Source of the DNA: a phage
Length of the DNA: 64,000 bases
Strand: one strand, 5' to 3'
Assembly: GCA_030980935.1 (NCBI GenBank)
Contig: GCA_030980935.1_3059.1
Shown here: one piece after another, positions 1-64,000 of the stretch
Layout of the letters: each line of letters starts with the position of its first letter
How positions within the stretch are numbered: position 1 is the stretch's first letter
Program-made: the position numbers and the translations under genes
Notes under the pieces: model-generated
The model's input: the letters and a program-made list of their open reading frames with translations, nothing else
Database searches by the model: none
Told to the model about the DNA's origin: nothing

Positions 1-1229
1 CTGAAGATAAGTTTTATATTATTCCAACCCCACAGAATGCGGGTGAATCAGGCGGCATTTCTAATTTACGTCCGTTCTATATTACATTAAGTAATGGTAA
101 AGTTTCCATGGATCATGATGTAGATATCGGCGGCGGTAGATTTAAAGTAGAAGTGGCTGGAACTACTGCTAATCAACGCATAACAGTAAATATGGCATCA
201 GATGCTATTAGAATAAATGCTCCAACACAAGAGTCTTCTAACTTCATTCAAGGACGTAAGGCTGATGTGCCTAAATGGTATTTGGGTATTGGCGATGGCG
301 GCAACGTCGTTCGTATGCACAGCTACACATATTCACATGGTATTGCATTAAATTCTGATTCTGTCGATATTACTAAGCCTTTTAAAGTCGGAAATGCACA
401 ATTAGGAACTGACGGTAATATTACCGGTGGTTCAGGAAACTTTGCTAATTTAAACAGTACAATTGAATCATTAAAAACCGATATTGTTTCAAGTTATCCT
501 ATTGGAGCTCCTATTCCATGGCCAACGGATACTCCTCCTGACGGTTACGCTATTATGGAAGGCCAGACTTTTGATAAGTCTGCATACCCAAAATTGGCTA
601 TGGCTTACCCATCTGGCGTAATTCCAGATATGCGCGGGCAAACTATTAAAGGTAAACCAAGTGGTCGAGCTGTATTAAGCGCAGAAGCCGATGGTGTTAA
701 GGCTCATAGCCATAGTGCATCGGCTTCAAGTACTGACTTGGGTACTAAAACTACATCAAGCTTTGATTATGGTACTAAAACATCTTCAAGCTTTGATTAT
801 GGTACTAAGACTAGTAACACCACAGGAAACCATAACCATACAGTGAGTGGTAATACTAGTTCCGCCGGTGCGCACCAACACAACGAAGGGACGTATTTTT
901 CATCGTACGGATACTTTATGAACGGATACAATACTCGCCAGTCATCGGGAGCTGCCATCGAAACATCCAATAGACAAGGCATAGCGTTTTATGGTAAAAC
1001 CTCTAGTGCTGGTGCCCACACTCATAGTTGGTCAGGAACCACGAGTACTACAGGTAACCATGCTCATACTGTAGGTATAGGTGCTCATACCCATACTGTA
1101 GGTATAGGTGCTCATACCCACACGGTAGCAATTGGCTCACATGGTCATACTATCACTGTAAATAGTACAGGTAATACAGAAAACACGGTTAAAAACATTG
1201 CTTTTAACTATATCGTTCGTTTAGCATAA
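1..1229 (+). CDS. 37: Long tail fibre distal subunit gp37, C-terminal part (5' end lies outside window)
   Basis: Frame is open from base 1; C-terminus has HxH repeats ([16 protein letters not shown]) and ends [11 protein letters not shown] as remembered for T4 gp37; followed by gene 38 and t. Confidence 0.85.
741..812 (+). repeat. Tandem 30-bp coding repeat in gene 37
   Basis: ggtactaaaac(t/a)(a/t)catcaagctttgattat x2 plus partial third copy; encodes GTKT(T/S)SSFDY repeats. Confidence 0.7.
1060..1130 (+). repeat. Tandem 27-bp coding repeat (HxH motif) in gene 37
   Basis: gtaggtataggtgctcatacccatact repeated; encodes VGIGAHTHT units. Confidence 0.7.
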
Positions 1230-1233
1230 GGAG

Positions 1234-1249
1234 AGGGGCTTCGGCCCCT
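1234..1249 (+). terminator. UUCG-tetraloop hairpin between genes 37 and 38
   Basis: aGGGGCttcgGCCCCt; overlaps the gene 38 RBS region. Confidence 0.55.
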
Positions 1250-1256
1250 TCTAAAT

Positions 1257-1808
1257 ATGAAAATATATCATTATTATTTTGACACTAAAGAATTTTACAA
1301 AGAAGAAAATTACAAACCGGTTAAAGGCCTCGGTCTTCCTGCTCATTCAACAATTAAAAAACCTTTAGAACCTAAAGAAGGATACGCAGTTGTATTTGAT
1401 GAACGTACTCAAGATTGGATTTATGAAGAAGACCATCGCGGCAAACGAGCATGGACTTTTAATAAAGAAGAAATTTTTATAAGTGACATTGGAAGCCCGG
1501 TTGGTATAACCTTTGATGAGCCCGGCGAATTTGATATATGGACTGATGACGGTTGGAAAGAAGACGAAACATATAAACGCGTTTTAATTCGCAATAGAAA
1601 AATTGAAGAATTATACAAAGAATTCCAAGTTTTAAATAATATGATTGAAGCTTCTGTCGCGAATAAAAAGGAAAAATTCTATTATAAAAACCTTAAGCGG
1701 TTCTTTGCTCTTTTAGAAAAGCATGAGCATTTAGGTGGTGAATTTCCTAAATGGCCTGAAAAAGAACAGAAGCCTTGGTATAAGCGTTTATTCAAGCATT
1801 ACGTATAA
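1257..1808 (+). CDS. 38: Tail fibre assembly chaperone gp38 (T4-type, 183 aa)
   Basis: 183 aa ORF directly after gene 37; size and position match T4-type gp38 rather than the longer T2-type adhesin. Confidence 0.8.
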   Translation: MKIYHYYFDTKEFYKEENYKPVKGLGLPAHSTIKKPLEPKEGYAVVFDERTQDWIYEEDHRGKRAWTFNKEEIFISDIGSPVGITFDEPGEFDIWTDDGWKEDETYKRVLIRNRKIEELYKEFQVLNNMIEASVANKKEKFYYKNLKRFFALLEKHEHLGGEFPKWPEKEQKPWYKRLFKHYV

Positions 1809-1811
1809 ATA
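1804..1811 (+). promoter_or_regulatory. T4-type late promoter TATAAATA for holin t
   Basis: Exact TATAAATA 18 nt upstream of ATG; AAAGGAGGG RBS. Confidence 0.6.
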
Positions 1812-1828
1812 TCTTAAAAGGAGGGTCT

Positions 1829-2485
1829 ATGGCAGCACCTAGAATATCATTTTCGCCCTCTGATATTCTATTTGGTGTTCTAGATCGCTTGTTCAAAGAT
1901 AACGCTACCGGGAAAGTTCTTGCTTCCCGGGTAGCTGTCGTAATTCTTTTATTTATGATGGCGATTGTTTGGTATAGGGGAGATAGTTTCTTTGAGTACT
2001 ATAAGCAATCAAAGTATGAAACATACAGTGAAATTATTGAAAAGGAAAGAAATGCACGCTTTGAATCTGTCGCCCTGGAACAACTCCAGATAGTTCATAT
2101 ATCATCTGAGGCAGACTTTAGTGCGGTGTATTCTTTCCGCCCTAAAAACTTAAACTATTTTGTTGATATTATAGCATACGAAGGAAAATTACCTTCAACA
2201 ATAAGTGAAAAATCACTTGGAGGATATCCTGTTGATAAAACTATGGATGAATATGCAGTCCATTTAAATGGACGTCATTATTATTCCAACTCAAAATTTG
2301 CTTTTTTACCAACTAAAAAGCCTACTCCCGAAATAAACTACATGTACAGTTGTCCATATTTTAATTTGGACAATATCTATGCTGGAACGATAACCATGTA
2401 CTGGTATAGAAATGATCATATAAGTAATGACCGCCTTGAATCAATATGTGCTCAGGCGGCCAGAATATTAGGAAGGGCTAAATAA
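1829..2485 (+). CDS. t: Holin T
   Basis: 218 aa; N-terminus MAAPRISFSPSDILFGVLDRLFKDN and single TM segment match T4 holin; TATAAATA late promoter upstream. Confidence 0.9.
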   Translation: MAAPRISFSPSDILFGVLDRLFKDNATGKVLASRVAVVILLFMMAIVWYRGDSFFEYYKQSKYETYSEIIEKERNARFESVALEQLQIVHISSEADFSAVYSFRPKNLNYFVDIIAYEGKLPSTISEKSLGGYPVDKTMDEYAVHLNGRHYYSNSKFAFLPTKKPTPEINYMYSCPYFNLDNIYAGTITMYWYRNDHISNDRLESICAQAARILGRAK

Positions 2486-2758
2486 TTATTTGTTCGTATA
2501 CATCTCTAGATATCGATATACACCCTCAAAACCCTCGTTGAATTCGTCGATGAGGGTTTTCTTATCTTCTTGAGTTAATTCAGAAACAATTTTACGGAAT
2601 GAATTCTGATTTAACTTTCTACCTTCATGCGTTACTCCAATCTCATTCAGAAATGCAATAAAATTAGCACGATTCTCAACAATATCTTCTCTGGAAAATT
2701 TAATCAAAATAGACGCAACAGTAATAATTTCACGAACTGTATCAATGTTTTTATTCAT
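2486..2758 (-). CDS. asiA: Anti-sigma70 protein AsiA
   Basis: 90 aa, MNKNIDTVREIITVASILIKFSRED..., convergent with t as in T4. Confidence 0.9.
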   Translation of the reverse strand: MNKNIDTVREIITVASILIKFSREDIVENRANFIAFLNEIGVTHEGRKLNQNSFRKIVSELTQEDKKTLIDEFNEGFEGVYRYLEMYTNK

Positions 2759-2770
2759 TAACTATACCAC

Positions 2771-2923
2771 TCAATTAGTTGACTTTGTTATAATATCATC
2801 AGACGCTTGATTTGTAAACTGGTCTGTGGTATTTTCTTCAAAAATTTTTTCTACGAATTCCTTGAACGACTTACGTTCCTGAGCTACATTATGCTCGATT
2901 ACCTTTTCAAGATTATGACTCAT
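2771..2923 (-). CDS. Small ORF (asiA.1-like), 50 aa
   Basis: Hand-translated; ATG overlaps the arn stop (ATGA); below the 60 aa cutoff of the ORF track. Confidence 0.4.
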   Translation of the reverse strand: MSHNLEKVIEHNVAQERKSFKEFVEKIFEENTTDQFTNQASDDIITKSTN

Positions 2924-3198
2924 TCGAAATAATCTTCAATTTCGTAATCATGGACGTAAATCATTATAGTTTTTAATACATCATCAATACTTTTTCCTGG
3001 AGCTGGAATTACGTAAAAATATCCTGCTTTTGAGAGGTCTTTATAAGTTCCAACCAAGAAATCATTATTCTCGAGATGTAGTTCTTCAACTAATTCATTA
3101 ACAATTGAGTGGTATAAATTTGGTAGAAACTTATATAGCTTTTCTAGAATATCAATTTTGATTGTGTATTGAACCACGGACTGAGAATCAATAATCAT
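2920..3198 (-). CDS. arn: Arn-like anti-restriction protein (92 aa)
   Basis: 92 aa acidic ORF immediately upstream of asiA, matching size and position of T4 Arn. Confidence 0.6.
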   Translation of the reverse strand: MIIDSQSVVQYTIKIDILEKLYKFLPNLYHSIVNELVEELHLENNDFLVGTYKDLSKAGYFYVIPAPGKSIDDVLKTIMIYVHDYEIEDYFE

Positions 3199-3281
3199 AG
3201 ACCTTCCCCTTATGTTTCTGTTTGCGATTAGATTCTTTAAACGCTTTCTTCTTATCTTTATGAAGAGAAGCTTTATTAAAA

Positions 3282-3500
3282 TTATGTTTTGCGACTAAAT
3301 TGTTCATAGTGCTGAATTACCTCTCTTAAACATTTGCATGTGAATGAAAACTTTTTAGCTACACCACATTCAAATATATGTTCTCTTAAATCGCGTGTAT
3401 CGGTATATCCCATCTCAACAATAAAATGCCGTATTAGATTTTTATCTTTATCATTGAGAGAATTAAAATAATCAGATTTTGAATTAATTTCCCTGGCCAA
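3282..3500 (-). CDS. Hypothetical protein (72 aa)
   Basis: Track ORF in the arn-motA small-gene array. Confidence 0.45.
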   Translation of the reverse strand: MAREINSKSDYFNSLNDKDKNLIRHFIVEMGYTDTRDLREHIFECGVAKKFSFTCKCLREVIQHYEQFSRKT

Positions 3501-3780
3501 ATTGAATCACCTTCAGTTGACGTTTTAATTCTTTTATCATTTCTTCGTTCATCGCAATATAAAGATCGCGTAAAGCAGGTTTTAGCATTCCATTTACTGG
3601 AGAACTAAATGGACATACATAATCTTTTCCTACAAGCTTTTTGGTGAATTCCATATCGCAGAACTTAAATCCCGGCTCATTGGTATAAATTCCCCAATTA
3701 GTTGACATCATTTTATTAGCATATTCCAGTGCCTGGATTTGATTCATAATTCCATCAATTTGAAACTTTTTAATATTCAT
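3484..3780 (-). CDS. Hypothetical protein (98 aa)
   Basis: Track ORF, co-oriented, tightly packed. Confidence 0.5.
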   Translation of the reverse strand: MNIKKFQIDGIMNQIQALEYANKMMSTNWGIYTNEPGFKFCDMEFTKKLVGKDYVCPFSSPVNGMLKPALRDLYIAMNEEMIKELKRQLKVIQFGQGN

Positions 3781-4241
3781 TAGTAAAGGTCCTCAGAGTA
3801 AAGTTCTTTTTCACTACCACCACGTTCAATACGTACTTGTCCAGCGTAAGTTGCAATAATCATTGCTTCTTCACGTGTCCAATAATTACTGTATTGGTCA
3901 ATAAACCCTTGGTCATCATCACAAACTTGTTGAGTAACTAATTGAGGTTTAACTACATCTAAAACTTCTGCCATATCTTTAGAATAATGACGAGCACCTG
4001 GAATAACAAGAGTTCGTCCATCTTTTAATTTAAAACGGTTGGCTGCGCAAACAATTCGTCGTTGATACTTTTGATTTTCGTCCCAATATGCAGTCTGCCA
4101 ACAGAGTTCAGGAACTTCTTTCAGAATATCTTCTTCTGTGCATTTATAACCATGTGCTTTAAATTTTTCAACAAGACTTTCTGGAGTTTCACGAGATAAA
4201 GGAACATTCAGCATTTTTAAACGATTAATAAATGGGTTCAT
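3780..4241 (-). CDS. Hypothetical protein (153 aa)
   Basis: Track ORF; stop overlaps next start. Confidence 0.55.
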
Positions 4242-4567
4242 TTAAACCATCCTTTAATACGCTGCCACAAAGTTTTCTGTTGAGCTTTGTTAACACCAAT
4301 TGAGCGAATAACTGGTTGAGATTCCTGGAATTCTTTATAATCAGCAAGGTAAATTTCGTAAGCTGCATCCGTAAATGAACTTATCGCCGCCATAAAATTA
4401 TTGCGAATACCTGCTGGAGCATCTTTACTTTCACGAATAATCATGTATTTACCAGTCTTAATCTTTACGATAGTTCCAAGATAAGCTCCATGGTACCAGA
4501 TGTCCCACCCCTCTTGAGTGGGTTCTGCACAACGACGAAGTTCATTAACAATTTCTAACTTGTTCAT
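4238..4567 (-). CDS. Hypothetical protein (109 aa)
   Basis: Track ORF; 4-nt overlap with upstream gene. Confidence 0.55.
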
Positions 4568-4577
4568 TATTTATTCC

Positions 4578-5213
4578 TCACAGTTCAGATGCTACGGTGA
4601 TTACTGCTTCAATGTTTTCTTCCGAGCGTTTAATGTCAAGATACACATTACCGTTTTTAGCGATTTTACATGACATTCCGATATCAGTAAATTTCTGAAT
4701 ATGATGTTCCATCATTTTGTATCCAAAAATTCGCATATTTCCATTGTTGTTAATTTCAAAATTGCGAATTCCGTGAGTGCGTTTTTCTAAAATAGCGAGA
4801 TAGTTACTGCGATAAGTTTCAACCTTTTTAAGAACAAATCCATTTTCATCTAAAAGTTTTAACATGAGGTCTTTATCTTCTTCCATATCAGAAGTAATTT
4901 CGCGAGCTTTACGAGTTGCTCGTTTTTTCAGCAGTTCAGGAGCGTTTTCCTGTGCGTATAAAGTTGCTGCATTTGAAATAATATCCTGGGCTTCACCTGT
5001 AATGATTAATCCATCACCAGATTTCTCCACCAGGCCTTTTTTAATCAATACCCCAATATTACTATTAACTACTGCGTTACCTAAATCTGGATGCACCTCA
5101 CGAACTTCTGCAGCTGTAATGAAATCTTTCTTAGCAATAGTAATTAAAATCGCAGCAGTTTTTTCATTCAGAACATCGTTAGAAGCTTTGATGATGTAAG
5201 TTACTTTAGACAT
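4578..5213 (-). CDS. motA: Middle-transcription activator MotA
   Basis: 211 aa, MSKVTYIIKASNDVLNEKTAAILITIAKKDF...; early promoter cassette directly upstream. Confidence 0.9.
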   Translation of the reverse strand: MSKVTYIIKASNDVLNEKTAAILITIAKKDFITAAEVREVHPDLGNAVVNSNIGVLIKKGLVEKSGDGLIITGEAQDIISNAATLYAQENAPELLKKRATRKAREITSDMEEDKDLMLKLLDENGFVLKKVETYRSNYLAILEKRTHGIRNFEINNNGNMRIFGYKMMEHHIQKFTDIGMSCKIAKNGNVYLDIKRSEENIEAVITVASEL

Positions 5214-5247
5214 TTTCTAATCTCCGTAATTCTGTATCAGTAGTTGA

Positions 5248-5310
5248 TAGTTGTATAGTACCACAGTATGCTTTGGTTGTAAACCGTTTTGTGAAAAAAT
5301 TTTAAAATAA
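5248..5310 (-). promoter_or_regulatory. T4 early promoter cassette upstream of motA
   Basis: On minus strand: AT-rich UP element, GTTTAC -35 (5278-5283), TGgTAcTAT -10, conserved leader. Confidence 0.6.
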
Positions 5311-5334
5311 AAAGGGAGAGCCGAGGCTCTCCCT
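5311..5334 (-). terminator. GC-rich hairpin between gene 52 and the motA promoter
   Basis: GGGAGAGC cgag GCTCTCCC, 8-bp stem. Confidence 0.5.
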
Positions 5335-5484
5335 AAAATTACTGCATGACTGTGATAACTGTCATGATAACACGTTGAATTCCGAACGCAAGAAGACCTC
5401 CTGCTACGGCTGGAACGACACCTAAACCCGCCAGTAAAATGCTACCAGATACTAATGCAGCGCTTGTAATACCAATGAATGGAC

Positions 5485-6813
5485 TCATTTGATTTCCTCT
5501 AAATCTTTAGTGTATTCAGTAACTACATCAGTAGTTTTCCAATATTCGTTTTCTTCTTTTTTGGCTTTAGCTTCTTCAGCAAGTTTCTTCGCTTCATCGG
5601 AAGTCATATGAAAAATATTCATTCCAACTAATTTATCAACATAAGAAGAATACATATCGATTTTCGAAAGTTCTTCGGTCAGTTCTTTACGAGTTTTACC
5701 CTGTACAACAATTACACCTGAAATTACTTTCTTAATGAAATGTGCCTTGGCAAAGGCTAAACGAAAAGCTGATTCAGTTTCTTTAATTTTGTTATCAATT
5801 CGTTTTTGAACATAAGTTTTACGAACTTCAACAAAGTCTTTAATTAAATCAACTACGTTATCGTAAACTTGTAGTTTTCCTTTCTCATTAATAACCGTAA
5901 TATTCTGAGAACGACGCTCAATCAACCCGAAGTCTTTCATAATTTTTGCATGGCGTTCTTCTTCGTTATCGCTCAAAGAATATTCTTTACGGAATTTAAC
6001 TTTAAAGCCGAAGCCGTGCTCACCACAAGCATCATCCCATGTAATGAAGCCTTTATCTTCAAGTGGGTCTAAGATTTTACTCACATAAGTTTCACGATCA
6101 TACTTATACGGAATCTCAGTGATATGCATTTGAGTTCGTGAAGTAAACTTATATGTTCCACGAATTTCATATTGCCCATCAATTTCAACGACTTCACCAC
6201 GAAATTCTGGGAATTCTACCTTCGGTTTAGTTACTTTCTTTCCTTGAAGAGCTTGTAATACAGCTTTCTTAACAGAAGAAACGCTATGAGGAAGAATGTA
6301 AGTTGCATAACCAGTTGCAATACCGGAAACGCCATTAAGAAGAACAGTAGGAATAATAGGCAAATAGAAAGCAGGCGGAATGTGTTCTTTATCTTGATGT
6401 ACCGGAGCATACTCAGTATCTTTATATACGTTATAGAAATTTTTACTTACACGAGCAAAAATATAACGACTTGCCGCTGCTTTTTGAACGGTACGAGAAC
6501 CGAAGTTTCCTTGACCATCTAACAGAGGAAAGTTATTATTCCAAGTGTTAGCCATCAAAGCACCTGCGTCTTGTGCAGAGTTTTCACCATGATGATATCC
6601 AAGGTCAGCTACACCACCTGCAATAGAAGCAAGTTTGTGAAACTTATCTTTATTTCCTCGTGCCAAATCAAGAGCTCGAGCAATAACAAATCGTTGAACT
6701 GGCTTAAATCCATCAATCATATTTGGAATGGCACGATTTTCAACCGTGTACATAGCATAAGCCAATGCTTCATTATCAATGATACTTTTTAAATCGCGAT
6801 TATTCAGTTGCAT
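5485..6813 (-). CDS. 52: DNA topoisomerase II medium subunit gp52 (GyrA-like)
   Basis: 442 aa; GyrA-type N-terminus (FKPVQRFV); size and position as T4 gp52. Confidence 0.9.
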   Translation of the reverse strand: MQLNNRDLKSIIDNEALAYAMYTVENRAIPNMIDGFKPVQRFVIARALDLARGNKDKFHKLASIAGGVADLGYHHGENSAQDAGALMANTWNNNFPLLDGQGNFGSRTVQKAAASRYIFARVSKNFYNVYKDTEYAPVHQDKEHIPPAFYLPIIPTVLLNGVSGIATGYATYILPHSVSSVKKAVLQALQGKKVTKPKVEFPEFRGEVVEIDGQYEIRGTYKFTSRTQMHITEIPYKYDRETYVSKILDPLEDKGFITWDDACGEHGFGFKVKFRKEYSLSDNEEERHAKIMKDFGLIERRSQNITVINEKGKLQVYDNVVDLIKDFVEVRKTYVQKRIDNKIKETESAFRLAFAKAHFIKKVISGVIVVQGKTRKELTEELSKIDMYSSYVDKLVGMNIFHMTSDEAKKLAEEAKAKKEENEYWKTTDVVTEYTKDLEEIK

Positions 6814-6817
6814 AAAT

Positions 6818-6958
6818 TTACCATACTAGTGAATGTAGTGCCATAATAACATCAGAAATGAAAAGCACGACTTGAATTAATCCGAACATTACTCCATAAT
6901 ATAGTGCTACCAATAAAGTAGCAAGGGCTAGTGAATAGCCCAAGATTTTCTTAATCAT
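6818..6958 (-). CDS. Small hydrophobic peptide (46 aa), directly upstream of gene 52
   Basis: Hand-translated MIKKILGYSLALATLLVALYYGVMFGLIQVV...; single TM-like segment. Confidence 0.35.
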   Translation of the reverse strand: MIKKILGYSLALATLLVALYYGVMFGLIQVVLFISDVIMALHSLVW

Positions 6959-7109
6959 TAGTAGATAACAACACAAATGTTAAATATGCACACATACCCT
7001 GGGCTAAAGCTTGTGAAAACACACTGCTAGCATCGATACAGATAGTTAAAACACATGCTACTATCCAACAAATAAATGAAATAACTCCTAATAATTTTGC
7101 GATATTCAT
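6951..7109 (-). CDS. ac: Small membrane protein, likely ac (acriflavine sensitivity)
   Basis: 52 aa hydrophobic ORF between 52 and stp, where T4 ac lies; GAGGAAAA RBS. Confidence 0.55.
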   Translation of the reverse strand: MNIAKLLGVISFICWIVACVLTICIDASSVFSQALAQGMCAYLTFVLLSTND

Positions 7110-7116
7110 ATTTTCC

Positions 7117-7197
7117 TCACTGGCGTCCGAAGACGCCTTTAGTTTTAAGATTATTACGATAGAACTGCATCACGTGTTCGTTGTGGAAATTACTCAT
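7117..7197 (-). CDS. stp: Stp peptide (26 aa), activator of host PrrC anticodon nuclease
   Basis: Hand-translated [26 protein letters not shown], matching remembered T4 Stp; start overlaps ndd stop. Confidence 0.8.
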
Positions 7198-7655
7198 TAA
7201 TATGCCTGCAAAACGAATTTAAAGTTATCAGCCAACATACGGTTCATTTCTTCAAGTGTTTGATACTCAGAATGATGATTACGAGTAAACGCTAAAGCTA
7301 ACTGTCCTTTTCCAAATCCCGTCGTCAGAGGTTTCATCTTAGAAGCAGGCAGATAAAATACTGTGTATGGAACATTGTTATTTGCAATAGTACGTGCAAG
7401 CTGAGACCGACGTTGACGAATATGACTTAGAACTGCGCTGAATCCTTGCTTAGAACGCTGATTACCTACATAAAATCGTGCTGACACACATGGATTACTA
7501 AATGGACGACCATCTAATTTACTTACTAAAAAGTAAAATCCAGGTTTAGATAAAATATCTTTATGCGGAGTTCCCAAAAACCACTCACCACCCTTGATTG
7601 TACCAATAACAGTAGCGCCTGCGTTGTTCAGATCAGTAACAGTCATGTATTTCAT
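7197..7655 (-). CDS. ndd: Nucleoid disruption protein Ndd
   Basis: Track ORF 7197..7709 trimmed to the internal ATG with GAGGAAA RBS ([16 protein letters not shown]...), about 152 aa. Confidence 0.8.
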
Positions 7656-7713
7656 ATTAATTTCCTCTAAATTATTTTCTACTCCAAGGCCGCATGAATA
7701 CGCGGCCATTAAA

Positions 7714-7929
7714 TTAATCGTCGCAGTCGACGCTCAATTCCCAAAACTCTTCTACTGTATAAGTTTCAGTATCATTTTCAATACAGAAACGTTCATTACT
7801 ATTATTTGCTAAAGTAGCATTAACTGTCGGTTTCTCGCTAGTGCTCTTAAGAGGTGAAATACGAATTAACTGATCACCGTTATCTAAACAGAAAATTTCA
7901 CCAACTTTTACATCTTTAAAACTTTTCAT
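7714..7929 (-). CDS. Hypothetical protein (71 aa)
   Basis: Track ORF upstream of ndd. Confidence 0.5.
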
Positions 7930-8044
7930 AATTCACCTCAAGGAGTATAAAATCCAAATGCAGTTGTTGACCATCCCATCCAATATGGGAAATTTGCACC
8001 AATGTAAAACATGAGAATATAAAACCAAATGTTTAGTAAATTCA

Positions 8045-8263
8045 TCATTTTACACCATTCCAAATTGTTTCAACTACGGATTTTAAACCATTTTGATGAA
8101 TATCCATTCCGACTACCGCCATCAAATAGATTCCAACTACAACTGAACCTAAGGCAAAAATCAGCATAAAAATGAATAAAGCCGGAAAAATATTATCGAA
8201 AAACCATTCAATAAATGTAAAAGCACTGCGTTTACGCTTCATATTTTCCTCACATAAATCCAA
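8045..8263 (-). CDS. Small membrane protein (72 aa)
   Basis: Track ORF with hydrophobic segment FPALFIFMLIFALGSVVVGIYLMAVVG. Confidence 0.5.
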   Translation of the reverse strand: MDLCEENMKRKRSAFTFIEWFFDNIFPALFIFMLIFALGSVVVGIYLMAVVGMDIHQNGLKSVVETIWNGVK

Positions 8264-8362
8264 AGTAAACGTTTAATACATCAATCATTAAAACGATTGG
8301 GAATATACTCAAAACTACTAGTATTATAACTACATTCCATATAGCTTTAACAATCTTTTTCA
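8250..8362 (-). CDS. Small membrane peptide (37 aa)
   Basis: Track ORF 8250..8498 trimmed: its N-terminal extension runs through an early promoter cassette; real start is the ATG after GGAGGAACAGAAA. Confidence 0.35.
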
Positions 8363-8384
8363 TTTTCTGTTCCTCCGTAGTTGA

Positions 8385-8445
8385 TAGGGTAATAGTACCA
8401 CGGAAGAACAGTCTTGTAAACAACTTTTTTAAAAATATTCGTAAT
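8385..8445 (-). promoter_or_regulatory. T4 early promoter cassette
   Basis: GTTTAC (8415-8420) and conserved -10/leader block. Confidence 0.5.
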
Positions 8446-8606
8446 AAATGTGAATACCAACTACTACCGCTGAAACCTGTGCAACCCACCACGCGCAAGC
8501 AATAAGTACAGAATTCAAAATTTTCATAATAACCTCATTACAAAAGTAAATGTTAAACAAATTAATGGAATACTAATTAACCAAACGAAACACCACCATA
8601 GTGAAC

Positions 8607-8879
8607 TCATAACTCAATCTCAGCGATTTTCATTTCATTACTATTAATAGCCGCTTTAAGACTATCTGAAAGAATTACATCCCAGTGGTCATTCATATGA
8701 CCATTAATTAAGCGTGTAATTTCTTCGGGAGTTGAAAAATAAGGCGTATCAGACTCCCAATGCGATAATCCTAAGCGAGTATAAATCATACCTTCATCAT
8801 CGCTAGAATATTCAACTGACACAAACTCATCAGTTATTTTATGTTTAGCGTAATAAAATTTAAATTTCATTTTACTCAA
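8607..8879 (-). CDS. Hypothetical protein (90 aa)
   Basis: Track ORF. Confidence 0.5.
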   Translation of the reverse strand: MSKMKFKFYYAKHKITDEFVSVEYSSDDEGMIYTRLGLSHWESDTPYFSTPEEITRLINGHMNDHWDVILSDSLKAAINSNEMKIAEIEL

Positions 8880-9094
8880 TAATCCGCTAAAAGATCGACG
8901 ATTGCATCACGAAGACACTTATTCGCAATACGTTTAAGGGCAATTTCAGTTTCTGGAGCATTTTGAATAATCATCGAATTCAACTCAGCCTCAGCAAACT
9001 GAAGTTCTTTAACTAGTTCAGCTTTATATTTCCCTTGCCCTTTCTTAGCCTTTGTCCGTTTTAATTCAGCTGTAGTAAACATTTTATTCTCCAA
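8876..9094 (-). CDS. Hypothetical protein (72 aa)
   Basis: Track ORF directly downstream of an early promoter cassette. Confidence 0.5.
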   Translation of the reverse strand: MENKMFTTAELKRTKAKKGQGKYKAELVKELQFAEAELNSMIIQNAPETEIALKRIANKCLRDAIVDLLADY

Positions 9095-9109
9095 ATCCGT
9101 ATTAGTTGA

Positions 9110-9175
9110 TAGTTGTATAGTACCACAGTCCTTGTGGTATGTAAACTGTTTTATGAAATTTTTTTAAATAGAAAG
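9110..9175 (-). promoter_or_regulatory. T4 early promoter cassette
   Basis: GTTTAC (9141-9146), conserved gtggtactatacaactatcaac block, AT-rich UP. Confidence 0.55.
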
Positions 9176-9721
9176 ATACCATCCATTGTAGTTGCTTTTT
9201 CTTACAACCTTACGAAGGTCTTCTCTGTCACCGATGAACTTCGGAGTGTACTGGATGACACCTGGGTGAATTTCTTTAGTGTTGAATATAATTATACAGT
9301 CAGCGACCTGATGATTCAGAATGGGCCCTAGATTTATTCCAGAACCATATGGATACTCTCCGCTGCATCCTGTTGTTACCGAAATCCAACGTGAGTCAGT
9401 TTGATGTGTCTTAACTTCTACACGAAGCCCACAGTATTTTGGATGCGCCAATACATCCCATGCGTATGTATACGGGTCATTAACATCCTCTTGGCCTTTA
9501 TTAACATACCCGCTTAGCCAATCTGCTACAAAAAACTCTGCGTACACAGCGATACGGCATCTTTCGATAACTTCTGCCTTATCCTGGTTCGGATTTTGTT
9601 TTAAAGAGTATCTTGCTGTATCAGCAATTTTGACCTTCATTTCACTAGTCAAGTCACTGTTCGATAGAGTAAATGTCGGAATCTGAAATAGTCTCTGTAA
9701 ACCCGGATTCGTTTTCTGCAT
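9164..9721 (-). CDS. denB: Endonuclease IV DenB-like
   Basis: 185 aa ORF between ndd block and rIIB, matching T4 denB in size and position. Confidence 0.65.
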   Translation of the reverse strand: MQKTNPGLQRLFQIPTFTLSNSDLTSEMKVKIADTARYSLKQNPNQDKAEVIERCRIAVYAEFFVADWLSGYVNKGQEDVNDPYTYAWDVLAHPKYCGLRVEVKTHQTDSRWISVTTGCSGEYPYGSGINLGPILNHQVADCIIIFNTKEIHPGVIQYTPKFIGDREDLRKVVRKSNYNGWYLSI

Positions 9722-9784
9722 TAAACTTTCCTTTTACGTCGGAATCACTGATATTCATATAAATCATAATTTCTCTTAAAACAA

Positions 9785-9800
9785 AAGGGCCGAAGCCCCT
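9785..9800 (-). terminator. UUCG-tetraloop hairpin
   Basis: GGGC cgaa GCCC (UUCG on minus-strand transcript). Confidence 0.5.
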
Positions 9801-9804
9801 TATT

Positions 9805-9999
9805 TTATTTGAATTGTGCAATTCTTTTCTCTAAACATTCAGCATAAGATTTCATTGAGATAAACTGCGAAAGTAGCAGTTCTTGCTCAACTGCACTAAC
9901 TGTTAGAAACTTTGCGCTTTCTAAAAATTTGCTCAGTGCATTAATTTTGAGCATTAATTGATCGTATTCTTCTTTTACTCGTGCTTGATAACCTAACAT
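9805..9999 (-). CDS. Hypothetical protein (64 aa)
   Basis: Track ORF flanked by two tetraloop hairpins. Confidence 0.45.
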   Translation of the reverse strand: MLGYQARVKEEYDQLMLKINALSKFLESAKFLTVSAVEQELLLSQFISMKSYAECLEKRIAQFK

Positions 10000-10017
10000 A
10001 ATTTTCCTTAATATGAT

Positions 10018-10033
10018 AAGGGCCGAAGCCCTT
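10018..10033 (-). terminator. UUCG-tetraloop hairpin at rIIB 3' end
   Basis: GGGC cgaa GCCC overlapping the rIIB stop codon. Confidence 0.5.
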
Positions 10034-10970
10034 ATTTAAATTGTTCAGTAACGTCTTCAACTACTTCGTATTGGCAGGTACGCATTTTAGCATCGTTGTA
10101 ATCAATCGGAATTGATACTACATCACGTGGATGTACTTTAACTTTTACAACTCGGCTGGTTGAACTGCCAAAGTGACGAATATAAGATTTAGAACACACA
10201 TGCAGACCACGAGAACAAGTTTGTGTATCATCGTCATTCACACGAGTACGCGGCATTTTAACTACTTTACCAGGACTGTTATCAAAGGTGTTTGAGTGAC
10301 AGTCAAAGTAGTTGTCACGAACTACTTTCCAAGCATAGAAGTAACCATCTTCTGTAATTTCAATATCGTTTGCTACCAAGAAATCAAAGAGTCGAGATAC
10401 CGCTTTCTGGCTTGGGTTTTCCAGCAGATTTTCCAAGAACGGAAAATAAAATTCAAAGTTTTCACCTTTTTCCATCGAATCGAGAATACGATCAACTAAA
10501 CCAGACCGTAATTCGATATTTTGATAGAACAAGCTTCCGCCTTCAATTCGAACATCGCCGGAAATATATTTTTCAACAGCGCGACGAACATTAATTTTTT
10601 GCGCAGCTTCTTCCAGCTTATCCGCTACAAGCAGATTAAGAATTTCCTGGAAGTTTGAATGAGTATTAGGAGTTGCGTTATAAGTTACACCGTCAACAGT
10701 AATTGAAATGAATTTTTTAGATGCATTCCAAATAATGTCAGATTTAGCAACTGGAGCAATAACTGCATCGCTATTAACTTTAACTGTAATATCACCGCTA
10801 ATAGTAACTTTAGGGCGTTTAGCTTCTTCAGCATTTTTCAAAACACGACGGATTGTGTCAACCGATACATCCTTCCAATAAGCTAATTCCTGCTGAGTGT
10901 AATTACCACTTGAATACAGTTTAACAATTTCAGCTTGTTCGTTTTTGGTCAGGCATTTAATATTGTACAT
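10032..10970 (-). CDS. rIIB: rIIB protein
   Basis: 312 aa, immediately downstream of rIIA. Confidence 0.9.
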   Translation of the reverse strand: MYNIKCLTKNEQAEIVKLYSSGNYTQQELAYWKDVSVDTIRRVLKNAEEAKRPKVTISGDITVKVNSDAVIAPVAKSDIIWNASKKFISITVDGVTYNATPNTHSNFQEILNLLVADKLEEAAQKINVRRAVEKYISGDVRIEGGSLFYQNIELRSGLVDRILDSMEKGENFEFYFPFLENLLENPSQKAVSRLFDFLVANDIEITEDGYFYAWKVVRDNYFDCHSNTFDNSPGKVVKMPRTRVNDDDTQTCSRGLHVCSKSYIRHFGSSTSRVVKVKVHPRDVVSIPIDYNDAKMRTCQYEVVEDVTEQFK

Positions 10971-10981
10971 AATTTTCCTTA

Positions 10982-13159
10982 TTAGGCCGCAAGGGCCTTC
11001 ATAGTTTTAGCGATTTGAGAAACTTCATCATCACTTAAAGAGTTGCGATAACCGATGAAGTCGGAAACAATACGGAATTTCTTGGTAAACTCAGCAACCA
11101 TTTTATCACTATTTTTTGAAGCATTATTTGACAATACATCAAAAAGATTAGTTACTGTCCAGATGTCATGACCGATGGTACCTTTTCCACCGTTGAAATA
11201 TATGCCCTGTAATGAACTAACCATATTACCAAGGCGAGTATATTCTTCAGAAACTTCATCTACACTGAAGTACTTCATCATAAAATCTAGTTCAGGATAC
11301 TTAATAATTTTATCAATATATCGTTTAGCTGAACTTGAATAACCTACATACTTATCATAATCTACAGCATCAAAAGCATCTACATATAAATCACGCAGAG
11401 TTTCAAAAATACATTGGCACTGACCGAGTTCTTTTACCTTTTTCTGTAAAAGCGGACGAATAACATAAAATTCATTAATGCCAATAAGATTAGCCATACG
11501 AATCAAAATATTCATAGATGGATGACAAAGTGATGTAGTACCATCCATAGAGAAAATATCAGAACGATGCATATACGCTACATAACCAGTAATTTCATCT
11601 GCTTCTGACGTAAGTGTAAATAATTCCTCTTTTTCCCAACGCCCATCTTTAATTTCAAACTTAAATGCTGTAGCAGCTTTAGGACGAGGAGCTTTACTTT
11701 TAACTACCTTTGGAATATAGCTTTTAACTAAAGCTTCAATTTCTGACAAATAATGAATGTTAACTTCATCACTTTCAAACATTGCCATAATATCAGGAAG
11801 CAAATCAATCTGCGATTCTACTTCTGGATTAATAAACAGAAGGCGTTCGTTGTGATGAATATTCAAAGTGTTATTAAATTCACTATCATCTAACGCATGT
11901 GCTAATCCACGGACAATATTAACACGATTTTTAATATTATCAATAACGATATTAATTTTTGTTGTATTAATACCAAACAGACGATAACTTGATGCAACGG
12001 CTGAAGTTTCATGGCTTTGCTTAATGCGTTTCAGTCGAGGGTCAAGATTTACTTCATACACAACTCCTGCATTGCATAACTTACTGTCAGGTTCAAACAT
12101 GCTCTGCATTTTCTTATATGACAGATTTTTAGTCGTGAATTTGACTGAATTACTAATCATATAATCTCGAGCAGAATACCCCATCTTCATCAATTCACGA
12201 TATGTGTGACGAGGAGATGTAGATTCTTTAAATCGTTTTACATCTTCATTAAATGCTTTCTCACTAAGCTCTTTAACTCGTTCAATAATATTTTTACGAG
12301 TGCGATCATCTAATGAAAGAGCTTCACGTGATGGAGCAATATCAAGTGAACCCATTGGAAATTTAATGTAATTCACTTCATTGCGAATGCTTAGCCAGTT
12401 ACGGTCTCTAATAACACCATCGATAGGATAAACAATACCGCCATAGATAGCATATAATCCACCACGATCTGGCCAATATCTTTCTGGATTTACGCCATAA
12501 TAATCATCAAAATCCGGAAAATAATCAATTTCGCGGTCAAGACCATTAATGATAGCCAAATCTTTGAATGGTCGCATGATATAAGAAACTTCATAAGCAA
12601 AGTTTCTAAAGTCTTTTTCTTCAACTGGAACTACGATTTCAATACCAGTTTTATCATTTGGACCCATTTCTTTTACGAATGTAGGTTTAATTTGTGGACC
12701 ATCGCCATCCATGTAAGCTACATAACCACGAATTTCACCTTTATGATACGAAGTAATACTAAACGTATCAGTATAACTAAACGGAGATTTAGAACCTAAA
12801 CCAAATCCGCCAATAAAGTCATTAGATTCAGCCTTAGATGAACTGAAGTATGAATTATACAAACCAGGAGAATTATCATCACCCTGAATATCAAAATCAC
12901 TCATACCCGGACCAAAATCTCGGCAAACAAATCGTGGATCTAAACGTCCAGGAACTTGAATGATAAATTTTTCAGGATTTCCATTGAGAGCATGGGCATC
13001 AATCATGTTGGTAATCAATTCACGAACAACTGCGCGAATCTTATTTGTATACAAATCAGATGACAGAATTTTAAATACTTTAGGATTTGCTGCGATGCTA
13101 AATGCTTTTGATTTAGAACCATTGCCAAGAATTGTTTCTTTTTCAGTGGTGATAATCAT
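10982..13159 (-). CDS. rIIA: rIIA protein
   Basis: 725 aa; N-terminal GHKL-like ATPase region; canonical rIIA-rIIB pair. Confidence 0.9.
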
Positions 13160-13169
13160 AATTTCCTCA

Positions 13170-13373
13170 TTAATTCATATTACGCTTAATAACTTCAGCA
13201 ACTTCTAGTAGTTCATCTTTAGTTGCAGTGTCGGATTGAATTTTATCTCTAATATCTTTAAAGCGGTTTTTAAATTCTTCGGCTTCTCCCATATCGAAAA
13301 AGCGTTGAATGATTCTATATTCTCGATGAACTGCTTTATCAAAAAGTTCTAAATTTACTCTATATGATTTCAT
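13170..13373 (-). CDS. Hypothetical protein rIIA.1-like (67 aa)
   Basis: Track ORF between gene 39 and rIIA. Confidence 0.55.
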
Positions 13374-13394
13374 TTCAATATCCTCATTTGCCCA

Positions 13395-13432
13395 ATTAAT
13401 TATACCACATCCTTGTGGTAAAGTAAATTACT
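13395..13432 (-). promoter_or_regulatory. T4 early promoter upstream of rIIA.1/rIIA
   Basis: Minus-strand ATTTAC ... TGGTATAAT with 18-nt spacer; overlaps 3' end of gene 39. Confidence 0.55.
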
Positions 13433-15248
13433 GGCTCATCCATTCTTTACGAAGGTCAGCATTATCTCCCATGAGCATTTCAAAAAGCTCTTTCCAGTTC
13501 TCAGGAAGTTTAACAACATCATATACTGGATTTTGAATCATCTCACGATATTCAGATTTTTCCAAAGAGCCAAGTCCTTTAATATAACGGATGCTATGTT
13601 TAGGTAGAGCATCTTTGGCACTCTCATATTCAGCGACTGTATAAAACCATTCTTGTTTTTTACCGACCTGAGCGATGATTACAGGAGTTTTGACAAAGCG
13701 AATTCGTCCTTGCTCAAACAGTTCTGGCCAATTACTAAAAAATCCGAGCAGAGAAGGATAAATGCTTCCTAGACCATCATGGTCAGCATCAGTCATAATA
13801 GCAATATTATGATAATTCAAGTTTTCAGCTTTTTCACCGAGAACTAATCCAGTGATTGCGCAAATATCAAATAGTTCTTTGTTTTTAAGCATATCTGCAT
13901 AAGACATACCCCAACTGTTGAGAACTTTACCACGCAATGGATAACCACCATGAAGTTCTTTATCACGAACATCAATAAGATATCCGATAGCAGAATCACC
14001 CTCAGTCAAGAAAAGAGTAGTATCAGCATCTTTACCACAAAGATTCGCTTTAATATGTTTATGAACCTTAGCTTTAGAAGCCTTTTTAGCTGCTTTAGTT
14101 TCTGCTGCTTTTTCTGCCGCTAATTTACGAGCCAAGGCAGCTTCAATAATTGGCATTAAAATTGCTTCATTGTTTAAAATAGCGCGTGAAATCTTTTTAG
14201 CATCAAGTTGAATATGACTACGAATTTCACCAAATGGAGAAGTCAAACGCTCTTTAGTTTGAGAATCAAATCGCATGTTTTTCATATCACGAACAAACAT
14301 AACGATAGTCAAACATTCTTTAACACGTGCTTTAGTTACATCAATTTTGAACTTACGTTTGATTTGTGGAATAAGGTCTTCACAAATATCATCCATAACA
14401 CAGTCAATGTGATGGCCACCATTCTTAGTATGAATATTATTGACGTACGTCAACTGACGAAAACCATCCGGTGAACGACCAACCGCAATAGAACAATTTT
14501 CTTGTTCTTGAACGATAGCATGTTCATCATACTGTCGTGCGTATTTCTTAAAATTGCCCTGAACCTTTTTACCATTAAAGGTAAATTGAATATCAGGATA
14601 AACAACAGCAAGTGTCTGGAGACGATCTAGTGTAATGTCAAGATAAACTTGGGACAGCTCATTAGTTTCAAATGACATAAAATCTGGAATGAAAGTAACA
14701 CGAGTTCCTTTCCATTTTCCAGGAATAGTTTCCCAGGATTTATTTTCCATGCCATTTGAACAACGAACTACAATATTATTTTGACCATCGCCAGTTTCAC
14801 CGACAAACATCACAGAAAAAATGTTAGTTAAACTAGAACCAACACCATTCATACCACCGGTGACACGTTCTTTATCATCACCAAAGTTACCACCCGCTTT
14901 TGGAATAGTCCAAGCAGCAACTGGACCAGGAATTTCTTCACCGGTAGGTGTTTTAACCATCGCTTGTGGAATACCGCGACCGTTATCTTCAACTGTTACC
15001 TGATTATTTTTAATGGTAACATTAATTTTATTCGCGAATTTAAACTTAGTACGAATACCTTCATCGACTGAGTTATCGATAATTTCATCAATAAGCTTAA
15101 CAAGACCAGGTACATACTGAACACTTTCCCATTTACCAAACAGAAAGCGCTCATGCATTTCATTAGCAGAAGAGCCAATGTACATGCCACTACGCTTTTT
15201 GATATGTTCAATATCGCTCAGAATTTTAATTTCATTCTTAATCATCAC
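13428..15248 (-). CDS. 39: DNA topoisomerase II large subunit (GyrB-like), uninterrupted 39/60-type gene
   Basis: 606 aa single ORF with GHKL ATPase N-terminus and Toprim region; in T4, as I recall, this function is split between genes 39 and 60. Confidence 0.9.
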   Translation of the reverse strand: MMIKNEIKILSDIEHIKKRSGMYIGSSANEMHERFLFGKWESVQYVPGLVKLIDEIIDNSVDEGIRTKFKFANKINVTIKNNQVTVEDNGRGIPQAMVKTPTGEEIPGPVAAWTIPKAGGNFGDDKERVTGGMNGVGSSLTNIFSVMFVGETGDGQNNIVVRCSNGMENKSWETIPGKWKGTRVTFIPDFMSFETNELSQVYLDITLDRLQTLAVVYPDIQFTFNGKKVQGNFKKYARQYDEHAIVQEQENCSIAVGRSPDGFRQLTYVNNIHTKNGGHHIDCVMDDICEDLIPQIKRKFKIDVTKARVKECLTIVMFVRDMKNMRFDSQTKERLTSPFGEIRSHIQLDAKKISRAILNNEAILMPIIEAALARKLAAEKAAETKAAKKASKAKVHKHIKANLCGKDADTTLFLTEGDSAIGYLIDVRDKELHGGYPLRGKVLNSWGMSYADMLKNKELFDICAITGLVLGEKAENLNYHNIAIMTDADHDGLGSIYPSLLGFFSNWPELFEQGRIRFVKTPVIIAQVGKKQEWFYTVAEYESAKDALPKHSIRYIKGLGSLEKSEYREMIQNPVYDVVKLPENWKELFEMLMGDNADLRKEWMSQ

Positions 15249-15297
15249 TTATCCTCGTTTGGTTTCGGGAATATTATACTCCGGTAATCATAAAGCT

Positions 15298-15315
15298 AAA
15301 GGCCCGAAGGCCTTT
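15298..15315 (-). terminator. UUCG-tetraloop hairpin
   Basis: GGCC cgaa GGCC followed by T-run. Confidence 0.5.
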
Positions 15316-15587
15316 TATTTAAAACGAATAGTTGAATCCTTAAAGAACAGCCCAGAACATACTGTTCCTTCTACTTTCTGCCCGGTAGGTCCAATAGCAC
15401 GAAATCCAGTATGCTGGAAATCATTTTCAGAGCAACCGAACCAATTATATCCAGTGATTTCAATATTAGTAAAACCACTTGAAGACAAAACTTTGGTTGC
15501 ATTATCAGCATCAGTACATCCTACTAAAGATACTGCTAATACTAATGCCGCGATAGAACGATTAACATATTTCATAATTTCACTCAA
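15315..15587 (-). CDS. Putative lipoprotein (90 aa)
   Basis: Signal peptide with lipobox LVGC; hairpin follows the stop. Confidence 0.5.
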   Translation of the reverse strand: MSEIMKYVNRSIAALVLAVSLVGCTDADNATKVLSSSGFTNIEITGYNWFGCSENDFQHTGFRAIGPTGQKVEGTVCSGLFFKDSTIRFK

Positions 15588-15951
15588 ATTTAATGGCTTG
15601 AAGGAGACTAATAATTCTCAAGCGACTTCTTTCATCTTTAACTGTAAAAGAAAGAGGGTCACCAGATTTCATAGTGATAGTGCATTCAAAATCAAAATCT
15701 TCTGTGACTTCTTCAAAGAAGTCAAATTCTTCATCATAAATTAGAACATTACTCTGAAAACTGTGAAGAATTTTTCCATCATTTCCGGATGCTGTACTAA
15801 TCATTGTAACATTATGACCTTTCATATCTTCAACGATAAATTCGCTTGTAGATATTACAGCATTAATAGAACCATTCCTATAAATAGCAGACATTAGATA
15901 TTTCTTTTCTTCGCCTTTGCGAATACGATACTTCTTACCGATTTTAAACAT
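15580..15951 (-). CDS. Hypothetical protein (123 aa)
   Basis: Track ORF. Confidence 0.5.
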   Translation of the reverse strand: MFKIGKKYRIRKGEEKKYLMSAIYRNGSINAVISTSEFIVEDMKGHNVTMISTASGNDGKILHSFQSNVLIYDEEFDFFEEVTEDFDFECTITMKSGDPLSFTVKDERSRLRIISLLQAIKFE

Positions 15952-15953
15952 AA

Positions 15954-16130
15954 TTATCCTTTAAGTAAGTCGTAAAATCCGCCATTCACATGCTTAGGAG
16001 CAGAAGGCCGACGAGTAGACAAACGATGACATTTAGGGCAAACATCATTTTCTCGTTCAGAAATCTTTTTAATTTTTTCATATTCATGCCCGCAGTCTTC
16101 AGATTGGCATTTATAATCATACATTGGCAT
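15954..16130 (-). CDS. Small zinc-ribbon protein (58 aa)
   Basis: Hand-translated MPMYDYKCQSEDCGHEYEKI...CPKCH; CxxxxC...CxxC pattern. Confidence 0.4.
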   Translation of the reverse strand: MPMYDYKCQSEDCGHEYEKIKKISERENDVCPKCHRLSTRRPSAPKHVNGGFYDLLKG

Positions 16131-16132
16131 AA

Positions 16133-16558
16133 TTATTCCTTAAAATGAGCTTTCAGCATCTGATACAAAGACCATGCCTGTTCATTATTTTCAATAGTAA
16201 CTTTCATGACCGGGAATTCTGTGAAATCTTCTATTTGTTCTTGCTCTTTCTCTTCCTGCTCTTGCTCTTCAACTGCCTGATATGGATTTTCCACTTCATC
16301 AAAGAACCCAGCTTCGTTAGTAGAAAGCCAAATAAAGTTTTCGTCAAGGATATCACCATGTGTTGCATATCCAACTGTGCCAGTAGATGTCACAATTTTA
16401 GTAGGACGACCAAGATGGTCAACATCTAAAATTTTAAAAGGATGCATACCTAAACGGCGTGCATAGATTCCGTTATCAGTATGATCTTTAATAAAATTTT
16501 CTTGAGCTTGTTTATTTTTAAATTGATACCATTTATTAACTTCAAATCTAATAGCCAT
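16133..16558 (-). CDS. goF: Hypothetical protein, possibly GoF (141 aa)
   Basis: Size and position match T4 goF; acidic [11 protein letters not shown] tract; assignment by synteny only. Confidence 0.4.
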
Positions 16559-16773
16559 TAATAAATTTCCTTCCAGTAAGTTGTACCGTCTTCAGTGATT
16601 TCACGGAATACACCATAAATCGGTTGTTTATCACCAACCTTTTCATACACATAAACCGAAGTCAAGTGAGTAAACTTGATGGTGTGTTCCTTTTGAACTA
16701 CTACCAAATCTGGATCGAATAATACATCTTCAAATTCGTCATTAGTGCAATTCTGAACAATTTTACGTTTCAT
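16558..16773 (-). CDS. cef: Hypothetical protein, possibly Cef (71 aa)
   Basis: 71 aa ORF after goF-like gene; synteny only. Confidence 0.4.
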
Positions 16774-16786
16774 TACAATTTCCTCA

Positions 16787-17068
16787 TTAATTAAACATTG
16801 GAGCGATACGTTTCAGAAGAGTAGCAGCACCTTTAGCGAATTTTACATCATGAAAAACAGTTTCTTCTTCTGTAACAACTCGAACTTTAATATTTTCACA
16901 ATCCCAATTTTTACGAACAATCTTCAAAAGCTGCAGTAAATCTTTACATTCAGCAATATCGATAACACATCCACGAGAATCTTCCATTATCGCACGATAA
17001 CCGTAAGCCATACCATAATCGTTAAAAGATTGCTCGATGATAATTAAGTTTTCCATTTTATTCTCCAA
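16787..17068 (-). CDS. Hypothetical protein (93 aa)
   Basis: Track ORF downstream of an early promoter cassette. Confidence 0.5.
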   Translation of the reverse strand: MENKMENLIIIEQSFNDYGMAYGYRAIMEDSRGCVIDIAECKDLLQLLKIVRKNWDCENIKVRVVTEEETVFHDVKFAKGAATLLKRIAPMFN

Positions 17069-17153
17069 GTTGTTTTCTGTATCAGTAGTTGATATTGATA
17101 TAGTACCATAATCAACTACTGATGTATATAGTTTTATGAAAAAAATTTAAACT

Positions 17154-17645
17154 TTATGCATAGCGAGCTTTGCTGTAGTGTTTAATCCAACTTTCAGGAA
17201 TGACTTTGTATGTTCCTAAAAATACCGTGTTGTACAGCTTAACACCGTCTTCTACCCACTGATCGGTAATGTATGCGCACATAGCACGAGTACGGTTAAC
17301 AACCCCTTCCTCACCTTCAGTAAATTCAAACTCATAAGGAGCAACGAACTTAATAGCTTGACCGAGTTTCCACTTAAAGTCTACGCCTACATGCGAAGTA
17401 TCAATCGTTTCAATTCCTTTAGCAGGAACAGCTTTTAAAAACGCAGACTCAAGAAATTTCGCACGAACATAGCCAAACTGGGGTTTAGACTTTCCATCTT
17501 TAGGAATGATACGCACTTTTACTTCAGAATCTTCATCTTTAACACCGTGTTTAAGCTGAATGCTTACAACTTCAACCAATTTTCCTGCTGCTTTAGAACG
17601 GGATTTATCAGATACACGAGCTAATTCACCAATATTAATAATCAT
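17154..17645 (-). CDS. motB: MotB-like protein (163 aa)
   Basis: Size and position match T4 MotB; synteny-based. Confidence 0.5.
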   Translation of the reverse strand: MIINIGELARVSDKSRSKAAGKLVEVVSIQLKHGVKDEDSEVKVRIIPKDGKSKPQFGYVRAKFLESAFLKAVPAKGIETIDTSHVGVDFKWKLGQAIKFVAPYEFEFTEGEEGVVNRTRAMCAYITDQWVEDGVKLYNTVFLGTYKVIPESWIKHYSKARYA

Positions 17646-17718
17646 AGTTATCTCTCACTTGTTAAAAAGATTTTATACTCCACGGGACCATTATACTCTG
17701 GTCCCAAGAGTTTGTAAA

Positions 17719-18156
17719 CTAGCTTACACGAACATTAATCACTGCGCTGCGAGGAACTACAGAGTACTCTCCAGCATGAACTACGTTCAGAAGTTCAACA
17801 CCATCTTCAATCCACTGATCAGTCACCCATCCACCCACAGGATTCGCGAATGGACGACGAATATAAACTGCCTTACACAGTAGATCAGTTGGATCTTCAG
17901 GTTTTTCAATTTCTGTCAATAGACTAAAATCTTTTTCATAAATAATAAGCGATGACACCATTCCATAATAGTTTCTAATTTCAATATACATCATGCCGAT
18001 AAGAATTCCGCTATTAACACTAATAACAGTAAAAGGATATCCGCCAGTTAAAGCAAGAAGTTCACAAAACTTATTATGAGATGTATTAGACAGTACCGGA
18101 AAATTCTTAATTTCATCAAATTTTTTCAATTGATAAACAGCATTATTTTTAATCAT
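17719..18156 (-). CDS. MotB-related paralogue (145 aa)
   Basis: C-terminus VTDQWIEDGVELLNVVHAGEYSVVPRSAV parallels ITDQWVEDGVKLYNTVFLGTYKVIPESWI in the neighbouring gene. Confidence 0.5.
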   Translation of the reverse strand: MIKNNAVYQLKKFDEIKNFPVLSNTSHNKFCELLALTGGYPFTVISVNSGILIGMMYIEIRNYYGMVSSLIIYEKDFSLLTEIEKPEDPTDLLCKAVYIRRPFANPVGGWVTDQWIEDGVELLNVVHAGEYSVVPRSAVINVRVS

Positions 18157-18166
18157 AATTTTCTCT

Positions 18167-18718
18167 TTAATCTAAGGTAATAAAGCCTTTTAATTCGGCA
18201 TGCGATTTGCGGAACATTACTTGATGTCCGCCAATGATAACTTGGTCATCTGGCACTTCATAAATCGCAATGTACATTCCACGTTCTTTTAAGTCTTCAC
18301 GCTCTTCTCGAGTGAACCATCTCATCATATCATATTCACTAGCGAAAGCAAAATGATATAATGCAATAAACCACAATGGAATATAATTTTCAATTCGTGA
18401 ATAATCTTTATTCCATTTAGTTTTAATAACATCATTAGCATTTTCAACTAATAACTTATCATCGTGTGGAATAGGAATACTTTCATGGCTTTCATAATTA
18501 TCGCTATGATGATGAAATGACGATGAATTAATACCGCAAAATTTTAGCCAAGTTCGAGTTTTCATAGAATCAAATCCACGATAAGGAGTTGATTGAACGC
18601 ATAACTCTTGCCTAATTTTGACTATACCACTATCATCATTTAATGCGCTAAACGATGATTCAACACGATAAATTTTCATTTTATTATCCTCAGTAGCTAT
18701 GGTGTTATAATACCACAA
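18167..18718 (-). CDS. Hypothetical protein (183 aa)
   Basis: Track ORF. Confidence 0.5.
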   Translation of the reverse strand: MWYYNTIATEDNKMKIYRVESSFSALNDDSGIVKIRQELCVQSTPYRGFDSMKTRTWLKFCGINSSSFHHHSDNYESHESIPIPHDDKLLVENANDVIKTKWNKDYSRIENYIPLWFIALYHFAFASEYDMMRWFTREEREDLKERGMYIAIYEVPDDQVIIGGHQVMFRKSHAELKGFITLD

Positions 18719-18740
18719 CTAACCGAGGAAGTAAACAACT
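18700..18740 (-). promoter_or_regulatory. T4 early promoter
   Basis: GTTTAC (18731-18736) and TGGTATTATAAC -10 region. Confidence 0.45.
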
Positions 18741-18742
18741 TT

Positions 18743-19426
18743 TTATCGTTTTGTTGGAAGAGACAGAGGATCGCAATCTTCCTCTGACGGAGCATCTTCA
18801 AGACCCATAGCGTATCGCAAAGCATACTTCATCATCAGGATGTCTTTCGCACAGTCATGAATAGAATCATGTGCAACGAATCCATCTAAAGTTCCCTTTG
18901 GAAGAGGACACGTGGTCATATCACGAACAAGCAGAAGTGCTTCAATTCTGGTACGAATATCACGCTGATTCCAGAATTTACATGGTTCTAACTTAAATGT
19001 ATCAAGCTCATTCTCGGAAACGCCATTAAGACGTTGAATATCGCGAATGAGATCGACTAAAATTGGAAAATCAAACGACATTCCACGGCACCAGCCTTGA
19101 GATTTCCAAGGATCGATATTATGTGCATTGATGTAATCGTTGAATTTTGCAATACCATCAATGGTGCTTACATCTTCATCGGATGGTGCAATATTTTTTC
19201 GAGCTTCAGGAGACTGATTTTTCCACCATTCGATAGTGCTTTTAGTAAAAAGACGATGTCCTTTTTGGCTTTTTAAATCAAATTTGATTTTAATGCCACG
19301 TGAAACTAGTTCATCGAATGATTCAACTACTTCTGGGTTAGGGTCAAAAGCAATTACAGCCAAATCAATAACAGCTGCTTTTTCACCACTTCCCATTGTT
19401 TCAAAATCTATAATAAAATCAAACAT
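18743..19426 (-). CDS. dexA: Exonuclease A (DnaQ-like 3'-5' exonuclease)
   Basis: 227 aa; N-terminal FIIDFETMG motif typical of DEDD exonucleases. Confidence 0.8.
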   Translation of the reverse strand: MFDFIIDFETMGSGEKAAVIDLAVIAFDPNPEVVESFDELVSRGIKIKFDLKSQKGHRLFTKSTIEWWKNQSPEARKNIAPSDEDVSTIDGIAKFNDYINAHNIDPWKSQGWCRGMSFDFPILVDLIRDIQRLNGVSENELDTFKLEPCKFWNQRDIRTRIEALLLVRDMTTCPLPKGTLDGFVAHDSIHDCAKDILMMKYALRYAMGLEDAPSEEDCDPLSLPTKR

Positions 19427-19701
19427 TAAACTTTCCTCGCTAAATCGCGAATTTGGCCTACAGTATAGTCTTGAATATAAACTTTATTAATAGGCTCATC
19501 AATAAATTTTGCCATAGATTCAATGTCTTTTTGTATCTCTTCAAGACTGTATACTATCTTTGAAGCTTTTTCGCGAATAGTAACATTATCAGGTCCTGGA
19601 TTTTCTTGAATGACAGCTTTAACATTTGTCATAAGAGATTTAAACTGATGCAAACTTAATTCAATCATTAATAACCGCCTTATAAAGATGGCTAATTTCA
19701 C
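19426..19701 (-). CDS. Hypothetical protein (91 aa)
   Basis: Track ORF. Confidence 0.45.
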   Translation of the reverse strand: MKLAIFIRRLLMIELSLHQFKSLMTNVKAVIQENPGPDNVTIREKASKIVYSLEEIQKDIESMAKFIDEPINKVYIQDYTVGQIRDLARKV

Positions 19702-19921
19702 CTAAAACATAATCACTGATTGTGACAGTTTTCACTTCACCACAAAAGAATTCTAACGCAATCAAATCTCGTTCAATTTCTTCTAATTGAAGCATTAACT
19801 TGCCAGATTCAATTTTTACATTTCTACGATTTTTACTATAAGCTATTTCATAAATTTCGCTCACTTTATCTTGAAGCAGATAAAACTGGTCTTTAGTTAT
19901 TTCCACGAATAGCTTCCTCAA
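19661..19921 (-). CDS. Hypothetical protein (86 aa)
   Basis: Track ORF; overlaps neighbours, true start may be internal. Confidence 0.4.
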   Translation of the reverse strand: MRKLFVEITKDQFYLLQDKVSEIYEIAYSKNRRNVKIESGKLMLQLEEIERDLIALEFFCGEVKTVTISDYVLGEISHLYKAVIND

Positions 19922-20153
19922 ATTTAATTAGTAATTTACAGACACTTTCATCTAGTGTAATTACCGTATCTGTATTACTGTGATATGATTGTTTTTCAAT
20001 TCGTTTAATTGCTAATATAGTATCACTTATAAGATAAAGCTTATGAAGGAGCTCAGCTCCTGTTACCATAACATCGAGATTATCTTGCTTATTAGTATGC
20101 TTCCTTATACCATCTATTAGACGATTTAAATATTTTGAATTGATGTTAATCAT
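19893..20153 (-). CDS. Hypothetical protein (86 aa)
   Basis: Track ORF. Confidence 0.4.
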   Translation of the reverse strand: MININSKYLNRLIDGIRKHTNKQDNLDVMVTGAELLHKLYLISDTILAIKRIEKQSYHSNTDTVITLDESVCKLLIKFEEAIRGNN

Positions 20154-20159
20154 ATAGCC

Positions 20160-21479
20160 TCACACATAAAACACATCATAACGACCACGGGTAACACCAA
20201 CATAAAGAAGTTGTTGAGCCAATTCAGCATCTGCATAATGAATACAAGGCGTATAAATGAAAGCACGGTCTACAGACATACCCTGAGCTTTATGGAATGT
20301 TGATGCAGGAAGTGCTTTCACTTTACTAAACTGTGATTTAGCATCCCAAAAATCACTCCACGGAGCTTTTCCGCCTTTGTTCCAATTTTTATAAGTTTCT
20401 GCAGTTTTACCTAAAAATAGGTTAAACTTATATAGCTCTTCATCAGATGAAATTATTTTAATCTTTTCACGATAATATTCATCATCGCCGTAAGTTTCTA
20501 CTGTTAAATCCCAATGACGAATTAAGTATTCTCCAGGAACACCACGGGCTTTAACAAACGTTGATGTATACTCTGCTTCTATAATACGAACTAATTGTCC
20601 GTTATTAAAAATAATTTCTGACACAGGCTTTCCATCAATTTTATATGTTTTAATTAATGGTTCCTGCATTACAATAATTTCACCAACAATAAAATCTTTA
20701 TCAGTTTCAAAAATCTTTTTACGAATAATGCTATTTAACTTGTCAACAGATTTATTCGTAAATGCCATTACGCGATTTTCAAACAAATCATCTAATGATT
20801 TTACGATTGAAAAATAATTTACCATAAAATCGCGTAAAGCGGTATCACCAGTAAATCCACGTACTCCATGCCCGTCAACAACTTTATCATAAATCCACTT
20901 ACCGTTGCGAACATCAGTAGCTACATCAATAATAGGAGCATTACTACGTTTAACTTCAGTGAGTTCACACTGATAAAAATCTTTGTGTGTAAAGAATGGA
21001 CTGATATAAGCAGTATTTTCTCCTGGATCAACAGGTCTAATTTGCTTATTATCACCTATTCCAATTATAGTACACCAAGGTGGAATAGTTGAAAGCAGAA
21101 TTTTAAATAGCTTTCTATCATACATTGACACTTCGTCGCAGATTAATACCCTGCATTTAGCTAAATCTGGTACTTCTTTTTGTTCAAAAAGAACGTTTTC
21201 TTCATACGTAACTGGGTTAATTTTAAGAATACTGTGAATAGTACTCGCTTCTTTCCCCGACAGTTTTGAAAGAATCTTTTTAGCTGCATGTGTAGGAGCT
21301 GCCAAAATGATACCAGTTTCGCCTGTTGATATTAAAGCTTCAATGATGAACTTAGTAAGAGTAGTCTTACCAGTACCAGCAGGTCCATTAATAGTTACAT
21401 GATGTTTCTTTTCTTTAATAGCCCTCATAACGATGTTAAAGGCATTTTTCTGGCCTTCTGTCAAATCATCAAATGTCAT
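20160..21479 (-). CDS. dda: Dda DNA helicase (SF1)
   Basis: 439 aa; Walker A GPAGTGKT; C-terminal VGVTRG motif. Confidence 0.9.
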   Translation of the reverse strand: MTFDDLTEGQKNAFNIVMRAIKEKKHHVTINGPAGTGKTTLTKFIIEALISTGETGIILAAPTHAAKKILSKLSGKEASTIHSILKINPVTYEENVLFEQKEVPDLAKCRVLICDEVSMYDRKLFKILLSTIPPWCTIIGIGDNKQIRPVDPGENTAYISPFFTHKDFYQCELTEVKRSNAPIIDVATDVRNGKWIYDKVVDGHGVRGFTGDTALRDFMVNYFSIVKSLDDLFENRVMAFTNKSVDKLNSIIRKKIFETDKDFIVGEIIVMQEPLIKTYKIDGKPVSEIIFNNGQLVRIIEAEYTSTFVKARGVPGEYLIRHWDLTVETYGDDEYYREKIKIISSDEELYKFNLFLGKTAETYKNWNKGGKAPWSDFWDAKSQFSKVKALPASTFHKAQGMSVDRAFIYTPCIHYADAELAQQLLYVGVTRGRYDVFYV

Positions 21480-21787
21480 CGGAAAGTCCCTGCAATTGGA
21501 ATACTAACAATACGCCCAGTATCTAGAATTCGTTGATATAATCTTTGTGTATCTACATCAGGCTTAACATGTTTAACTTCTATTTTATTAAACCAAAACT
21601 TGCGTGGAGTCTCAACTAGTCTTGGAATTCCCATACCTAAAGCTAGTTTATATTGGTCTTTGAGAGTAGTAAAAACTCTATCAGCAATCTCTCTTTCAAA
21701 AAACACAGCAGGACGATGTTCATCAAGCGGAACTGGCGCCGTAAATCCGTCTTTGTCTCGGTAAACTATCGCATATACATAAACCAT
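21476..21787 (-). CDS. Hypothetical protein (103 aa)
   Basis: Track ORF, 4-nt overlap with dda. Confidence 0.5.
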   Translation of the reverse strand: MVYVYAIVYRDKDGFTAPVPLDEHRPAVFFEREIADRVFTTLKDQYKLALGMGIPRLVETPRKFWFNKIEVKHVKPDVDTQRLYQRILDTGRIVSIPIAGTFR

Positions 21788-21788
21788 A

Positions 21789-22535
21789 TTATCCTCGGAT
21801 AAGTTTAAAAATTGAACAATTCAGCGGATATCCTCTTTTCAGTTTAAGTTTATCAATAAAAGACAAGTTTTGATACCGCTCTACACCTTGAATAATTTTA
21901 TCACACATATCATATTGCATTTCTGCTTCTGACAACTTTTTCACAGTTTTCCAATCCGAGCCTTTAAGAAGAACGTTCAATTTAACAACTTCAGCGCCTT
22001 CTGCTATACGAGAACCATCAATACGAGCTTTAAGTGCTATAATTCTTAGCTTAATGTCAGAGGTCTGTTTTGATTTAGAAAGCTGAGAAATGTGTTCAAT
22101 TCGATTTTCACGCTTTTTCTGTATAGCTTTAATTTGATTATAAGTCTTTTTGATTTTAGCCCATTTCTTTTCATCTAAATTTAGTTTATGAACTTTTTTC
22201 GCAGATGAACGACCAATTCGCAAAGCAAACAAATCACGTTTTTCAATTAACTCCTCTAAAGTATAATCAGAACGAAATGTATTATACTTTTTCTTTACTG
22301 CAATAACATTCCCTTTAATGTATCCAACGTTATTATCAAAACGTTCTAATGATAATTTCTCTCCTTCAATACGATTATCAAAAGGTTCTCCCGAGTAAGC
22401 GCAAACTTTTTGGTCTAAAATGTTCTTAATGTAATTGAAGTCTAAGTTAAAATCTTTAGAACGTCTTTTTGCAGATGCCTGAGTATGCTCTAAACGACGT
22501 TTAATTTTACGAATTTGATTATTAGACAGTTTCAT
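21789..22535 (-). CDS. srd: Srd-like protein (248 aa)
   Basis: Size and position match T4 srd; contains a His-less HNH-like stretch CAYSGEPF...LSLERFDNNVGYIKGNV. Confidence 0.5.
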   Translation of the reverse strand: MKLSNNQIRKIKRRLEHTQASAKRRSKDFNLDFNYIKNILDQKVCAYSGEPFDNRIEGEKLSLERFDNNVGYIKGNVIAVKKKYNTFRSDYTLEELIEKRDLFALRIGRSSAKKVHKLNLDEKKWAKIKKTYNQIKAIQKKRENRIEHISQLSKSKQTSDIKLRIIALKARIDGSRIAEGAEVVKLNVLLKGSDWKTVKKLSEAEMQYDMCDKIIQGVERYQNLSFIDKLKLKRGYPLNCSIFKLIRG

Positions 22536-22658
22536 ATTTTTCTCACATCTTACGGACGGTTAACTACTTATACTATAACATTTTTACCTTAACTTGTAAA
22601 CAACTTTATGTAAAAATGCTTTAAAAATTTCATGGTATAATGAATCTAAGTCCTTCCA

Positions 22659-23261
22659 TTATAGATTAAATCCTTCAAAATCAAGAGTATAGATAGTGTA
22701 TGTTGAATACTTTTTATACTCATATCTATCTGCAATTCTAAATACACTTCCAGCTGGTATCATTACTTCTTGTTCATCTGAAACTAATTCCATATTACGA
22801 TAACGATGGCTATCCGGAAACTTAAAGTTTGGATTGTATTCTTTACAGCGTAGAGCTTTTATAGCATACTCCTGGAAATTGAATACCATAGGAGCTTTGA
22901 ATTCAAAAATAACCTGTGTGTTATACTCTAAACCGGAAGCAAAATGTAGAGCTATATTTTTATCATATGAAGCTGATACGACTTTATCAAATGTAATAAT
23001 ATCAATTCCTTGATTTAACACCTGCTTAGTCTCGACTGGAACACCTCTCCAAAGAGGTTTATCGTTTGGAACCAAACGAGATTTGATTATTTCATTTAAC
23101 CAAGTATGGTCATCTGGCTTATTGGTAATACAATGAATTAAAAGTTCAATTTCAGATAAATTAAACCCTTCAGAAAGCAATTCTTCACGAATAGAAGCAC
23201 GCACCGATGCATCCATTGATTTTATTTTAAAATCTTTTAGTTGCATTATTGAGTATTTCAT
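22659..23261 (-). CDS. modA: ADP-ribosyltransferase ModA
   Basis: 200 aa; R (LWRG), S-x-S (SASYD) and EQE motifs of ART toxins. Confidence 0.7.
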   Translation of the reverse strand: MKYSIMQLKDFKIKSMDASVRASIREELLSEGFNLSEIELLIHCITNKPDDHTWLNEIIKSRLVPNDKPLWRGVPVETKQVLNQGIDIITFDKVVSASYDKNIALHFASGLEYNTQVIFEFKAPMVFNFQEYAIKALRCKEYNPNFKFPDSHRYRNMELVSDEQEVMIPAGSVFRIADRYEYKKYSTYTIYTLDFEGFNL

Positions 23262-23881
23262 TCAACTACCTCAATATCATAAACTTTAAATGTTCCAAAT
23301 GAATCGTGTAATTTTTCTTTTGAAATAGAAGTTATTTTATACTTTCCAATTGGAATCATCCATTCTTGTTCATGCACAATCATCATTAAGTTATCAGTAC
23401 GCTCTGAATCTAATCCATCAGTATCTTCATATGTATACTTAAACTCAGTATTAGGAGAAGAAAGTATAATATCGCTGATATGGTCAGAATAATTAAAAGC
23501 TTTATCAGTTTTTAAACGAAGTATTGTTTCAGTGAAATATTCAGCATAAGAAAAAGAACACGCTGTGTGTAAACTAGTAGTAAATGAATCTACCCTGTTC
23601 GTTGAAAACACTTCTCCAACCTGTAAATCTTTAATAAGTTCTTTTGTCGATTTTGATATACCACGATATAATTGATAAGGCGATTTAGTTAAATGCTTTT
23701 TAATGATTTTATTCAACTGTCTGTGAAGAGCTTCATTCTTTTTGGCTTCCATACATTGCCAAAGAACAGACTGCTCGAAGTCAGTAAATTTTTCACAGAC
23801 TTTTTTATACATATCATATTGAAAATCAACGCTTTCAGCTTTTATAGATAACTGTTCAACATCTGCAGGATTAATAATCAT
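23258..23881 (-). CDS. modB: ADP-ribosyltransferase ModB
   Basis: 207 aa; R (LYRG) and EQE (HEQEW) ART motifs; 4-nt overlap with modA. Confidence 0.7.
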   Translation of the reverse strand: MIINPADVEQLSIKAESVDFQYDMYKKVCEKFTDFEQSVLWQCMEAKKNEALHRQLNKIIKKHLTKSPYQLYRGISKSTKELIKDLQVGEVFSTNRVDSFTTSLHTACSFSYAEYFTETILRLKTDKAFNYSDHISDIILSSPNTEFKYTYEDTDGLDSERTDNLMMIVHEQEWMIPIGKYKITSISKEKLHDSFGTFKVYDIEVVE

Positions 23882-23948
23882 GATAGCCTCCGTATACTTC
23901 AGAAGCTATCATATCATCGTTAGAAAGGAAAGTAAACAACTTTTTGAA

Positions 23949-24131
23949 TTATTTTGCCCAGGGAGCCCAAGGCGGAGGGTCAAGATGGTATGAAGCTAGT
24001 TCTTCTAGAAGAGCATCTGGGGCTTCAATTCCATAATTCTGTAATACTATACGGTACTCTTTCTTATAATCACTAGAATCATTCTGGATATTCGTAGAAT
24101 GATTATCTTCTAACATCTCAAATAAATCCAT
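23949..24131 (-). CDS. Hypothetical protein (60 aa)
   Basis: Track ORF. Confidence 0.4.
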   Translation of the reverse strand: MDLFEMLEDNHSTNIQNDSSDYKKEYRIVLQNYGIEAPDALLEELASYHLDPPPWAPWAK

Positions 24132-24139
24132 ATTAATTC

Positions 24140-24610
24140 CTAGCGATAAAAACCAAATTGACGATTAGCTTCAATAATCTTTCTTTCTTCTTCGGACATT
24201 CTCCAGCGTAGTCCAACATCAAAATGAGCCCAGACCATCCTAACAAATGCATTTATATCTTTAATATCTTCAATAATGAATGTTTTACTTTTAGAAGGTT
24301 GACTCGCTAATTTAACTTTATCGTCTTCAAACATGTCAAAAAGACCATATTCATGAGCTCTTTTATAGCCTTTAATAGTTAAAGCTTCAGAAGAAGAAAA
24401 TGGTGAATCTGTATTCTGCAAAATATCTTCAGTATGCTTTATAATTAGAATAACATTTTCTGGATATTTTCTTTCTTTTATATCTTTAATTAAAATATCC
24501 GGATTTTCTGCTAAAGGAATAATTAACGAGCATTTTTTATCAAGTGTATTTACTGATTTACCTTCTTTAGACATAAATTCTATTGAATATAATTTTGCTA
24601 CTTCAATCAT
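24140..24610 (-). CDS. Hypothetical protein (156 aa)
   Basis: Track ORF. Confidence 0.5.
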
Positions 24611-24763
24611 GTGATTTCCTTTTGCCTACTAATGGACCGTCAGGAATTTTGTTTTCCTGAATGTATTTCTCATTTTCTTCCATCATTTTACTACCGATTT
24701 TAAGAAGCAAATCCATTGCTTCATTTGCTTTAGCCTTTGCCTCTTCTAACGTCATATCTTTGG

Positions 24764-24967
24764 TCATGATTTATCACCATAGATGTCTCTCATCAATTTA
24801 AGCGCTGAGCGTTCTAATTTCTTTTCTTTCTCAGCACTAATCATTGATTTCATCCATTCTTCTGACTCGTTCTGTATTTCTTTATTTGCCTGTTCAACCC
24901 AACCATCATCAATATACATTGAGTTTGGTCTATTGAACCATTCAAGCATTTTCTTCAGAACTTTCAT
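24764..24967 (-). CDS. Hypothetical protein (67 aa)
   Basis: Track ORF. Confidence 0.4.
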
Positions 24968-25439
24968 TTGTTTTACCTAAAACAATAGTAGGAGCATCGT
25001 CAAATTCATGAATTTTTAGCAATTTTGGATTTAAATTATTCCATACATAATAAATAAAGTATGATAAAGCATCTTCACTCGCAATTATAAATTTATTTCC
25101 TTCATTTATTTTCCAGTCATATACTGAATCGTACGAATAAAAAGATAAAGGATTACCATTATATTGTTCTGCGCTAACATTAATGTATTCGGATTTAGTA
25201 AATGCTTCAATTGCTCTAAACGGACTATTTGGCACAGTTTCAATAATTCCGATCTTTTTAAGTTTTATTTCAACATCTTCTGGAACTGGCATTGAAACGA
25301 AATTTTCTACGAGATACATAGGGTTACAATAACCCTTATCAATCACTACGGCTACAGTAATTGGAACATCTTTAGCAAACGACATGCTATTACTGCTAAT
25401 ATACATTTCAAACAAAATTGCTTCCATAATTTTCCTCAA
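24942..25439 (-). CDS. Hypothetical protein (165 aa)
   Basis: Track ORF. Confidence 0.5.
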
Positions 25440-25777
25440 TCACAAGATGTAGATGAACAGCTAGAATCACAAGAACTTCCGCATGAATCACCTGCCCATA
25501 CATGAACAGGGACATTTGTATCATATGAATCAGAACTAGACTGTGTATTCTGTGTGTTAGATGATGTAGTAGGTACTGACCAGCGCCAAGGATTTTTATA
25601 ATATTCTTGGGCTTCTTCATAAGTCATAGTGACTGCTTCTACTGTTCCATCTCCCATATAAACATACTCAACTACAGTTAAAGGAAGGTAGTCATTTGAA
25701 ATAGGAACTACACCTTCTCCAGGAGTCGTAGAGAAAAAATCTGTAAAGAAACTTTTAAACCAATTAAAGATAAACAT
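25436..25777 (-). CDS. Hypothetical protein with Ser/Cys-rich C-terminal tail (113 aa)
   Basis: C-terminus [18 protein letters not shown]. Confidence 0.5.
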
Positions 25778-25983
25778 TACAAAAAGCCTCTCTTAAATTC
25801 GACTTGCTTCTCGCCATAATCATATCGAATCTCTGCATTAAATTCGACAGAACCATCTGCGTACATCATAAATGAATGCACAACAACTTCTGTAGACCAT
25901 GGTTGTAGTTCATATTTCTTCATTACATGCCGTGAAATGATAATATCTAAATCTTCATTTGGTTTAATCCAACGATTTAACAT
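25777..25983 (-). CDS. Hypothetical protein (68 aa)
   Basis: Track ORF downstream of early promoter. Confidence 0.45.
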   Translation of the reverse strand: MLNRWIKPNEDLDIIISRHVMKKYELQPWSTEVVVHSFMMYADGSVEFNAEIRYDYGEKQVEFKRGFL

Positions 25984-26007
25984 AGTGCTCTCCTCTATAA
26001 GATAATT

Positions 26008-26042
26008 CTATTATACCATACTCATTTTGGAAAGTAAACCAT
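26008..26042 (-). promoter_or_regulatory. T4 early promoter
   Basis: GTTTAC (26034-26039), TGGTATAAT -10. Confidence 0.5.
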
Positions 26043-26054
26043 TTAAATGAAAAA

Positions 26055-26074
26055 AGGACTCCCGAAGGAGTCCT
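26055..26074 (-). terminator. Hairpin terminator after soc
   Basis: AGGACTCC cgaa GGAGTCCT, 8-bp stem. Confidence 0.6.
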
Positions 26075-26079
26075 TGAAT

Positions 26080-26325
26080 TTATTCACCAGTTACTTTCCA
26101 CAAATCTTCATTTGCAGAAATCCATTCAGTACGTTGATTTTCTTCATATACTGTAGAATATGCTGCTTTTTCTGAAGGGAATGTCTGATAATGAGCACCA
26201 GAAATTTTGTGAACGTCAGAATAAAGAGGGAAAGCTACAGAAATTTCCTTTCCTTCAATTTTCTTATTTCCATCTAATTTCTGCTCAAATGTTTTGATAT
26301 TAACATAACCGCGAGTACTAGCCAT
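26080..26325 (-). CDS. soc: Small outer capsid protein Soc
   Basis: 81 aa, MASTRGYVNIKTFEQ...; TATAAATA late promoter upstream; hairpin after stop. Confidence 0.85.
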   Translation of the reverse strand: MASTRGYVNIKTFEQKLDGNKKIEGKEISVAFPLYSDVHKISGAHYQTFPSEKAAYSTVYEENQRTEWISANEDLWKVTGE

Positions 26326-26355
26326 GTAATTCTCCTTTTATTTAAATTACATGAT

Positions 26356-26363
26356 TATTTATA
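26356..26363 (-). promoter_or_regulatory. T4-type late promoter TATAAATA for soc
   Basis: Reverse complement of tatttata about 30 nt upstream of soc ATG. Confidence 0.6.
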
Positions 26364-26408
26364 ATAAATTCTCGCGGCTTTTAAGTCGTCGTTTATTTAA
26401 ACGAGCTA

Positions 26409-26927
26409 TTAATAGCCTCGATCTTGACGAGCGAAGTTTTCGGCATTTTTCAGATAATAAAGTTTAAAGATTTCTTCAGCTGACATTCCAAGAGCAATGA
26501 ATTTATTCATGAAAAAGTGAAATTGGTCAATTAGTTCAAATTTAATTTCAAGTTGATCTTCAGGAGATAAATCTTGAATTTTCTTGGATTGCATTTCAGA
26601 ATAACGTTTCTTCCAAGGTTTCCATACAGCAGAAGCTTCTTTTTCACCATTACTCATACCACCAAGAGAAGTATATAGCTCGCGAGTTTCATCTGCGATA
26701 TAATCGTCTTGGTTTCGCAACCAAGCAAGAACTTCTCCTGCAGTTTCAAGTGAATCAGGATGACGATTTGTTTCTGGTTTATCATTAGCCAAACGAATCT
26801 GTAAATGCCGCTGCATGTCAAGCATAACCTGCAATGGGTCAATACTGTGCATAATATACTCAGCATATGCACGATTTGCTTTATCAACACCTTCGATCAA
26901 ATGAGCACATTCATTAAAGTGAGCCAT
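26409..26927 (-). CDS. 56: dCTPase/dUTPase gp56 (MazG-like)
   Basis: Track ORF 26409..26942; probable start at MAHFNECAHLIEG... Confidence 0.8.
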   Translation of the reverse strand: MAHFNECAHLIEGVDKANRAYAEYIMHSIDPLQVMLDMQRHLQIRLANDKPETNRHPDSLETAGEVLAWLRNQDDYIADETRELYTSLGGMSNGEKEASAVWKPWKKRYSEMQSKKIQDLSPEDQLEIKFELIDQFHFFMNKFIALGMSAEEIFKLYYLKNAENFARQDRGY

Positions 26928-26987
26928 TATTTTTCCTTTCAATTCATTAATAAGTTAAATAATTATATCATTTGAGTATGTAAGCAA

Positions 26988-28327
<1,340 letters not shown>

Positions 28328-28349
28328 TATATCATCCTCAGCAATTTAT

Positions 28350-28385
28350 TTTATAATACCATAACAAGCTGAGAAAGTAAACAAA
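28350..28385 (-). promoter_or_regulatory. T4 early promoter upstream of the dam-coupled ORF
   Basis: GTTTAC (28377-28382) and TGGTATTATAA -10 region; GAGGATGA RBS follows. Confidence 0.5.
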
Positions 28386-28417
28386 TTTATGATAAATATT
28401 AATTTAAAGGAGGACAT

Positions 28418-28618
28418 ATGGTACAAAAATTAATGGCACTTGTTAATGCCATAAAAGGTAATAAAAAACGTATAGCTTTTACTATTTCTGCTATGGTAGG
28501 AATTTTACTCTGGAACTTTATTCTATCACCTATTGCAATTGCACATGGTATTAATATTCCAGTGGTTACTCTTGATACATTTGTAGATTTAGCATTTGCT
28601 TTAGTTGGGTTGATTTAA
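28418..28618 (+). CDS. Small membrane protein (66 aa), plus strand
   Basis: AAAGGAGGA RBS 4-12 nt upstream of ATG; two hydrophobic segments; convergent with gene 61 stop. Confidence 0.4.
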   Translation: MVQKLMALVNAIKGNKKRIAFTISAMVGILLWNFILSPIAIAHGINIPVVTLDTFVDLAFALVGLI

Positions 28619-29643
28619 ATCTTGGCATATTTAGATAGCCGCATTTTAGCCATCAACCCCTGTGCAATATTATTTTTCATATATTCCATAATTTGTTCAG
28701 GGGTTGCACCTTCCTTTCTAATCATATCATTAACATCTTTTGATTTCCAGGGAGATTTATCCCAAAACATAACCCTTTCTCCTGCATCAACTAATTTAGT
28801 CATTCGCTTAATAGTGTCAGGATGACGAGGTTCATTATCTAAAACCCACACACGTCTATCTTTAAATGGAACAACTTCTAGGTCTAATTGACCACCCGTA
28901 ATAGCTATACCATTTTCAATAAAAAGTGAATCTATAGGTCCTTCTAGAACATATACATCACCATCTTTAACTCGTTCGACTCCATAGATTTTTGTTGCTT
29001 CAGGATAAGCTTTGATGGTGATATATTTTTGGGGAGCATCTTTCTTTAATGCACGTCCTTGAAAAGACTCAGCTTTTCCATTAGCATTATAAATTGGAAT
29101 AACAAGACGAGGCTCAGGTATTTCCTTTTTATATGTTCCTGGTGCTATGCTATTAACTAATTTAGGCCATTCGGTTGTAAACCAAAGATATTTCCATTTA
29201 TCCTTTGGAATACAGCGAGCTTTTACATATTTTATAATTGGATGGTCTTCCGCCAATTTATCTAATCTAATGCATGACGGAAGAGATTTAATTATTTTCT
29301 TCTCAGGTTGTTTAGGAAGTTCTTTAGGTTTTTCTACTGGACGACTTTTACCTTTTTCTTTTCTTATTTCAAAGATATACTCACGATATAAATCGGGTTC
29401 AAACTCCTTTAAATATATTCCGATTGGTGCATGATAGTTACAGTTATAACAATGAATATTTCCTTCATTATTATCACCATAATACCATCCACGAGCTTTA
29501 TTCTGGTCGGTTTTTGAATCTCCACAAACTGGACATCTAAACCGCAATTTAAAAGTTGAACTATTATTTACTTGTGTGAATTTAGGTAGATGAGCTAATG
29601 CACGGTATGCAAACTCATTATCAATCCAAGGTATTGATGACAT
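28615..29643 (-). CDS. 61: DNA primase gp61
   Basis: 342 aa; zinc-binding CPVCGDSKTD...CYNC; Toprim region. Confidence 0.9.
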   Translation of the reverse strand: MSSIPWIDNEFAYRALAHLPKFTQVNNSSTFKLRFRCPVCGDSKTDQNKARGWYYGDNNEGNIHCYNCNYHAPIGIYLKEFEPDLYREYIFEIRKEKGKSRPVEKPKELPKQPEKKIIKSLPSCIRLDKLAEDHPIIKYVKARCIPKDKWKYLWFTTEWPKLVNSIAPGTYKKEIPEPRLVIPIYNANGKAESFQGRALKKDAPQKYITIKAYPEATKIYGVERVKDGDVYVLEGPIDSLFIENGIAITGGQLDLEVVPFKDRRVWVLDNEPRHPDTIKRMTKLVDAGERVMFWDKSPWKSKDVNDMIRKEGATPEQIMEYMKNNIAQGLMAKMRLSKYAKI

Positions 29644-29645
29644 TT

Positions 29646-29810
29646 TTACTCTTCTTTTTCTTTAGATTCCTCTTTCTTCTTTTTAGGAATCTGTTCAGGA
29701 CCTTTATTTACTACAGCACCTGACGTTGTTCCAGTAGAGATATTTTCAGGATTACCACCTGAATCTCCAGCGACCATATCTTCTTTAATAAATTCTTTAT
29801 ATGTTTTCAT
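29646..29810 (-). CDS. Small K/E-rich ORF (54 aa)
   Basis: Hand-translated MKTYKEFIKEDMVAGDSGGNPEN...KKKKEESKEKEE. Confidence 0.35.
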   Translation of the reverse strand: MKTYKEFIKEDMVAGDSGGNPENISTGTTSGAVVNKGPEQIPKKKKEESKEKEE

Positions 29811-29811
29811 A

Positions 29812-30168
29812 TTAACCTCTATTCATAAAAGCATTAAAAATTTGGTCATCAATAGATGGCGCAGTAATATTTTCTGCATCATTTAGCAAATCATTAATTT
29901 CATCAGATAGCATAACACATGTACCTTTATTTCCTGTAATTGTTACTGCACAATTACGAACGTTTTCTTTATCAAATTTTAGGTTAATATTTTCGTAGTG
30001 AAAATCCTTTAATGCCGAATATATCTTTAAAATGAAATTGTCTTTTACTACAATAAACCCAACCTCACTATTAAAACGCGGTTCATGGAAACTGTAATAA
30101 ACCTTTTCATCTATAAAATCGTATGAAATTTTTTCCATTTTTAAATATGAAAATTCAGAACTATACAT
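29812..30168 (-). CDS. Hypothetical protein (118 aa), 61.x family
   Basis: C-terminus SIDDQIFNAFMNRG shared with neighbour. Confidence 0.5.
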   Translation of the reverse strand: MYSSEFSYLKMEKISYDFIDEKVYYSFHEPRFNSEVGFIVVKDNFILKIYSALKDFHYENINLKFDKENVRNCAVTITGNKGTCVMLSDEINDLLNDAENITAPSIDDQIFNAFMNRG

Positions 30169-30169
30169 A

Positions 30170-30760
30170 TTAACCTTTATTCATAAAAGCATTAAAAATT
30201 TGATCGTCAATAGAAACTTTTACAATTTTGTGATCGATACCAAAATACACAGAAGCAATATTATTAATATTATTTTCAGTGAAATCTAAATCAACATCAA
30301 TATCTTTTTGACTAACGCTCAAAGGATAATTAATACGAATAATTCGATTATCTTTAACAAAGATTCCACCGACATACTCTGTGCTGCGTTTAAAGTTTAC
30401 ACGTTTCCTAAATGAAAAATATTCAGGTTCTTTATGGGCTCGACTCATAGGGCTTAAAGTATATTCCGAATATGAAATATCAAATCCTACACCTTCAATA
30501 TGAGCCAAAGTGTCATGATTAAACCAATTATAATCGTATGCCAAATCCATTAAATTGTAATATGTGAAAGGCACCGGATTAACATCATATGTTGTACCTT
30601 TAAAATCTGCCCAGGCAACGATTTCGTTATCTTTAACAATTACAAAAATTGTGCCAATAAGATATCCACGGTTATTTTCATCAGGCGTTATATTATAACA
30701 TTGTGCATCAGGAAATTTACCGTATTTAAACGGTGGATTTTTGTGCATATAATAAATCAT
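30170..30760 (-). CDS. Hypothetical protein (196 aa), 61.x family
   Basis: C-terminus SIDDQIFNAFMNKG; internal repeated VKDN motifs. Confidence 0.5.
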   Translation of the reverse strand: MIYYMHKNPPFKYGKFPDAQCYNITPDENNRGYLIGTIFVIVKDNEIVAWADFKGTTYDVNPVPFTYYNLMDLAYDYNWFNHDTLAHIEGVGFDISYSEYTLSPMSRAHKEPEYFSFRKRVNFKRSTEYVGGIFVKDNRIIRINYPLSVSQKDIDVDLDFTENNINNIASVYFGIDHKIVKVSIDDQIFNAFMNKG

Positions 30761-30761
30761 A

Positions 30762-31055
30762 TTATTCGCCTGTGATTTCGGTTACGATATTTTTGTTATT
30801 AAAGTTTTTATCGCAGTACAGAACATAATTATACTGCATTACACCACCAGACTTAAGTTGTTTTTGCACTTCAGCTTTCATTTCAGGACGATCGCGCTCA
30901 ACGATATTCATAATATCCGCTTCAATTTGAGTTTCAACTTCAGTCTGATCTGCAGTCATAGACCATTCACACAAATCTTTATCATATCCTGCCATAGCAG
31001 GCTGAGCAGCACAAGAAGCCAAAGTAAAAATTGTAGCAAAAATAAATTTTTTCAT
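30762..31055 (-). CDS. sp: Spackle periplasmic protein
   Basis: 97 aa with signal peptide MKKFIFATIFTLASCAAQPAMA; position between 61 and 41. Confidence 0.7.
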   Translation of the reverse strand: MKKFIFATIFTLASCAAQPAMAGYDKDLCEWSMTADQTEVETQIEADIMNIVERDRPEMKAEVQKQLKSGGVMQYNYVLYCDKNFNNKNIVTEITGE

Positions 31056-31115
31056 GATAATCTCCTCAGTAGTTTATGTTTATATAGTATCTCAATTTCC
31101 AACAAAAGTAAACAG

Positions 31116-31373
31116 CTATTTTAAAACTTCTGCGTAATCACATGTTACAAACTGTTTCTCTAGCTTAACGATTTTACGAAAATACCTTTTATACTGACGA
31201 ATCTGCCTCTTCGTAGGACGTACAGCAAACTTAATAAATTCCACTCGACCAAATGGAGGACTTTCTTCTGCTGGAATATCTAACACCAATTCCCACGTAT
31301 CTGCAATAAGTGCTTTGAATTGAGTATTTTTCCTGACGTTATACGGAGTAGGTTTAAATAAAACAATATGCAT
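31116..31373 (-). CDS. Hypothetical basic protein (61.4 position)
   Basis: Track ORF 31116..31427 trimmed to internal ATG (MHIVLFKPTPY...) to abut dmd. Confidence 0.4.
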   Translation of the reverse strand: MHIVLFKPTPYNVRKNTQFKALIADTWELVLDIPAEESPPFGRVEFIKFAVRPTKRQIRQYKRYFRKIVKLEKQFVTCDYAEVLK

Positions 31374-31374
31374 A

Positions 31375-31557
31375 TTATCCTCGGCAATCCACTTCGCACA
31401 CTTTCTTGTCATCAATGAAAGCTTCAACTAATGCTTTATTAACTTCAGCATATTGAGTAGTAGCCCATTGAACGTCATCTTTCATCATTGTGATTTCTTT
31501 AGTAAACATGCTTTCATTCTTAAACCACCCCATAAAAACTACCTTTACCAATTCCAT
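31375..31557 (-). CDS. dmd: Dmd antitoxin (inhibitor of RnlA/LsoA)
   Basis: 60 aa MELVKVVFMGWFKNESMF...; immediately downstream of gene 41. Confidence 0.7.
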   Translation of the reverse strand: MELVKVVFMGWFKNESMFTKEITMMKDDVQWATTQYAEVNKALVEAFIDDKKVCEVDCRG

Positions 31558-31584
31558 AACAATCTCCTCATTTAACCAACAAGA

Positions 31585-31620
31585 CTACTATACCATAGTC
31601 TTGTCAGCTTGTAAACTAAA
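31585..31620 (-). promoter_or_regulatory. T4 early promoter upstream of dmd
   Basis: GTTTAC (31611-31616) with TGGTATAG -10-like; overlaps gene 41 stop. Confidence 0.45.
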
Positions 31621-33043
31621 ATTTTAATTCATTTGCCAAAGCATCTAACTGTGCTCGAGTGGATTCATTTCTTTGATAGCGATTCTGTTCAGCCTGAATC
31701 TGTTGTGAACCTGCTACTTCACTCACTTCAGTTGGAGTAGAATCTTGTTCAATTTCTACCCATTTCTGATTTCCCTTTTGAACACCCATCAAAAACTTAT
31801 TCCACTTATTCTTATCGCCATATCGTGATTTGATTTGCTTAATGAGTTGTTGTTCAGCAGCTGCTAGCTCCTCGGTTTCAATGACCGCAAGCATAAAATC
31901 AGCTGTTGCTGGAAGACCAGCAGATTCTGCGATATCACTCATGTTAACATCGGAAGAGTCCCAAGCTTGTTTACCAACCTGTGCTGCAGTCCAAAGAACA
32001 GTTTCGGTTTCAACAGCAAGAGCACGCAATTCCTCTGCAATAGCTTTAACAGTTGTGTAACTATTTTCTGAGTAAACTCTGATGCGGCAAGATTTACAAA
32101 TACCTAGATAGTCGACAATAATGATTGTTGGAACAAAATTCTTTTTGAGCTTCAATTCATTCAAGAGAGACCTGAATGTGTTAGCATCTGCCCCACCAGT
32201 AGGGTACTGTTTAACAATTAAACGACCGAGAGTAGATTTCTCACGCCATTTTTCCATTTTTCCTTTATACTCAGCGTAAGAAATATGCCCATCATCAATG
32301 TCATCAAGAGAAACATCGAGCATATTAGCGTCAATACGTTTAGCACAGACTTCTTCTGCCATTTCCATGGAGATATAAAGAACGTTATGTCCAAGCTGTA
32401 AATAATCTGCTGCTAATGAACACAATCCTAATGATTTACCAACGTTAACGCCAGCCATTAAAACGTTCAGTGTTCCAGTTTCAGCTCCGCCTTTAGTAAT
32501 TTTGTTTAGAATTCTGAGTTTAAATGGAACCTTACGAGCTTTATTCATATAAGATAGCCAACGTGCTTCGTAGTCATCCATCCAATCATGACCAACGTAA
32601 CTATCAAATGAAATTGATAATGCTTGGCGCATGATGTCAGGAATAGCACCAACATCCGGCATTTTCTTATTTCGTTTTTCCGGAGGAAGCTCAGCATTAG
32701 TTTGAATTTCGATTATTTTAGACGTAGCATTAAACATCGCCCTTTGCTGAACATATTTTTCTGTTTCTTTTATTAACCAACTGTGGTCTTCCGGAGAATC
32801 AGCTAGTTTTGAAATAAGTGTTTTTACACCAGAATATTCTGTTTCCGTAAATGAACTATTTTCTAATGCAACATTTAACGCATTAATAGATGGAACGCTA
32901 TGATACTCATTGACATGAGATTTAATTAATTTGAATGTATTTTTAGCTGGACCACTTTCAAAATATTCTGAATCCATATATGGCCAAACTTTTGAAAAAT
33001 AAGCTTGATCAAATATGAGATGAGAAAGAATAATTTCTACCAC
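31616..33043 (-). CDS. 41: Replicative DNA helicase gp41 (DnaB-like)
   Basis: 475 aa; Walker A GVNVGKS and RecA-like core. Confidence 0.9.
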   Translation of the reverse strand: MVEIILSHLIFDQAYFSKVWPYMDSEYFESGPAKNTFKLIKSHVNEYHSVPSINALNVALENSSFTETEYSGVKTLISKLADSPEDHSWLIKETEKYVQQRAMFNATSKIIEIQTNAELPPEKRNKKMPDVGAIPDIMRQALSISFDSYVGHDWMDDYEARWLSYMNKARKVPFKLRILNKITKGGAETGTLNVLMAGVNVGKSLGLCSLAADYLQLGHNVLYISMEMAEEVCAKRIDANMLDVSLDDIDDGHISYAEYKGKMEKWREKSTLGRLIVKQYPTGGADANTFRSLLNELKLKKNFVPTIIIVDYLGICKSCRIRVYSENSYTTVKAIAEELRALAVETETVLWTAAQVGKQAWDSSDVNMSDIAESAGLPATADFMLAVIETEELAAAEQQLIKQIKSRYGDKNKWNKFLMGVQKGNQKWVEIEQDSTPTEVSEVAGSQQIQAEQNRYQRNESTRAQLDALANELKF

Positions 33044-33052
33044 ACTTACTCC

Positions 33053-33415
33053 TTAAAAGAATTTAAACTTTTTCTTTGACCTTTTATTAAATGCATCTTG
33101 TAGTTGCATTGTAATACATTTTTCTACATGAGGAGCTAACTCAGCTTTTCTTTCTTGGTCAAGAACAGCAAAGTCCATTACGACTTTTCCATTAACCCAA
33201 TCTAATTTTGTCACATACACAATGTGTGTAGAACCATCTTCTAGTTTAATGACAATCTCCTGGATAACATTTTCCATGGCAGATTTAATTATCTTAAGAG
33301 ACTCATTAAAAAGACGTTCTTTTCTTTCTTCTTCCCCCTCCGAAGAGGGGGATTCATCGATAATTTCTAGATCTAAATCTAAATCATCTTTATTCATTAA
33401 ATTCTTCCATATCAC
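33053..33415 (-). CDS. 40: gp40-like protein (120 aa)
   Basis: Position between 41 and uvsX; acidic N-terminus; synteny-based. Confidence 0.5.
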   Translation of the reverse strand: MIWKNLMNKDDLDLDLEIIDESPSSEGEEERKERLFNESLKIIKSAMENVIQEIVIKLEDGSTHIVYVTKLDWVNGKVVMDFAVLDQERKAELAPHVEKCITMQLQDAFNKRSKKKFKFF

Positions 33416-34571
33416 TTAACTGCTCGAGGTCAGTTTCTAAATCAGCAGCTGATTTACTTTTACTTTCTGGAGATTTAAATTTTTCAACCTTTGAGTTAAT
33501 CAATTCATCAACTTCAGCTTCAACAATTTCATTACTATCAATAGCACCTAACTGATAAGCACGTTTAATAGCATCTCGGAATGGTTGATGCTTAAATAAA
33601 GGACCCCAGAATGTAGTGCAGTTGGTATCTTTTGCACGCCAAGATTTTTCTTCGCGAATCATCTCGCCGGTTTCTTCATCAAGAAATTCACGAGCATACC
33701 AACCATTTTTAGGTTTTACCACGAATCCTAATTCTAGAGCCATATCTAACAATCCAGAATAAGGATCGATACCGCCGTCAAATTTAACATCAATAAAGAA
33801 TTTACTTTTTTCTTTAACGGTACGAGATTTTTCTACATTTAGAACAAATTGATACCCTTGAAGATCAGAACCATCTTTAATTTGACGTTTACCGATAATG
33901 AATACAGTATCAGCCGAATACATTACGCCTGTACCACCTGTCATCACGGTTTTACTAAACATTTCAATTGTTTCAATTGTATGGTTAACCGCAACACATG
34001 GAATATTTTTAATGCTAAAATAAGGAGTAACAATACGGAATAATGACTTCAGTGATTTAGCACGAGTCATATCTGCCACAGATTTTTCATTCAAGGCGTC
34101 TTCCGTTTCTTTCTTAGAAGCCATATTACCGATTGAGTCGATGAATACAATAACTTTTTCACCGCGCTCAATAGCTTCAAGCTGATTCACCATATCAATT
34201 TTCAGCTGTTCAACTGACTGGATTGGCGTATGAATTACTCGTTCCGGGTCAACTCCCATGGATCGCAAATAAGCTGGAGTAATACCAAATTCGCTATCAT
34301 AGAATAGACAAACCGCGTCAGGATATTTGTTCAAATATGCCGCAACCATAGTCAAAGACATATTTGATTTAAAGTGTTTAGAAGGCCCTGCGAAAATAGT
34401 TAAACCAGACTGCATGCCGCCATCAATCGCACCAGAAATAGCAATATTAAGCATTGGGATTTTTGTACGGATTACATCCTTTTCATTAAAGAATTTAGAT
34501 GTAGTCAGTTCAGCAGTCATTTTAGAAGTGGAAGCTTTAATCAAACGGGATTTTAAATCTGCAATAGACAT
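33390..34571 (-). CDS. uvsX: UvsX recombinase (RecA/Rad51 family)
   Basis: 393 aa; RecA-fold Walker A (GPSKHFKS). Confidence 0.9.
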   Translation of the reverse strand: MSIADLKSRLIKASTSKMTAELTTSKFFNEKDVIRTKIPMLNIAISGAIDGGMQSGLTIFAGPSKHFKSNMSLTMVAAYLNKYPDAVCLFYDSEFGITPAYLRSMGVDPERVIHTPIQSVEQLKIDMVNQLEAIERGEKVIVFIDSIGNMASKKETEDALNEKSVADMTRAKSLKSLFRIVTPYFSIKNIPCVAVNHTIETIEMFSKTVMTGGTGVMYSADTVFIIGKRQIKDGSDLQGYQFVLNVEKSRTVKEKSKFFIDVKFDGGIDPYSGLLDMALELGFVVKPKNGWYAREFLDEETGEMIREEKSWRAKDTNCTTFWGPLFKHQPFRDAIKRAYQLGAIDSNEIVEAEVDELINSKVEKFKSPESKSKSAADLETDLEQLSDMEEFNE

Positions 34572-34648
34572 TCATTTTTTCCATAGGCATCATTATATTT
34601 TCCTCACTGGTTAAAGATAGAGTAATTATAACACAATAAATTTAGGCA

Positions 34649-35497
34649 TTAATCAACTGCTATTGGATGAATAGCATTAAACTTATGAAATGCTTCTGAT
34701 TTTTCTTTACGCGAAACACACATGCGAAGAACCTTTAATGGCTCGTCTTCTTCACCCAACGATTTTCGTTTTTCAATATTCGATGTTTTCCAACGAGCTT
34801 GCTCTGGAAACTCTCTATTGATCTGCTCAAGCGCTCTATTATGTTTAGAATTACTACGAATTGAACTGCACCCGCCAGGAGCTTGTGCTTTTCCAGATAC
34901 AACCAGATATTTGAACAAGGCCAAATGCGGATAACCTTGATTAATTAAATTGAGAAATGCATACATATCTTCGCACAAATCAATTTTTCCATACCCAATT
35001 TGTTCTGTCGTAAGTTTTCCAAGGTCATACCATGTATTCGTGAATCCATATGAATTTTCACGATAATTACCCCAAGATGAAGTAATTTTAAAAATTGGTA
35101 GGCGAGCATGACCATGATAATACCCGCAATCCATGGCATCTTCGACGTATTGAATCAATTCATAGAACTGTTCATGAGTCAATTGATTGACTTTATCTAC
35201 ACATCGGCGATCATCTCTTTTTCGCATTGAACTCATACGAATAGTAGTATCATCGTCAATCATCCAGATTCGTTGACCTGCATACATATCAGTAATTGCT
35301 TTACGAGTACCGGCAATTCCGTTTACATCATCAGGAATAGTTATAATTTTAGCTCTAGACCCATAAGCATCATAATAAGCTTTTTCTTCGTGTTCACGCA
35401 CTACAATATGGGGTTCATAATCAGTCGGAAACATATCAAGGGCAGAAACTGCCCCAACACGCTGATAGCTTGGAATTACGAATTGAATCATTTCCAC
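34649..35497 (-). CDS. DxD-type glycosyltransferase at the locus where T4 carries beta-gt (282 aa)
   Basis: GT-A-like features: N-terminal IPSYQR, DxD (IWMIDDDTT); does not resemble remembered T4 beta-gt. Confidence 0.55.
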   Translation of the reverse strand: MEMIQFVIPSYQRVGAVSALDMFPTDYEPHIVVREHEEKAYYDAYGSRAKIITIPDDVNGIAGTRKAITDMYAGQRIWMIDDDTTIRMSSMRKRDDRRCVDKVNQLTHEQFYELIQYVEDAMDCGYYHGHARLPIFKITSSWGNYRENSYGFTNTWYDLGKLTTEQIGYGKIDLCEDMYAFLNLINQGYPHLALFKYLVVSGKAQAPGGCSSIRSNSKHNRALEQINREFPEQARWKTSNIEKRKSLGEEDEPLKVLRMCVSRKEKSEAFHKFNAIHPIAVD

Positions 35498-36228
35498 TCA
35501 CCGTTATAGTCTTTTTTCACAATATGAGTTTCGCCAGTATTCCACCAATGATCAACCAAGTAAAAATGACGAGAATATACATGAAGACTTCCAACATTCC
35601 ATATAATAGAACCTGCTTTATACTGACGAGTTGAATCGCCTGCATTCAAATCAGATACTAATTTATCTAGTACGTATTTTTGCCATGCGTAATCATTACG
35701 GAATCCGAAGACCACGTCATTTGAGCGCATGCTTACTACTGCATTGACTTTCTTATCACGAATCAGGTACTGTACTGTATTAGTACACATGAAATCTGAC
35801 ATACCGTCTTTATTGTAATCAAATTGCATGGATGGACGAGTATAAATCATGATACCACGTCGAGAATCAGGATTTTGACCAAGTTCAGCTAAACACATAT
35901 CATACTGGGCATAGTTATCTTCTGACCAAATAGCCCAACCATAATTCGAGTTAATTTCGCCTTTAGAAGATGCTACCTGCTGCCAAATCTTTGGTGTTTC
36001 ACCTGGAATATCTTTAACAAACAGACTTTGAGACTTGTACCATTCAAGTTCACGCTGAATGTATTCATCATTAAGAGCACCAAAAATAAAAGGTTCATCT
36101 GCTACAAATGATGCGCCAATAATTTCAATAGTTTTAACACCGGTTTTATCAACTACGAAATCTTTTTCTTTTAATGCAAGCCCCAAATGAAGACGGATTT
36201 CTTCAACTGTCATAGAGTCACTAATCAT
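35488..36228 (-). CDS. 42: dCMP hydroxymethylase gp42
   Basis: 246 aa; thymidylate-synthase-like fold. Confidence 0.9.
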   Translation of the reverse strand: MISDSMTVEEIRLHLGLALKEKDFVVDKTGVKTIEIIGASFVADEPFIFGALNDEYIQRELEWYKSQSLFVKDIPGETPKIWQQVASSKGEINSNYGWAIWSEDNYAQYDMCLAELGQNPDSRRGIMIYTRPSMQFDYNKDGMSDFMCTNTVQYLIRDKKVNAVVSMRSNDVVFGFRNDYAWQKYVLDKLVSDLNAGDSTRQYKAGSIIWNVGSLHVYSRHFYLVDHWWNTGETHIVKKDYNGEWK

Positions 36229-36235
36229 TTAAACC

Positions 36236-36385
36236 TCAATTGATACATTCATATTTAAATTGTAACAGTAATAAACCCCAACCTAAAATAATAGTTGGAA
36301 TCATAAGAGGAACCGTTACACTATAGTATATACTTATTATAATCATCAAGATTAAAAGCAACACTGTTATAATTTTGCTTTTCAT
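36236..36385 (-). CDS. Small membrane peptide imm.1-like (49 aa)
   Basis: Hand-translated hydrophobic ORF; ATG overlaps imm stop (ATGA). Confidence 0.4.
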   Translation of the reverse strand: MKSKIITVLLLILMIIISIYYSVTVPLMIPTIILGWGLLLLQFKYECIN

Positions 36386-36633
36386 TCCTTCTCTCTGATG
36401 ATAATTACCTGATTTGGCTGTGCAGACTTTTTAGTTTCACCCGCAATTGACCAAATAAATGTAATAAACCAACCAATAATTGACCAGTTAAACAGTAAAG
36501 ATGTGAAAAAGATTCCTACTGTCGATTTTGACCCACGCATCAAGGCGATAAACCATGGAAGCATGTATATAATAATAGCCAACACACCTGAAACTAAAAC
36601 CATAAAAATTGAACCTGCTACTAAAGTTTCCAT
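36382..36633 (-). CDS. imm: Immunity protein Imm
   Basis: 83 aa, two TM segments, METLVAGSIFMVLVSGVLAIIIYMLPWF... Confidence 0.8.
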   Translation of the reverse strand: METLVAGSIFMVLVSGVLAIIIYMLPWFIALMRGSKSTVGIFFTSLLFNWSIIGWFITFIWSIAGETKKSAQPNQVIIIREKE

Positions 36634-36640
36634 GTTTTCC

Positions 36641-37021
36641 TCACTTAGTCAAATTTTTTACGCATGAATTATAAGAATTCACTACATACTCCATCGGAGC
36701 ATTTTTACCAGTACGCCATTGGTAATTATTGGCCCAATTAGCCCAAAGCTCGGCGCAGTAGTTTTCAATTTTTTCTTCGCGTGTAATTACATCCGAATTA
36801 CGATATGCTTGAGCAGATTCATCTGGACGAATAGCTTCGTCAAAATTCGCCTGCATTTGTTCGACTGTTTGCTTTGGAGCTTCTTTATAACACTTGACAT
36901 TAGGATTATAAAATTTGCTTGAACAGTTTACAATTTTTCCTGCATCAGACTGATTTACTACCGGTCCTTGAGCTACACAACCAGTAAGACCTAATGCAAT
37001 AACCAAAATAGCGATTTTCAT
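36641..37021 (-). CDS. Putative lipoprotein (126 aa)
   Basis: Signal peptide with lipobox LTGC. Confidence 0.5.
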   Translation of the reverse strand: MKIAILVIALGLTGCVAQGPVVNQSDAGKIVNCSSKFYNPNVKCYKEAPKQTVEQMQANFDEAIRPDESAQAYRNSDVITREEKIENYCAELWANWANNYQWRTGKNAPMEYVVNSYNSCVKNLTK

Positions 37022-37031
37022 AATAATTTCC

Positions 37032-37280
37032 TCAAATGCAAGTAGTAATTACTCCAGTAGTGCTTATGCAGGTATTACCCATTTGCACACCTAAAGATCC
37101 ATTTGTATTCACATGAAGATTATCATCAATTTTAACTGATATTTTACCATTAGTGTGAATAACGGTGCTAGATTTAATCACAGGTTGAGTATCATTTTCA
37201 ACACTAACAAATGGAACTGCTACTAATGCAACTAAACAAACTGCTAAGCATCCCATAACAATTTTCATTTTATTCTCCAA
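37032..37280 (-). CDS. Secreted or membrane small protein (82 aa)
   Basis: N-terminal signal-like segment; directly downstream of early promoter cassette. Confidence 0.5.
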   Translation of the reverse strand: MENKMKIVMGCLAVCLVALVAVPFVSVENDTQPVIKSSTVIHTNGKISVKIDDNLHVNTNGSLGVQMGNTCISTTGVITTCI

Positions 37281-37299
37281 ATCTGTATCAGTAGTTGAT

Positions 37300-37365
37300 A
37301 GTTGTATAGTACCATGGAAGAACAGTCTTGTAAACAGTTTTGTGAAAATTTTTTAGGGAATTCTA
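37300..37365 (-). promoter_or_regulatory. T4 early promoter cassette
   Basis: GTTTAC (37330-37335), conserved leader identical to the 9110 copy. Confidence 0.55.
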
Positions 37366-37420
37366 AAGATCCAGAATCATCTGTTTTTCATAAGTATAGA
37401 TTTATATTACTTGTATGAAA

Positions 37421-37440
37421 AAGGGACCCGGAGGTCCCTA
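37421..37440 (-). terminator. Hairpin after gene 43
   Basis: GGGACC cgga GGTCCC. Confidence 0.55.
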
Positions 37441-37451
37441 GATTTATTCTA

Positions 37452-40148
37452 TCAGCCAAACAGGAAGTCTAACGAAGCTTTTTCTTCATAGTCCATACCA
37501 GCCGATTCACACATGCCCGCAAGCGGTTTAACAAACGATTTTTGGAACAAAGTTGAGTAGTCAATCCAAGACAGTACGTCAGAACGAATTTCTTTTGGAA
37601 GTTCTGTACCCGACGGCCAAGCAATGCACTTGTCACCAAATGGATTTCCTTCACGCAATGGAAGAACCATTACTTTATTTCCATCCAAAATTGGAGCTAC
37701 ACCCAGACCACTAACAGCTCGACGATAAGTTAGCACCCCACGAATATGGAACGGGCATTTAAATCCTGGCCAACCTTTATCATCATATTTCGCTATATCG
37801 TTCGCAGTTTTTACTTCAGCAATAACTTTATAGTCAAGTTGACGATATTCTTTCTCGAAGTTTTTGTAATATTCTTGGACAGACTCTTCACCTTCCTGAA
37901 GAATACGACGAATACTTTCTTCGAGAGCTTCTTGAACCGCTTTAGGCGTTGAACTTTGCTGAGTTTCCATACCCATGATTTTTAGATGCGGTTCAGCAAA
38001 TCGCTTATCTTCCATATCATAAACGTTCAGAGCATAACGCTTTTTCGCTTTCCAAAATCCACCGACACCCTTTGAACCAAGCGGAGGGCAAGAAATAGCT
38101 TCACGGTCCATATGCATCAGATGCTCGCGGTTATTCATATAATCACATAACTCACGATATGCAACATCAATCATAGGTTCCATCTTTTTCTTACCGAACT
38201 GATTCATGAATTCAACTAAATCGTTCTGCTCTTTGAATCGGTCAAGACCAACTTTTTCAATAACTTTATCTACACAAACATATACCGAATCAGTATCACC
38301 TGCTGCAATGAAATCTTCGCCATTAGTTCCGCATACTTTATTCAGATATTCATTAATTTTACGAGCAATCCACTGAATACCAACTTGGCCGAAAATTGTG
38401 ATAGCAGTAGCATTTCGCAAATCATAGTAACGGAAATGAATATTACCAAGAGCACCATAAAGACTGTTAATAAGAATTTTACGGTTCAGCTGATTTGTGT
38501 TAGCAAGTGTAGCCGCTTTTTCACATTCTTCAATCAAACTATTGAGAACAGATTCAGTATAATTCGATAGTTCATTTAAGAAATCATCACTGAACTTAAC
38601 ATATCGTTCAACTTCAGGTTTAGTTGAACAAGACCCTGCGCCTTTCATAATAATCTTTTTAATAGCTTCGGCATTCATTTCTTCAGCGAACATTTTCTTT
38701 TTCCAATCTTTACGCTGGAAAAATACTTTAGCGATTTCCTTTGGAATGATACCTTCTTGATGCTTATCGTACATCCATCCATTCGGAGAACAAGAATATT
38801 CATCACTCGGTTTAGGAGCTGTTCCTGCGATATATTCATGAATTGGATGAACTTTAAACTGACCACGAATAGTCTCAGGACTAATGTTAACCTGACGAAT
38901 AATGCTCGGATACAGAGACGTCAAGTCAAAACTCATAATATATCGACGAGCAATTGGTTTAGGTTCAAACACAAATGCACCCGGAAAACTCTGTTTAACA
39001 TGCGAACCTTGTTGAGGAATAACCTTGTGTTCACCTTTCAATGAGTTAAAAATAATAGCATCCCAGGTTTTAATAGGACTCATTACACCAGAAAAAGGCA
39101 TTTTAGCGTAATAAGACATACTTAAAACTAGATCGATAAACCCGCGAATTTTATCAATTGCTTGAACTGATTCTACGTCAATGATGTTATAACTAATGTA
39201 TCGTTGATGATTAGTCTCACGAAGTTTATTAATAGGACCGTCGTATGGTAATTTACCTTTTTTGGTTTCATGCTGAGCAACTGATTCCAAAGAGAATGAC
39301 GGCAAATTAGTAAATGCGAATTTCTTATACAAATCTAAATAATCAAGAATAGATACGCCATCAATAGAATAAATTTCTTTGCTACCGTACATATTTTGGA
39401 TAAGTTTAGATTTTACTCGACCGATTGGAGAGAAGCGTTTCATACTACGTTCACCGAGAACCATTTTAACGCGATTCATGATATACGGAACGTCAAATCC
39501 CTCAATATTCCAACCAGTAAAAATAGCAGGTCGTTTCTGTTCCCAGAGATTGATATATTCCATGAGCATATCACGCTCATTATCGAATGGCATATAAATT
39601 ACTCGGTCAAGAATTTCTTGAGGAACTTCATCACCACCTTCACAGTCAAGCTTAGCAGCTAACTTTGCATCCCATTTTGATACTGAACCATACATTGAAT
39701 TCAAAAGGTCGAAAACATAAAAACGATCATCAATTGAATCATAATGAGTGATAGCATCAATTTCATATTCAGCTTTCATTGGGTCAGGAAATTTATCACC
39801 AGTAACCTCAATGTCACAGTTAGCTACACGAACAAATTTTCGGTCATAAACAATTTCTGAACCGTATGTATCACTGATATAAGCGAGTTTAAAATCGTTC
39901 ATACCGAGAGCTTCGAGACCGATGTCTTCCATTCGTTTCATCCAATCTCGAGCATCTTTCATTGATGGAAATTTTTGAGGAGCGCAGTTTTTACCATAGA
40001 TGTCTTTGTATTTTGACTCTTCCTTACAATGCCTAAACATAGTCGGAAGATATTCTACTTCACGAGTACGTTCCTTTCCGTTTTCATCAATGTAACGTTC
40101 AACAATGTTATTTCCAACTGTTTCGATAGAGATATAAAATTCTTTCAT
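37452..40148 (-). CDS. 43: DNA polymerase gp43 (family B)
   Basis: 898 aa; exo motifs and pol motifs (SLYPS, DTDS). Confidence 0.95.
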   Translation of the reverse strand: MKEFYISIETVGNNIVERYIDENGKERTREVEYLPTMFRHCKEESKYKDIYGKNCAPQKFPSMKDARDWMKRMEDIGLEALGMNDFKLAYISDTYGSEIVYDRKFVRVANCDIEVTGDKFPDPMKAEYEIDAITHYDSIDDRFYVFDLLNSMYGSVSKWDAKLAAKLDCEGGDEVPQEILDRVIYMPFDNERDMLMEYINLWEQKRPAIFTGWNIEGFDVPYIMNRVKMVLGERSMKRFSPIGRVKSKLIQNMYGSKEIYSIDGVSILDYLDLYKKFAFTNLPSFSLESVAQHETKKGKLPYDGPINKLRETNHQRYISYNIIDVESVQAIDKIRGFIDLVLSMSYYAKMPFSGVMSPIKTWDAIIFNSLKGEHKVIPQQGSHVKQSFPGAFVFEPKPIARRYIMSFDLTSLYPSIIRQVNISPETIRGQFKVHPIHEYIAGTAPKPSDEYSCSPNGWMYDKHQEGIIPKEIAKVFFQRKDWKKKMFAEEMNAEAIKKIIMKGAGSCSTKPEVERYVKFSDDFLNELSNYTESVLNSLIEECEKAATLANTNQLNRKILINSLYGALGNIHFRYYDLRNATAITIFGQVGIQWIARKINEYLNKVCGTNGEDFIAAGDTDSVYVCVDKVIEKVGLDRFKEQNDLVEFMNQFGKKKMEPMIDVAYRELCDYMNNREHLMHMDREAISCPPLGSKGVGGFWKAKKRYALNVYDMEDKRFAEPHLKIMGMETQQSSTPKAVQEALEESIRRILQEGEESVQEYYKNFEKEYRQLDYKVIAEVKTANDIAKYDDKGWPGFKCPFHIRGVLTYRRAVSGLGVAPILDGNKVMVLPLREGNPFGDKCIAWPSGTELPKEIRSDVLSWIDYSTLFQKSFVKPLAGMCESAGMDYEEKASLDFLFG

Positions 40149-40206
40149 AGATATTCCTTAGTTTATAGCCCGAGTTATTAGGCTCTTGATATATTATACT
40201 CCAAAT

Positions 40207-40224
40207 AAGGGGCCGAAGCCCCTT
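40207..40224 (-). terminator. UUCG-tetraloop hairpin between regA and gene 43
   Basis: GGGGC cgaa GCCCC. Confidence 0.55.
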
Positions 40225-40226
40225 GC

Positions 40227-40595
40227 TTAATTACCAATCGTATATTTAGGAACGAGTTTCCATTCATGTTTTTGTTTAAAAGAAATAACTCGGAAGTTAT
40301 TAGTTAAATCTTTCATAAAAGTTCTTTGACCAGGAACGATTTCAATCAGTCCCCAATCTTCTAACAGCCATGCAATCGAATCACGACGAACTTCATCTTC
40401 TTCTGTCATTTCAACTTGACGGCCATCCATACGAAGCATTTCTTTAAAATGAACAATATAGTATAGTCCTTTTTTCTGAAGAATATGACAGGACTGATAC
40501 AGAACTTTATCTTTATTATTAGCAATTCCCATACGAGTCAAAGTTTCTTTTACTTTCAGAAAATCTTCAGGTTTTTTAAGAGTAATTTCAATCAT
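40227..40595 (-). CDS. regA: Translational repressor RegA
   Basis: 122 aa, MIEITLKKPEDFLKVKETLTRMGIANN... Confidence 0.9.
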   Translation of the reverse strand: MIEITLKKPEDFLKVKETLTRMGIANNKDKVLYQSCHILQKKGLYYIVHFKEMLRMDGRQVEMTEEDEVRRDSIAWLLEDWGLIEIVPGQRTFMKDLTNNFRVISFKQKHEWKLVPKYTIGN

Positions 40596-40596
40596 T

Positions 40597-41160
40597 TTAC
40601 CATTCCAATGCTAGTTTTTTGAGTTGTTTCTGTTCTTTTACGTTCTTAGTCACTTCTTTCAAAAAATCATCCGTGACTAATCCTTTAAGTTCTTTTAATA
40701 CTAAAGGCAGTTTTCCATTTTTAGTAAGAATTGATTTATAGTTAATTGCATCATTTGTATTAACTTGATACCGCTTAGCAAGTAACTTAATAATCAATAC
40801 TTCGGTGGAATCTTCAACTAGTTTTGCCCATTTACCATATCTTTTACCACGAGGAACTGCAGCCATTAGATAATTAAAATGAGCTTCATCGCTTAAACCT
40901 GATCCAATTAAATTCATAGCATATACAGCTGGCATGCACTCCGGAAATTGTGATAATGCATTTTCAACCATGAATTTTGAATAATCTTTTTGAGCAATAG
41001 AGCATTTAGTTTTATTATTAATAGCTCCAATTATTTCAAAAAACTCATTTTCAGCTTTTTCTTTAAAAGAATCAGCAGCAGATTGGACAGCTGTCCAATC
41101 TTTTGAATACCAAGCAACTTGATGCTCGTTTAATTGAATATCATCTTCAAATAAGCTCAT
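40597..41160 (-). CDS. 62: Clamp loader small subunit gp62
   Basis: Track ORF 40597..41181 trimmed to MSLFEDDIQ... start (187 aa). Confidence 0.8.
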
Positions 41161-41161
41161 A

Positions 41162-42121
41162 TCACTTCCACTGCATTTCACATGCTAACTGAATGAAAAG
41201 ATAAGCTAGATGCAATTCAGTATTAGCTGCAATACCATGATACTGATTATTTTCGCCGACAATTTCGTACATACGAATAATACTTTGTGGAGTTACACGT
41301 GAATAGATTTCTTCGGCAAGTTTACCCACGAACCACGAATAATCGGCTGCGTATTTTGGTGCTAAAGCTCTGAGTTGTTTAACATCTTTATTTTTGAGAG
41401 ACTCAAGAACATCATCAATAGCACCACGATCGTTAGTAACCAGTGATAAAATACCAGCATCCAAAACACCTTTAGATGAATAACTATCGAGCTCGCCAAT
41501 AGTTTTACGAAAATCAGGAAAATTCTTTTTAACCAAAGCTGCTACAACTTTCATATCAGCTATAGCAATTCCTTCATGCTTACAGATTTCAGTCAACCGA
41601 CGAATCATCTGCTTCATCATTTCAATTTTATCTTCATCGGTCGGTTGACCGAATGTGATAACTCGACAGCGTGACTGAAGCGGTTTAATAATACCATCAA
41701 TATTGTTAGCAGTAATAATAATACTACAGTTTGAACTATAAGCTTCCATAAAGGAACGAAGATGTCGCTGAGATTCTGCTAAACCTGAACGGTCAAATTC
41801 ATCAATAACAATTACCTTTTGACGACCATCAAATGAAGCGGCGCTGGCAAAATTAGTCAAAGGACCACGAACGAAATCAATTTTACAATCTGATCCATTC
41901 ACAAACATCATATCAGCATTTACATCATGACACAATGCTTTTGCTACAGTTGTTTTACCTGTTCCTGGAGAAGGAGAATGAAGAATAATATGTGGAATCT
42001 TACCTTTACTTGTAATAGATTTAAAGGTTTCTTTATCAAAGGCGGGAAGAATACATTCATCGATAGTAGATGGACGATATTTCTGTTCAAGAATGTGTTC
42101 TTTTTCATTTACGGTAATCAT
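41162..42121 (-). CDS. 44: Clamp loader ATPase subunit gp44
   Basis: AAA+ Walker A SPGTGKTT; trimmed to MITVNEKEH... start. Confidence 0.85.
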
Positions 42122-42154
42122 AATTTCCTCATTCAAGTTTTAGTGTAAATTATA

Positions 42155-42170
42155 AAGGGCCGAAGCCCTC
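42155..42170 (-). terminator. UUCG-tetraloop hairpin after gene 45
   Basis: GGGC cgaa GCCC. Confidence 0.5.
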
Positions 42171-42172
42171 TA

Positions 42173-42859
42173 TTAAAAATCGTGGGTAGAATCAGCTTCA
42201 AGAGCTACTACATAATTCGCGTGTTCACCTTCAAATTTAGCAGCACCCTGTTTACCTTTTGCCCAAAGCAGAAGTTTGTAATTTCCTGGTTGCATTTTCA
42301 TATTTGCCATATTGATAATGAAATTAAATGTATTTTCACCATCATAATCACCAAGAGTCAAAGAATATTTAACGCGGGTCAAAGCAGAATCTTCTACTTT
42401 ATTAAAACCGTTAATTACGATTTTACCTTCTTTTACCGTGATAGCAATTGTATCAATTTGCAGACCACGAGATACACGCAACAGTTGTTGAAGGTCTTCA
42501 GCTTTAATTTCAGTAACAACAGATGCTACCGGGAATGGAATTGGTTTATTAGGAGCAACTACTGTACTCGGATCGGCTGCTGGCCAAAAAATTGTTGAGC
42601 GGGCATCAGCAATTTTAATATTTCCATCTTCTGACTGGGAAATTTCTGCATCATCATTAACTAGAGACAGAATACCGAGAAAACCGTTCAAATCGTAAAT
42701 TGCTACATCAAAATCAATAACGTCAGAAATATTTGCTTCCGCATAAGTTGTACCATTAACCGCACGAGTCATAATAAATTGACCGGATTTAAGCATAATA
42801 CCGGAGTTAATAGTAGCGAAATTTTTAAGCAGAGCAGTAGTATCTTTAGACAGTTTCAT
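42173..42859 (-). CDS. 45: Sliding clamp gp45
   Basis: 228 aa, MKLSKDTTALLKNFATINSGIML... Confidence 0.9.
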   Translation of the reverse strand: MKLSKDTTALLKNFATINSGIMLKSGQFIMTRAVNGTTYAEANISDVIDFDVAIYDLNGFLGILSLVNDDAEISQSEDGNIKIADARSTIFWPAADPSTVVAPNKPIPFPVASVVTEIKAEDLQQLLRVSRGLQIDTIAITVKEGKIVINGFNKVEDSALTRVKYSLTLGDYDGENTFNFIINMANMKMQPGNYKLLLWAKGKQGAAKFEGEHANYVVALEADSTHDF

Positions 42860-42914
42860 GTAATTTCCTTCAATTCAAATGAGATTTAATTTTATAACTA
42901 ATTTAATAAAGCAA

Positions 42915-43304
42915 TTAACGATTAAAATCAGCTGCGATTGTTTCGGCAACAATTTGAGCAGCAACAATTAGACGTTCATCTGCATTACCACAATAATCAT
43001 CTTCAAGGCGTTCACCACATGAAGTCATAATAAATTTAGCACCGGCGTTTAGGGATTCTGCAGTATGTTTGCGCATTAGTTCAATCCATTTATTACTTAC
43101 TTCACGATCGATAGCTTCATAATACGCATGACGAGCAGGTGCAGATTTAATTTTGTTCTGAATAACTTCCATTGCGTTATCAGAAAGAGACAAAACCCAT
43201 GCGCGACGAATTTTATTTTGGTTTTGCGGATTTGAGTCAGAACGCACGTGTTTTGGCTGAATATCTTTTACATCAACAGTATAATTCACAGTAATTTTAG
43301 TCAT
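42915..43304 (-). CDS. rpbA: RNA polymerase binding protein RpbA
   Basis: 129 aa, position after gene 45. Confidence 0.65.
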
Positions 43305-43313
43305 AATACACCT

Positions 43314-43502
43314 TTAGTCATAATAATCAGTAACAGTCCAAGCTTCATTTCTATTGGACATTATTTTTGTATATTCTGCTTTAAATGCATTCCTAAGCAT
43401 AGATTCAGTAACTATATGCTCTTCATTAGAAAAATTATTTCTCAGAATATATCGTTTTATTTCAGGAAAAGTTAATAGATGCTGTCCAGTTGAATATTCC
43501 AT
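43314..43502 (-). CDS. Hypothetical protein (62 aa)
   Basis: Track ORF. Confidence 0.45.
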   Translation of the reverse strand: MEYSTGQHLLTFPEIKRYILRNNFSNEEHIVTESMLRNAFKAEYTKIMSNRNEAWTVTDYYD

Positions 43503-43557
43503 GTTTTTCCTCCATAGAGATTATACTCTAATAAATTAAAGCATAATCTCTTATAAA

Positions 43558-45240
43558 TTAAACTATTACAGTAAATCGACCAACTTTCTTCATTTGAAGA
43601 TGCTGACCATATGCTTGTGGGTCATGGTCTCTATGCGAAATAACAAAAACATTAGTATTTTTTAAACTATCTAAAATAGTTGAAATAGCTTTTACACCTT
43701 CAACGTCGGTCGCTGAATCAAAAACTTCATCAAGAATTAGTGTGTTTATTTTAACACCTGAAACTTTTTCAGCAATATCACGCCAAGTAAATAAAAGAGC
43801 AATATCAATTCGCGCTTTTTCACCTTGACTGAATGAAGCATAACTAAAATCTTCGCGACCACGGGATTTAATTGTCTCATTAAATTCTTCATCTAATGTA
43901 AACACATAATCCGCTTCCATTATTTTAAGATAATGGTTAATCTGCTTATTAAATAATGGAATGTACTTTTTAATAATAGCACCTTTAATACCAGAATCTT
44001 TGAGCATATCAGTCAAAATTCCTCGGTGGTATTTTTCCATTACTAAATTAGTTTTTGTCTTAACAATTTTATCAAGTTCTTCTTGAAGCAGTGCTATTTC
44101 ATCAGCATGGTCAATAAACTCAGAAGATGCTTTTTCTATAGCTGCTTTAACTTTTTTAGCTTTATCTACCGTCGTGATTAGAGATTGCTTTTTATTGCGA
44201 ATATCATTTGCCAACGACTGCTGAGTTTTAATATTATCTCGGTATTCATCAACAAGAACCTTTAAATTATCACGGTGTGTTGAAAGCTGTTCAAACGAAT
44301 GCGTACATTCAGAAACTTTATCTTTAATTTTAGAAACAACTTTATCACCGGAACTTAATTGCGACAAACAGGTTGGACATAATCCACCTTCGTGATACAT
44401 ATTAATGACTTTATTGTACGAGTCAATTTTTGATTTAATTAAAACTGCTTCTTGACCGATTTTATTAAATGCATCAGTCGGGTCTTCGTCTAAAACAATA
44501 TTAACTAATCTTTCATTAGCTTCTTCTATTTTCGATTTTAGCGTTCTAGCTTCTTTTGCCAAATCATCATACATATTTTGCAGACGAGTAAGATTGTCAC
44601 CCGTTAATTTTTTCTGGCGTTCAACGTTATCATTATATATTTTAATTTGTTGGATAATACTATCTTTTTTAACATCAAGCACTTGGTTCTGCGAATTTAA
44701 TTCGCGTATTAGTGCTTTATTAAGCTTATCCATTTCAGCTAATGTTCCTACCTCAAGCAGGTCTTCCACAAGCTTTCTTCGCGCAGGGGTCGACAAACCC
44801 ATGAAAGGGGTATACCCTGCTGTACCAAGGACAACAATCTGCTTGAAACTGGCATATGACATTCCGATAAGCTGTTCAAATTCTGCTTGGAAATCTTTAC
44901 TGCTGGCAGATTCATTAAGACGTGTACCGTTAACGGTGATTTCGAAAACGTTTGGTTTTTGTCCTCTTTTGATATAGTACTTTTTCTCATCATATTCCAT
45001 CCACAGTTCAACTAAAAGTTCTTTCTTATTTGTGCTGTTTATTAATTGACCTTTCTTTACATCACGAAATGGCTTGCCAAAAAGCCCAAATGTGATGGCT
45101 TCTAACATAGTAGACTTACCACCGCCATTTCGTCCAGTAATAAGAGTTTTTTGAACCCTATCTAATTGAATGTCAATAGGATTTCCACCTACTGACATTA
45201 TATTTTGATACCTAACTCGGTTTAGTTTAAAATTCTTCAC
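43558..45240 (-). CDS. 46: Recombination nuclease subunit gp46 (Rad50/SbcC-like ATPase)
   Basis: 560 aa; Walker A GRNGGGKST; coiled-coil middle; CPTC zinc hook. Confidence 0.9.
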   Translation of the reverse strand: MKNFKLNRVRYQNIMSVGGNPIDIQLDRVQKTLITGRNGGGKSTMLEAITFGLFGKPFRDVKKGQLINSTNKKELLVELWMEYDEKKYYIKRGQKPNVFEITVNGTRLNESASSKDFQAEFEQLIGMSYASFKQIVVLGTAGYTPFMGLSTPARRKLVEDLLEVGTLAEMDKLNKALIRELNSQNQVLDVKKDSIIQQIKIYNDNVERQKKLTGDNLTRLQNMYDDLAKEARTLKSKIEEANERLVNIVLDEDPTDAFNKIGQEAVLIKSKIDSYNKVINMYHEGGLCPTCLSQLSSGDKVVSKIKDKVSECTHSFEQLSTHRDNLKVLVDEYRDNIKTQQSLANDIRNKKQSLITTVDKAKKVKAAIEKASSEFIDHADEIALLQEELDKIVKTKTNLVMEKYHRGILTDMLKDSGIKGAIIKKYIPLFNKQINHYLKIMEADYVFTLDEEFNETIKSRGREDFSYASFSQGEKARIDIALLFTWRDIAEKVSGVKINTLILDEVFDSATDVEGVKAISTILDSLKNTNVFVISHRDHDPQAYGQHLQMKKVGRFTVIV

Positions 45241-45500
45241 AAAAGATTCCTTTTAATGTATCTTTTAGACCATTCTATCATATCATCATAATCTAAAAAG
45301 TATTCATCAAATTCAGCCATGCAAACAACGCCTTGTGCTGCTTTTGATGTGATATAAATTATTCCAACATATCTAGAATCTTCTTCGGTATAATCAATGT
45401 TTGCTATGAATTCATCATTAATGTCAAATGTCGAAAACTTCACAGTATGCATCCTTAATACAAGATACAGCCATATCTCGTAATGATTTAGGTGTGTCAT
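45237..45500 (-). CDS. Hypothetical protein (87 aa)
   Basis: Track ORF. Confidence 0.45.
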   Translation of the reverse strand: MTHLNHYEIWLYLVLRMHTVKFSTFDINDEFIANIDYTEEDSRYVGIIYITSKAAQGVVCMAEFDEYFLDYDDMIEWSKRYIKRNLL

Positions 45501-45687
45501 TATCTAAAATGTTGAAGTTAAAAGATACAGCCCAGTCAGTGCAGACTGTAACCTTTTTAATACAATTATCTTCAACCTCTAACGGTTCAAACCAATATTC
45601 AATAATTTCTTTATGACCAATATCATCTTTTACTTCGCATTCAAAATGCTGACTCATCATAACATTTTTAAATTCATCAAAAGTCAT
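45424..45687 (-). CDS. Hypothetical protein (87 aa)
   Basis: Track ORF; overlaps previous, start may be internal. Confidence 0.45.
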   Translation of the reverse strand: MTFDEFKNVMMSQHFECEVKDDIGHKEIIEYWFEPLEVEDNCIKKVTVCTDWAVSFNFNILDNDTPKSLRDMAVSCIKDAYCEVFDI

Positions 45688-46703
45688 TGTGTTGCCTCTA
45701 CATATAGCTGATTCGCATATTGAATAAGTGCTTCACGGTCAGAATCAGTGATGTCTGGAATTGCATTAATGTATTCTTCCATTAACGTCTGAAGAGATTG
45801 AACTTCAACTTCTTCACTGTCATCTGACTCGACAGAGTTATCAATTTTTGACACAACTCGTAATGAATGCACAACTTTTTCTAGTTCAGATTCGAACTTC
45901 GTCAGATTTTTGTCTACTTCAGTTACTATAACACGTACTGATAAATTTGTAAAATCTTTATAGTCAATTTTTCCTTTAAATGGATAATGAATTCTACGAT
46001 GCCAGGTAGTATTGTTTGGAATAAATTCCATTCGTTCTGTTTCTGTATCAAACATCCAGAACCCACGAGGGTCATTCTCGTCACCTGCAGTTAGTGTCCA
46101 TGGTGTCCCAATATATCTGACGTTAGCAGCCTCAGAGATAGTATGGAAGTGACCAGACCACACCTCTTTATAAGTCTTAAGGAAATCAGGTTCAAGACCA
46201 TGAGATTTCATTCCTTTATAAAAATAAAATCCATTCAGCTCCCAGTGACCAACACAAAAAGAAGCAGATGAAGTTTTGATGTGTTCAAGAATTTCACCAG
46301 TATTTTCTTCACACATCCAAGGAATTAAATCAATTAAACATCCGTCAAAATCTACTGTAGTAGGCTTATCATATACTTTAACATTAGGATATTTAGCCAA
46401 AAGCTCAGTAGAGGCATTTGGAGTTAAAGTATTTTTAAAGTGCATATCATGGTTTCCTACAACAGTATGTAGGGTAATACCAGCATCATCAAGCATTTGA
46501 ACTATTTCACGAGCAAACTCCATAGTTTTATGCGTGATTGCTTTTCGCACATCAAAAATATCGCCGTATTGAATCCAGGTAGTAATTCCATTTTTCTTAG
46601 AATATTCTATTGCTTGTTTAATTCCATCCAACTGAATGGATTGAACCCACTCATCATCGGCTTTAACGCCTAAATGCCAATCACCTAAATTTAAAATTTT
46701 CAT
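45684..46703 (-). CDS. 47: Recombination nuclease subunit gp47 (Mre11/SbcD-like)
   Basis: 339 aa; calcineurin-like phosphoesterase motifs (GDWH, GNHD). Confidence 0.9.
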   Translation of the reverse strand: MKILNLGDWHLGVKADDEWVQSIQLDGIKQAIEYSKKNGITTWIQYGDIFDVRKAITHKTMEFAREIVQMLDDAGITLHTVVGNHDMHFKNTLTPNASTELLAKYPNVKVYDKPTTVDFDGCLIDLIPWMCEENTGEILEHIKTSSASFCVGHWELNGFYFYKGMKSHGLEPDFLKTYKEVWSGHFHTISEAANVRYIGTPWTLTAGDENDPRGFWMFDTETERMEFIPNNTTWHRRIHYPFKGKIDYKDFTNLSVRVIVTEVDKNLTKFESELEKVVHSLRVVSKIDNSVESDDSEEVEVQSLQTLMEEYINAIPDITDSDREALIQYANQLYVEATQ

Positions 46704-46840
46704 ATATCAAGAACCGTCATTGAAATGCAAAATAAAATTATTGAAATAAATCCATCTGGAGTGCTAAAGAACCCAATCCAACATGCTCTAGCGAATAGAT
46801 AAAATGCGAGAAAAAGTATCACATATCCAAGAAATATCAT
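46700..46840 (-). CDS. Small membrane peptide (46 aa)
   Basis: Hand-translated hydrophobic ORF; stop overlaps gene 47 start. Confidence 0.35.
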   Translation of the reverse strand: MIFLGYVILFLAFYLFARACWIGFFSTPDGFISIILFCISMTVLDI

Positions 46841-46864
46841 TATATCAAACTCCGTATAAAGCTA

Positions 46865-46881
46865 AAGGGCCGAAGCCCTTT
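46865..46881 (-). terminator. UUCG-tetraloop hairpin after alpha-gt
   Basis: GGGC cgaa GCCC overlapping the stop codon. Confidence 0.5.
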
Positions 46882-48082
46882 ATTTTGTAATAATGTCAAA
46901 CTGTTCTTTAAAGCAGAAGCTTGAATCTTGGTGCTGATACAAAAATTCATATGCTTTTTCTCGCTCACGGTCATAAAGAGCTCGGTCAGATGACAGTTCT
47001 TTAATACGTTCAAATGTTGATTCCATGTCATTTTCATCAAACCAAACGATACCGCTATCATGCGAAATTAGCGGAGTATTATCAACACGGAATTTTAAAT
47101 TTTCGCCAGTAGATTTCCAAAATACCGGAATTGTTCCACATGCACCAAGCTCGAGATGAGTATATTCTAAAGAACGTTGTAGATATTTTTTATCCAACTT
47201 ACTCAACTGATAACCAAAACCGGATTTACTCATACGTTCAAGCATTTCGCTATTTACATAACGGTCAAGAATTTGCGTTGGCAAATTAGGAGCAATTTTA
47301 ATTTGGTCTACTTGATGAAGACGATAATACTCGTATGGAATTCCTTTTTCTTTAATAGGAATGAACGCTGGAGAACGTTCCAGACCTTCCATAATAGTAC
47401 TTAGTCCTGCAGGTTTAAGATGTTTTTCGTGAAAATCAAACATCTGATAAAAACCTTTCCATGTAGTCGTACGACCAATCCAACGGTTGATATTCATGTT
47501 AATTTCAGAAACATCTTTCCAGTAGGTTGATCGAACCTTCGCAATATCCATAGGAGGCTGAAAGTTATATACGGTCGGTGCTTCTTCAATATCATCAAAC
47601 AGAGAAACTGTTTCTGGATACCATTCTTTCATCAAAACTTTATTAAAATCGCCATTATCAGAATGACTAAAAATAACATCAGCTCGACGAACAGTTTCTT
47701 CTAATCCCAAATTTCGACGCAAAGAAAGAGAAGAATGGTCATGCTGATAAACTACAACACGAACAGAAGGTTTAATGTTATCAATAATTTTTTTATAGTT
47801 ATTAATAGTGTCTTCTTCAACCGAAGTAGCAGGAACTGAATTGATAATTAGAATATCACAATCATTTACCAGCTTAAGTGTTTTATCGTATTCTTTTGCC
47901 AATAAAACCGGAATTGAAAATGATTTATAATCATGCGCGCAATTACGAGTAAATGATTTATCTTTAGCATAAACCAAAGTCACTTCATGACCATTTTTAA
48001 TAAACCAATCACGTTGCTCAAGAGAAAATTTAGTTACACCGCAACCTTCAAGACCTCGAGCCATAAAAATGCATACTTTCAT
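46880..48082 (-). CDS. DNA alpha-glucosyltransferase
   Basis: 400 aa, MKVCIFMARGLEGCGVTKFSLEQRDWFIKNGHEVT..., GT-B-like; matches T4 alpha-gt. Confidence 0.85.
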   Translation of the reverse strand: MKVCIFMARGLEGCGVTKFSLEQRDWFIKNGHEVTLVYAKDKSFTRNCAHDYKSFSIPVLLAKEYDKTLKLVNDCDILIINSVPATSVEEDTINNYKKIIDNIKPSVRVVVYQHDHSSLSLRRNLGLEETVRRADVIFSHSDNGDFNKVLMKEWYPETVSLFDDIEEAPTVYNFQPPMDIAKVRSTYWKDVSEINMNINRWIGRTTTWKGFYQMFDFHEKHLKPAGLSTIMEGLERSPAFIPIKEKGIPYEYYRLHQVDQIKIAPNLPTQILDRYVNSEMLERMSKSGFGYQLSKLDKKYLQRSLEYTHLELGACGTIPVFWKSTGENLKFRVDNTPLISHDSGIVWFDENDMESTFERIKELSSDRALYDREREKAYEFLYQHQDSSFCFKEQFDIITK

Positions 48083-48133
48083 TTAATATCCTCATTGTTT
48101 TGGTTTATTTTACCAAAAATTTGTAAAGCAATA

Positions 48134-48151
48134 TAGGAGCCGAAGCTCCTA
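48134..48151 (-). terminator. UUCG-tetraloop hairpin
   Basis: GGAGC cgaa GCTCC. Confidence 0.45.
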
Positions 48152-48325
48152 TCCGCATAATACACCATACAGAGGCTCATTAGAGCTTCTAAATTTAATA
48201 CGCTTATATGTTATAGTTCCTTCTGCTTTAGCTTTATCATGAGATTCTTTAAAGCGTCTCATCATTTCTACTTTAGAGGAACGAATTTTATTATAATCTA
48301 TTTCACAAGTCTGGGCGTTCATCTT

Positions 48326-48532
48326 TCATAACTGCCACCATTTTTTGACTTGATAGGAATCAACCCACACTTTCATATTAGGGTCTGCTCTTACAATAGG
48401 AGGATTAACTTCTTTAATTGAACTATCGTGGTATTCTTTTTCAGAAATTTTCACGCAAAGATGACCATTCAAAGATTCAGTAAATCCTGCATTAATTTTA
48501 AGACGCTTGAATTTTACGCGTGTAAGCATCAA
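48326..48532 (-). CDS. Hypothetical protein (68 aa)
   Basis: Track ORF. Confidence 0.4.
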   Translation of the reverse strand: MMLTRVKFKRLKINAGFTESLNGHLCVKISEKEYHDSSIKEVNPPIVRADPNMKVWVDSYQVKKWWQL

Positions 48533-48815
48533 TCATATCCTCAATCTGCGATCTAGTAGTCTTCCAAAGAATACTAATGAGTTCATCGTTATATGGCTGT
48601 TTTAGAATATCCCGACTTTTCTTGATAGCATATTCGTATTGAGCAAAATTATTGTTTTCAGCTGCAGTCTGAGCGTGTTTATAAAGACGGTTCAGTTCGC
48701 GTTTATTTTTAGACAATAACTTATTTGCTTTTCTTTCTGCTTCAAGACGGTTCTTTTCTTCAATAGAAGAAATAAGCTTTTCCACTTCATCATTAATTTC
48801 GGGTTTATCAGTCAT
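48498..48815 (-). CDS. Hypothetical protein (105 aa)
   Basis: Track ORF. Confidence 0.45.
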   Translation of the reverse strand: MTDKPEINDEVEKLISSIEEKNRLEAERKANKLLSKNKRELNRLYKHAQTAAENNNFAQYEYAIKKSRDILKQPYNDELISILWKTTRSQIEDMIDAYTRKIQAS

Positions 48816-48816
48816 A

Positions 48817-49035
48817 TTATTTCTCTAATATAAAATAAAAATCATCATCTGTTAAATGATACCGATAGTTTAATTCTACACCATTAGATTTAAAAGCGGT
48901 ATCATACGGATTTTCTGGATCAATATCAATGTCAAGAGCTAAAACTTCCCTGAGATACATTTTAAGTAAATAGGGAATAGCTTCAACTTCAGGTATTTCT
49001 TCCAAGAATCCGGAGAGGTTAATCGTTAGCCTCAT
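48817..49035 (-). CDS. Hypothetical protein (72 aa)
   Basis: Track ORF. Confidence 0.45.
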
Positions 49036-49576
49036 ATAAAAAATCCAAACTAGGAGAATCGTCTACAACACTTTTCTTTTCAGCCCCCGGTGTTCTATAG
49101 GTTGATTCTTCGTAATGCGTCATTTTATCGTAGATGTCTTGAATAAAAGTTTCATCTACTAACGCAACCATATCGTCGTCACGACTGTCATAGACATTGT
49201 GAACGAAGTAACTGTATTTCTTTGCAACTTCCTTACGTTCTTTTTTAATACGCTGGACGAATGCATTAAAACAAGCTTGAGTTATATACGCATGTGGGTT
49301 TTTATATTTCGTTTCATCAAAATTATGAAGCCCCTTAATAGAAGCTTCTATACCATCTGCAATCATTTCTTGTTTCCAAGACTGGGTGTATCCTGAAAAG
49401 TTGAAACGTTTAGATAAGCCTTCTGCAATAAGCATAATGGCTAATCCGATAGTATCATTCTGACGAACTACTTTATTTGGGTCTTTATTATTTGCTAATT
49501 CTGTTTTCCAATCAATAATAGCTTGTAAAAGCTCTTTATTGTTTACGTAATTATATTTAGGCTTAGTTTCTGACAT
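49019..49576 (-). CDS. 55: Late sigma factor gp55
   Basis: Trimmed to [24 protein letters not shown]... start. Confidence 0.85.
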
Positions 49577-49654
49577 TTTCACCTCTTAGCTCAATTCATA
49601 GATCTATTATATCATAATATTTGAAGATCTATCTTAAAGCATAGAGGATATCAG

Positions 49655-49924
49655 TTATCTAAGTAAACAGTATGCTTGGAACACTTTTTCCATCATCTTT
49701 TTAAATTCATGAATATCTATATAATGACTAGTTAAATCAGCATGATATAAAAAGTCTAAAAACTTTTCATGTGTGCTAGCATATTCGCTTTCATTTAATT
49801 CAGAAACATGGCTTTCCCAATATCCAACACCAGTTTTATTTGGGAAAAATGAAATTTTCATGTATTGGTCAACATAGAAAATTCCATAATTTTCAATAGT
49901 AATAGAAATATTAATAAATTTCAT
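49655..49924 (-). CDS. Hypothetical protein (89 aa)
   Basis: Track ORF. Confidence 0.45.
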   Translation of the reverse strand: MKFINISITIENYGIFYVDQYMKISFFPNKTGVGYWESHVSELNESEYASTHEKFLDFLYHADLTSHYIDIHEFKKMMEKVFQAYCLLR

Positions 49925-50142
49925 ACATTCATCAACTTAGCCGCTTCGAGAGCTGCATCTAGTGAATCAAACTGGTCAACGTATTCAATCAATTCGCCAT
50001 AATTAGCGTATAACCACCATTGGCTAAATTCATACTCAAGGATGAATCCATTTCCTTCAATTTGAGTTAAACCAATGCCATTTGTATTTACTTCATATCC
50101 GGCAAGACGTAAATCGTTAATAAGAGCTTCGTTCATATTCAT
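49921..50142 (-). CDS. Hypothetical protein (73 aa)
   Basis: Track ORF. Confidence 0.45.
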   Translation of the reverse strand: MNMNEALINDLRLAGYEVNTNGIGLTQIEGNGFILEYEFSQWWLYANYGELIEYVDQFDSLDAALEAAKLMNV

Positions 50143-50465
50143 ACCTTAGCAATTTTCAGGTCAGCAAATTTTTTCTTGCGTTGATTTTTCATACGACGAA
50201 TAGTTTTATCGGAAATTTCATGTTTTTGATAAGCTTTAGATTCTACACCAAAAGCTTTAACATCAAATTCTGACAAGATATATTGAACCAACAATTCACG
50301 GACAGTATTTCGTCCAATCTTCTGATCATTCTGTTTCATCGTCTGATGAAGCTCTTTTTCCCATTTATCCAAAATTTGAGGAGTTACAATATCGCCTTTT
50401 TCTAGCAGAGAAACTACTTTATCATATGCATAAGAATTGATGGCGTTTTTAATTTGAATAGTCAT
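50139..50465 (-). CDS. Hypothetical protein (108 aa)
   Basis: Track ORF. Confidence 0.5.
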   Translation of the reverse strand: MTIQIKNAINSYAYDKVVSLLEKGDIVTPQILDKWEKELHQTMKQNDQKIGRNTVRELLVQYILSEFDVKAFGVESKAYQKHEISDKTIRRMKNQRKKKFADLKIAKV

Positions 50466-50503
50466 ACATTATCCTCAATTGCGTTAAAATTTTATTATCC
50501 AAA

Positions 50504-50519
50504 AAGGGCCGAAGCCCTT
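50504..50519 (-). terminator. UUCG-tetraloop hairpin
   Basis: GGGC cgaa GCCC. Confidence 0.5.
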
Positions 50520-50718
50520 AGCTAAACTGTTTGGCACCCTTCCAGCCTTCGTACATCATTGCGGCTGATATTAATATTGCTCCTGAGCAACTTGAATATT
50601 TGTGATTCCAAAACCAGTTTAGAAAAACTTCGTCATCAATACCTTGGGCTATCATATTTTCAAAGAACTGACGACGAGCTTCGGCAATTCGCTGCGATAA
50701 TTTAGATTCAGGATTCAT
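50518..50718 (-). CDS. Hypothetical protein (66 aa)
   Basis: Track ORF; hairpin after stop. Confidence 0.45.
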   Translation of the reverse strand: MNPESKLSQRIAEARRQFFENMIAQGIDDEVFLNWFWNHKYSSCSGAILISAAMMYEGWKGAKQFS

Positions 50719-50850
50719 TTAAATTTCCCAATTACCATTTTCATCAATGAATTTAATCCAGTCATTTACTGACCACTTAGTTGTATCGCCTTTTGGAGTA
50801 ACATTTAAAGTATATAGCCCTTGCTTAAAAAGCATTCGTTTGATATTCAT
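50719..50850 (-). CDS. Small ORF (43 aa)
   Basis: Track ORF 50719..50934 trimmed to internal ATG to avoid overlap with upstream gene. Confidence 0.3.
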   Translation of the reverse strand: MNIKRMLFKQGLYTLNVTPKGDTTKWSVNDWIKFIDENGNWEI

Positions 50851-50857
50851 AATTTCC

Positions 50858-51151
50858 TCAGCTGTAACGATAACACTCGTTTGATTTACGTTTAGCAACT
50901 CGTTGAGAAGTATTATAATCAAAATCATCGTCAATGTAAACTGATTTTTTCAACTTTCTTACTTCACCACGTAATTGGCGATTTAGCTCATCTTTAACTT
51001 CTGAATCAATACCTTTCATTCTACGCCATTTATCTGAGCGAAAAATGTTTTCAACCATATCTTTATGACTTACCCCATCAGGAGCTTTACGCTTTCCGAA
51101 ATAGTCATAATCACGAACTTTCAAGTCTTTACGACGATACGTTTTACCCAT
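50858..51151 (-). CDS. Hypothetical basic protein (about 97 aa)
   Basis: Track ORF 50858..51196 trimmed to internal ATG (MGKTYRRKDL...). Confidence 0.4.
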   Translation of the reverse strand: MGKTYRRKDLKVRDYDYFGKRKAPDGVSHKDMVENIFRSDKWRRMKGIDSEVKDELNRQLRGEVRKLKKSVYIDDDFDYNTSQRVAKRKSNECYRYS

Positions 51152-51326
51152 GGAGTTTAATTTCCTTAGCAACTGAACTAAATACAGCACGATCACAAAT
51201 CATGTGTTTATGTAACTTGAGTATAATATAGCAAACTTCAAAACTATTTACATGAGTAACACGAACAGCATTACCATTAATGAGATAATACTGTCCCTTT
51301 TTAATTTCTTTATCAACCACAACCAT
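51144..51326 (-). CDS. Hypothetical protein (60 aa)
   Basis: Track ORF downstream of early promoter. Confidence 0.4.
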   Translation of the reverse strand: MVVVDKEIKKGQYYLINGNAVRVTHVNSFEVCYIILKLHKHMICDRAVFSSVAKEIKLHG

Positions 51327-51351
51327 ATCAATTCCTCAAAGGTAATTCATG

Positions 51352-51410
51352 TGTTAATAATACCACAGTTTGAGCTCGTTGTAAACAACTTTGTGAAAAT
51401 TATTTTAGGG
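51352..51410 (-). promoter_or_regulatory. T4 early promoter
   Basis: GTTTAC (51381-51386), TGGTATTATTA -10 region, AT-rich UP. Confidence 0.5.
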
Positions 51411-51465
51411 AATGATAAGAAGGGAACGATAGCTTAGAATGGTAATATACAGAATGTAAGAAAGA

Positions 51466-51482
51466 AAGGCCCAGAGGGCCCG
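51466..51482 (-). terminator. Hairpin after nrdH
   Basis: GGCCC aga GGGCC. Confidence 0.45.
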
Positions 51483-51484
51483 TC

Positions 51485-51793
51485 TCAGTCTTCTATGATA
51501 TCTCTATCATATCCAAGTGAAATGAGAGTTTCTTTGAAGTGTTTAATGTTCTTTTGTCTAGAATCATTAATGAAAATGACTGGATAACGAATGTTAAGAG
51601 ATGTGAATCCAGCGCGTTTAGCAAGAGATACAATCAGCGGACGATCATACTCAATCTTACCATTATTTGTAAGAACTTTATAGAAAGTAAAAGGAGCATT
51701 GAGCTCCTTTAGAAGTTTTGTAACTGATTGACATCCAGGACAACGACCTACTTCATCTGGAATTCCATAGACTTCAATCTTGTTTTGTTTCAC
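51485..51793 (-). CDS. nrdH: Glutaredoxin-like protein NrdH
   Basis: 102 aa with CPGC redox motif. Confidence 0.7.
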   Translation of the reverse strand: MKQNKIEVYGIPDEVGRCPGCQSVTKLLKELNAPFTFYKVLTNNGKIEYDRPLIVSLAKRAGFTSLNIRYPVIFINDSRQKNIKHFKETLISLGYDRDIIED

Positions 51794-51795
51794 AA

Positions 51796-52008
51796 CTATT
51801 CCTTACTAAGAGCAGCATTCAGCTTGTTAGTAATTTTATCTAGACGCTTATTGAACTCGCTAGAAGATAAGCCCTTTTCTGGAGAAATCAAACTAATCAC
51901 GAAAAATATAGCAATAAAAGGAATAAGGAAAATAGCTCCAACTGCCATAAACAGAAAGAATGTTACAGTTGTAAGAAAATCAGCTAAACCTTTACGAAAT
52001 TTATACAT
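51796..52008 (-). CDS. Small membrane protein (70 aa)
   Basis: Hydrophobic ORF FLFMAVGAIFLIPFIAIFFVISL. Confidence 0.45.
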   Translation of the reverse strand: MYKFRKGLADFLTTVTFFLFMAVGAIFLIPFIAIFFVISLISPEKGLSSSEFNKRLDKITNKLNAALSKE

Positions 52009-52123
52009 ATTTTACCCTTAATTGATTAACCAAGCATTGATAAGCACTAAACTATATTGCGAATAAAATTCTGGACCAAAATGAAAAATCATATCATTTA
52101 TAGTATCCATAATGTAATTCAAT

Positions 52124-52594
52124 TTAATCATGTGTCCACACCCCATCGGTATTTGACCAAAGTCGCTGATTATCTGATCCTCGCCACAGCTTTTTGGTCG
52201 GAAGATTTTTCTCATACTTCCCATCAATAATAACATCAACATATTTAAGCATTTCTAGTTGTTTAATATCTTCAAACTTATATCCTGTCCACAACCAAAT
52301 GCTTTTACTGGGATAAAGATTTTTTACTGTTTGAACGATGCAATGAATAACATCTCGGTTATCAGGATAGAGAGGGTCTCCTCCAGTTATAGTTAATCCT
52401 TCTATATAATCATTATTCAAACATTCAATTAATTGTTCTAGTGTTTCACCAGTGAATGGAATACCATTTCTAGCATTCCATGTTGATTTATTATAACACC
52501 CTTCACATTTATGCAAACAACCTGTAACGAAAAGAACGACCCTGCAACCAGGGCCATTCACAAAATCGCAAGGATAAAATCTATCATAATTCAT
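52124..52594 (-). CDS. nrdG: Anaerobic ribonucleotide reductase activase NrdG (radical SAM)
   Basis: 156 aa; CxxxCxxC cluster motif (CLHKCEGC). Confidence 0.9.
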   Translation of the reverse strand: MNYDRFYPCDFVNGPGCRVVLFVTGCLHKCEGCYNKSTWNARNGIPFTGETLEQLIECLNNDYIEGLTITGGDPLYPDNRDVIHCIVQTVKNLYPSKSIWLWTGYKFEDIKQLEMLKYVDVIIDGKYEKNLPTKKLWRGSDNQRLWSNTDGVWTHD

Positions 52595-54408
52595 TGGTGT
52601 TTAACCCTATGCATGATTTCTTTATTTTTACCGAGATTAAATCCGCGTTCGTTCGGATTTCCCAAATAACCACAAGTTCTTCTTATTGTGTTCATCTTTT
52701 TAGGATCAGTTTCTCCACAAATAGAACAAACAAACCCGTTTTCAGTAGGAGTCATTTCATGGGTACTTCCACACGTAAAACATTTATCTACTGGCATGTT
52801 AACACCAAAATAATCTAAATGTTGTGCAGCATAATCCCATACAGCCTCAAGACCTTTTAGGTTATTTTTCATATCAGGAAGTTCAACATAAGAAATGTGA
52901 CCGCCTGTCGCAATGAAATGATATGGGGCTTCGCGAGAAATCTTTTCAAACGGAGTAATATTTTCTTCTACTGAAACGTGGAAACTGTTAGTGTACCAGC
53001 CTTTATCAGTAACATCCTTTACACTTCCATATTTCTCAGTATCAAGTTTACAGAAGCGATAACAAAGGTTTTCAGCAGGTGTAGAATACAAGCTAAAAGC
53101 AAAACCAGTTCTTTCAGTCCACTGCTTAAGACGAGCATTCATTTTAGTTAAAATTTCCTGTCCAATATCACGACCGACAAGAATATTCAATTCGTGAATA
53201 CCAATGTATCCTAGGGACACTGAACTTCTACCGTTTTTAAATAACTCAATTATGTCATCATCAGGTTTAAGACGAACCCCGAATGCACCTTCTTGGTAAA
53301 GAATAGGAGCAACAGTAGCTTTAACTCCTTTTAAGGAACTAATTCTACACATCAATGCTTCAAAACATAAATCCATTCGCTCATTGAACAATTCAGTAAA
53401 TTTCTGTTCATTGAACTGTGTTCCAATATAAGAATCTAACGCAATACGAGGAAGATTCAGTGTTACAACACCGAGATTATTACGTCCATCAAGAATTTCA
53501 TTGCCAGTCGAATCTTTCCATATGCTCAAGAAACTACGACAACCCATTGGAGAAACAGGAACAGATGAACCAGTGATAACTTTATTGTTCTTAGCTGAAA
53601 TAATATCAGGATACATTCTTTTGCTTGCGCACTCTAGAGCAAGCTGTTTAATATCATAGTTCGGATCGTCTTTATAAAGATTAACACCTTCTTCAACGAA
53701 CATAACAAGCTTAGGGAAAATAGGAGTTATCCCATCACGACCGAGACCTTTAATACGATTTTTCAGAATTGCTTTCTGAATCATTCGTTCAGTCCAGTCA
53801 GTTCCTGTACCAAATGTAATTGTTACAAAAGGTGTTTGTCCGTTTGAACTAAAGAGAGTATTTACTTCATATTCATAAGCTTGGAATGCATCGTATACAT
53901 CTTTTTCTGTTTTAGATTGAGCATAATTCAACGCATCAGCGATTTGCCATTTTTCTGCATCCTCAATATGTTTTGCATAGGTGCGTTTAACATAAGGAGA
54001 AAGTACTTTATCTACATTAGCAAAAGTCGTTCCGCCGTATTGATGGGAAGCAACCTGTGCAGTAATTTGTGCCATAATTGCAGTAGCAACACCGATTGAT
54101 TTAGGAGTTTCAATCTGTGCATTACCGAGCTTAAATCCGTTCTCAAGCATTCCTTTTAAATCTACTAAACAGCAATTAGTAAATGGAAGAGCAGGGGAAT
54201 AATCAATATCATGGAAATGAATAATTCCGCTTTCATGCGCTTTCATAATAAAAGACGGGACCATATTTTTGGCAATGTGTTTAGACACAATACCAGCCAT
54301 AAGGTCCCGTTGAGTTGGAAAAACACGAGAATCTTTATTAGCATTCTCGTTCAAAAGGTCTTTATTAGTTTTATGAATCAATCCTTCAATTTCTTTTTCA
54401 ATTGTCAT
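52591..54408 (-). CDS. nrdD: Anaerobic ribonucleotide reductase NrdD, uninterrupted
   Basis: 605 aa continuous ORF with glycyl-radical C-terminus (RTCGY) and zinc-ribbon cysteines. Confidence 0.9.
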   Translation of the reverse strand: MTIEKEIEGLIHKTNKDLLNENANKDSRVFPTQRDLMAGIVSKHIAKNMVPSFIMKAHESGIIHFHDIDYSPALPFTNCCLVDLKGMLENGFKLGNAQIETPKSIGVATAIMAQITAQVASHQYGGTTFANVDKVLSPYVKRTYAKHIEDAEKWQIADALNYAQSKTEKDVYDAFQAYEYEVNTLFSSNGQTPFVTITFGTGTDWTERMIQKAILKNRIKGLGRDGITPIFPKLVMFVEEGVNLYKDDPNYDIKQLALECASKRMYPDIISAKNNKVITGSSVPVSPMGCRSFLSIWKDSTGNEILDGRNNLGVVTLNLPRIALDSYIGTQFNEQKFTELFNERMDLCFEALMCRISSLKGVKATVAPILYQEGAFGVRLKPDDDIIELFKNGRSSVSLGYIGIHELNILVGRDIGQEILTKMNARLKQWTERTGFAFSLYSTPAENLCYRFCKLDTEKYGSVKDVTDKGWYTNSFHVSVEENITPFEKISREAPYHFIATGGHISYVELPDMKNNLKGLEAVWDYAAQHLDYFGVNMPVDKCFTCGSTHEMTPTENGFVCSICGETDPKKMNTIRRTCGYLGNPNERGFNLGKNKEIMHRVKHQ

Positions 54409-54878
54409 TTTAAACTCTTTCTAAGCTGCTTCTTAAATGAAGCTATTAATTGTGTTTTAGTGTCAGATTCATTATATTCAAATCCTCTTTGAAGCATCTC
54501 AGCCATCATTTCCTCTTTTCCTAAACGAGAAAATTCCTTTGATTTATCTCCAACGAAGTTAGGGTGAATATTATTTTGGGTGTAATCGGATTTTAAATAA
54601 GTAAGTAAATTTTCTAACCATTCAAGATAATCAACACCTTGTCCCTTTAAGCCAGAACGATTAAATTTATGCTTCATTTGACCTTCCGCAGCATTGCAGA
54701 GATTACAGAGCAATCCACGTACCTTTCCTGCTTTTGGTCCATTTAATTCATGGTCATGGTCAAGGTGATTAGCTTGAACATCAGGATTTAGTTCTCGTTG
54801 GCAAATTAAGCATTTACCGTTTTGTGCATCATAAAATTTCTGTTTTTCTTCTTTGTATAATTTGCCAGTCAATAACAT
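54405..54878 (-). CDS. 49: Endonuclease VII (Holliday junction resolvase) gp49
   Basis: 157 aa, MLLTGKLYKEEKQKFYDAQNGKCLICQRELNPD...; 4-nt overlap with nrdD. Confidence 0.9.
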   Translation of the reverse strand: MLLTGKLYKEEKQKFYDAQNGKCLICQRELNPDVQANHLDHDHELNGPKAGKVRGLLCNLCNAAEGQMKHKFNRSGLKGQGVDYLEWLENLLTYLKSDYTQNNIHPNFVGDKSKEFSRLGKEEMMAEMLQRGFEYNESDTKTQLIASFKKQLRKSLK

Positions 54879-54920
54879 AATAAAACCCTTACCTTAAATA
54901 GATAAGGGTATTTATTATTT

Positions 54921-55097
54921 TCAAGTATTGTAAAACATTTGATTCAATCGCTTATATTGTCGAATCATCTTTTTAGTAGGACGAGAATAAGTTCCTATAC
55001 AAGTGGTCATATTAGGGTCAGTAGGACTTCCTTTAATAAAAAGTTTCCAAACCTTACCACCATTTAACTTTTCAGTATAAATTAATTCGGTTTTCAT
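54921..55097 (-). CDS. Small ORF (58 aa)
   Basis: Hand-translated; ATG overlaps the stop of the upstream ORF. Confidence 0.35.
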   Translation of the reverse strand: MKTELIYTEKLNGGKVWKLFIKGSPTDPNMTTCIGTYSRPTKKMIRQYKRLNQMFYNT

Positions 55098-55561
55098 TAA
55101 AACGCTCGGTCAGAAAAAGAAATTTGAGTTTCAAGCCATTCAATATATTCTGCCGCGGCTTGCATTAAATTTCCTTCGTAATCATCAATATCTTTTTTCA
55201 ACGCCGATTTAGATAATGCATATGAAATGCGTTCACCCTGAAATCCAGCTTTAGGTTTATGAAGAACTTGATCAATTCGTTCTACAACTTCTTCAATTTC
55301 GCCATTTTCTGCGGATTCAGTATTCCACAAGCACCAATACGTAATTGGCTTATCGTAGATGTTAATAATCTTTCCATCAGAAAGTTCAATTTCAATAATT
55401 CCAGTATCAGGTTCTATATCATCTTCGCATTCTTTTGCAAGTTCACGAACTTTAAAGACAGTACCTGCACTAAGTTCCGGCCAGTAATTACACAGCCCTT
55501 TATCAGCACGATTAATTCTAAACCACTTATCTACTGCAATCATACCCCATCTCCATATCAA
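55097..55561 (-). CDS. Hypothetical protein (154 aa)
   Basis: Track ORF; occupies the region where T4 pin lies but not verifiable by eye. Confidence 0.45.
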   Translation of the reverse strand: MIWRWGMIAVDKWFRINRADKGLCNYWPELSAGTVFKVRELAKECEDDIEPDTGIIEIELSDGKIINIYDKPITYWCLWNTESAENGEIEEVVERIDQVLHKPKAGFQGERISYALSKSALKKDIDDYEGNLMQAAAEYIEWLETQISFSDRAF

Positions 55562-55666
55562 TTAAGTCATTTATCGTCGGTTCATTATATACTGTTTCTT
55601 CATCAGTGTAAACCGGTTCTTCCGGCTCTGGCTCTACTGTTTCCCATCTAGCCGCCCACCAAGGTT

Positions 55667-55987
55667 TTATAGCGTAATCCATTCTCGTACTGTCTGAGTT
55701 ACTACACGTTCACGGGGCTCGACTAGTTCAACAGTCGGAACTGCATAATACCAGTCAGAATGGTAAGAACCTGAGCGAGATTCATTTACAGACACATGAA
55801 CGTTATGTTTTTGACTAAAATAAACACACTGACGATATTGGCATTTACCATCTTGCACCCAGTCTTCTATTTCGATAGGTTTAAGATAATCGGAAAAATC
55901 GAAATCATAGTTTTCCGAAAATGCATCATGGTCTTCAATGATTTCGCTCAGAACTGCATCAACATCTAATTTATTTTCAATAGTCAT
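55667..55987 (-). CDS. Hypothetical protein (106 aa)
   Basis: Track ORF. Confidence 0.5.
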   Translation of the reverse strand: MTIENKLDVDAVLSEIIEDHDAFSENYDFDFSDYLKPIEIEDWVQDGKCQYRQCVYFSQKHNVHVSVNESRSGSYHSDWYYAVPTVELVEPRERVVTQTVREWITL

Positions 55988-55997
55988 TTTTCACCAA

Positions 55998-56207
55998 TTA
56001 ATTTCGCAATTTATTAAGTTCTTCATCATCAATCCAGGATTCTAGTCCTGATGGCAGGTCACATTCAATTTCCCAAAGAAGTTCTTCAATTTTCTGAAGA
56101 CGATCTAGTTCTTCGGCTGGAATAGTAACCATTGACGGAGTTCTTGATACACTAATATCGTAAATCATATTTACCCCAGTTTGACCATGCAATCGCCATA
56201 TTTCCAT
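55998..56207 (-). CDS. Hypothetical protein (69 aa)
   Basis: Track ORF. Confidence 0.45.
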   Translation of the reverse strand: MEIWRLHGQTGVNMIYDISVSRTPSMVTIPAEELDRLQKIEELLWEIECDLPSGLESWIDDEELNKLRN

Positions 56208-56386
56208 TTAGAAATAGACTTTTCACCGTTAGAATAATAAACTTCGAGTTTAGCACGATTATTTTTAATTTGAATAACCTTTGCTGTCATCAAAGTTCCA
56301 TACCCGTAATAAACTGTAACCTCATCACCTACATATACCGCGCTTCCGCGGTAGTCATGGATATAATCAGTTCCTTCGAGCATCAT
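56171..56386 (-). CDS. Hypothetical protein (71 aa)
   Basis: Track ORF. Confidence 0.45.
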   Translation of the reverse strand: MMLEGTDYIHDYRGSAVYVGDEVTVYYGYGTLMTAKVIQIKNNRAKLEVYYSNGEKSISKWKYGDCMVKLG

Positions 56387-56646
56387 TTAAAGTATTCCCG
56401 CAATTGGTCAAATCCACCAATATGACTTCCATCAGGAGCAAATACTTGTGGCATTGTCAAACCAATTTGAGTATCACGACCTAGTTTCGTCAGAAGCTCA
56501 GCGATTTTCTCATCATCAAAAACACCTTTTTCCGGCATAATGTTGATAAATTCAAATGGCTGTTTATTCACAGTCAAGAGACGTTTTGCATTATCGCAAT
56601 ACACACATTTATGGATGTTGCTATCATAACCATATACTTTAAACAT
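56383..56646 (-). CDS. nrdC: Thioredoxin/glutaredoxin NrdC
   Basis: 87 aa with CVYC redox motif. Confidence 0.85.
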   Translation of the reverse strand: MFKVYGYDSNIHKCVYCDNAKRLLTVNKQPFEFINIMPEKGVFDDEKIAELLTKLGRDTQIGLTMPQVFAPDGSHIGGFDQLREYFK

Positions 56647-56647
56647 A

Positions 56648-56890
56648 TTATTCCTTAATTCCTAGTACTTGTTTAAAAGTCTCGTCGTAATCAAGACTTT
56701 GACCTGTTTGTTCTTTATGTTTGTATATAATATCACTTACTTCTGATAGCATATTTTTATATGAACGAGTTAAAGCAGATTTAAGCACGCTATATCTATC
56801 AGGAAATTTACCGTGTTCATTATAATACGCTATTGCTAATTCACGGACTGCCTTTTCAGCAGTCTCCATATATTCTTTACGCTTTGTCAT
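56648..56890 (-). CDS. Hypothetical protein (about 80 aa)
   Basis: Track ORF 56648..57025 trimmed to internal ATG ([10 protein letters not shown]...) abutting upstream ORF. Confidence 0.4.
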
Positions 56891-56891
56891 T

Positions 56892-57281
56892 TTAATCCAA
56901 AATATTATTAGGCATTGGTTGAACACTCGCAAGTTCTTTAAAGAACTCAGTAGAGTCAGGTAATTTAACCATTTCCGGAGCATGCTTACTAAATTTATGT
57001 TTGCAATGACGGCATTTATATTCAAGTTCCGGTTTACGCCAGTTAATCAATTGAACTTGTTCAGTACCGCATTCAGGACAATTAGGAACGTTTTTAGAAG
57101 CCCTTTCGCGACGTTCAACCATAACCATAATAGCATCCCAGGCTGGAGGTTTAAAATCTAAATCATCACAACCATGAATCTTTCCGCGCATTTCCAGATC
57201 GTCTTCTTCACCAGCCATAATAATTTTAATTAGACTGGAATTACTTGAAGCTGCAATATCTTCTAATAGACGCTTTTTCAT
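56892..57281 (-). CDS. Zinc-ribbon protein (129 aa)
   Basis: CPECG...CRHCKH four-cysteine pattern. Confidence 0.5.
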
Positions 57282-58207
57282 TTCAATACCTCAATAGCAT
57301 TACGTAAACCATTTGCTTTTGCATTAAGAGCTTTTAACAATTTAGTGTGTTCGGCAATCTGAGCTTCAACTTCAACTAGTCGAGATTTGAGGTATTCACG
57401 TTCTTCGCTCAAGTTATCAATCTTTTCTACTTTAGGCTCTTTTACAACTGTCTTATATGTATTAGGGTTCTTCAGTTTAATTAAAATGCGTGAACTGTAT
57501 AACATTGAACCATTATCTTCGGTTTCGTCATACATTTCTACTACGTCCATGATTTTTAACATCATGCGGAGTTTATAAGATAACGAACGAATAGTTTTGT
57601 TGTGCTTATTAATTTCTCTAGAGTTCATGGTGCCGAGATTACGTGAGTAATAATAAGGAACCTGGATATTAATTAATACTGATGAACCACCTGGCTTGTG
57701 TGTTACTTCATCAGCAATAACCCAATCCTTAACATGAACTGTATTTGTACGGTCATCGCCCGCGGTAAATAGTTTGCGAGCATGCTTAAAAAGCATATTC
57801 ACTTGGTCATTGAATTGACAAGCAAATTTATCAGCAAATTTAGTTTCAGGAATGGTAGATAACCAATCAGCCAAATGGGTCTTTTTAACATCGTTAACAA
57901 TAGTAAATTCAACCAAATCAGTTATAGATGTCTCAGATTTAATAAAGCTCGGCTTCATAAAGTTTTTAATGTTATCGCGAGCTACAGTAGAAGATAACAT
58001 ACGAGAACGTTTAAACCATTGAAGCAAATTGCCCAACGAATGAGAATAAGCGTTTTGAGTATCTTTACAGATATGATTTTCCTGGCCAACATATTGAAGG
58101 AAATCACGAAGAATATTATTGATTACTGCTCTGTGTCCGATCTGATAATTACGGTGTTTAGTAATAAGACTGTCAAAATAATCAATATAATGTTTACGAG
58201 TTTTCAT
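57278..58207 (-). CDS. Coiled-coil-tailed protein, tandem family member 1 (309 aa)
   Basis: About 260 aa N-domain plus C-terminal heptad-like tail [42 protein letters not shown]. Confidence 0.5.
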   Translation of the reverse strand: MKTRKHYIDYFDSLITKHRNYQIGHRAVINNILRDFLQYVGQENHICKDTQNAYSHSLGNLLQWFKRSRMLSSTVARDNIKNFMKPSFIKSETSITDLVEFTIVNDVKKTHLADWLSTIPETKFADKFACQFNDQVNMLFKHARKLFTAGDDRTNTVHVKDWVIADEVTHKPGGSSVLINIQVPYYYSRNLGTMNSREINKHNKTIRSLSYKLRMMLKIMDVVEMYDETEDNGSMLYSSRILIKLKNPNTYKTVVKEPKVEKIDNLSEEREYLKSRLVEVEAQIAEHTKLLKALNAKANGLRNAIEVLK

Positions 58208-58259
58208 ATTCTTCTCACTTGGTTAATGGTTTATACTCCGAGCCATCCTTGGCTTTAAA

Positions 58260-59291
58260 TTACTTAATTAACTGTAAAGCTTGTTCAAGACGATCAAGAC
58301 GATTAACAGATTCTTCCCAAATCCTTTTAGCCTGCTCATATTCTTTCTGCGCTTTATTAGAAATTTCTAGAACTTCTTTATAAGCTTTTTCTAGTGCAAT
58401 AACTTCTGGACGAATTTCTACCGGTTCAGGTGAATCGTCAAGACATTCCATTAGTTCTTCAAGGGTAGTTTCTTCTTTAGGAGTATTCACAATTTCATCA
58501 CATTTTTGTTGGTAAATTTCTTTATCAGTCGATGAGCACGCACACTTTACTTCACGAAGGCTAATTATAATTTTATATCCTTCCCAACCACACATATTTT
58601 TGAAAGGATATGTATGAATACTTTTTACAGTTTCCATACAGCCCAAAACCGCCTCTAATTGATAAGTTATAGTGCTAGCAATTGAGAAAAATTTATTAAT
58701 ATTCTTTTGGTTAGCGTTTGGTGTAAAAAATCCATAATTCACAAAAATAGCTACTTTATTTTCATCAAGCTCATATTCTTTTACGATAATCATATCAGAA
58801 GCCAAAGGATGAATTTGACGATAATCGCCATAACATAATTTAGAAGCTGATTTTAGAATTTGTCCTTTGAAAAGTCTGAAATTACTAATCCAACGACGAG
58901 TAAAAATATTCTCAGGGTATTCTTTATTATTAAGATGATAAGAATTAACATCACCGAACCAATTATATCCTACTACATCTTTAGTTCGTTTAATTTCTTT
59001 CCCAAATTTACTAAGAATATCTCTGTTGACTAAGTATGAAAGAAGACGAGACCCTTTAAAGGTTTTCTTAATGTCATCTTTATCTGTACGACTAGAAATT
59101 TCACGAACTTCATGAATAAATTTGCCGGAAGAAACAATACTTGCATCAGTATTATTGAGCCATTGATTGATAATAGAAATCACACTATTCTGACTAGACA
59201 TAGGTTTAACTTTATCATCAATAACGCTGTTGAACGATTTAATATATTCGTTGCGAGTCATATTAATCTCCTCAGTAGAAAGTAAGAACAT
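58260..59291 (-). CDS. Coiled-coil-tailed protein, tandem family member 2 (343 aa)
   Basis: C-terminal tail ALEKAYKEVLEISNKAQKEYEQAKRIWEESVNRLDRLEQALQLIK. Confidence 0.5.
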   Translation of the reverse strand: MFLLSTEEINMTRNEYIKSFNSVIDDKVKPMSSQNSVISIINQWLNNTDASIVSSGKFIHEVREISSRTDKDDIKKTFKGSRLLSYLVNRDILSKFGKEIKRTKDVVGYNWFGDVNSYHLNNKEYPENIFTRRWISNFRLFKGQILKSASKLCYGDYRQIHPLASDMIIVKEYELDENKVAIFVNYGFFTPNANQKNINKFFSIASTITYQLEAVLGCMETVKSIHTYPFKNMCGWEGYKIIISLREVKCACSSTDKEIYQQKCDEIVNTPKEETTLEELMECLDDSPEPVEIRPEVIALEKAYKEVLEISNKAQKEYEQAKRIWEESVNRLDRLEQALQLIK

Positions 59292-59322
59292 TATACCACA
59301 TCCTTGTGGCGAAGTAAACTAG
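59288..59322 (-). promoter_or_regulatory. T4 early promoter inside the coiled-coil gene array
   Basis: GTTTAC (59314-59319), TGGTATAAT -10. Confidence 0.5.
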
Positions 59323-60323
59323 TTTAGTGCATTTAGTGCGTTGTTCAATTTAGAACGTTGCTTCGTGAGATTTTTTACTTTTTCTTGAGCTTTTTCTAGC
59401 ATCTTTTCAGCTTCTAACACTTCATTAGTTGCTTTAACGAGTTCATCATCTACTGCCTTGATAGACTTCTCAATCGCATCCGCGTGCCATTTTTCAACAG
59501 GTTTAAGACTCGGATTTTCAACAGGAAGAAAATTCACTTTATTGAATTTCCATGCATCATTATTACCTGAACTATACATCCAAAATTTAGGATCGTTTGA
59601 TGAGTAATTAGTTTGGGGTTCAGGTTTTTTCTCTTGTGTAACTTCGTCCTTTCTCAAAAAATCATATTTAAATGAAACGATCATATCAAGTTCATATGTT
59701 GTCGTATCTAATTTAAATCGTTCGAAATGCTGCGAAATCTTAGACTGAACAACAGAAACAACATCCATATACTTAAATGCTTCTGTCAGCTGTGATTTAA
59801 GACATTCACAAATTGAAAGAGAATTTTTAGTACTAGGTTTAAAGCTAATTCGTGCAGTTCTATTATTTTCTTTTAATGGTCTTACTTCCATCTGAAGAGT
59901 ATAACCATCAAATTTCAGATTCTTTAAGTTAATATCAGAGCCCTTTAATCGACTAGCAGTAGACAAAATTTGCTTTAATTGTTTACGAAATAGAGCAATA
60001 AATCTCCATTCAATACGATAATGATTTGGATTAAAAAATCCTGTTGATAAATCAACCTTACTCTGACCAACGCCTTGAACAAACAGAGGATTTTTATAAT
60101 CAATAGTTTTACAGAAATCGGTGAGCTGCTCACGAGCAGTCATTTGTGTAATATATCCCGCTTTACTAAAATGACGTAACCATTCACTGCTATTCATATA
60201 CTTAAAGTGAATATCACGATTAACTTTATCAGGGTCTAAATTATTTTGGCACAAAAATGTCATAACATTACGGGTATAGCTGGCATTACGAACCATATCT
60301 TCAATTTGAGAACGAGTTTTCAT
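59319..60323 (-). CDS. Coiled-coil-tailed protein, tandem family member 3 (334 aa)
   Basis: Starts MKTR like member 1; C-terminal tail ...EAEKMLEKAQEKVKNLTKQRSKLNNALNALN. Confidence 0.5.
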   Translation of the reverse strand: MKTRSQIEDMVRNASYTRNVMTFLCQNNLDPDKVNRDIHFKYMNSSEWLRHFSKAGYITQMTAREQLTDFCKTIDYKNPLFVQGVGQSKVDLSTGFFNPNHYRIEWRFIALFRKQLKQILSTASRLKGSDINLKNLKFDGYTLQMEVRPLKENNRTARISFKPSTKNSLSICECLKSQLTEAFKYMDVVSVVQSKISQHFERFKLDTTTYELDMIVSFKYDFLRKDEVTQEKKPEPQTNYSSNDPKFWMYSSGNNDAWKFNKVNFLPVENPSLKPVEKWHADAIEKSIKAVDDELVKATNEVLEAEKMLEKAQEKVKNLTKQRSKLNNALNALN

Positions 60324-60331
60324 AGTGTTCC

Positions 60332-61234
60332 TTAAGATTTAAGTAAATCAACAATTTTAATTAATTTTTCACGCTCAGATTTAGCTTTACTACTCAATCC
60401 AGATAGTCTGAAAATTTCATCGTCATACTGTTGAATAGAAATATTCAGCTCTTCAATTTGCTTATTAAAATAATCAATTTGCTCAGAATGTTTTTCATTA
60501 CTGCGAACTGGTACAGGTTTTGTAGGCAATTTAGTTAAACTGGATTCATCCGGGCGATAAATTAAAATACAACTTGAACCAATCGGGCATTTAGCACCAG
60601 ACACATATTCTAATGTTCCGGCTTCTTTTAAAACTTCAAAAGCTAAACAGAGATGATGCCCCATATTAACATAATCTGTAGAGCGAGCTCTGATATAATA
60701 ATCATCGCCGCGAATACTAAATTTAAAGCATTTAAGGTCTTCTGTATTATTGGTCTTAAAAATCATTTGTTTATCTAGACCTTTAGCTAATCGAGCGCCT
60801 AATGCTAATAATCGTCGTTGATTTTCCCACAAATCCGCAATCATTTGATCGAATGACAATTTCGGCATTAGTCTACCATAAAGGTCATATCCTTTATTAT
60901 AATTGCGAAGAATTTCACTTGCATTAATACGAGACAATGCTCCAATTTTATTAAGGGCTTTCATAATGCGATTAGATAAACCCATTCCAGACCCGTTTGT
61001 TCGCTGTAAATGTTTTTCTAATCCAAATCCAATATCAACTTTAAACTTATCTAAAATTTCTGCATGAACATCTCTATCAATAACATTCAAATCCAAAGTT
61101 GGGTTAAATCTATGAAAAAATTTATCTGGCTCTCCACGACGAAGTACAGTCCATTCATTCAATTTTTTATTAACTAAAGATTTAATTACTGCATTGACAC
61201 TATTAATTACTACTGACATATTTTCCTCACTCAA
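60332..61234 (-). CDS. Coiled-coil-tailed protein, tandem family member 4 (300 aa)
   Basis: C-terminal tail ...QIEELNISIQQYDDEIFRLSGLSSKAKSEREKLIKIVDLLKS. Confidence 0.5.
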   Translation of the reverse strand: MSEENMSVVINSVNAVIKSLVNKKLNEWTVLRRGEPDKFFHRFNPTLDLNVIDRDVHAEILDKFKVDIGFGLEKHLQRTNGSGMGLSNRIMKALNKIGALSRINASEILRNYNKGYDLYGRLMPKLSFDQMIADLWENQRRLLALGARLAKGLDKQMIFKTNNTEDLKCFKFSIRGDDYYIRARSTDYVNMGHHLCLAFEVLKEAGTLEYVSGAKCPIGSSCILIYRPDESSLTKLPTKPVPVRSNEKHSEQIDYFNKQIEELNISIQQYDDEIFRLSGLSSKAKSEREKLIKIVDLLKS

Positions 61235-61634
61235 TTTTCAATTTTACTAATACGCAGAATATGATGGAAAAGACTATATAAGCACCACACACAGATTGAA
61301 CTAATACCATTCCAAAGAACCAAACAATATTATCAAACAGTGTCTGTTTTACGTCGAAAGGACGTAAACTTACAGTAATATTATCACCTTTTTCTATTGA
61401 AGAATACATCTCTGGGGAAATATATTCACTAAATCTATAACCGTCTTTGAGTTCATATACAGCAATAAACGATAAACTAGACCCCTTTCCTTGAGTTCCT
61501 GTAAGGGTATTAACTACAGTAACATCATAATCTTTATAATGCATATAATCATTAATAGCATAATAACCATATGCAATTACTATACATAAACAACATATCA
61601 ATAAATTCAATCTTTTAATTATCAACTGTTTCAT
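61227..61634 (-). CDS. Membrane protein (135 aa)
   Basis: N- and C-terminal TM segments. Confidence 0.5.
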   Translation of the reverse strand: MKQLIIKRLNLLICCLCIVIAYGYYAINDYMHYKDYDVTVVNTLTGTQGKGSSLSFIAVYELKDGYRFSEYISPEMYSSIEKGDNITVSLRPFDVKQTLFDNIVWFFGMVLVQSVCGAYIVFSIIFCVLVKLKIE

Positions 61635-61689
61635 AATAATCTCAATTAAAAGGGCTTAGAACCATTATACCATCCTTGGTATAAAGCGG

Positions 61690-62217
61690 TTATGCGAGTA
61701 CCGTCTTTAACCGTTCTTCAAACTTCCGAAGAGTATTCTGGCGTTCAGCTCTTTGCTTTTTATAAGTTTCAATACGCTCTGAAATGAGAGTGTATCGTTC
61801 ATTTACTGATTCTTTCATAAAATCAGGAATTTCACGAGAAGCTTTAATCTCGTCAAATTTATCAATAACAGCTTGCTCTTCAGCAATTAAGTTATCATAC
61901 ATCAAAATATCTTTCTTGATGAACTCAATATCTTCTTGAGTTACACGAGATAATTTAGATGCTTTATCCTTTTTGTACTGTTCATTAGTATCACGAGACC
62001 AGTGTAATGTACGATTTTTATTCGTATTTTTGTAAATTTCTACAATACCAATCTCATCGATAATAACGATCCAATTCCAACGAGATTTGTAAATTTGTCC
62101 TCCGTCAACCGTGATTTCACCTCCGATTGAGATGTCATTAAAGAACTTGCTTTGTGCTTCAGATTTAAATTTACCATCATTGTAGTTTACCAAGTTGAAA
62201 ATATCTTTAGCATTCAT
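61690..62217 (-). CDS. Hypothetical protein (about 175 aa)
   Basis: Track ORF 61690..62277 trimmed: N-terminal 20 codons are the transcribed promoter/leader cassette; real start MNAKDIFNLV... after GGAGGAACAGAAA. Confidence 0.45.
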   Translation of the reverse strand: MNAKDIFNLVNYNDGKFKSEAQSKFFNDISIGGEITVDGGQIYKSRWNWIVIIDEIGIVEIYKNTNKNRTLHWSRDTNEQYKKDKASKLSRVTQEDIEFIKKDILMYDNLIAEEQAVIDKFDEIKASREIPDFMKESVNERYTLISERIETYKKQRAERQNTLRKFEERLKTVLA

Positions 62218-62239
62218 TTTCTGTTCCTCCGTAGTTGAT

Positions 62240-62300
62240 AGTTGTATAGTACCACAGAGGAACGGTCTTGTAAACAACTAAAAGAAACTTCTTTCACAAT
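62240..62300 (-). promoter_or_regulatory. T4 early promoter cassette
   Basis: GTTTAC (62270-62275), conserved -10/leader; leader plus start context identical to the 8385 copy. Confidence 0.55.
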
Positions 62301-62592
62301 TTTTTCCACTGAACCAAGCGCTCACTGCTTTCTTAGTCTCAGGAGCAGTGTTATCCATAAACCATTCAAAAGCAGCCTTTTTATGATTCTGGAGGGCTTC
62401 TCGGGCTTTAATCTGCTCACGGTCTATTAACACTAACATATGAGCCTTTCTTGTCACCAAGGGCTTCTTATGATTTTTTGAATACTCCCAATCATTTGTC
62501 CATCGCATCGTTGTTGCGAACTGAAATACTGCTTCTTTAATTTTAGTTTCGTAAATTTCACGAGCCTTTGAGTATAACATCATTACCTCCAT
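62278..62592 (-). CDS. Hypothetical protein (104 aa)
   Basis: Track ORF. Confidence 0.5.
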   Translation of the reverse strand: MEVMMLYSKAREIYETKIKEAVFQFATTMRWTNDWEYSKNHKKPLVTRKAHMLVLIDREQIKAREALQNHKKAAFEWFMDNTAPETKKAVSAWFSGKNCERSFF

Positions 62593-62681
62593 TTACCAGT
62601 TTAATTCTAGTCATCTTTTTGATGGCAGTCCATATAATCTATTTCTGAACTGCCTTTTTGTCATAGAAGTCCTCTTATGAA

Positions 62682-63650
62682 TTATTTCAGAAGAGTAACC
62701 TCAGCGATTTCTTCCCAACCGTTTTTGTCGGTCATAATAAAGTCAGCAAGATAAAGAGCAGTACGCAGTGAAACATTGCGTAAACGATTAACATTGACTT
62801 TCATCCATGATAATGCTTTATAAGTTTCTTCATCAGAAAGACCGCGTTTTTGCATCATGTCAGTTGAAAGAATAACATCTTCAACCCTGACCATAATTTC
62901 TTCATTAGTGTGAACACCCAAATCCAAATAAACTGAGCGGGACACTAATGCTTGTAAATGTGGAGCAAGTTTAGTACCACGGTCTAATTCGCGGTCAATA
63001 TCAACGTTTGTGATAAAAACAATCGTTCCTTTAAATTCAAACTCACGCTCAATGCCTTTTTCTTCTAAGTAAGAAGATGCAGTGCTCCAGCAGACTTTAC
63101 GGGTCTCTCCAGTGTCCAGAGCAGCTTTCAGAAGATTAAGAATGTCCATATCAGAGAAAACATCCACATCATCAATCAAAAGGACAGAATTCTCTTCACG
63201 ATTATTCCAAAGCTGTTCATAAAGACCAATACCAGAGATTTTACCATTAATGCTTTTATACTCAATGTATCCAATATCATTTGCTTTATTTAAAGCTTTA
63301 TCTAAAGAATACGTTTTACCAATACCTGCTGCTCCCGAGATAATTAATGAACGAATGTTTCCGTTAATAATACCATTCGTCATCATTCCCATAACATTAA
63401 ATCTTTTATTAATGCGGGTTTTCATATCTTCATACGATTCTTTAACTTCTTCAACTTTTACACCATCATATGAAATGTCTGATTTGTAAACCCAAACACC
63501 GCGACGCTTACCGTCAATTTCAACAAAAACTTTACCATCTCCTTGTGCATCTACCGGAGCATTATCTGGGAACCATTCGCCTAAGAGCTCAAAAGTTCCA
63601 GAGATTTCTTTGCCAAAGTAGATACCCTTATTGATAGTTACAGTTTTCAT
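62682..63650 (-). CDS. P-loop ATPase (AAA-like), 322 aa
   Basis: Walker A GAAGIGKT and Walker B LLIDDVD. Confidence 0.6.
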   Translation of the reverse strand: MKTVTINKGIYFGKEISGTFELLGEWFPDNAPVDAQGDGKVFVEIDGKRRGVWVYKSDISYDGVKVEEVKESYEDMKTRINKRFNVMGMMTNGIINGNIRSLIISGAAGIGKTYSLDKALNKANDIGYIEYKSINGKISGIGLYEQLWNNREENSVLLIDDVDVFSDMDILNLLKAALDTGETRKVCWSTASSYLEEKGIEREFEFKGTIVFITNVDIDRELDRGTKLAPHLQALVSRSVYLDLGVHTNEEIMVRVEDVILSTDMMQKRGLSDEETYKALSWMKVNVNRLRNVSLRTALYLADFIMTDKNGWEEIAEVTLLK

Positions 63651-63707
63651 TTTATTCTCCTTTGATTTGATAGGACTACTATAACATAGTCCTATCAGTT
63701 TGTATAC

Positions 63708-63908
63708 TTATTTTGACATTTCTTCGATGTCACGACGATACCCGTCACGAACTTCACGAAGAGCTTCAAGGCCACACATAGGCTCGATACCAGTAATGTG
63801 AACTTGATTAATCTGATACTCTACATCTTCTAACTGAGCGAAAACATAACGACGTTCAGCTGCACAACCAGATTTAGCTTTACCGAAACGTTTATTCAAA
63901 GTAGTCAT
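63708..63908 (-). CDS. Hypothetical protein (66 aa)
   Basis: Track ORF; early promoter-like sequence upstream at window end. Confidence 0.45.
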   Translation of the reverse strand: MTTLNKRFGKAKSGCAAERRYVFAQLEDVEYQINQVHITGIEPMCGLEALREVRDGYRRDIEEMSK

Positions 63909-64000
63909 TTTGTATCTCCAATTTACTCATTTGTTTTGATAGGTCTATAGTATCAACAACTACAGACCATGTAAACCGTTTTATGAAAAATTTTTGAAAT

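Follow-up and report, generated by a model that had tools for sequence, protein, structure and literature searches.

The locus considered here raises the question of what a partial likeness of neighbouring gene products stands for. Two early genes lie side by side on the minus strand of the window, i.e. the whole 64,000-nucleotide stretch of phage DNA analysed, and their protein products end in a similar way but begin differently. What is the unit that both proteins carry, how did two adjacent genes come to have it, and what could it do behind two different N-terminal partners? The sequence-only reading had noticed a common C-terminal motif in a 163-aa MotB-like protein and its 145-aa neighbour, and had proposed a duplicated DNA-binding or interaction module joined to diverged partner domains. 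The sharing of one C-terminal domain between MotB and MotB.1, on different N-terminal domains, is real and is confirmed here; it has also already been published. Patterson-West et al. (2021, Viruses 13:84; PMC7827196) described the conserved C-terminal domain, the different N-terminal domains and a possible duplication, and placed motB.1 immediately upstream of motB. The analysis below is concerned with the extent, predicted fold, descent and likely role of this domain.

Two neighbouring genes of a T4-like phage

The window is from the genome of a Tequatrovirus (a T4-like phage). The approximately 3 kb around motB and motB.1 are 99.1% identical to Citrobacter phage PhiZZ6 and 95–98% identical to many Tequatrovirus genomes, and the gene order and names on the minus strand were taken from the annotations of RB18 and T4 (Table 1). 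Both reading frames lie exactly where the sequence-only reading had put them, with a spacing of 73 bp. The 163-aa protein is T4 MotB, the 'modifier of transcription'; it matches the Pfam family motB (PF17613) with 334.9 bits (E 9e-101) over positions 1–162 of the 162-position profile, and PHROG 1671 with an E of 6e-76. An identity with the flagellar stator MotB, or with OmpA-like proteins, was ruled out, as there is no Pfam match to OmpA or MotB_plug; the name is coincidental. The 145-aa protein is a member of the T4 MotB.1 family, as it matches PHROG 2333 (E 2.4e-67, residues 1–144) and is encoded between motB.2 and motB, and its exact sequence is found in public collections. Judged by profile comparison, MotB.1 has one domain in common with PF17613 and is not a full member: it exceeds the gathering cut-off of 25 bits (32.7 bits for the protein, 35.3 bits for its C-terminal fragment by itself), but it covers profile positions 118–153 only and not the whole architecture of the family, which MotB matches over its full length. 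The N-terminal 85 residues of MotB.1 have no match in Pfam.

The end of motB.2 is only 10 bp before motB.1, so the two genes are probably co-transcribed. As called mechanically, the motB.2 frame starts with TTG and encodes 183 aa; the start annotated in RB18 is an ATG 13 codons downstream (MKIYRVESS..., 170 aa), and the annotated length in T4 is 166 aa. The unnamed 93-aa frame is annotated in RB18, and the T4 reference has at this place a 170-bp gap without an annotated gene. motB has its own T4-type early promoter, the −35 box of which starts with the final base of the stop codon of motB.1. The promoter has 11/12 matches, and its core, TTTACA-17-TATAAT, is the best match in the region in a promoter scan. 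The exact pattern GTTTAC-N16-18-TATAAT is found at five places in the window (chance expectation 0.15), always on the minus strand. The −10 box of the motB promoter lies inside a stem-loop with a predicted RNA folding energy of −19.7 kcal/mol (z = −4.3; 0/200 shuffles fold as well), which resembles the promoter/stem-loop (PeSL) cassettes of T4-type phages that have been proposed to mediate modular shuffling (PMC4122927). T4-like genomes are recombinationally plastic in the motB region (PMC4122927), and indels and fusion remnants were also seen at this locus.

Table 1. Features of the motB locus, with positions counted from the first letter of the window.
Feature	Position	Strand	Basis
goF	16133-16558	-	RB18/T4 annotation
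cef	16558-16773	-	RB18/T4 annotation
Unnamed 93-aa ORF between cef and motB (PHROG 3720, unknown function)	16787-17068	-	
motB CDS, 163 aa + stop	17154-17645	-	ORF list; PF17613; PHROG 1671; synteny with RB18, T4
MotB C-terminal domain, residues 86-163 (MotB.1-homologous 93-156 = 17178-17369)	17157-17390	-	hhalign, AF2
MotB core block AYITDQWVEDGVKLYNTVFLGTYKVIPES, residues 124-152	17190-17276	-	BLASTP alignment
MotB inter-domain linker, residues 69-85	17391-17441	-	AF2 pLDDT < 50 at 69-83
MotB N-terminal domain, residues 1-68, basic, predicted KOW/SH3-like beta-barrel	17442-17645	-	AF2; charge
Stem-loop GGGACC-N10-GGTCCC, -10 box in loop	17684-17705	-	RNA fold
T4-type early promoter for motB, GTTTAC-N18-TATAAT	17690-17719	-	Promoter scan; sequence identical in T4
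Early-promoter pattern matches	17690, 26010, 50912, 55584, 59290	all -	Exact pattern scan
motB.1 CDS, 145 aa + stop	17719-18156	-	ORF list; PHROG 2333; synteny with RB18, T4
MotB.1 C-terminal domain, residues 86-145 (MotB-homologous 92-141 = 17734-17883)	17722-17901	-	hhalign, AF2, Pfam
MotB.1 core block GWVTDQWIEDGVELLNVVHAGEYSVVPRS, residues 109-137	17746-17832	-	BLASTP alignment
Codon P86, MotB.1 junction: one Pro replaces 23-residue linker segment EEQEKFHIDMDLVSMYVAPVEKI	17899-17901	-	Alignment with RB18 MotB.1 and P0004
MotB.1 N-terminal domain, residues 1-84, acidic/neutral, predicted LSm-like (SH3-type) barrel	17905-18156	-	AF2, BFVD, PMC12152347
motB.2	18167-18718	-	RB18/T4 annotation
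dexA	18743-19426	-	RB18/T4 annotation

Extent and predicted fold of the shared domain

The motif is present as it had been described, as TDQWVEDGVKLYNTVFLGTYKVIPES in MotB and TDQWIEDGVELLNVVHAGEYSVVPRS in MotB.1. Pairwise BLASTP gives 16/29 identities and 21/29 positives (E 5e-10), and the Smith-Waterman score of the two proteins is 98, against 28.0 +/- 4.6 for shuffled sequences (maximum 57, n=5000), so that z is 15.3 and 0/5000 shuffles reach 98. The block is therefore statistically significant, a point on which the sequence-only reading could have fallen. In order to define the unit of homology, the homologues collected for both proteins were used to build two families, diverse sets of which were aligned and, with a hybrid sequence removed, compared as profiles. 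The homologous unit indicated by this profile comparison is the whole C-terminal domain of approximately 50–64 residues, because hhalign aligns MotB 93–156 with MotB.1 92–141 (E 1.5e-14, probability 98.3%, 50 columns); constraint is strongest in the 29-residue block. In MotB the domain is longer by an insertion of 14 residues, located between β1 and β2. The most constrained segment runs through β2, β3 and β4 and can be written [GA][WY][IV]TDQW[IV]EDGV.L.N.V..G.Y.V[IV]P.S. In the model of MotB the core block extends from the end of β2 through β4 to the start of a short helical turn. Searching all six frames of the window for the core D[QR]W[IVL]E gave the two known copies and no third. As for the N-terminal halves, they do differ, as had been stated, but as different domains and not, by any sequence test, as diverged copies of each other: the N-terminal 85 residues of the two proteins score 20, where shuffled sequences average 22.6, and hhalign gives the two N-terminal domains an E of 0.19 and a probability of 0.3%.

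AlphaFold2 models of the full-length proteins are of moderate confidence (pLDDT 79.8 for MotB and 81.7 for MotB.1; pTM approximately 0.5), and they predict two small five-stranded β-barrels in each protein. In the N-terminal domain of MotB the predicted strands are 8–11, 23–30, 41–46, 56–61 and 65–67, and the linker that follows is disordered at residues 69–83 in the model and of variable length among homologues. The N-terminal domain of MotB.1 is modelled with five strands and helices at 24–37 and 74–79. The predicted strands of the C-terminal domains are 97–110, 115–132, 135–142, 145–150 and 154–157 in MotB, and 96–99, 107–117, 120–127, 130–135 and 139–141 in MotB.1. Under the alignment, β3, β4, the helical turn and the start of β5 correspond, i.e. 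135–142, 145–150, 151–153 and 154–157 of MotB with 120–127, 130–135, 136–138 and 139–141 of MotB.1. Both C-terminal models thus have a short helical turn between β4 and β5. A turn at this position is the pattern of SH3, Tudor and KOW barrels; in OB folds a helix lies between β3 and β4.

Foldseek searches of the PDB gave similar best matches for both proteins, namely the tandem Tudor domains of 53BP1 and UHRF1, the tandem Agenet domains of AGDP and the KOW6-7 pair of Spt5. The E values were only 1.6e-3 to 5e-2, none reaching 1e-3, and the TM scores were low, as whole two-domain models with flexible linkers were searched. The tandem Tudor, Agenet and KOW pairs (53BP1, UHRF1, AGDP3, Spt5 KOW6-7) resemble the predicted architecture in being two consecutive small SH3-type barrels, but the likeness is at the fold level (best E 1.6e-3, TM 0.25–0.4, 10–18% identity) and has no Pfam match beside it. 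The resemblance is a marginal, fold-level lead and not a sign of membership. Neither a Pfam match to the Tudor/Agenet 'royal family' nor an aromatic cage conserved between the two families was found; the sole aromatic residue invariant across both is a Trp (W130 in MotB, W115 in MotB.1).

The N-terminal domains have been assigned separately. That of MotB was assigned to KOW by HHpred (PMC7827196); compared here with the KOW profile PF00467 it gave no match, and the Pfam search returned only motB at E up to 10. The Foldseek match of MotB to Spt5 KOW6-7 has an E of 5.5e-2. The N-terminal domain of MotB.1 was placed in an LSm-like fold family together with GoF and Frd.2 (Kim et al. 2025; PMC12152347); that paper deals with this domain rather than with the shared C-terminal block. 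The present model predicts a barrel of a five-stranded bent β-sheet, and GoF of phage VR7 is among the matches in a BFVD fold search (E 3.4e-3, TM 0.40/0.48, 89 columns). By sequence profile, the comparison of GoF with this domain was not significant (E 0.05–0.2).

The two domains of MotB.1 are joined by a linker that is polymorphic. Alleles of 166/167 aa, e.g. those of RB18, PhiZZ6-like phages and others, carry the 23-residue segment given in Table 1, and over this region the nearest genomes have 66 bp more (a 66-bp indel); the window phage and T4 have a single Pro instead. The MotB.1 discussed here is therefore the 145-aa allele without the segment, which distinguishes it from the one described in PMC7827196. 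A motif similar to the segment, [IF]D[FM]D[VIL]..S.Y..P[VI].P[IL], is seen at the N-terminus of relatives of 180 and 251 aa; in distant proteins made of KOW plus C-terminal domain, such a motif lies between the two.

Distribution, descent and the T4 reference sequence

The shared domain is a small, phage-restricted family. A tblastn search with the C-terminal domain found it at 1450 places in 782 phage records, and all listed hosts are enterobacterial. Most sampled Tequatrovirus records have two such places; T2, Kosakonia phage 305 and a Klebsiella phage have one. Against 1.84 billion cluster representatives, the profile of the domain matched only 34 proteins at E <= 1e-3, and these are small proteins of MotB or MotB.1 architecture together with a few long repeat proteins. 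In two of the long proteins, P0261 (601 aa) and P0262 (829 aa), 'GYATEQWV..K.Y[IL]T' is repeated many times, and these repeats match the core TDQWVEDG segment of the profile (E 1e-7 to 1e-6); we read them as tail-fibre-like, and the short motif is probably convergent. The domain profile has no match to any PDB sequence at E up to 10, the full MotB profile has two chance-level matches only, and a Pfam search with the domain returned only motB itself at E up to 10.

Of 270 representatives, 118 have a KOW-like N-terminal partner before the domain, 128 a single LSm-like domain and 7 two of these in tandem. Further 'categories' of proteins with a MotB.1-type C-terminal domain were described in PMC7827196, and the N-terminal domain of its 180-aa 'category 4' is related to that of MotB.1 (hhalign probability 88%, E 2.8e-6, 77 columns). 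Relatives of this category include P0042, P0049 (251 aa) and P0057 (180 aa), and those of 251 aa have two tandem LSm-like copies before the C-terminal domain. A 144-aa hybrid (P0120), encoded at 2090–2524 of a metagenomic T4-like contig (L005), has an N-terminal domain of the MotB-like KOW kind and ends in a C-terminal domain of the MotB.1 type. No other gene of this family was detected on the contig (5.9 kb), where the hybrid lies between dexA and cef, and neither motB.1 nor motB.2 was identified among its neighbours there; a single gene of this kind is a candidate for the ancestral state. A KOW-like N-terminal domain is likewise found in more distant representatives, there with a C-terminal domain of the 'DPTDLLC' type. 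The older arrangement would on this evidence be KOW plus C-terminal domain, and the genes with LSm plus C-terminal domain would have arisen by duplication with replacement of the N-terminal part. The locus also yields remnants: a 43-aa peptide (P0264) joins the N-terminus of MotB.2 (MKIYRVESSFS) to the final 28 residues of a C-terminal domain of MotB.1 type, and is a deletion remnant like the 29-aa peptide of RB69 reported in PMC7827196.

The duplication of the C-terminal module is old by the codon comparison, because the core blocks of the two genes are only 54.5% identical in nucleotides and share no exact run longer than 9 nt; the same codon is used at 10/16 identical residues.

The T4 reference sequence differs within the block itself. 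The reference MotB.1 (NP_049627, 119 aa, 13.8 kDa) ends '...GWVTDQWIGRWR', as one extra G at NC_000866.4 7304-7305 shifts the frame within the conserved motif, at TDQWI|EDGV. The DNA downstream of the extra G still encodes the rest of the C-terminal domain. The equivalent place in the window lies within 17806–17832, and the 145-aa protein of the window phage is intact. T4T (HM137666) and T4 'wild' (KJ477684) are without the extra G and encode 143 aa; among contig records the 143-aa full-length form was found on 256 and the 119-aa form on 2. The 119-aa annotation of T4 motB.1 thus rests on a single extra G, which may be of use to T4 specialists. The Methods of PMC12152347 give synthesised genes with NC_000866.4 coordinates and a 13.8-kDa MotB.1 that was largely insoluble. 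Since both the coordinates and the mass are those of the reference, that work appears to have used the 119-aa form, which is without most of the shared block (its last three strands); insolubility is what a truncated barrel might show.

What the shared domain may do

MotB binds DNA non-specifically, co-purifies with H-NS and StpA (PMC6070864; PMC7827196), is toxic if over-expressed, and alters H-NS footprints and silencing (PMC6070864; PMC7827196). For T4, a deletion of motB.1 had no phenotype in burst size or latent period (PMC12152347). The charge of the domains is indirect evidence in this respect. Residues 1–70 of the window MotB have a net charge of +5 and a pI of 9.75, close to the family median (+5, pI 9.8), and for the C-terminal domain the family medians are acidic, with a net charge of −2 (pI 5.2) for MotB and −5 (pI 4.5) for MotB.1. 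That of the window MotB is near neutral (pI 6.8), and the whole window MotB.1 has a pI of 5.35. Residues L, D, W, E, L, N, V and V are invariant across both families, and G, Q and G nearly so (90% or more); none of either class is Lys or Arg. From strand periodicity, D-W-E on β2 and L-N-V on β3 would lie on one face of the β2-β3 hairpin.

The shared domain is acidic and lacks a basic residue conserved across both families, and the N-terminal domain of MotB is basic; it is on these grounds that the shared domain is seen as an interaction module rather than a DNA binder. Of the double proposal in the sequence-only reading, the single homologous module with different N-terminal domains thus holds, and of its two suggested roles the DNA-binding one is disfavoured. 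That the shared barrel serves protein-protein interaction or assembly and that the N-terminal heads bind nucleic acid is, from sequence properties, roughly an even call. The explanation that accounts best for the locus as a whole, and is probably right, is a homologous barrel passed on by an old duplication with a swap of the N-terminal domain and acting as an interaction or assembly module.

The most serious alternative is that the shared domain is an OB-fold (cold-shock-like) nucleic-acid binder, i.e. a duplicated DNA-binding module. In the published analysis either MotB domain could bind DNA and the C-terminal one was called an OB-fold, HHpred having placed it in SCOPe b.40.4.5 with archaeal IF5A closest (PMC7827196). 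An IF5A chain, 8put_F, is indeed in the Foldseek list of MotB (rank 32, E 3.1e-2, probability 0.51), and the tight DNA binding of MotB (PMC6070864) would follow readily. The acidity of the domain and the absence of basic residues from the invariant and nearly invariant columns argue against a DNA-binding role, and the predicted whole-protein models place the helical turn at β4-β5, not β3-β4; a five-stranded Greek-key barrel of the SCOPe b.40.4.5 kind would call for the latter position and for a basic or aromatic nucleic-acid-binding face. For both proteins the best fold matches are pairs of tandem Tudor, Agenet or KOW domains, and the sequence matches no PDB chain and no other Pfam family. The SH3/Tudor-like reading of the models consequently sits uneasily with the published label, and the OB-fold explanation is considered rather unlikely.

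The other alternatives concern why there are two copies. Both could exist so that MotB and MotB.1 heterodimerize, an idea favoured by the adjacency of the genes, by the two copies in most Tequatrovirus records, and by the monomer and dimer of T4 MotB.1 on non-reducing SDS-PAGE (PMC12152347). The dimer band, however, appears to have come from the truncated 119-aa protein, and a single copy is seen on the contig of the hybrid and in the three phages listed above; heterodimerization as the reason for the shared domain is decidedly improbable. The block could also be a patch of recent gene conversion or recombination between neighbours, as the genes are so close together in a plastic region with indels and fusion remnants. 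The codon comparison led to rejection of this possibility, which is extremely improbable: the core blocks have diverged too far, and the MotB-type and MotB.1-type C-terminal domains are distinct conserved lineages across hundreds of phages. Chance or biased composition is refuted by the BLASTP, shuffle and hhalign statistics and has next to no probability left.

The motB/motB.1 pair goes back to an old duplication of the C-terminal module together with a swap of the N-terminal domain. The shared barrel stands behind a predicted basic KOW-like barrel in MotB and behind a predicted acidic LSm-like barrel of the GoF/Frd.2 kind in MotB.1. Under the preferred reading, it would join each of two unlike nucleic-acid-binding heads to one common partner, or to one kind of assembly. 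The head of MotB would be its basic N-terminal domain, in keeping with the non-specific DNA binding known for MotB and with its H-NS-related activity; that of MotB.1 would be the LSm-like domain, possibly directed to RNA. For MotB, composition and predicted topology point to the N-terminal domain for DNA binding and to the C-terminal domain for partner binding. A bolder version, which we regard as clearly unlikely, is that the acidic barrel is dedicated to docking or assembly, with a host nucleoid factor such as H-NS/StpA or with a nucleoprotein assembly built by the phage. It would be a common handle for interchangeable heads, a KOW-like DNA binder in MotB and one or two LSm-like domains, possibly binding RNA, in MotB.1 and its relatives, and MotB and MotB.1 would share a host target. 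If it were true, the negative results with T4 MotB.1 would be partly explained by the truncated reference sequence. In MotB specifically, the extended β1-β2 hairpin of the C-terminal domain, which is rich in lysine (Lys, Arg), could add to DNA binding.

Follow-up and report, generated by a model that had tools for sequence, protein, structure and literature searches.

An AdfA paralogue and a shared, probably recombination-prone C-terminal tail between genes 61 and 41 of a T4-like phage

The island between genes 61 and 41

Two adjacent genes in a phage contig (GCA_030980935.1_3059.1; the whole stretch of 64,000 nucleotides is called the window below) end in nearly the same C-terminal tail. One is adfA, which codes for anti-DarT factor A, and the other is a 118-aa ORF that we describe here as its paralogue. 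The locus itself is known; what is new is this paralogue, called 118-type below, and the probably recombination-prone tail shared by the two proteins. We consider it likely that an old family of AdfA paralogues carries a selected common tail, and that recombination from tail to tail shuffles the genes of this slot.

Six ORFs, all on the minus strand, lie between genes 61 and 41. The initial annotation had counted six short ORFs here, and ORF calls and gene matches agree with it. Its Spackle and its Dmd-like antitoxin of 60 aa were recovered by Pfam with 152.3 and 154.4 bits, respectively, and the protein at the 61.4 position is basic as described (pI 9.9, DUF7279). The primase encoded by gene 61 is 98–99% identical to the primases of T4, T2 and G4507. 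The features are as follows.

28615..29643, minus strand: gene 61, DNA primase, 342 aa, downstream flank of the island
29646..29810, minus strand: gene 61.1, conserved protein, 54 aa (phrog_1823, 117 bits)
29808..29856, minus strand: tail repeat copy 2, R-type, adjoining 61.1 (direct-repeat search)
29812..30168, minus strand: 118-aa AdfA-like paralogue, 118-type (Pfam AdfA positions 113–211)
30166..30214, minus strand: tail repeat copy 1, K-type, internal (direct-repeat search)
30170..30760, minus strand: adfA (gene 61.2, anti-DarT factor A), 196-aa allele (Pfam PF23813)
30220..30224, minus strand: junction of a 42-bp in-frame deletion in adfA (comparison with longer AdfA)
30260..30262, minus strand: codon AAT, Asn167 of the window AdfA (residue counting)
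30762..31055, minus strand: sp (Spackle), 97 aa (Pfam T4_Spackle, full-length match)
31116..31373, minus strand: gene 61.4, 85 aa, basic (Pfam DUF7279)
31375..31557, minus strand: dmd, 60 aa, antitoxin against RnlA/LsoA (Pfam Dmd, full-length match)
31616..33043, minus strand: gene 41, replicative helicase, upstream flank of the island

The repeated tail

Using a repeat search, we found a single direct repeat of 49 nt, with 46 of 49 positions identical and a start-to-start distance of 358 nt. It runs from the last 14 codons of one gene through the stop codon to the start codon ATG of the gene that follows. Such a pair is expected by chance about 1e-15 times within the 1.6-kb region, so the self-comparison proposed in the initial annotation returned a repeat far beyond chance. 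The identical ends reported there also stand: the 118-aa and 196-aa ORFs both end with SIDDQIFNAFMN[RK]G and agree in 13 of 14 residues. The DNA coordinates given for them (about 29768–29812 and 30127–30172) were, however, some 40 nt off and on the wrong side of the stop codons, the actual copies being 29808–29856 and 30166–30214.

Copy 2 codes for SIDDQIFNAFMNRG, followed by the stop codon, the Shine-Dalgarno sequence AGAGG and the ATG of 61.1, which is the last triplet of the repeat. Copy 1 codes for SIDDQIFNAFMNKG, and here the stop codon is followed by the Shine-Dalgarno sequence AAAGG and the ATG of the 118-aa ORF. Outside the tail the two genes differ strongly. The amino-acid identity is 29% in the body and 93% in the tail, the third-position identity is 31% and 86%, respectively, and the bodies are 43% identical at the nucleotide level. 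The VKDN motifs common to both ORFs were confirmed: the 118-aa ORF has a single one, the 196-aa ORF has a pair, and this pair also appears at the DNA level as an exact 13-nt repeat (30348–30360 and 30627–30639).

The window allele of adfA

The 196-aa ORF is a member of the AdfA family and thus an already characterised protein, an identity that the initial annotation had missed. It matched PF23813 over the full length of the model (positions 1–211) with 404.1 bits against a cutoff of 27, it occupies the slot of T4/RB69 gene 61.2 between sp and 61.1, and its counterpart in PV857777 is annotated as anti-DarT factor A. AdfA consists of two tandem copies of one domain followed by the tail. An exhaustive search matched two stretches of it to the 118-type profile (E = 2e-9), and the order of secondary-structure elements in the AlphaFold models is duplicated within it; only this order was used, as the full-length AdfA model has a pLDDT of 55.6.

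Between the C-terminal domain and the tail, 14 aa (VICGYELPFEEQPK) have been lost through an in-frame deletion of 42 bp that is flanked by a GTAA microhomology. This deletion was absent from every other sequence searched. The AdfA copies found in metagenomes are all 208–216 aa long and T4 AdfA has 208 aa, while no phage record was at least 95% identical across the window protein and the exact protein is not on record. AdfA binds DarT1 with a specificity set by residue 164 of the body, and in RB69 His at this position neutralises DarT1 while Arg (RB69 R164) does not (PMC11825919). The equivalent residue in the window is Asn167, so the neutralising His is not present. Judged by its sequence, the window protein is a family member, yet not an allele shown to be active, and the 14-aa deletion makes its DarT1 binding and neutralisation uncertain. 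The DarTG1 resistance of T-even phages does not depend on AdfA (PMC11825919). RnlA, LsoA and ToxN, which the initial annotation named as toxins for co-expression, concern Dmd; for the two ORFs sharing the tail the relevant toxin is DarT (PMC11825919).

The 118-aa ORF is an old single-domain paralogue

The 118-aa ORF is an old single-domain paralogue of the C-terminal half of AdfA and not an AdfA orthologue. It matched PF23813 with 31.9 bits (cutoff 27) only at model positions 113–211, and a large share of this score is contributed by the tail. With the tail removed, the similarity to AdfA was still detected by BLASTP (E = 2e-4) and by HMM comparison (13.5 bits, reached by 0 of 200 shuffles). 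Outside the tail the similarity is weak, yet it runs over the whole 118-aa ORF, which had also escaped the initial annotation. Across the family, tail-less HMM comparisons beat 197–200 of 200 shuffles in every pairing, including that of a third group, the 146-type, with the N-terminal half of AdfA (9.8 bits, reached by 3 of 200). Hhalign gave E = 0.003 at low probability, based on small local alignments with Neff ~1.5, and it was set aside for the link between the 146-type and AdfA as too weak to decide.

The AlphaFold model of the 118-aa protein (pLDDT 83) shows a beta5-alpha-beta-alpha fold at body residues ~8–100, then a linker and the tail. The protein thus has one domain, without the two-domain architecture of ~210 aa seen in AdfA. 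With the 118-type model as query, Foldseek against BFVD returned AdfA and the 145-aa protein of VR25, that is, family members only. The 118-type is present in ~300–338 phage records and its dN/dS of 0.09–0.33 shows that the ORF is a real gene under purifying selection. In the literature T2 is described as having no adfA and the 118-type is not treated as its homologue (PMC11825919); T2 carries a 118-type gene. By analogy with AdfA, the 118-aa protein may be an anti-defence binder with a different target.

Distribution and selection of the tail peptide

The family comprises three groups, the two-domain AdfA, the 118-type and the 146-type, all of which sit in the slot between sp and 61.1 and are restricted to Tevenvirinae. 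Each member consists of a diverged domain of ~100 aa, a variable linker and the C-terminal DDQIFNAFM. This peptide is invariant in all three groups, and it was found in at least four genera of Tevenvirinae, each time in this slot. As the peptide is invariant and its synonymous sites differ between genera, the tail peptide itself must be selected.

Matches to the tail in IMG/VR and metagenomes belonged to the same three body types. A degenerate DNA pattern of the tail had no match outside the sp–61.1 slot in these sets and zero matches in 185,579 bacterial and archaeal genomes. The exhaustive HMMER search of 1.84 billion proteins returned family members and two spurious repeat proteins (Big_2 and DUF285), and we found no paper containing the string QIFNAFM. 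RNA folding at the two tails gave z-scores of -1.2 and +1.4, nothing significant. AlphaFold predicts the tail, with low confidence, as a helix (pLDDT 52–58) after a confidently folded body (pLDDT >90). We infer that such a tethered tail would be a constant module contacting a common partner.

Gene layouts and recombination at the tails

Three layouts of the slot are known, with adfA only (T4, with its 208-aa gene), the 118-type only (T2) or both genes. Among 680 matching phage records, 158 carry both genes contiguously, ~140 the 118-type only and ~310 adfA only. The comparison across T4-like phages suggested in the initial annotation therefore showed that the presence of both ORFs is not universal. 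The both-gene and adfA-only layouts differ by a single unit of body plus tail, precisely 358 nt long and with the repeats as its boundaries, and an independent indel of 361 nt, also bounded by tails, separates L020 and L022 from L021 in Gaprivervirus. In this genus the 146-type and 118-type are also found as adjacent separate genes. An apparent pair of 118-type copies in Yersinia phage phiD1 was rejected as a probable assembly artefact, the interval being full of Ns and ambiguous bases.

The tails themselves appear to carry traces of exchange. The T4 adfA tail differs from that of the window 118-aa ORF at 0 of 42 positions and from that of the window adfA at 3 of 42, the expected product of tail-to-tail recombination. 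Tail variants follow the position in the locus and not the gene body; in L066, for example, a T4-type adfA body bears a K-type tail where a 118-type gene comes next. Within a genome the tail DNA of 49 bp, with the overlapping stop codon, Shine-Dalgarno sequence and next ATG, is nearly identical, and paralogous tails differ at 2–3 of 42 positions compared with 7 of 42 for orthologous tails between genera. The two tails of L022 are nearly identical, and in L006 and the window synonymous variants are mosaic between the two tails. The tails of L020 differ at 7 of 42 positions and show no homogenisation.

From this comparison of genomes it appears that homologous recombination and gene conversion between tails, either within one genome or between co-infecting phages, would add, remove and re-pair the genes of the slot. 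Such exchange could generate the adfA-only, 118-only and both-gene layouts. The T2-type layout cannot be obtained by tail-to-tail exchange and needs a second event, of which the AGAGGTTAGT remnant upstream of the T2-type 118 gene is the sole hint.

Alternative explanations

The initial annotation had read the repeat as cassette duplication or as insertion by recombination at a short shared sequence. The tail-bounded indels of 358 and 361 nt agree with recombination. A recent partial tandem duplication, in which the 118-aa ORF would have been copied from the 3′ part of adfA and would retain the 49-bp identity as a remnant, is extremely unlikely, even though the genes are neighbours with a common orientation and identical ends, and the 118-aa ORF aligns colinearly with the C-terminal half of AdfA. 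Divergence of the bodies has reached saturation, with identities of 29% for amino acids, 43% for nucleotides and 31% for third positions; 118-type orthologues are only 33–49% identical across genera, and the 118-type occurs without adfA in the same slot in T2, Gaprivervirus and two metagenomic lineages. Extreme diversifying selection as the cause of the body divergence is contradicted by the dN/dS of 0.09–0.33. The conserved element could instead be a DNA signal, namely a MotA middle promoter with the Shine-Dalgarno/stop/start junction for the next gene, and the peptide its by-product. The NC_054924 record carries depositor annotations of a 27-nt promoter on each tail, and both tails match TGCTT-N14-TAATAT, a pattern found 30 times in the window against 14.7 expected, a count reached by 0 of 100 shuffles. 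The last codons also provide the AGAGG/AAAGG Shine-Dalgarno sequences and TAATATG couples the stop codon to the next start, and the third-position identity in the tail is 86%; an embedded promoter or ribosome-binding site could partly explain, in place of gene conversion, this identity in Tequatrovirus. The MotA box has the consensus (a/t)(a/t)(a/t)TGCTT(t/c)A, followed after ~12 bp by a TAnnnT -10 element. In the tail, TAATGCTTTTA is followed after 11–12 nt by TAATAT, so the TGCTT core and the -10 element are present, but the box TGCTTTT departs from TGCTT(t/c)A at one position. Against the signal, an Ala codon GCA/GCC in Mosig-, Dhaka- and Gaprivervirus breaks TGCTT and TGATAT replaces TAATAT in some Dhakavirus copies, while DDQIFNAFM is invariant throughout. 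Moreover, a transcript from the tail promoter would start inside the next ORF and no significant RNA structure was found, so we regard a purely DNA-level explanation as unlikely.

It is also conceivable that the tail is conserved for protein function only, and that the indels are illegitimate and look tail-bounded as whole genes survive. The peptide is clearly selected, the T2-type layout requires an event that was not tail-to-tail, and the 42-bp deletion in the window shows that microhomology-mediated deletion takes place at the locus. However, two independent indels end exactly inside the repeats, and tail variants track position and not body. The mosaic synonymous variants in L006 and the window and the nearly identical tails of L022 also speak against it, and in T4 a few tens of bp of homology are enough for efficient recombination. 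We consider this explanation very unlikely, and old paralogues whose selected tails recombine the more probable reading.

Significance and a wider reading

Few phage factors with activity against DarTG are known, and AdfA is one of them; it binds DarT1 and has no recognisable fold. An invariant and apparently tethered peptide of 10–14 residues on three diverged relatives offers a concrete handle on its mechanism, and the window allele, with a deleted linker and Asn at position 164, is a natural variant for the roles of linker and tail. A single-domain paralogue is present in phages, T2 among them, that have been scored as adfA-negative, which matters for DarTG and other defence phenotypes across T-even collections. 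With its tail-bounded indels, the locus offers a clear case from nature in which a selected coding motif probably doubles as a recombination linker.

A wider reading, which we regard as speculative and rather doubtful, is that the slot is a shuffling array of anti-defence cassettes. Its diverged domains would each recognise a different host toxin or defence protein, the invariant helix would dock to a common partner, possibly a replisome component, the DNA coding for the helix would act as a recombination linker, and AdfA would be a fusion of the 146-type and 118-type. If docking to the replisome were true, it would place the proteins where DarT-type toxins meet single-stranded DNA; if the role of the helix-coding DNA were true, co-infecting T-even phages could swap, stack or fuse cassettes.

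Comparison with known systems

The closest known system is AdfA itself (T4/RB69 gp61.2, PF23813). The 196-aa ORF shares the family match, the slot and the tail with it, and the 118-aa ORF scores above the cutoff against the C-terminal half of the model. They differ from it in that the window allele is short of 14 aa in front of the tail and carries Asn in place of the His of DarT1-active alleles, and in that the 118-aa protein contains a single domain rather than two.

The sliding-clamp-binding tails of T4 gp43 and gp55 are also short acidic/aromatic C-terminal peptides on a flexible linker. The family tail starts with S-[IL]-D and has a Gly end as in gp43. The gp45 clamp-binding motif SLDFL[FY] was tried and rejected, as it is unmatched by the tail and SIDDQIFNAFMNRG needs gaps to align; in the window, gp43 ends with SLDFLFG and gp55 carries SLDFLY. 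We take the likeness to clamp tails as a lead only.

In polymorphic toxin/immunity loci such as CDI and Rhs, a conserved segment is likewise joined to variable specificity modules, and paralogous cassettes form arrays with exchange by recombination at the conserved segment. Here, by contrast, the constant part of this analogy would be the 14-aa C-terminal tail of small phage anti-defence proteins and the variable part the N-terminal body, and there is no toxin.

The nearest parallel for the shuffling is provided by the PeSL elements of T4-type phages, short conserved sequences at gene boundaries in the hyperplastic region that consist of a non-coding sigma70-type early promoter and a stem-loop terminator, and recombination at which inserts, deletes and replaces small non-essential genes (PMC2839356, Arbiol et al. 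2010; PMC4122927, Comeau et al. 2014). The indels between related phages described here resemble this process in being bounded by tails (358 nt between T4 and the window, 361 nt between L021 and L020). Unlike PeSL, the tail repeat is coding and corresponds to a selected C-terminal peptide with a translational-coupling junction; at the tails we found no sigma70-type match, no terminator and no significant hairpin. The tail linker would thus complement the non-coding PeSL mechanism, and it may explain how anti-defence genes re-assort among T-even phages.

Island layout and gene identities

The interval 29600-31620 was 99.7% identical to Tequatrovirus phages, e.g. vB_EcoM_G4507, and 665 phage records matched it. 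All genes of the island are carried on the minus strand and are listed here in the order of transcription.

Genes of the island and its borders
31616-33043, minus, gene 41, helicase
31375-31557, minus, dmd (Pfam Dmd, 154 bits)
31116-31373, minus, 61.4 (Pfam DUF7279; product with pI 9.9)
30762-31055, minus, sp, Spackle (Pfam Spackle, 152 bits)
30170-30760, minus, 196-aa ORF, AdfA, anti-DarT factor A (Pfam PF23813, 404 bits)
29812-30168, minus, 118-aa ORF (Pfam AdfA model positions 113-211, 31.9 bits, cutoff 27)
29646-29810, minus, 61.1
28615-29643, minus, gene 61, primase

As an accessory locus of T-even phages the island is already known, and of its two tailed ORFs the 196-aa one is the known AdfA. 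The initial annotation had placed Spackle, a Dmd-like antitoxin and a basic protein at the 61.4 position here; the Pfam matches bear out the first two and the predicted pI the third. Between gene 41 and dmd is the region's best match to a sigma70-type promoter (31587-31615, minus, TTTACA-17-TATAGT, extended by TG), in keeping with dmd as an early gene. An HNH endonuclease gene interrupts this island in a T4-like phage of 173 kb from a metagenome (loci L054/L055, 1371-1991), where it separates gene 41 from the dmd region. In Dhakavirus and Gaprivervirus loci (L020-L028 and L035, approximately 3909-4112), the tailed gene is followed by a second 61.4-like (DUF7279) paralog, besides the one adjoining dmd.

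Two further ORFs lie close to the primase end.

Neighbouring ORFs
27767-28327, minus, 186-aa ORF, directly downstream of the Dam (GATC) methyltransferase gene (26988-27767) with a 1-nt overlap
28418-28618, plus, 66-aa hydrophobic ORF, overlapping the end of gene 61

T4 lacks the 186-aa ORF, and T2 has it as 'T2_31'. Its resemblance to DpnII-type restriction endonucleases stayed below threshold (Pfam E = 0.0099; PADLOC REase_II E = 1.3e-4), and it contains a D...EIK motif. The 66-aa ORF had no Pfam match and is hypothetical in G4507 and T2 ('similar to RB69ORF029w').

A direct repeat encoding a conserved C-terminal tail

The repeat search revealed one direct repeat of 49 nt (46/49 identical) at 29808-29856 and 30166-30214, with a spacing of 358 nt and a chance expectation of about 1e-15 such pairs in the region. 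Read on the coding strand, it spans the 14 terminal codons (SIDDQIFNAFMN[RK]G) together with the TAA stop, a single T and the start codon ATG of the gene that follows. The shared 3′-end module described in the initial annotation stands as regards the ORF coordinates and the peptide, but its DNA coordinates (29768-29812 and 30127-30172) had been placed to the wrong side of these stops. The VKDN motifs were likewise confirmed, and the two within the 196-aa ORF additionally form a 13-nt exact repeat.

Several signals overlap within the repeat. The Shine-Dalgarno sequence of the following gene (AGAGG or AAAGG) is formed by the last tail codons, and its start codon overlaps the preceding stop in TAATATG. 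Both tails contain TAATGCTTTTA, followed after 11-12 nt by TAATAT, which resembles a MotA-type middle promoter (TGCTT-N14-TAATAT; 29809-29833 and 30167-30191, minus), and the depositors of NC_054924 annotated promoters at exactly these 27 nt of both tails. The loose pattern TGCTT-N13-15-TANNNT has 30 matches in the window against 14.7 expected, an about two-fold excess mostly on the transcribed strand. As TGCTT is not preserved in other genera, the MotA-like signal would at most add a secondary layer that is specific to Tequatrovirus. RNA folding at the tails gave nothing significant.

Every ORF ending in ...DDQIFNAFM... in the loci compared, which were anchored on the primase gene, belongs to one of three groups, and all three occupy the slot between sp and 61.1.

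Groups of tail-bearing proteins
AdfA group, 208-216 aa, Tequatrovirus and Mosigvirus
118-type group, 116-125 aa, Tequatrovirus, Gaprivervirus and two metagenomic T4-like lineages
146-type group (phrog_8539), 143-148 aa, Dhakavirus and Gaprivervirus

A degenerate DNA pattern of the tail was recovered from 16 IMG/VR contigs, only in the sp-61.1 slot, and from 12 metagenomic contigs, all with the same three body types; it had no match in 185,579 bacterial and archaeal genomes. Synonymous sites of the tail differ between genera (GAT/GAC, CAA/CAG, GCT/GCC/GCA, TTT/TTC, AGA/CGA) while DDQIFNAFM never does, so the tail, invariant and restricted to this slot, is under selection at the peptide level. 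We found no paper containing the tail string in the literature searched.

AdfA and the 118-aa ORF are paralogs

The 118-aa ORF represents a genuine gene, with a dN/dS of 0.09-0.33 against orthologs and an occurrence in 338 phage records; in T2, which is one of these, it bears the annotation 'gp61.2'. Its relationship to AdfA extends beyond the shared tail. Besides the Pfam match, it cross-matched the AdfA PHROG, and BLASTP with the last 14 residues cut off aligned it collinearly with the C-terminal half of AdfA (E = 2e-4), the alignment to the N-terminal half being weaker. In tail-less profile comparisons, the AdfA C-half scored 13.5 bits against the 118-type (reached in 0/200 shuffles) and the two AdfA halves 11.1 bits against each other (1/200 shuffles). 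When 1.84 billion representative proteins were searched exhaustively with HMMER, the profile of the 118-type returned only four 118-type clusters, one fragment, two spurious repeat proteins and AdfA itself, the last with E = 2e-9 and two matched stretches. The AlphaFold2 model of the 118-aa protein is confident (pLDDT 83 overall, >90 at residues 11-90) and consists of five strands followed by helix, strand and helix, with the tail as a separate helix at residues 106-115 (pLDDT 52-58). The AdfA model is poor (pLDDT 55.6); in it this element order appears twice, followed by the tail helix. From the profile, BLASTP and model evidence, we conclude that AdfA has two domains in tandem and that the 118-aa ORF is its one-domain relative. 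The paralog bodies in the window have diverged to saturation (identity of 29% in amino acids, 43% in nucleotides and 31% at third positions); the respective values for the tails are 93%, 93% and 86%.

AdfA could conceivably have arisen by fusion of a 146-type with a 118-type gene. In Gaprivervirus, the two stand in tandem in the order of the AdfA halves (L020 2962-3895, L022 3016-3895; L021 3323-3895), the 146-type can be aligned with the AdfA N-half, weakly yet in register (residues 15-22, K-x-P-[DN]-A-Q-x-Y; residues 36-47, hairpin), and Foldseek links the 118-type model to a 145-aa protein of VR25.

The adfA of the window differs from its relatives. It encodes 196 aa instead of 210: compared with all relatives examined, a 42-bp in-frame deletion has taken out 14 aa, VICGYELPFEEQPK, which link the C-terminal domain to the tail. 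The deletion junction lies at 30220-30224 inside a GTAA microhomology. No phage record with at least 95% identity over this protein was found, nor was the exact protein recorded among 153 billion gene positions, and the metagenomic AdfA copies found all had 208-216 aa.

Gene layouts and indels bounded by the tails

The slot has three layouts, adfA only (T4), 118-type only (T2) and both (window, G4507 and Ec_O157kw). For a census we used a 301-nt query across the junction of the adfA 3′ end and the 118-type 5′ end, which matched 680 records. Both genes are present in the 158 that cover at least 80% of the query, and T4-like genomes do not all carry both ORFs; in the ranked list, the 65% class (118-type only) makes up about 20% and the 51% class (adfA only) about 45%. 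The census is consistent with the protein searches.

The 'both' and 'adfA-only' layouts differ by exactly one body-plus-tail unit. The T4 adfA tail has 0/42 differences from the tail of the window 118-aa ORF and 3/42 from that of the window adfA, hence the 61.1-proximal tail (R-type) is the same whichever body precedes it. Conversely, in the related locus L066 a T4-type adfA body bears the internal K-type tail where a 118-type gene follows. An independent parallel comes from Gaprivervirus, where L020 and L022 carry a 146-type and then a 118-type gene and L021 only the 146-type; the indel is 361 nt long with its junction within TAATATG. Near-identity of tail DNA within genomes, indels bounded exactly by tails and tail variants tracking position are thus all observed.

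Paralogous tails within one genome (window, L006, L022) differ at 2-3/42 sites and orthologous tails between genera at 7/42, which points to gene conversion between tails, although the two tails of L020 differ at 7/42. We infer that homologous recombination and conversion at the tails would produce the layouts. The T2 layout needs an event different from tail-to-tail exchange; a remnant, AGAGGTTAGT, similar to the 3′ end of a tail, is located between sp and the 118-type gene.

AdfA of phage AV122 (L052, 901-1527) shares 71% overall identity with that of the window, while over its final ~70 nt the gene matches the allele of the G4507 type. This is a hint of possible mosaicism in adfA itself, with crossovers within the gene in addition to those at the tail. 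Yersinia phage phiD1 (L053, HE956711.1, 1052-1960) displays two 118-type copies split by a tail-bearing fragment, but the interval has many N and ambiguous bases, and a repeat-induced assembly problem is more probable than a real array expansion.

Comparison with known systems

AdfA was discovered through RB69 mutants escaping DarTG1 (Johannesman et al. 2025, PMC11825919). The R164H change allows it to bind and neutralise DarT1, His at residue 164 being the active and Arg the inactive state; T4 AdfA has His at that position but binds weakly, and T-even phages depend on AdfN instead (PMC11825919). The window AdfA has Asn at the equivalent position (30260-30262, minus), as do several relatives including G4507 and cluster P0014. 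The same study reported homologs in 13 of the 17 Tevenvirinae tested and none in T2, and neither the 118-type paralog nor the shared tail appears in it (PMC11825919). By analogy with AdfA, the 118-aa protein would act as an anti-defence binder, but on another target, and the tail would form a constant, tethered module through which a common partner is contacted. Apparently undescribed so far are the 118-aa paralog, the tail that three groups share without change and the role of the tail as an indel boundary. Among known mechanisms of gene shuffling in T4-type phages, the closest is one in which non-coding PeSL cassettes, i.e. early promoter and stem-loop terminator, recombine with each other (PMC2839356); in contrast, the tail element is itself coding, lacks a terminator and gave no match to a sigma70-type promoter.

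Follow-up and report, generated by a model that had tools for sequence, protein, structure and literature searches.

Why does a strong hairpin lie inside a translated reading frame, and what does it do there? The question arises from a stretch of 64,000 nucleotides of phage DNA (contig GCA_030980935.1_3059.1, hereafter the window), for which a preliminary description had stated that stable hairpins mostly follow stop codons. This is the case: 20 of the 27 strong sense-strand hairpins start ≤60 nt past a stop codon, where ~10% would be expected. The same description placed one perfect UUCG-capped hairpin within the open reading frame at 33053..33415 and another within stp. It suggested an internal terminator or attenuator, a processing site, a translational pause or a mis-called start.

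The hairpin in gene 40

The window is from a mosaic T-even phage (Tequatrovirus), an assignment based on the whole set of identity figures. The region of the hairpin is 99.6% identical to Shigella phage A2, about 99.4% to wV7 and 99.3% to RB51, the UvsX protein matches its counterpart in a phage T2 record at 100% identity, and the nearest genomes over 24 kb have about 97% identity. The late genes 37, 38 and t come first, on the plus strand, followed by the early genes on the minus strand. Early and middle genes occupy the minus strand; hence the plus-strand loop CGAA is UUCG in the mRNA. In the temporal classes of T4 omics supplements, uvsX and gene 40 RNA are early and gene 41 RNA is middle.

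Table 1 Features of the window, and hairpin types found at related loci (RNA sequences, 5' to 3')
Feature	Position in window	Strand	Sequence or remark
uvsX (RecA-like recombinase)	33390..34571	-	Stop codon 33390-33392, 37 nt upstream of hairpin
Gene 40 (head vertex assembly chaperone, 114 aa)	33053..33397	-	ATG overlaps uvsX stop
Gene 41 (replicative helicase)	31616..33043	-	Distal gene
Gene 40 (post-uvsX) hairpin	33333..33352	-	UCCCCCUC-UUCG-GAGGGGGA; 8 bp, C(UUCG)G tetraloop
Purine-rich tail directly 3' of the stem	33315..33332	-	AGAAGAAAGAAAAGAACG; without U-run
Six displaced hairpins	56336-56353, 52534-52559, 41080-41101, 35439-35455, 33333-33352, 4504-4522	-	
stp hairpin	7122..7137	-	GGCGUC-UUCG-GACGCC; -10.0 kcal/mol
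stp ORF	7117..7197	-	26 codons + stop; ATG overlaps ndd stop
Shine-Dalgarno-like GAGGA and ac ATG	7107..7118	-	Directly past stp hairpin
Hairpin, T4 type			UCCCCCUC-UUCG-GAGGGGGA
Hairpin, F2 and Mosigvirus			UCCCCUUC-UU(C/U)G-GAAGGGGA
Hairpin, Karamvirus and Gelderlandvirus			CCCCCUC-UCAG-GAGGGGG
Hairpins, Klebsiella phages			UCUCCCUC-GGAA-GAGGGAGA; AAGCUCCCCUU-GAAG-AAGGGGAGUUU
Hairpin, Gaprivervirus			UGCGGAGGGAGC-UAAG-GCUCCUUCUGUA
Hairpin, Kanagawavirus and Dhakavirus			GAGGGY-CCUAGUG-RCCCUC
Hairpins, two IMG/VR types			GGAAUCCUC-UGAU-GAGGAUUCC; GGAGUCCUC-AAAC-GAGGACUCU

The hairpin is present where it had been placed, at 33334-33351. The plus strand reads CCCCCTCCGAAGAGGGGG and the mRNA CCCCCUC-UUCG-GAGGGGG, and a flanking U-A pair lengthens the stem to 8 bp (33333-33352); 6 of the 7-8 bp are G-C. 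It begins 37 nt past the uvsX stop codon and 45 nt past the gene 40 ATG, and it occupies codons 16-22 (SPSSEGE). The folding calculation that had been proposed as a check bears it out: the 18-mer folds at -14.0 kcal/mol with 95% of the ensemble, the 20-mer at -15.9 kcal/mol, and the hairpin is kept in MFE and centroid folds with 101 nt and 358 nt of context. No other hairpin in the 358 nt upstream of gene 41 reaches -10 kcal/mol. Gene 40 of T4 has the same 20-nt hairpin, identical in sequence and in the same codons. The 8 nt that follow the stem contain 0 T, and a consensus terminator scan did not call the hairpin terminator-like.

Extra-stable C(UUCG)G tetraloop hairpins were reportedly described in T4 mRNAs by Tuerk and colleagues in 1988. 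The T4 hairpins of this kind, summarised in PMC4371310, share with the one in gene 40 the UUCG loop, the C-G closing pair and the sense strand. Both the gene 40 and the stp hairpins have this loop and closing pair on the transcribed strand, as is typical of the class. Most of the other C(UUCG)G hairpins of the window are intergenic or straddle a stop codon and are followed by 3-6 T within 8 nt, whereas the gene 40 hairpin is 45 nt inside its ORF and has 0 T.

The preliminary description was correct in placing the hairpin within a reading frame, which is gene 40, but not in the extent of that frame, which starts at the annotated ATG at 33397 and not at the GTG at 33415. In T4, gene 40 starts with an ATG that overlaps the uvsX stop codon (AAUGAAUAA), and 33397 is the equivalent position here. 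The idea of a mis-called start fails: across the Tevenvirinae the frame upstream of the hairpin is open and its indels come in multiples of three, and there is no in-frame start codon between the hairpin and the conserved gp40 core. Programmed frameshifting was rejected, as the first 30 codons hold no slippery X_XXY_YYZ heptamer and stop codons close both alternative frames. A RegB site was rejected as well; GGAG is present but buried in the 3' arm of the stem, and secondary structure protects against RegB (PMC3014915). An Rfam scan of 31000-36000 (E ≤ 1) gave no match, and a consensus scan found no minus-strand promoter-like site near 33250-33330. In a single-sequence structure model of gp40, residues 1-21 are low-confidence coil and a helix begins at residue 22. 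The model is weakly consistent with an N-terminal tail that tolerates whatever the stem encodes.

Selection on the RNA structure

The gene 40 hairpin is real and is under selection as an RNA structure. Codons 14-26 of gene 40 were recoded synonymously, weighted by local codon usage (n = 20000). The recodings have a mean of -6.8 kcal/mol (sd 2.7) compared with -16.7 kcal/mol for the observed sequence, and 2 out of 20000 are equally stable. The stem employs the rare codons CCC and GGG.

The comparison drew on the gp40 loci of 16 diverse Straboviridae and of 31 IMG/VR contigs, the latter retrieved by a related-locus search with an 8-sequence alignment. A hairpin of -10.5 to -19.4 kcal/mol lies ~32-61 nt past the uvsX stop codon in most of the Tevenvirinae gp40 loci (L002-L009, L016, L017 and 30 of the 31 IMG/VR loci). 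Every Tevenvirinae lineage with gene 40 directly after uvsX has such a hairpin, and it is inside gene 40. At least eight different types of stem and loop occur across the Tevenvirinae loci (Table 1), and the encoded peptides vary with the stems, even to a reversal of their order (SPSSEGE, APSQEGE, SPSEEGD, EGPSDPR, AEGAKAPS).

Compensatory synonymous changes are found in homologous codons: Pro CCC>CCU is accompanied by Glu GAG>GAA in F2 and HX01, and Ser UCC>UCU by Gly GGG>GGA in Roth20. A formal pair count was made on a gapless subset of 7 sequences, because MAFFT left gaps when aligning all hairpin types. In this subset 98% of cells are paired, both sides have changed in 5 of 8 pairs, and 0 of 500 shuffles are as good, but these pairing statistics are inflated, since for each locus the best hairpin was taken into the comparison. 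When IMG/VR was scanned with degenerate codons for natural synonymous variants, 9 loci were retrieved, comprising two variants, both fully paired, and unrelated copies of the hairpin. The G-U pairs present in VR20 and L034 correspond to A-C mismatches on the opposite strand and are valid only in mRNA. Therefore, the structure is selected in the mRNA sense.

Two unrelated IMG/VR contigs contain an identical 20-nt hairpin, UCCCCCUCUUCGGAGGGGGA (L055 2515-2537, L056 1132-1154). One of the contigs bearing it is a 244-kb phage in which a U-run follows the hairpin, in the manner of a terminator. This stem appears to have originated or spread on independent occasions.

Association with uvsX and a proposed role for the hairpin

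The sequence comparisons tie the hairpin to uvsX, at its 3' end, and not to gene 40, across several phage families. In phages without an overlap between uvsX and gene 40, the hairpin is intergenic (MP1, Margaery, phiEap-3 and Asswx_1); that of phiEap-3 is GGGGC-UUCG-GCCCC and that of Margaery is annotated as a terminator. In L040 and Vibrio K571, intergenic canonical terminators with U-runs lie 2 nt past the uvsX stop codon. The hairpin of Sinorhizobium phiN3 is inside gene 41, 22 nt past the uvsX stop, and is the sole strong one in 2.2 kb, that of Salmonella phage Maynard (Ackermannviridae) is inside an unrelated overlapping ORF, 7 nt past the stop, and that of a Campylobacter phage straddles the stop, upstream of a homing endonuclease gene. 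Such a hairpin is absent from gene 40 in Acinetobacter phage AM101 and a Tegunavirus record, in both of which gene 40 follows another gene and not uvsX. Synechococcus S-CRM01 is the only sampled uvsX lineage without a post-uvsX hairpin.

Two of these loci have further features. In L040 a promoter-like stretch containing TATAAT (845-895) lies between the uvsX terminator and gene 40, and genes 40 and 41 may have a promoter of their own there, unlike in T4-type genomes. In MP1 (L011), the N-terminal tail of gene 40 (653-991) includes DETPAKEN, which resembles the hairpin-coded ETPSQEGE of Karamvirus; this stretch has no hairpin, and the hairpin of MP1 is intergenic. Evolution could have gone either way, with the stem absorbed into the ORF or built within it.

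A stem-loop upstream of gene 41, inside gene 40, is documented in T4 (Hinton 1989, J Biol Chem 264:14432, 14440, as restated in PMC12152347), in the same gene order uvsX-40-41 and with no material difference from the arrangement here. In a study by Hinton's laboratory, Kim et al. (2025) took the 358 nt that precede gene 41 in T4 as the leader of a reporter (PMC12152347); the legend to Fig. 5 gives the in vivo RNA 3' end and indicates where gene 40 starts and where uvsX stops. That paper cites Hinton (1989) for an in vivo RNA 3' end immediately past a stem-loop in the 358-nt region, and for a larger amount of RNA ending at this site and a deficiency of gene 41 mRNA in rho mutant infections; it also states that GoF(D25Y) restores gene 41 mRNA. 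The level of gene 41 mRNA is there reported to depend on transcripts passing the hairpin. GoF(D25Y) acts post-transcriptionally and lengthens RNA half-life, most strongly with the full 358-nt leader (PMC12152347). Growth on the rho alleles is rescued by Rop too, and Rop is not an antiterminator; the mutant Rho proteins, for their part, do not simply cause more termination (PMC12152347; PMC2988021). These Rop and Rho results led to a nuclease-protection model (Hinton 2010 review, PMC2988021).

Because the gene 40 hairpin is the only one of ≤ -10 kcal/mol in the 358 nt, we infer that it is the published T4 stem-loop, which PMC12152347 shows in a figure. On this identification the hairpin is already known, as a documented stem-loop and a known kind of message-boundary signal. 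A literature search for T4 3'-end-mapping data found none.

We propose, with a probability of about 0.65, that the gene 40 hairpin is a 3' boundary or stability element of the uvsX message that lowers the expression of genes 40 and 41. Transcripts would run from uvsX through gene 40 into gene 41, and the C(UUCG)G-capped stem would form out of reach of ribosomes terminating at uvsX and just beyond the gene 40 initiation region. Exonucleases degrading the distal transcript in the 3'-to-5' direction would stall at the stem and are the most likely source of the 3' ends, to which inefficient termination or pausing possibly contributes. The outcome would be a stable uvsX message and fewer full-length transcripts into genes 40 and 41, with read-through supplying both genes. 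Recombinase and helicase levels would thereby be set separately, in a dosage of much recombinase and little helicase. The element would be inside gene 40 because the overlap with uvsX leaves no intergenic space, and the SPSSEGE peptide would be largely dictated by the stem. As expected of a 3' stabiliser, a stable stem is found shortly downstream of the uvsX stop codon, in the same relation across lineages. Ribosomes translating gene 40 have to melt the stem, and any barrier on translated RNA would be weakened as a result.

Intercistronic hairpins that stabilise 3' ends, such as REP in malEFG and the hairpins of the puf operon, bring about differential expression within operons. The logic proposed here would be analogous, with a stem that blocks 3' exonucleases and a proximal message that outlasts the distal one. 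The REP and puf elements are in intergenic spacers, whereas the gene 40 stem doubles as translated sequence of the following gene.

The hairpin could instead be a weak terminator or pause site, leaky intrinsic or dependent on Rho, NusA or NusG, at which RNA polymerase would release some of the transcripts past the stem and so attenuate genes 40 and 41, a reading that we consider possible but doubtful. Like a canonical intrinsic terminator it has a GC-rich stem (≥5 bp, short loop) past a stop codon, and the 3' end immediately past the stem and the larger amount of RNA ending there in rho mutant hosts (PMC12152347) would also fit. So would the canonical U-run terminators at the homologous positions of L040 and Vibrio K571 and the marking of the Margaery and G50 equivalents as terminators by annotators. 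However, the gene 40 hairpin is without a U-tract (0 T in 8 nt), a conserved U-run is found in no Tevenvirinae lineage, and the uvsX promoters need read-through at this site to transcribe genes 40 and 41. The action of GoF(D25Y) through RNA half-life (PMC12152347), the rescue by Rop and the behaviour of the mutant Rho proteins (PMC12152347, PMC2988021) also argue against termination. Thus, the earlier suggestion of an internal terminator, attenuator or processing site pointed in the right direction, as judged from the published T4 3' end and the link to uvsX, but the element is not a canonical terminator. Both an exonuclease barrier and weak or factor-dependent termination are compatible with the sequence data here. 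A function in gene 40 itself is unlikely, be it a translational pause or throttle ~15 codons into the gene or an aid to reinitiation at the overlapping AUG. The position of the hairpin 45 nt past the AUG is just outside the initiation footprint, and the window has five more strong hairpins that lie 33-59 nt inside an ORF, both of which favour this explanation. A pause is nevertheless disfavoured as the primary role because elsewhere the hairpin is intergenic or in unrelated genes: it precedes gene 40 in the intergenic gap in several genera, it lies in non-homologous downstream genes in phiN3 and Maynard, and it is missing from the gene 40 of AM101 and of the Tegunavirus record, which does not follow uvsX.

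Least probable of all, and very improbable in our estimate, is that the peptide gives rise to the hairpin through its complementary codons (Pro CCN, Gly GGN, Glu GAG), that the hairpin is due to chance, or that it is a palindrome acting at the DNA level, for example as a recombination or cassette boundary. The peptide is indeed prone to palindromes, as ~8% of the usage-weighted synonymous encodings of SPSSEGE still yield a stem of ≥7 bp when G-U pairs are counted, and the related peptide DETPAKEN exists in MP1 without a hairpin. Yet the codons actually used rank in the top 1 in 10000 by stability, pairing is kept where the peptides differ or even reverse (EGPSDP, AEGAKAPS), the compensatory changes are synonymous, and it is the sense strand alone that has the G-U pairs and the UUCG loops. 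The comparison, the recoding, the compensatory changes and the pair count largely refute a protein by-product or chance, and the peptide is best read as shaped by the stem. A DNA-level cassette would require a promoter after the stem, and none is present. Arbiol, Comeau and Krisch reportedly described promoter-early stem-loop cassettes of T4-type phages in 2010. The window resembles these in having a stem-loop at a gene boundary of a T4-type genome, and in L040 a stem-loop is followed by a TATAAT-like element before gene 40, as in the cassettes. The stem of the window, in contrast, has no following promoter, and its locus is in the conserved replication and recombination core and not in a hyperplastic region.

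The message-boundary reading can be tentatively extended. The post-uvsX hairpin, which occurs in Straboviridae, an Ackermannviridae phage, a Campylobacter phage and a rhizobiophage, may be an ancient dosage device, conserved widely, that separates the abundant recombinase from the replicative-helicase module downstream. In the Tevenvirinae it would be dual-coding: the stem would determine some of the residues in the disordered tail at the N-terminus of gp40, and its formation would be gated by gene 40 translation, coupling 3'-end formation and gene 41 expression to ribosome traffic. If this is true, ribosome-coupled 3'-end formation could explain the long-puzzling rho(nusD)/goF phenotype.

Other translated hairpins and significance

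The second hairpin described within a coding region is likewise at the position claimed for it, 7122-7137, where it encodes GVFGRQ, the last six of the 26 residues of Stp. It lies 59 nt past the ndd stop codon, and its end precedes the stp stop by 2 nt and the ac start codon by 12 nt. No U-run follows the stem, and 1 of the next 8 nt is T. Conservation of the hairpin extends to four genera, Tequatrovirus, Mosigvirus, Dhakavirus (with one G-U pair and an Stp one residue shorter) and Gaprivervirus (in which a synonymous change makes the loop UUUG), and one record annotates it as a putative terminator. It is absent from phage F1, the Stp of which has a different C-terminus. The activity of Stp resides in the conserved 18 N-terminal residues (Uzan and Miller 2010, PMC3014915), loss of the 8 C-terminal codons decreases it only moderately, and the C-terminus is polymorphic (PMC3014915). 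Because the C-terminus is largely dispensable, the hairpin-coded residues matter little for the protein. We conclude that the stp hairpin is an ordinary sense-strand gene-end hairpin overlapped by a very small ORF.

A further conserved hairpin, GGGCUACUCGGUAGCCC and its variants (L049 510-526, about 6925-6945 in the window), is ~17 nt into a small membrane-like ORF after ac (MIKKILGY...), and is thus a third hairpin translated in a small ORF. In phage G50 a hairpin of the GGGCUACUCGGUAGCCC type is annotated as a putative terminator. At the start of ndd (7197-7709, 170 aa), the minus strand has GGCCGCG-UAUUCA-UGCGGCC (7688-7707, -13.3 kcal/mol), 2 nt past the first base of the ATG. This 5' hairpin could sequester the initiation region.

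The window has 12 strong C(UUCG)G hairpins, and each is in the sense orientation of its local genes; a single copy, between genes 37 and 38, is on the plus strand. Four CUUCGG hairpins besides that of stp straddle a gene end. The nine intergenic CUUCGG hairpins (9784-50519) are A-rich on the 5' flank, and 3-6 of the 8 nt past the stem are T, compared with 0-1 for the two within ORFs. A full UUUU tail is restricted to a few hairpins (26054-26075, and those with CUCCGG or CCUCGG loops at 37422-37439 and 5313-5334).

Among the 12 strong hairpins (≤ -10 kcal/mol) inside minus-strand ORFs, 6 are 29-60 nt past an upstream stop codon (binomial p ~3e-5), which places them 33-59 nt into the next ORF (Table 1). 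The counts point to a shift of gene-end hairpins into the following ORF where genes abut. One of the six, at 35439-35455, is GGGGCAG-UUU-CUGCCCU with a U-rich tail, 32 nt past the gene 42 stop and inside the beta-alpha-glucosyltransferase gene. The junction of gene 42 and beta-gt in T4 (L001 5330-5560), where beta-gt replaces beta-alpha-gt, has no hairpin. The pattern of displaced post-stop hairpins is statistical and not universal.

Hairpins with CUUCGG have been known since 1988. A 3' end past the stem-loop of this region has been reported since 1989 (Hinton 1989, as cited in PMC12152347). The present analysis adds that the element tracks the 3' end of uvsX across several phage families, that it is kept up by compensatory changes while being translated, and that it has no terminator tail. 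It is a clear natural case of a coding stretch determined by RNA structure and not by the protein, in which pairing outlasts synonymous compensatory changes and completely different peptides, across genera. Annotators of tightly packed phage genomes should note that a strong hairpin lying 30-60 nt inside an ORF can belong to the preceding gene, as its displaced 3' signal. For the biology of T4-like phages, the link to uvsX gives a testable handle on the failure of gene 41 mRNA in rho(nusD) hosts and on its rescue by GoF(D25Y).

Follow-up and report, generated by a model that had tools for sequence, protein, structure and literature searches.

A probable T2/T6-type beta-alpha glucosyltransferase gene between gene 42 and uvsX of a T-even phage

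The beta-glucosyl-HMC-alpha-glucosyl-transferase genes of phages T2 and T6 were originally cloned, reportedly, by Winkler and Rueger (Nucleic Acids Res, 1993). Their products (ba-gt), glucosyl-DNA beta-glucosyltransferases, are classified under EC 2.4.1.28. Classical enzymology (cited in PMC13216743) has described the attachment of a beta-1,6-linked glucose, with UDP-glucose as donor, to the alpha-glucosyl-hmC of DNA. The DNA of a T6 delta-ba-gt mutant carries alpha-glucosyl-hmC only and is degraded in vitro by the Brig1 glycosylase (PMC11078745), and that of an independent T6 delta-g-gt mutant has been found to contain about 75% alpha-glucosyl-hmC (bioRxiv 10.64898/2026.02.25.707755). HPLC/MS of ten wild Tequatrovirus phages carrying alpha-gt and a TAGT gene identified alpha-5-gentiobiosylmethyl-dC and no beta-glucosyl form. 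The DNA of QOTSP, one of these ten phages, consists of about one-third hmC and two-thirds gentiobiosyl-hmC, with no beta-glucosyl-hmC (PMC13390438). The gentiobiosyl-hmC share amounts to 5% in T2 and 72% in T6 (bioRxiv 10.64898/2026.02.25.707755); QOTSP and others are likewise near 70%, and the Durham group (EL, BGP and Geo) reaches about 40% (PMC13390438).

These enzymes belong to a wider family, TAGT (TET-associated glycosyltransferase, Pfam PF20691), a GT-A family which is sister to GT2 and was named for members adjoining TET/JBP dioxygenases, the enzymes that make the hydroxymethyl base on DNA. In T4 (NC_000866), the order of genes is uvsX - segA - b-gt - 42 - imm, b-gt encoding a beta-glucosyltransferase of 351 aa, and TAGT has been reported to be syntenic with T4 beta-gt by the authors of the Tequatrovirus HPLC/MS study (PMC13390438). 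Mosigvirus (RB69) DNA is arabinosylated, with di-arabinosyl products (PMC13390438); this system is likewise a cytosine hypermodification of T-even type in which a second sugar is possible.

The gene and its family

The window, i.e. the whole stretch of 64,000 nucleotides analyzed here (contig GCA_030980935.1_3059.1), had been described in an initial annotation as encoding a 282-aa protein with the motifs IPSYQR and IWMIDDDTT between uvsX and gene 42. ORF and Pfam analyses bear this out: the minus-strand ORF 34649..35497 spans 282 aa from a GTG, starts with MEMIQFVIPSYQR and contains both motifs. The likely start lies further in, at ATG 35491, which gives 280 aa rather than 282. In the raw sequence, this ATG forms an ATGA overlap with the stop codon (TGA) of gene 42 and is preceded, 5 nt upstream, by the Shine-Dalgarno-like GGTGAG, while no Shine-Dalgarno-like sequence precedes GTG 35497. 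The resulting 280 aa is also the length of the annotated T2, QOTSP and EL genes. On these three grounds (overlap, GGTGAG and length in relatives) the GTG start was dropped. The gene, its motifs and its partners are as follows:

34649..35491, minus strand: ba-gt (also g-gt or TAGT) coding sequence, likely start ATG at 35491, 843 nt, 280 aa
34649-34651, minus strand: TAA stop codon of ba-gt
35459..35476, minus strand: N-terminal IPSYQR motif, codons 6-11, resembling the GT2 nucleotide-sugar-binding motif
35249..35257, minus strand: DxD-type motif GAC GAT GAT (Asp79-Asp80-Asp81), closing a predicted beta-strand
35488..36228, minus strand: gene 42, dCMP hydroxymethylase, upstream neighbor (Pfam Thymidylat_synt, E = 1.3e-15)
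33390..34571, minus strand: uvsX, downstream neighbor (Pfam T4_UVSX_C and RecA)
46880..48082, minus strand: alpha-gt (Pfam PF11440 AGT, E = 2.4e-236)

The protein matches PHROG 842, "beta-glucosyl-HMC-alpha-glucosyltransferase", over its whole length (E = 2.1e-89) and Pfam PF20691 over profile positions 2-205 of 205 with 39.1 bits (E = 1e-9), above the gathering cut-off of 27.5 bits; a search of NCBIfam gave no match. Direct alignment across the full 280 aa gives about 99% identity with both T2 and T6 ba-gt. Only two residues differ in T6 (Y40N and D55G) and two in QOTSP (D24N and H106R), and three differ in T2 (R11H, H106R and P251S, in two independent T2 records). The gene is also widespread, since a megablast search with the 2.3-kb locus matched 611 phage records (identity 95-99% in 430) and tblastn with the protein found a homologue encoded in 689 phage records, far more than chance could account for. 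Many of the matching records annotate it as beta-glucosyl-HMC-alpha-glucosyltransferase or beta-alpha-glucosyltransferase.

With the T2/T6 genes, the window gene shares its 280-aa length, its position between 42 and uvsX, the ATGA overlap and an alpha-gt partner, and the order 42 - ba-gt - uvsX is identical in the window, T2 and T6. Gene 42 is annotated as dCMP hydroxymethylase in records that are 98% identical, and alpha-gt has a full-length match to the crystal structure of T4 alpha-gt (PDB 1xv5, E = 5e-257), so that the canonical alpha-gt and the gp42 noted initially are both present. Collectively, these data support that the gene is, with high confidence, a T2/T6-type beta-alpha glucosyltransferase (glucosyl-DNA beta-glucosyltransferase), predicted to make gentiobiosyl-hmC from alpha-glucosyl-hmC. 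The present analysis shows the identity, the synteny, the conserved motifs and the companion genes; the reaction and its product come from the literature. By every feature that sequence can show, the gene belongs to the T2/T6 ba-gt family. Comparison with T2/T6 beta-alpha-gt was the first check proposed in the initial annotation; such high identity to a characterized transferase means known biology. Indeed, published papers and hundreds of annotated GenBank records already report the gene and its standing in for T4 beta-gt at this locus.

The initial annotation also read the enzyme as a DxD-type GT-A transferase in place of the GT-B beta-gt, a reading which is now supported by the above-cut-off match to PF20691, an invariant DDD and the lack of similarity to T4 beta-gt described below. 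In an alignment with homologues from CC31 (66% identity), Klebsiella phage KP1 (65%), Serratia phage Muldoon (48%) and an uncultured Caudoviricetes (22%), D79, D80 and D81 are invariant down to the most distant sequence, as are I6, P7 and R11 in IPSYQR. The distant homologues have 36 invariant columns, R11 and DDD among them, and the window enzyme keeps every one; PF20691 is matched by all five proteins (the window enzyme and the four homologues). By analogy with GT-A enzymes, the DDD presumably binds metal and diphosphate. A single-sequence AlphaFold2 model of the 280-aa protein (pLDDT 39.5, pTM 0.30) was too poor for a fold search, and no solved relative was found among PDB sequences by phmmer and small-profile hmmsearch, even at E <= 10. 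Since these two tests gave nothing usable, the GT-A assignment is based on Pfam and on a published model of the T6 protein, which is 99% identical to that of the window. A 2026 paper already gives TAGT a GT-A fold and places it at the position of T4 beta-gt. The full-profile match and the invariant DDD are common to the window enzyme and the TAGT family; in contrast to the TET/JBP-linked members, hmC would be supplied here at the nucleotide level by gp42, and the acceptor would be a sugar already present on the base.

The locus compared with T4, CC31, Muldoon and RB69

The T4 gene order on which the initial annotation relied proved right as regards the 351-aa beta-gt between uvsX and 42, but the interval also contains segA. 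This homing-endonuclease gene, present in T4, is absent from 34572..34648, the spacer between uvsX and ba-gt in the window. Within these 77 nt, upstream of uvsX, TGTTATAAT makes a good -10-like sequence.

T4 beta-gt resembles ba-gt in its locus between 42 and uvsX, in the kind of donor and in its action on phage hmC DNA, but the two differ in fold (GT-B versus GT-A), in length (351 versus 280 aa) and in acceptor (bare hmC versus alpha-glucosyl-hmC). No detectable similarity was found between their sequences, the best BLASTP alignment covering 10 residues with E = 0.28, so that kinship with T4 beta-gt was rejected, and PF09198, the T4 beta-gt family, gave no match to ba-gt at E <= 1. The 64-kb window encodes no beta-gt of T4 type and no TAGT besides this one. 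The suggestion that the sugar decoration is not T4-like is thus borne out at the level of sequence by the near-identity to T2/T6 ba-gt, for which the literature gives gentiobiosyl-hmC as product. Among the second-sugar options that had been put forward, a gentiobiosyl-type beta-alpha-gt fits this identity, whereas "another sugar" finds no support.

In Karamvirus CC31 (3001..4910 of L006) and Serratia phage Muldoon (3001..4949 of L007), a homologue of TAGT lies next to a beta-gt of T4 type in the 42-uvsX interval; in Klebsiella phage KP1 the TAGT occurs without beta-gt. As TAGT and beta-gt stand side by side in CC31 and Muldoon, ba-gt and beta-gt are not alleles of each other. The glycosyltransferases of the 42-uvsX locus vary, making it a hot spot; what is seen in T4 and in T2/T6 seems to be different outcomes of gene loss from, or insertion into, this one shared site. 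For some TAGTs, the first sugar is presumably beta-linked.

As for RB69, also named for comparison in the initial annotation together with T4 beta-gt, no relation was found either. Unrelated genes occupy the interval from uvsX to the gp42-like gene, where tblastn detected no TAGT homologue (best E = 2.0), and a relation to anything at the syntenic RB69 locus was rejected. Base and sugar chemistry both differ between the Mosigvirus system and that expected for the window.

Expected DNA modification and competing readings

Based on near-identical enzymes, a pathway can be proposed for this phage. Gene 42 would provide hm-dCMP, to be incorporated in phage DNA as hmC, and alpha-gt would glucosylate some of the hmC residues in alpha linkage, generating the acceptor of ba-gt. 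The latter would then use UDP-glucose to add a second glucose, beta-1,6-linked to the first, leading to gentiobiosyl-hmC. The expected DNA is a T2/T6-like mix of bare hmC, alpha-glucosyl-hmC and gentiobiosyl-hmC, without beta-glucosyl-hmC, in a ratio that is itself inferred. One further gene may contribute:

26409..26927, minus strand: probable gene 56, dCTPase/dUTPase, with codon 6 (ATG) of the listed ORF as presumed start

Its match to Pfam dUTPase_2 is weak and below the cut-off (21.6 versus 22.9 bits), and phage EL has, at the syntenic position, a gene of equal length annotated as dCTP pyrophosphatase. Partly from this synteny, 26409..26927 is probably gene 56, which would keep unmodified dCTP out of phage DNA.

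The enzyme of the window is nearest to the high-gentiobiosyl type (QOTSP/T6-like). Nevertheless, as the gentiobiosyl share ranges from 5% to about 72% among enzymes that are 97-99% identical, the proportion in this phage is not predictable. The window also contains a pair of genes that bears on this question:

26988..27767, minus strand: Dam-type N6-adenine methyltransferase (Pfam MethyltransfD12, E = 8e-51)
27767..28327, minus strand: restriction-like ORF of 186 aa, overlapping the Dam gene by one base (PHROG 8706, of unknown function)

The 186-aa ORF has a weak, sub-threshold match to the DpnII restriction endonuclease (E = 0.0099) and shares 99% identity with EL_034, called a "restriction enzyme-like gene" in PMC13390438, where a dam plus restriction-like pair was reported to be specific to the intermediate-gentiobiosyl Durham group. 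It is found in 164 phage records, one from T2 among them, and is always annotated as hypothetical. The combination of a QOTSP/T6-like enzyme and an EL-group dam/restriction-like module in one window adds to the uncertainty on the sugar ratio. Judging from sequence, the two genes could be a GATC methylase/nuclease pair in a T-even phage.

This module is one of the arguments for a first alternative, namely that ba-gt is weak or inactive here, as it seemingly is in T2 and some T6 stocks, the DNA then containing essentially alpha-glucosyl-hmC and bare hmC. T2 indeed has the gene yet only about 5% gentiobiosyl-hmC, two T6 GenBank records carry lesions in it (MH550421, an amber at codon 10, and AP018814, DDD reduced to DD), and the Durham EL group, which shares the dam and restriction-like genes with the window, is lower in gentiobiosyl-hmC. 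Against this, the reading frame is intact in the window, 36 of the 36 invariant columns are kept, and the translational coupling to gene 42 through the ATGA overlap is preserved. Furthermore, the closest enzyme with measured chemistry, that of QOTSP, gives about two-thirds gentiobiosyl-hmC while differing at two residues. A weak or inactive enzyme is thus very improbable.

Still less probable, to the point of being negligible, is an enzyme of the same family with another specificity, using a different sugar or glycosylating bare hmC directly, so that the DNA would contain another product than gentiobiosyl-hmC: TAGT does occur without alpha-gt or beta-gt in 288 of 753 phage genomes (PMC13216743), where solitary TAGTs may glycosylate bare hmC, and the pairing of some TAGTs with beta-gt at the CC31 and Muldoon loci indicates that specificity is not uniform across the family, but no more than 2-3 residues separate the window enzyme from those of T2, T6 and QOTSP, which have gentiobiosyl-hmC as product, no invariant column is affected by these differences, and the alpha-gt partner of the window enzyme is present.

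Allelic variation and host defense

Among T2/T6-type enzymes, allelic variation in ba-gt might itself set the extent of gentiobiosylation in T-even phages. Position 11 is Arg in the window, T6, QOTSP, EL, CC31, KP1, Muldoon and the 22%-identical homologue, and His only in T2, whose enzyme has thus lost the invariant Arg11 that the window allele retains. The T2 records with His11 (IPSYQH) are LC348380 and AP018813, and codon 11 corresponds to 35459..35461 of the window. As for the other T2 differences, R106 is common to the high-gentiobiosyl phage QOTSP and S251 lies in a variable tail; since Arg11 is otherwise invariant, R11H stands out as the candidate. We propose only tentatively, and as a rather unlikely explanation, that R11H specifically accounts for the contrast between T2 (5%) and T6 (72%). 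If this were true, the Arg11 allele of the window would predict a T6-like, high-gentiobiosyl genome.

Two T6 records deserve mention. In MH550421 (ba-gt at 3138..3980 of L003), codon 10 has changed from CAG to the amber TAG and the gene is annotated from an internal Met; in AP018814 (ba-gt at 2507..3346 of L001), one GAT of GAT-GAT-GAT is missing, leaving DD instead of DDD. The window allele has neither lesion. These may be laboratory stock variation in ba-gt or sequencing errors, and they matter for experiments which assume that T6 DNA is gentiobiosylated.

Importantly, the initial annotation related the sugar to the evasion of host restriction, and the disaccharide does alter which host defenses can attack phage DNA. 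Gentiobiosyl-hmC has been shown to block the Brig1 glycosylase in vitro (PMC11078745), and published work indicates that it is resistant to BapA removal yet remains open to cleavage by GmrSD/BrxU-type enzymes. Knowing whether a phage has alpha-gt with ba-gt or alpha-gt with beta-gt helps to predict its host range and its behavior against defense systems. Such inference from ba-gt is already routine for Tequatrovirus genomes, and the present gene adds nothing new in this respect.

Two small ORFs were also observed beyond gene 42, both occupying gaps that are unannotated in T4:

36236..36385, minus strand: very hydrophobic ORF of 49 aa between gene 42 and imm, its stop overlapping the imm start (PHROG 3610)
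37032..37280, minus strand: ORF of 82 aa located between imm.1 and gene 43, its N-terminus signal-peptide-like (PHROG 4189, like T2_046)
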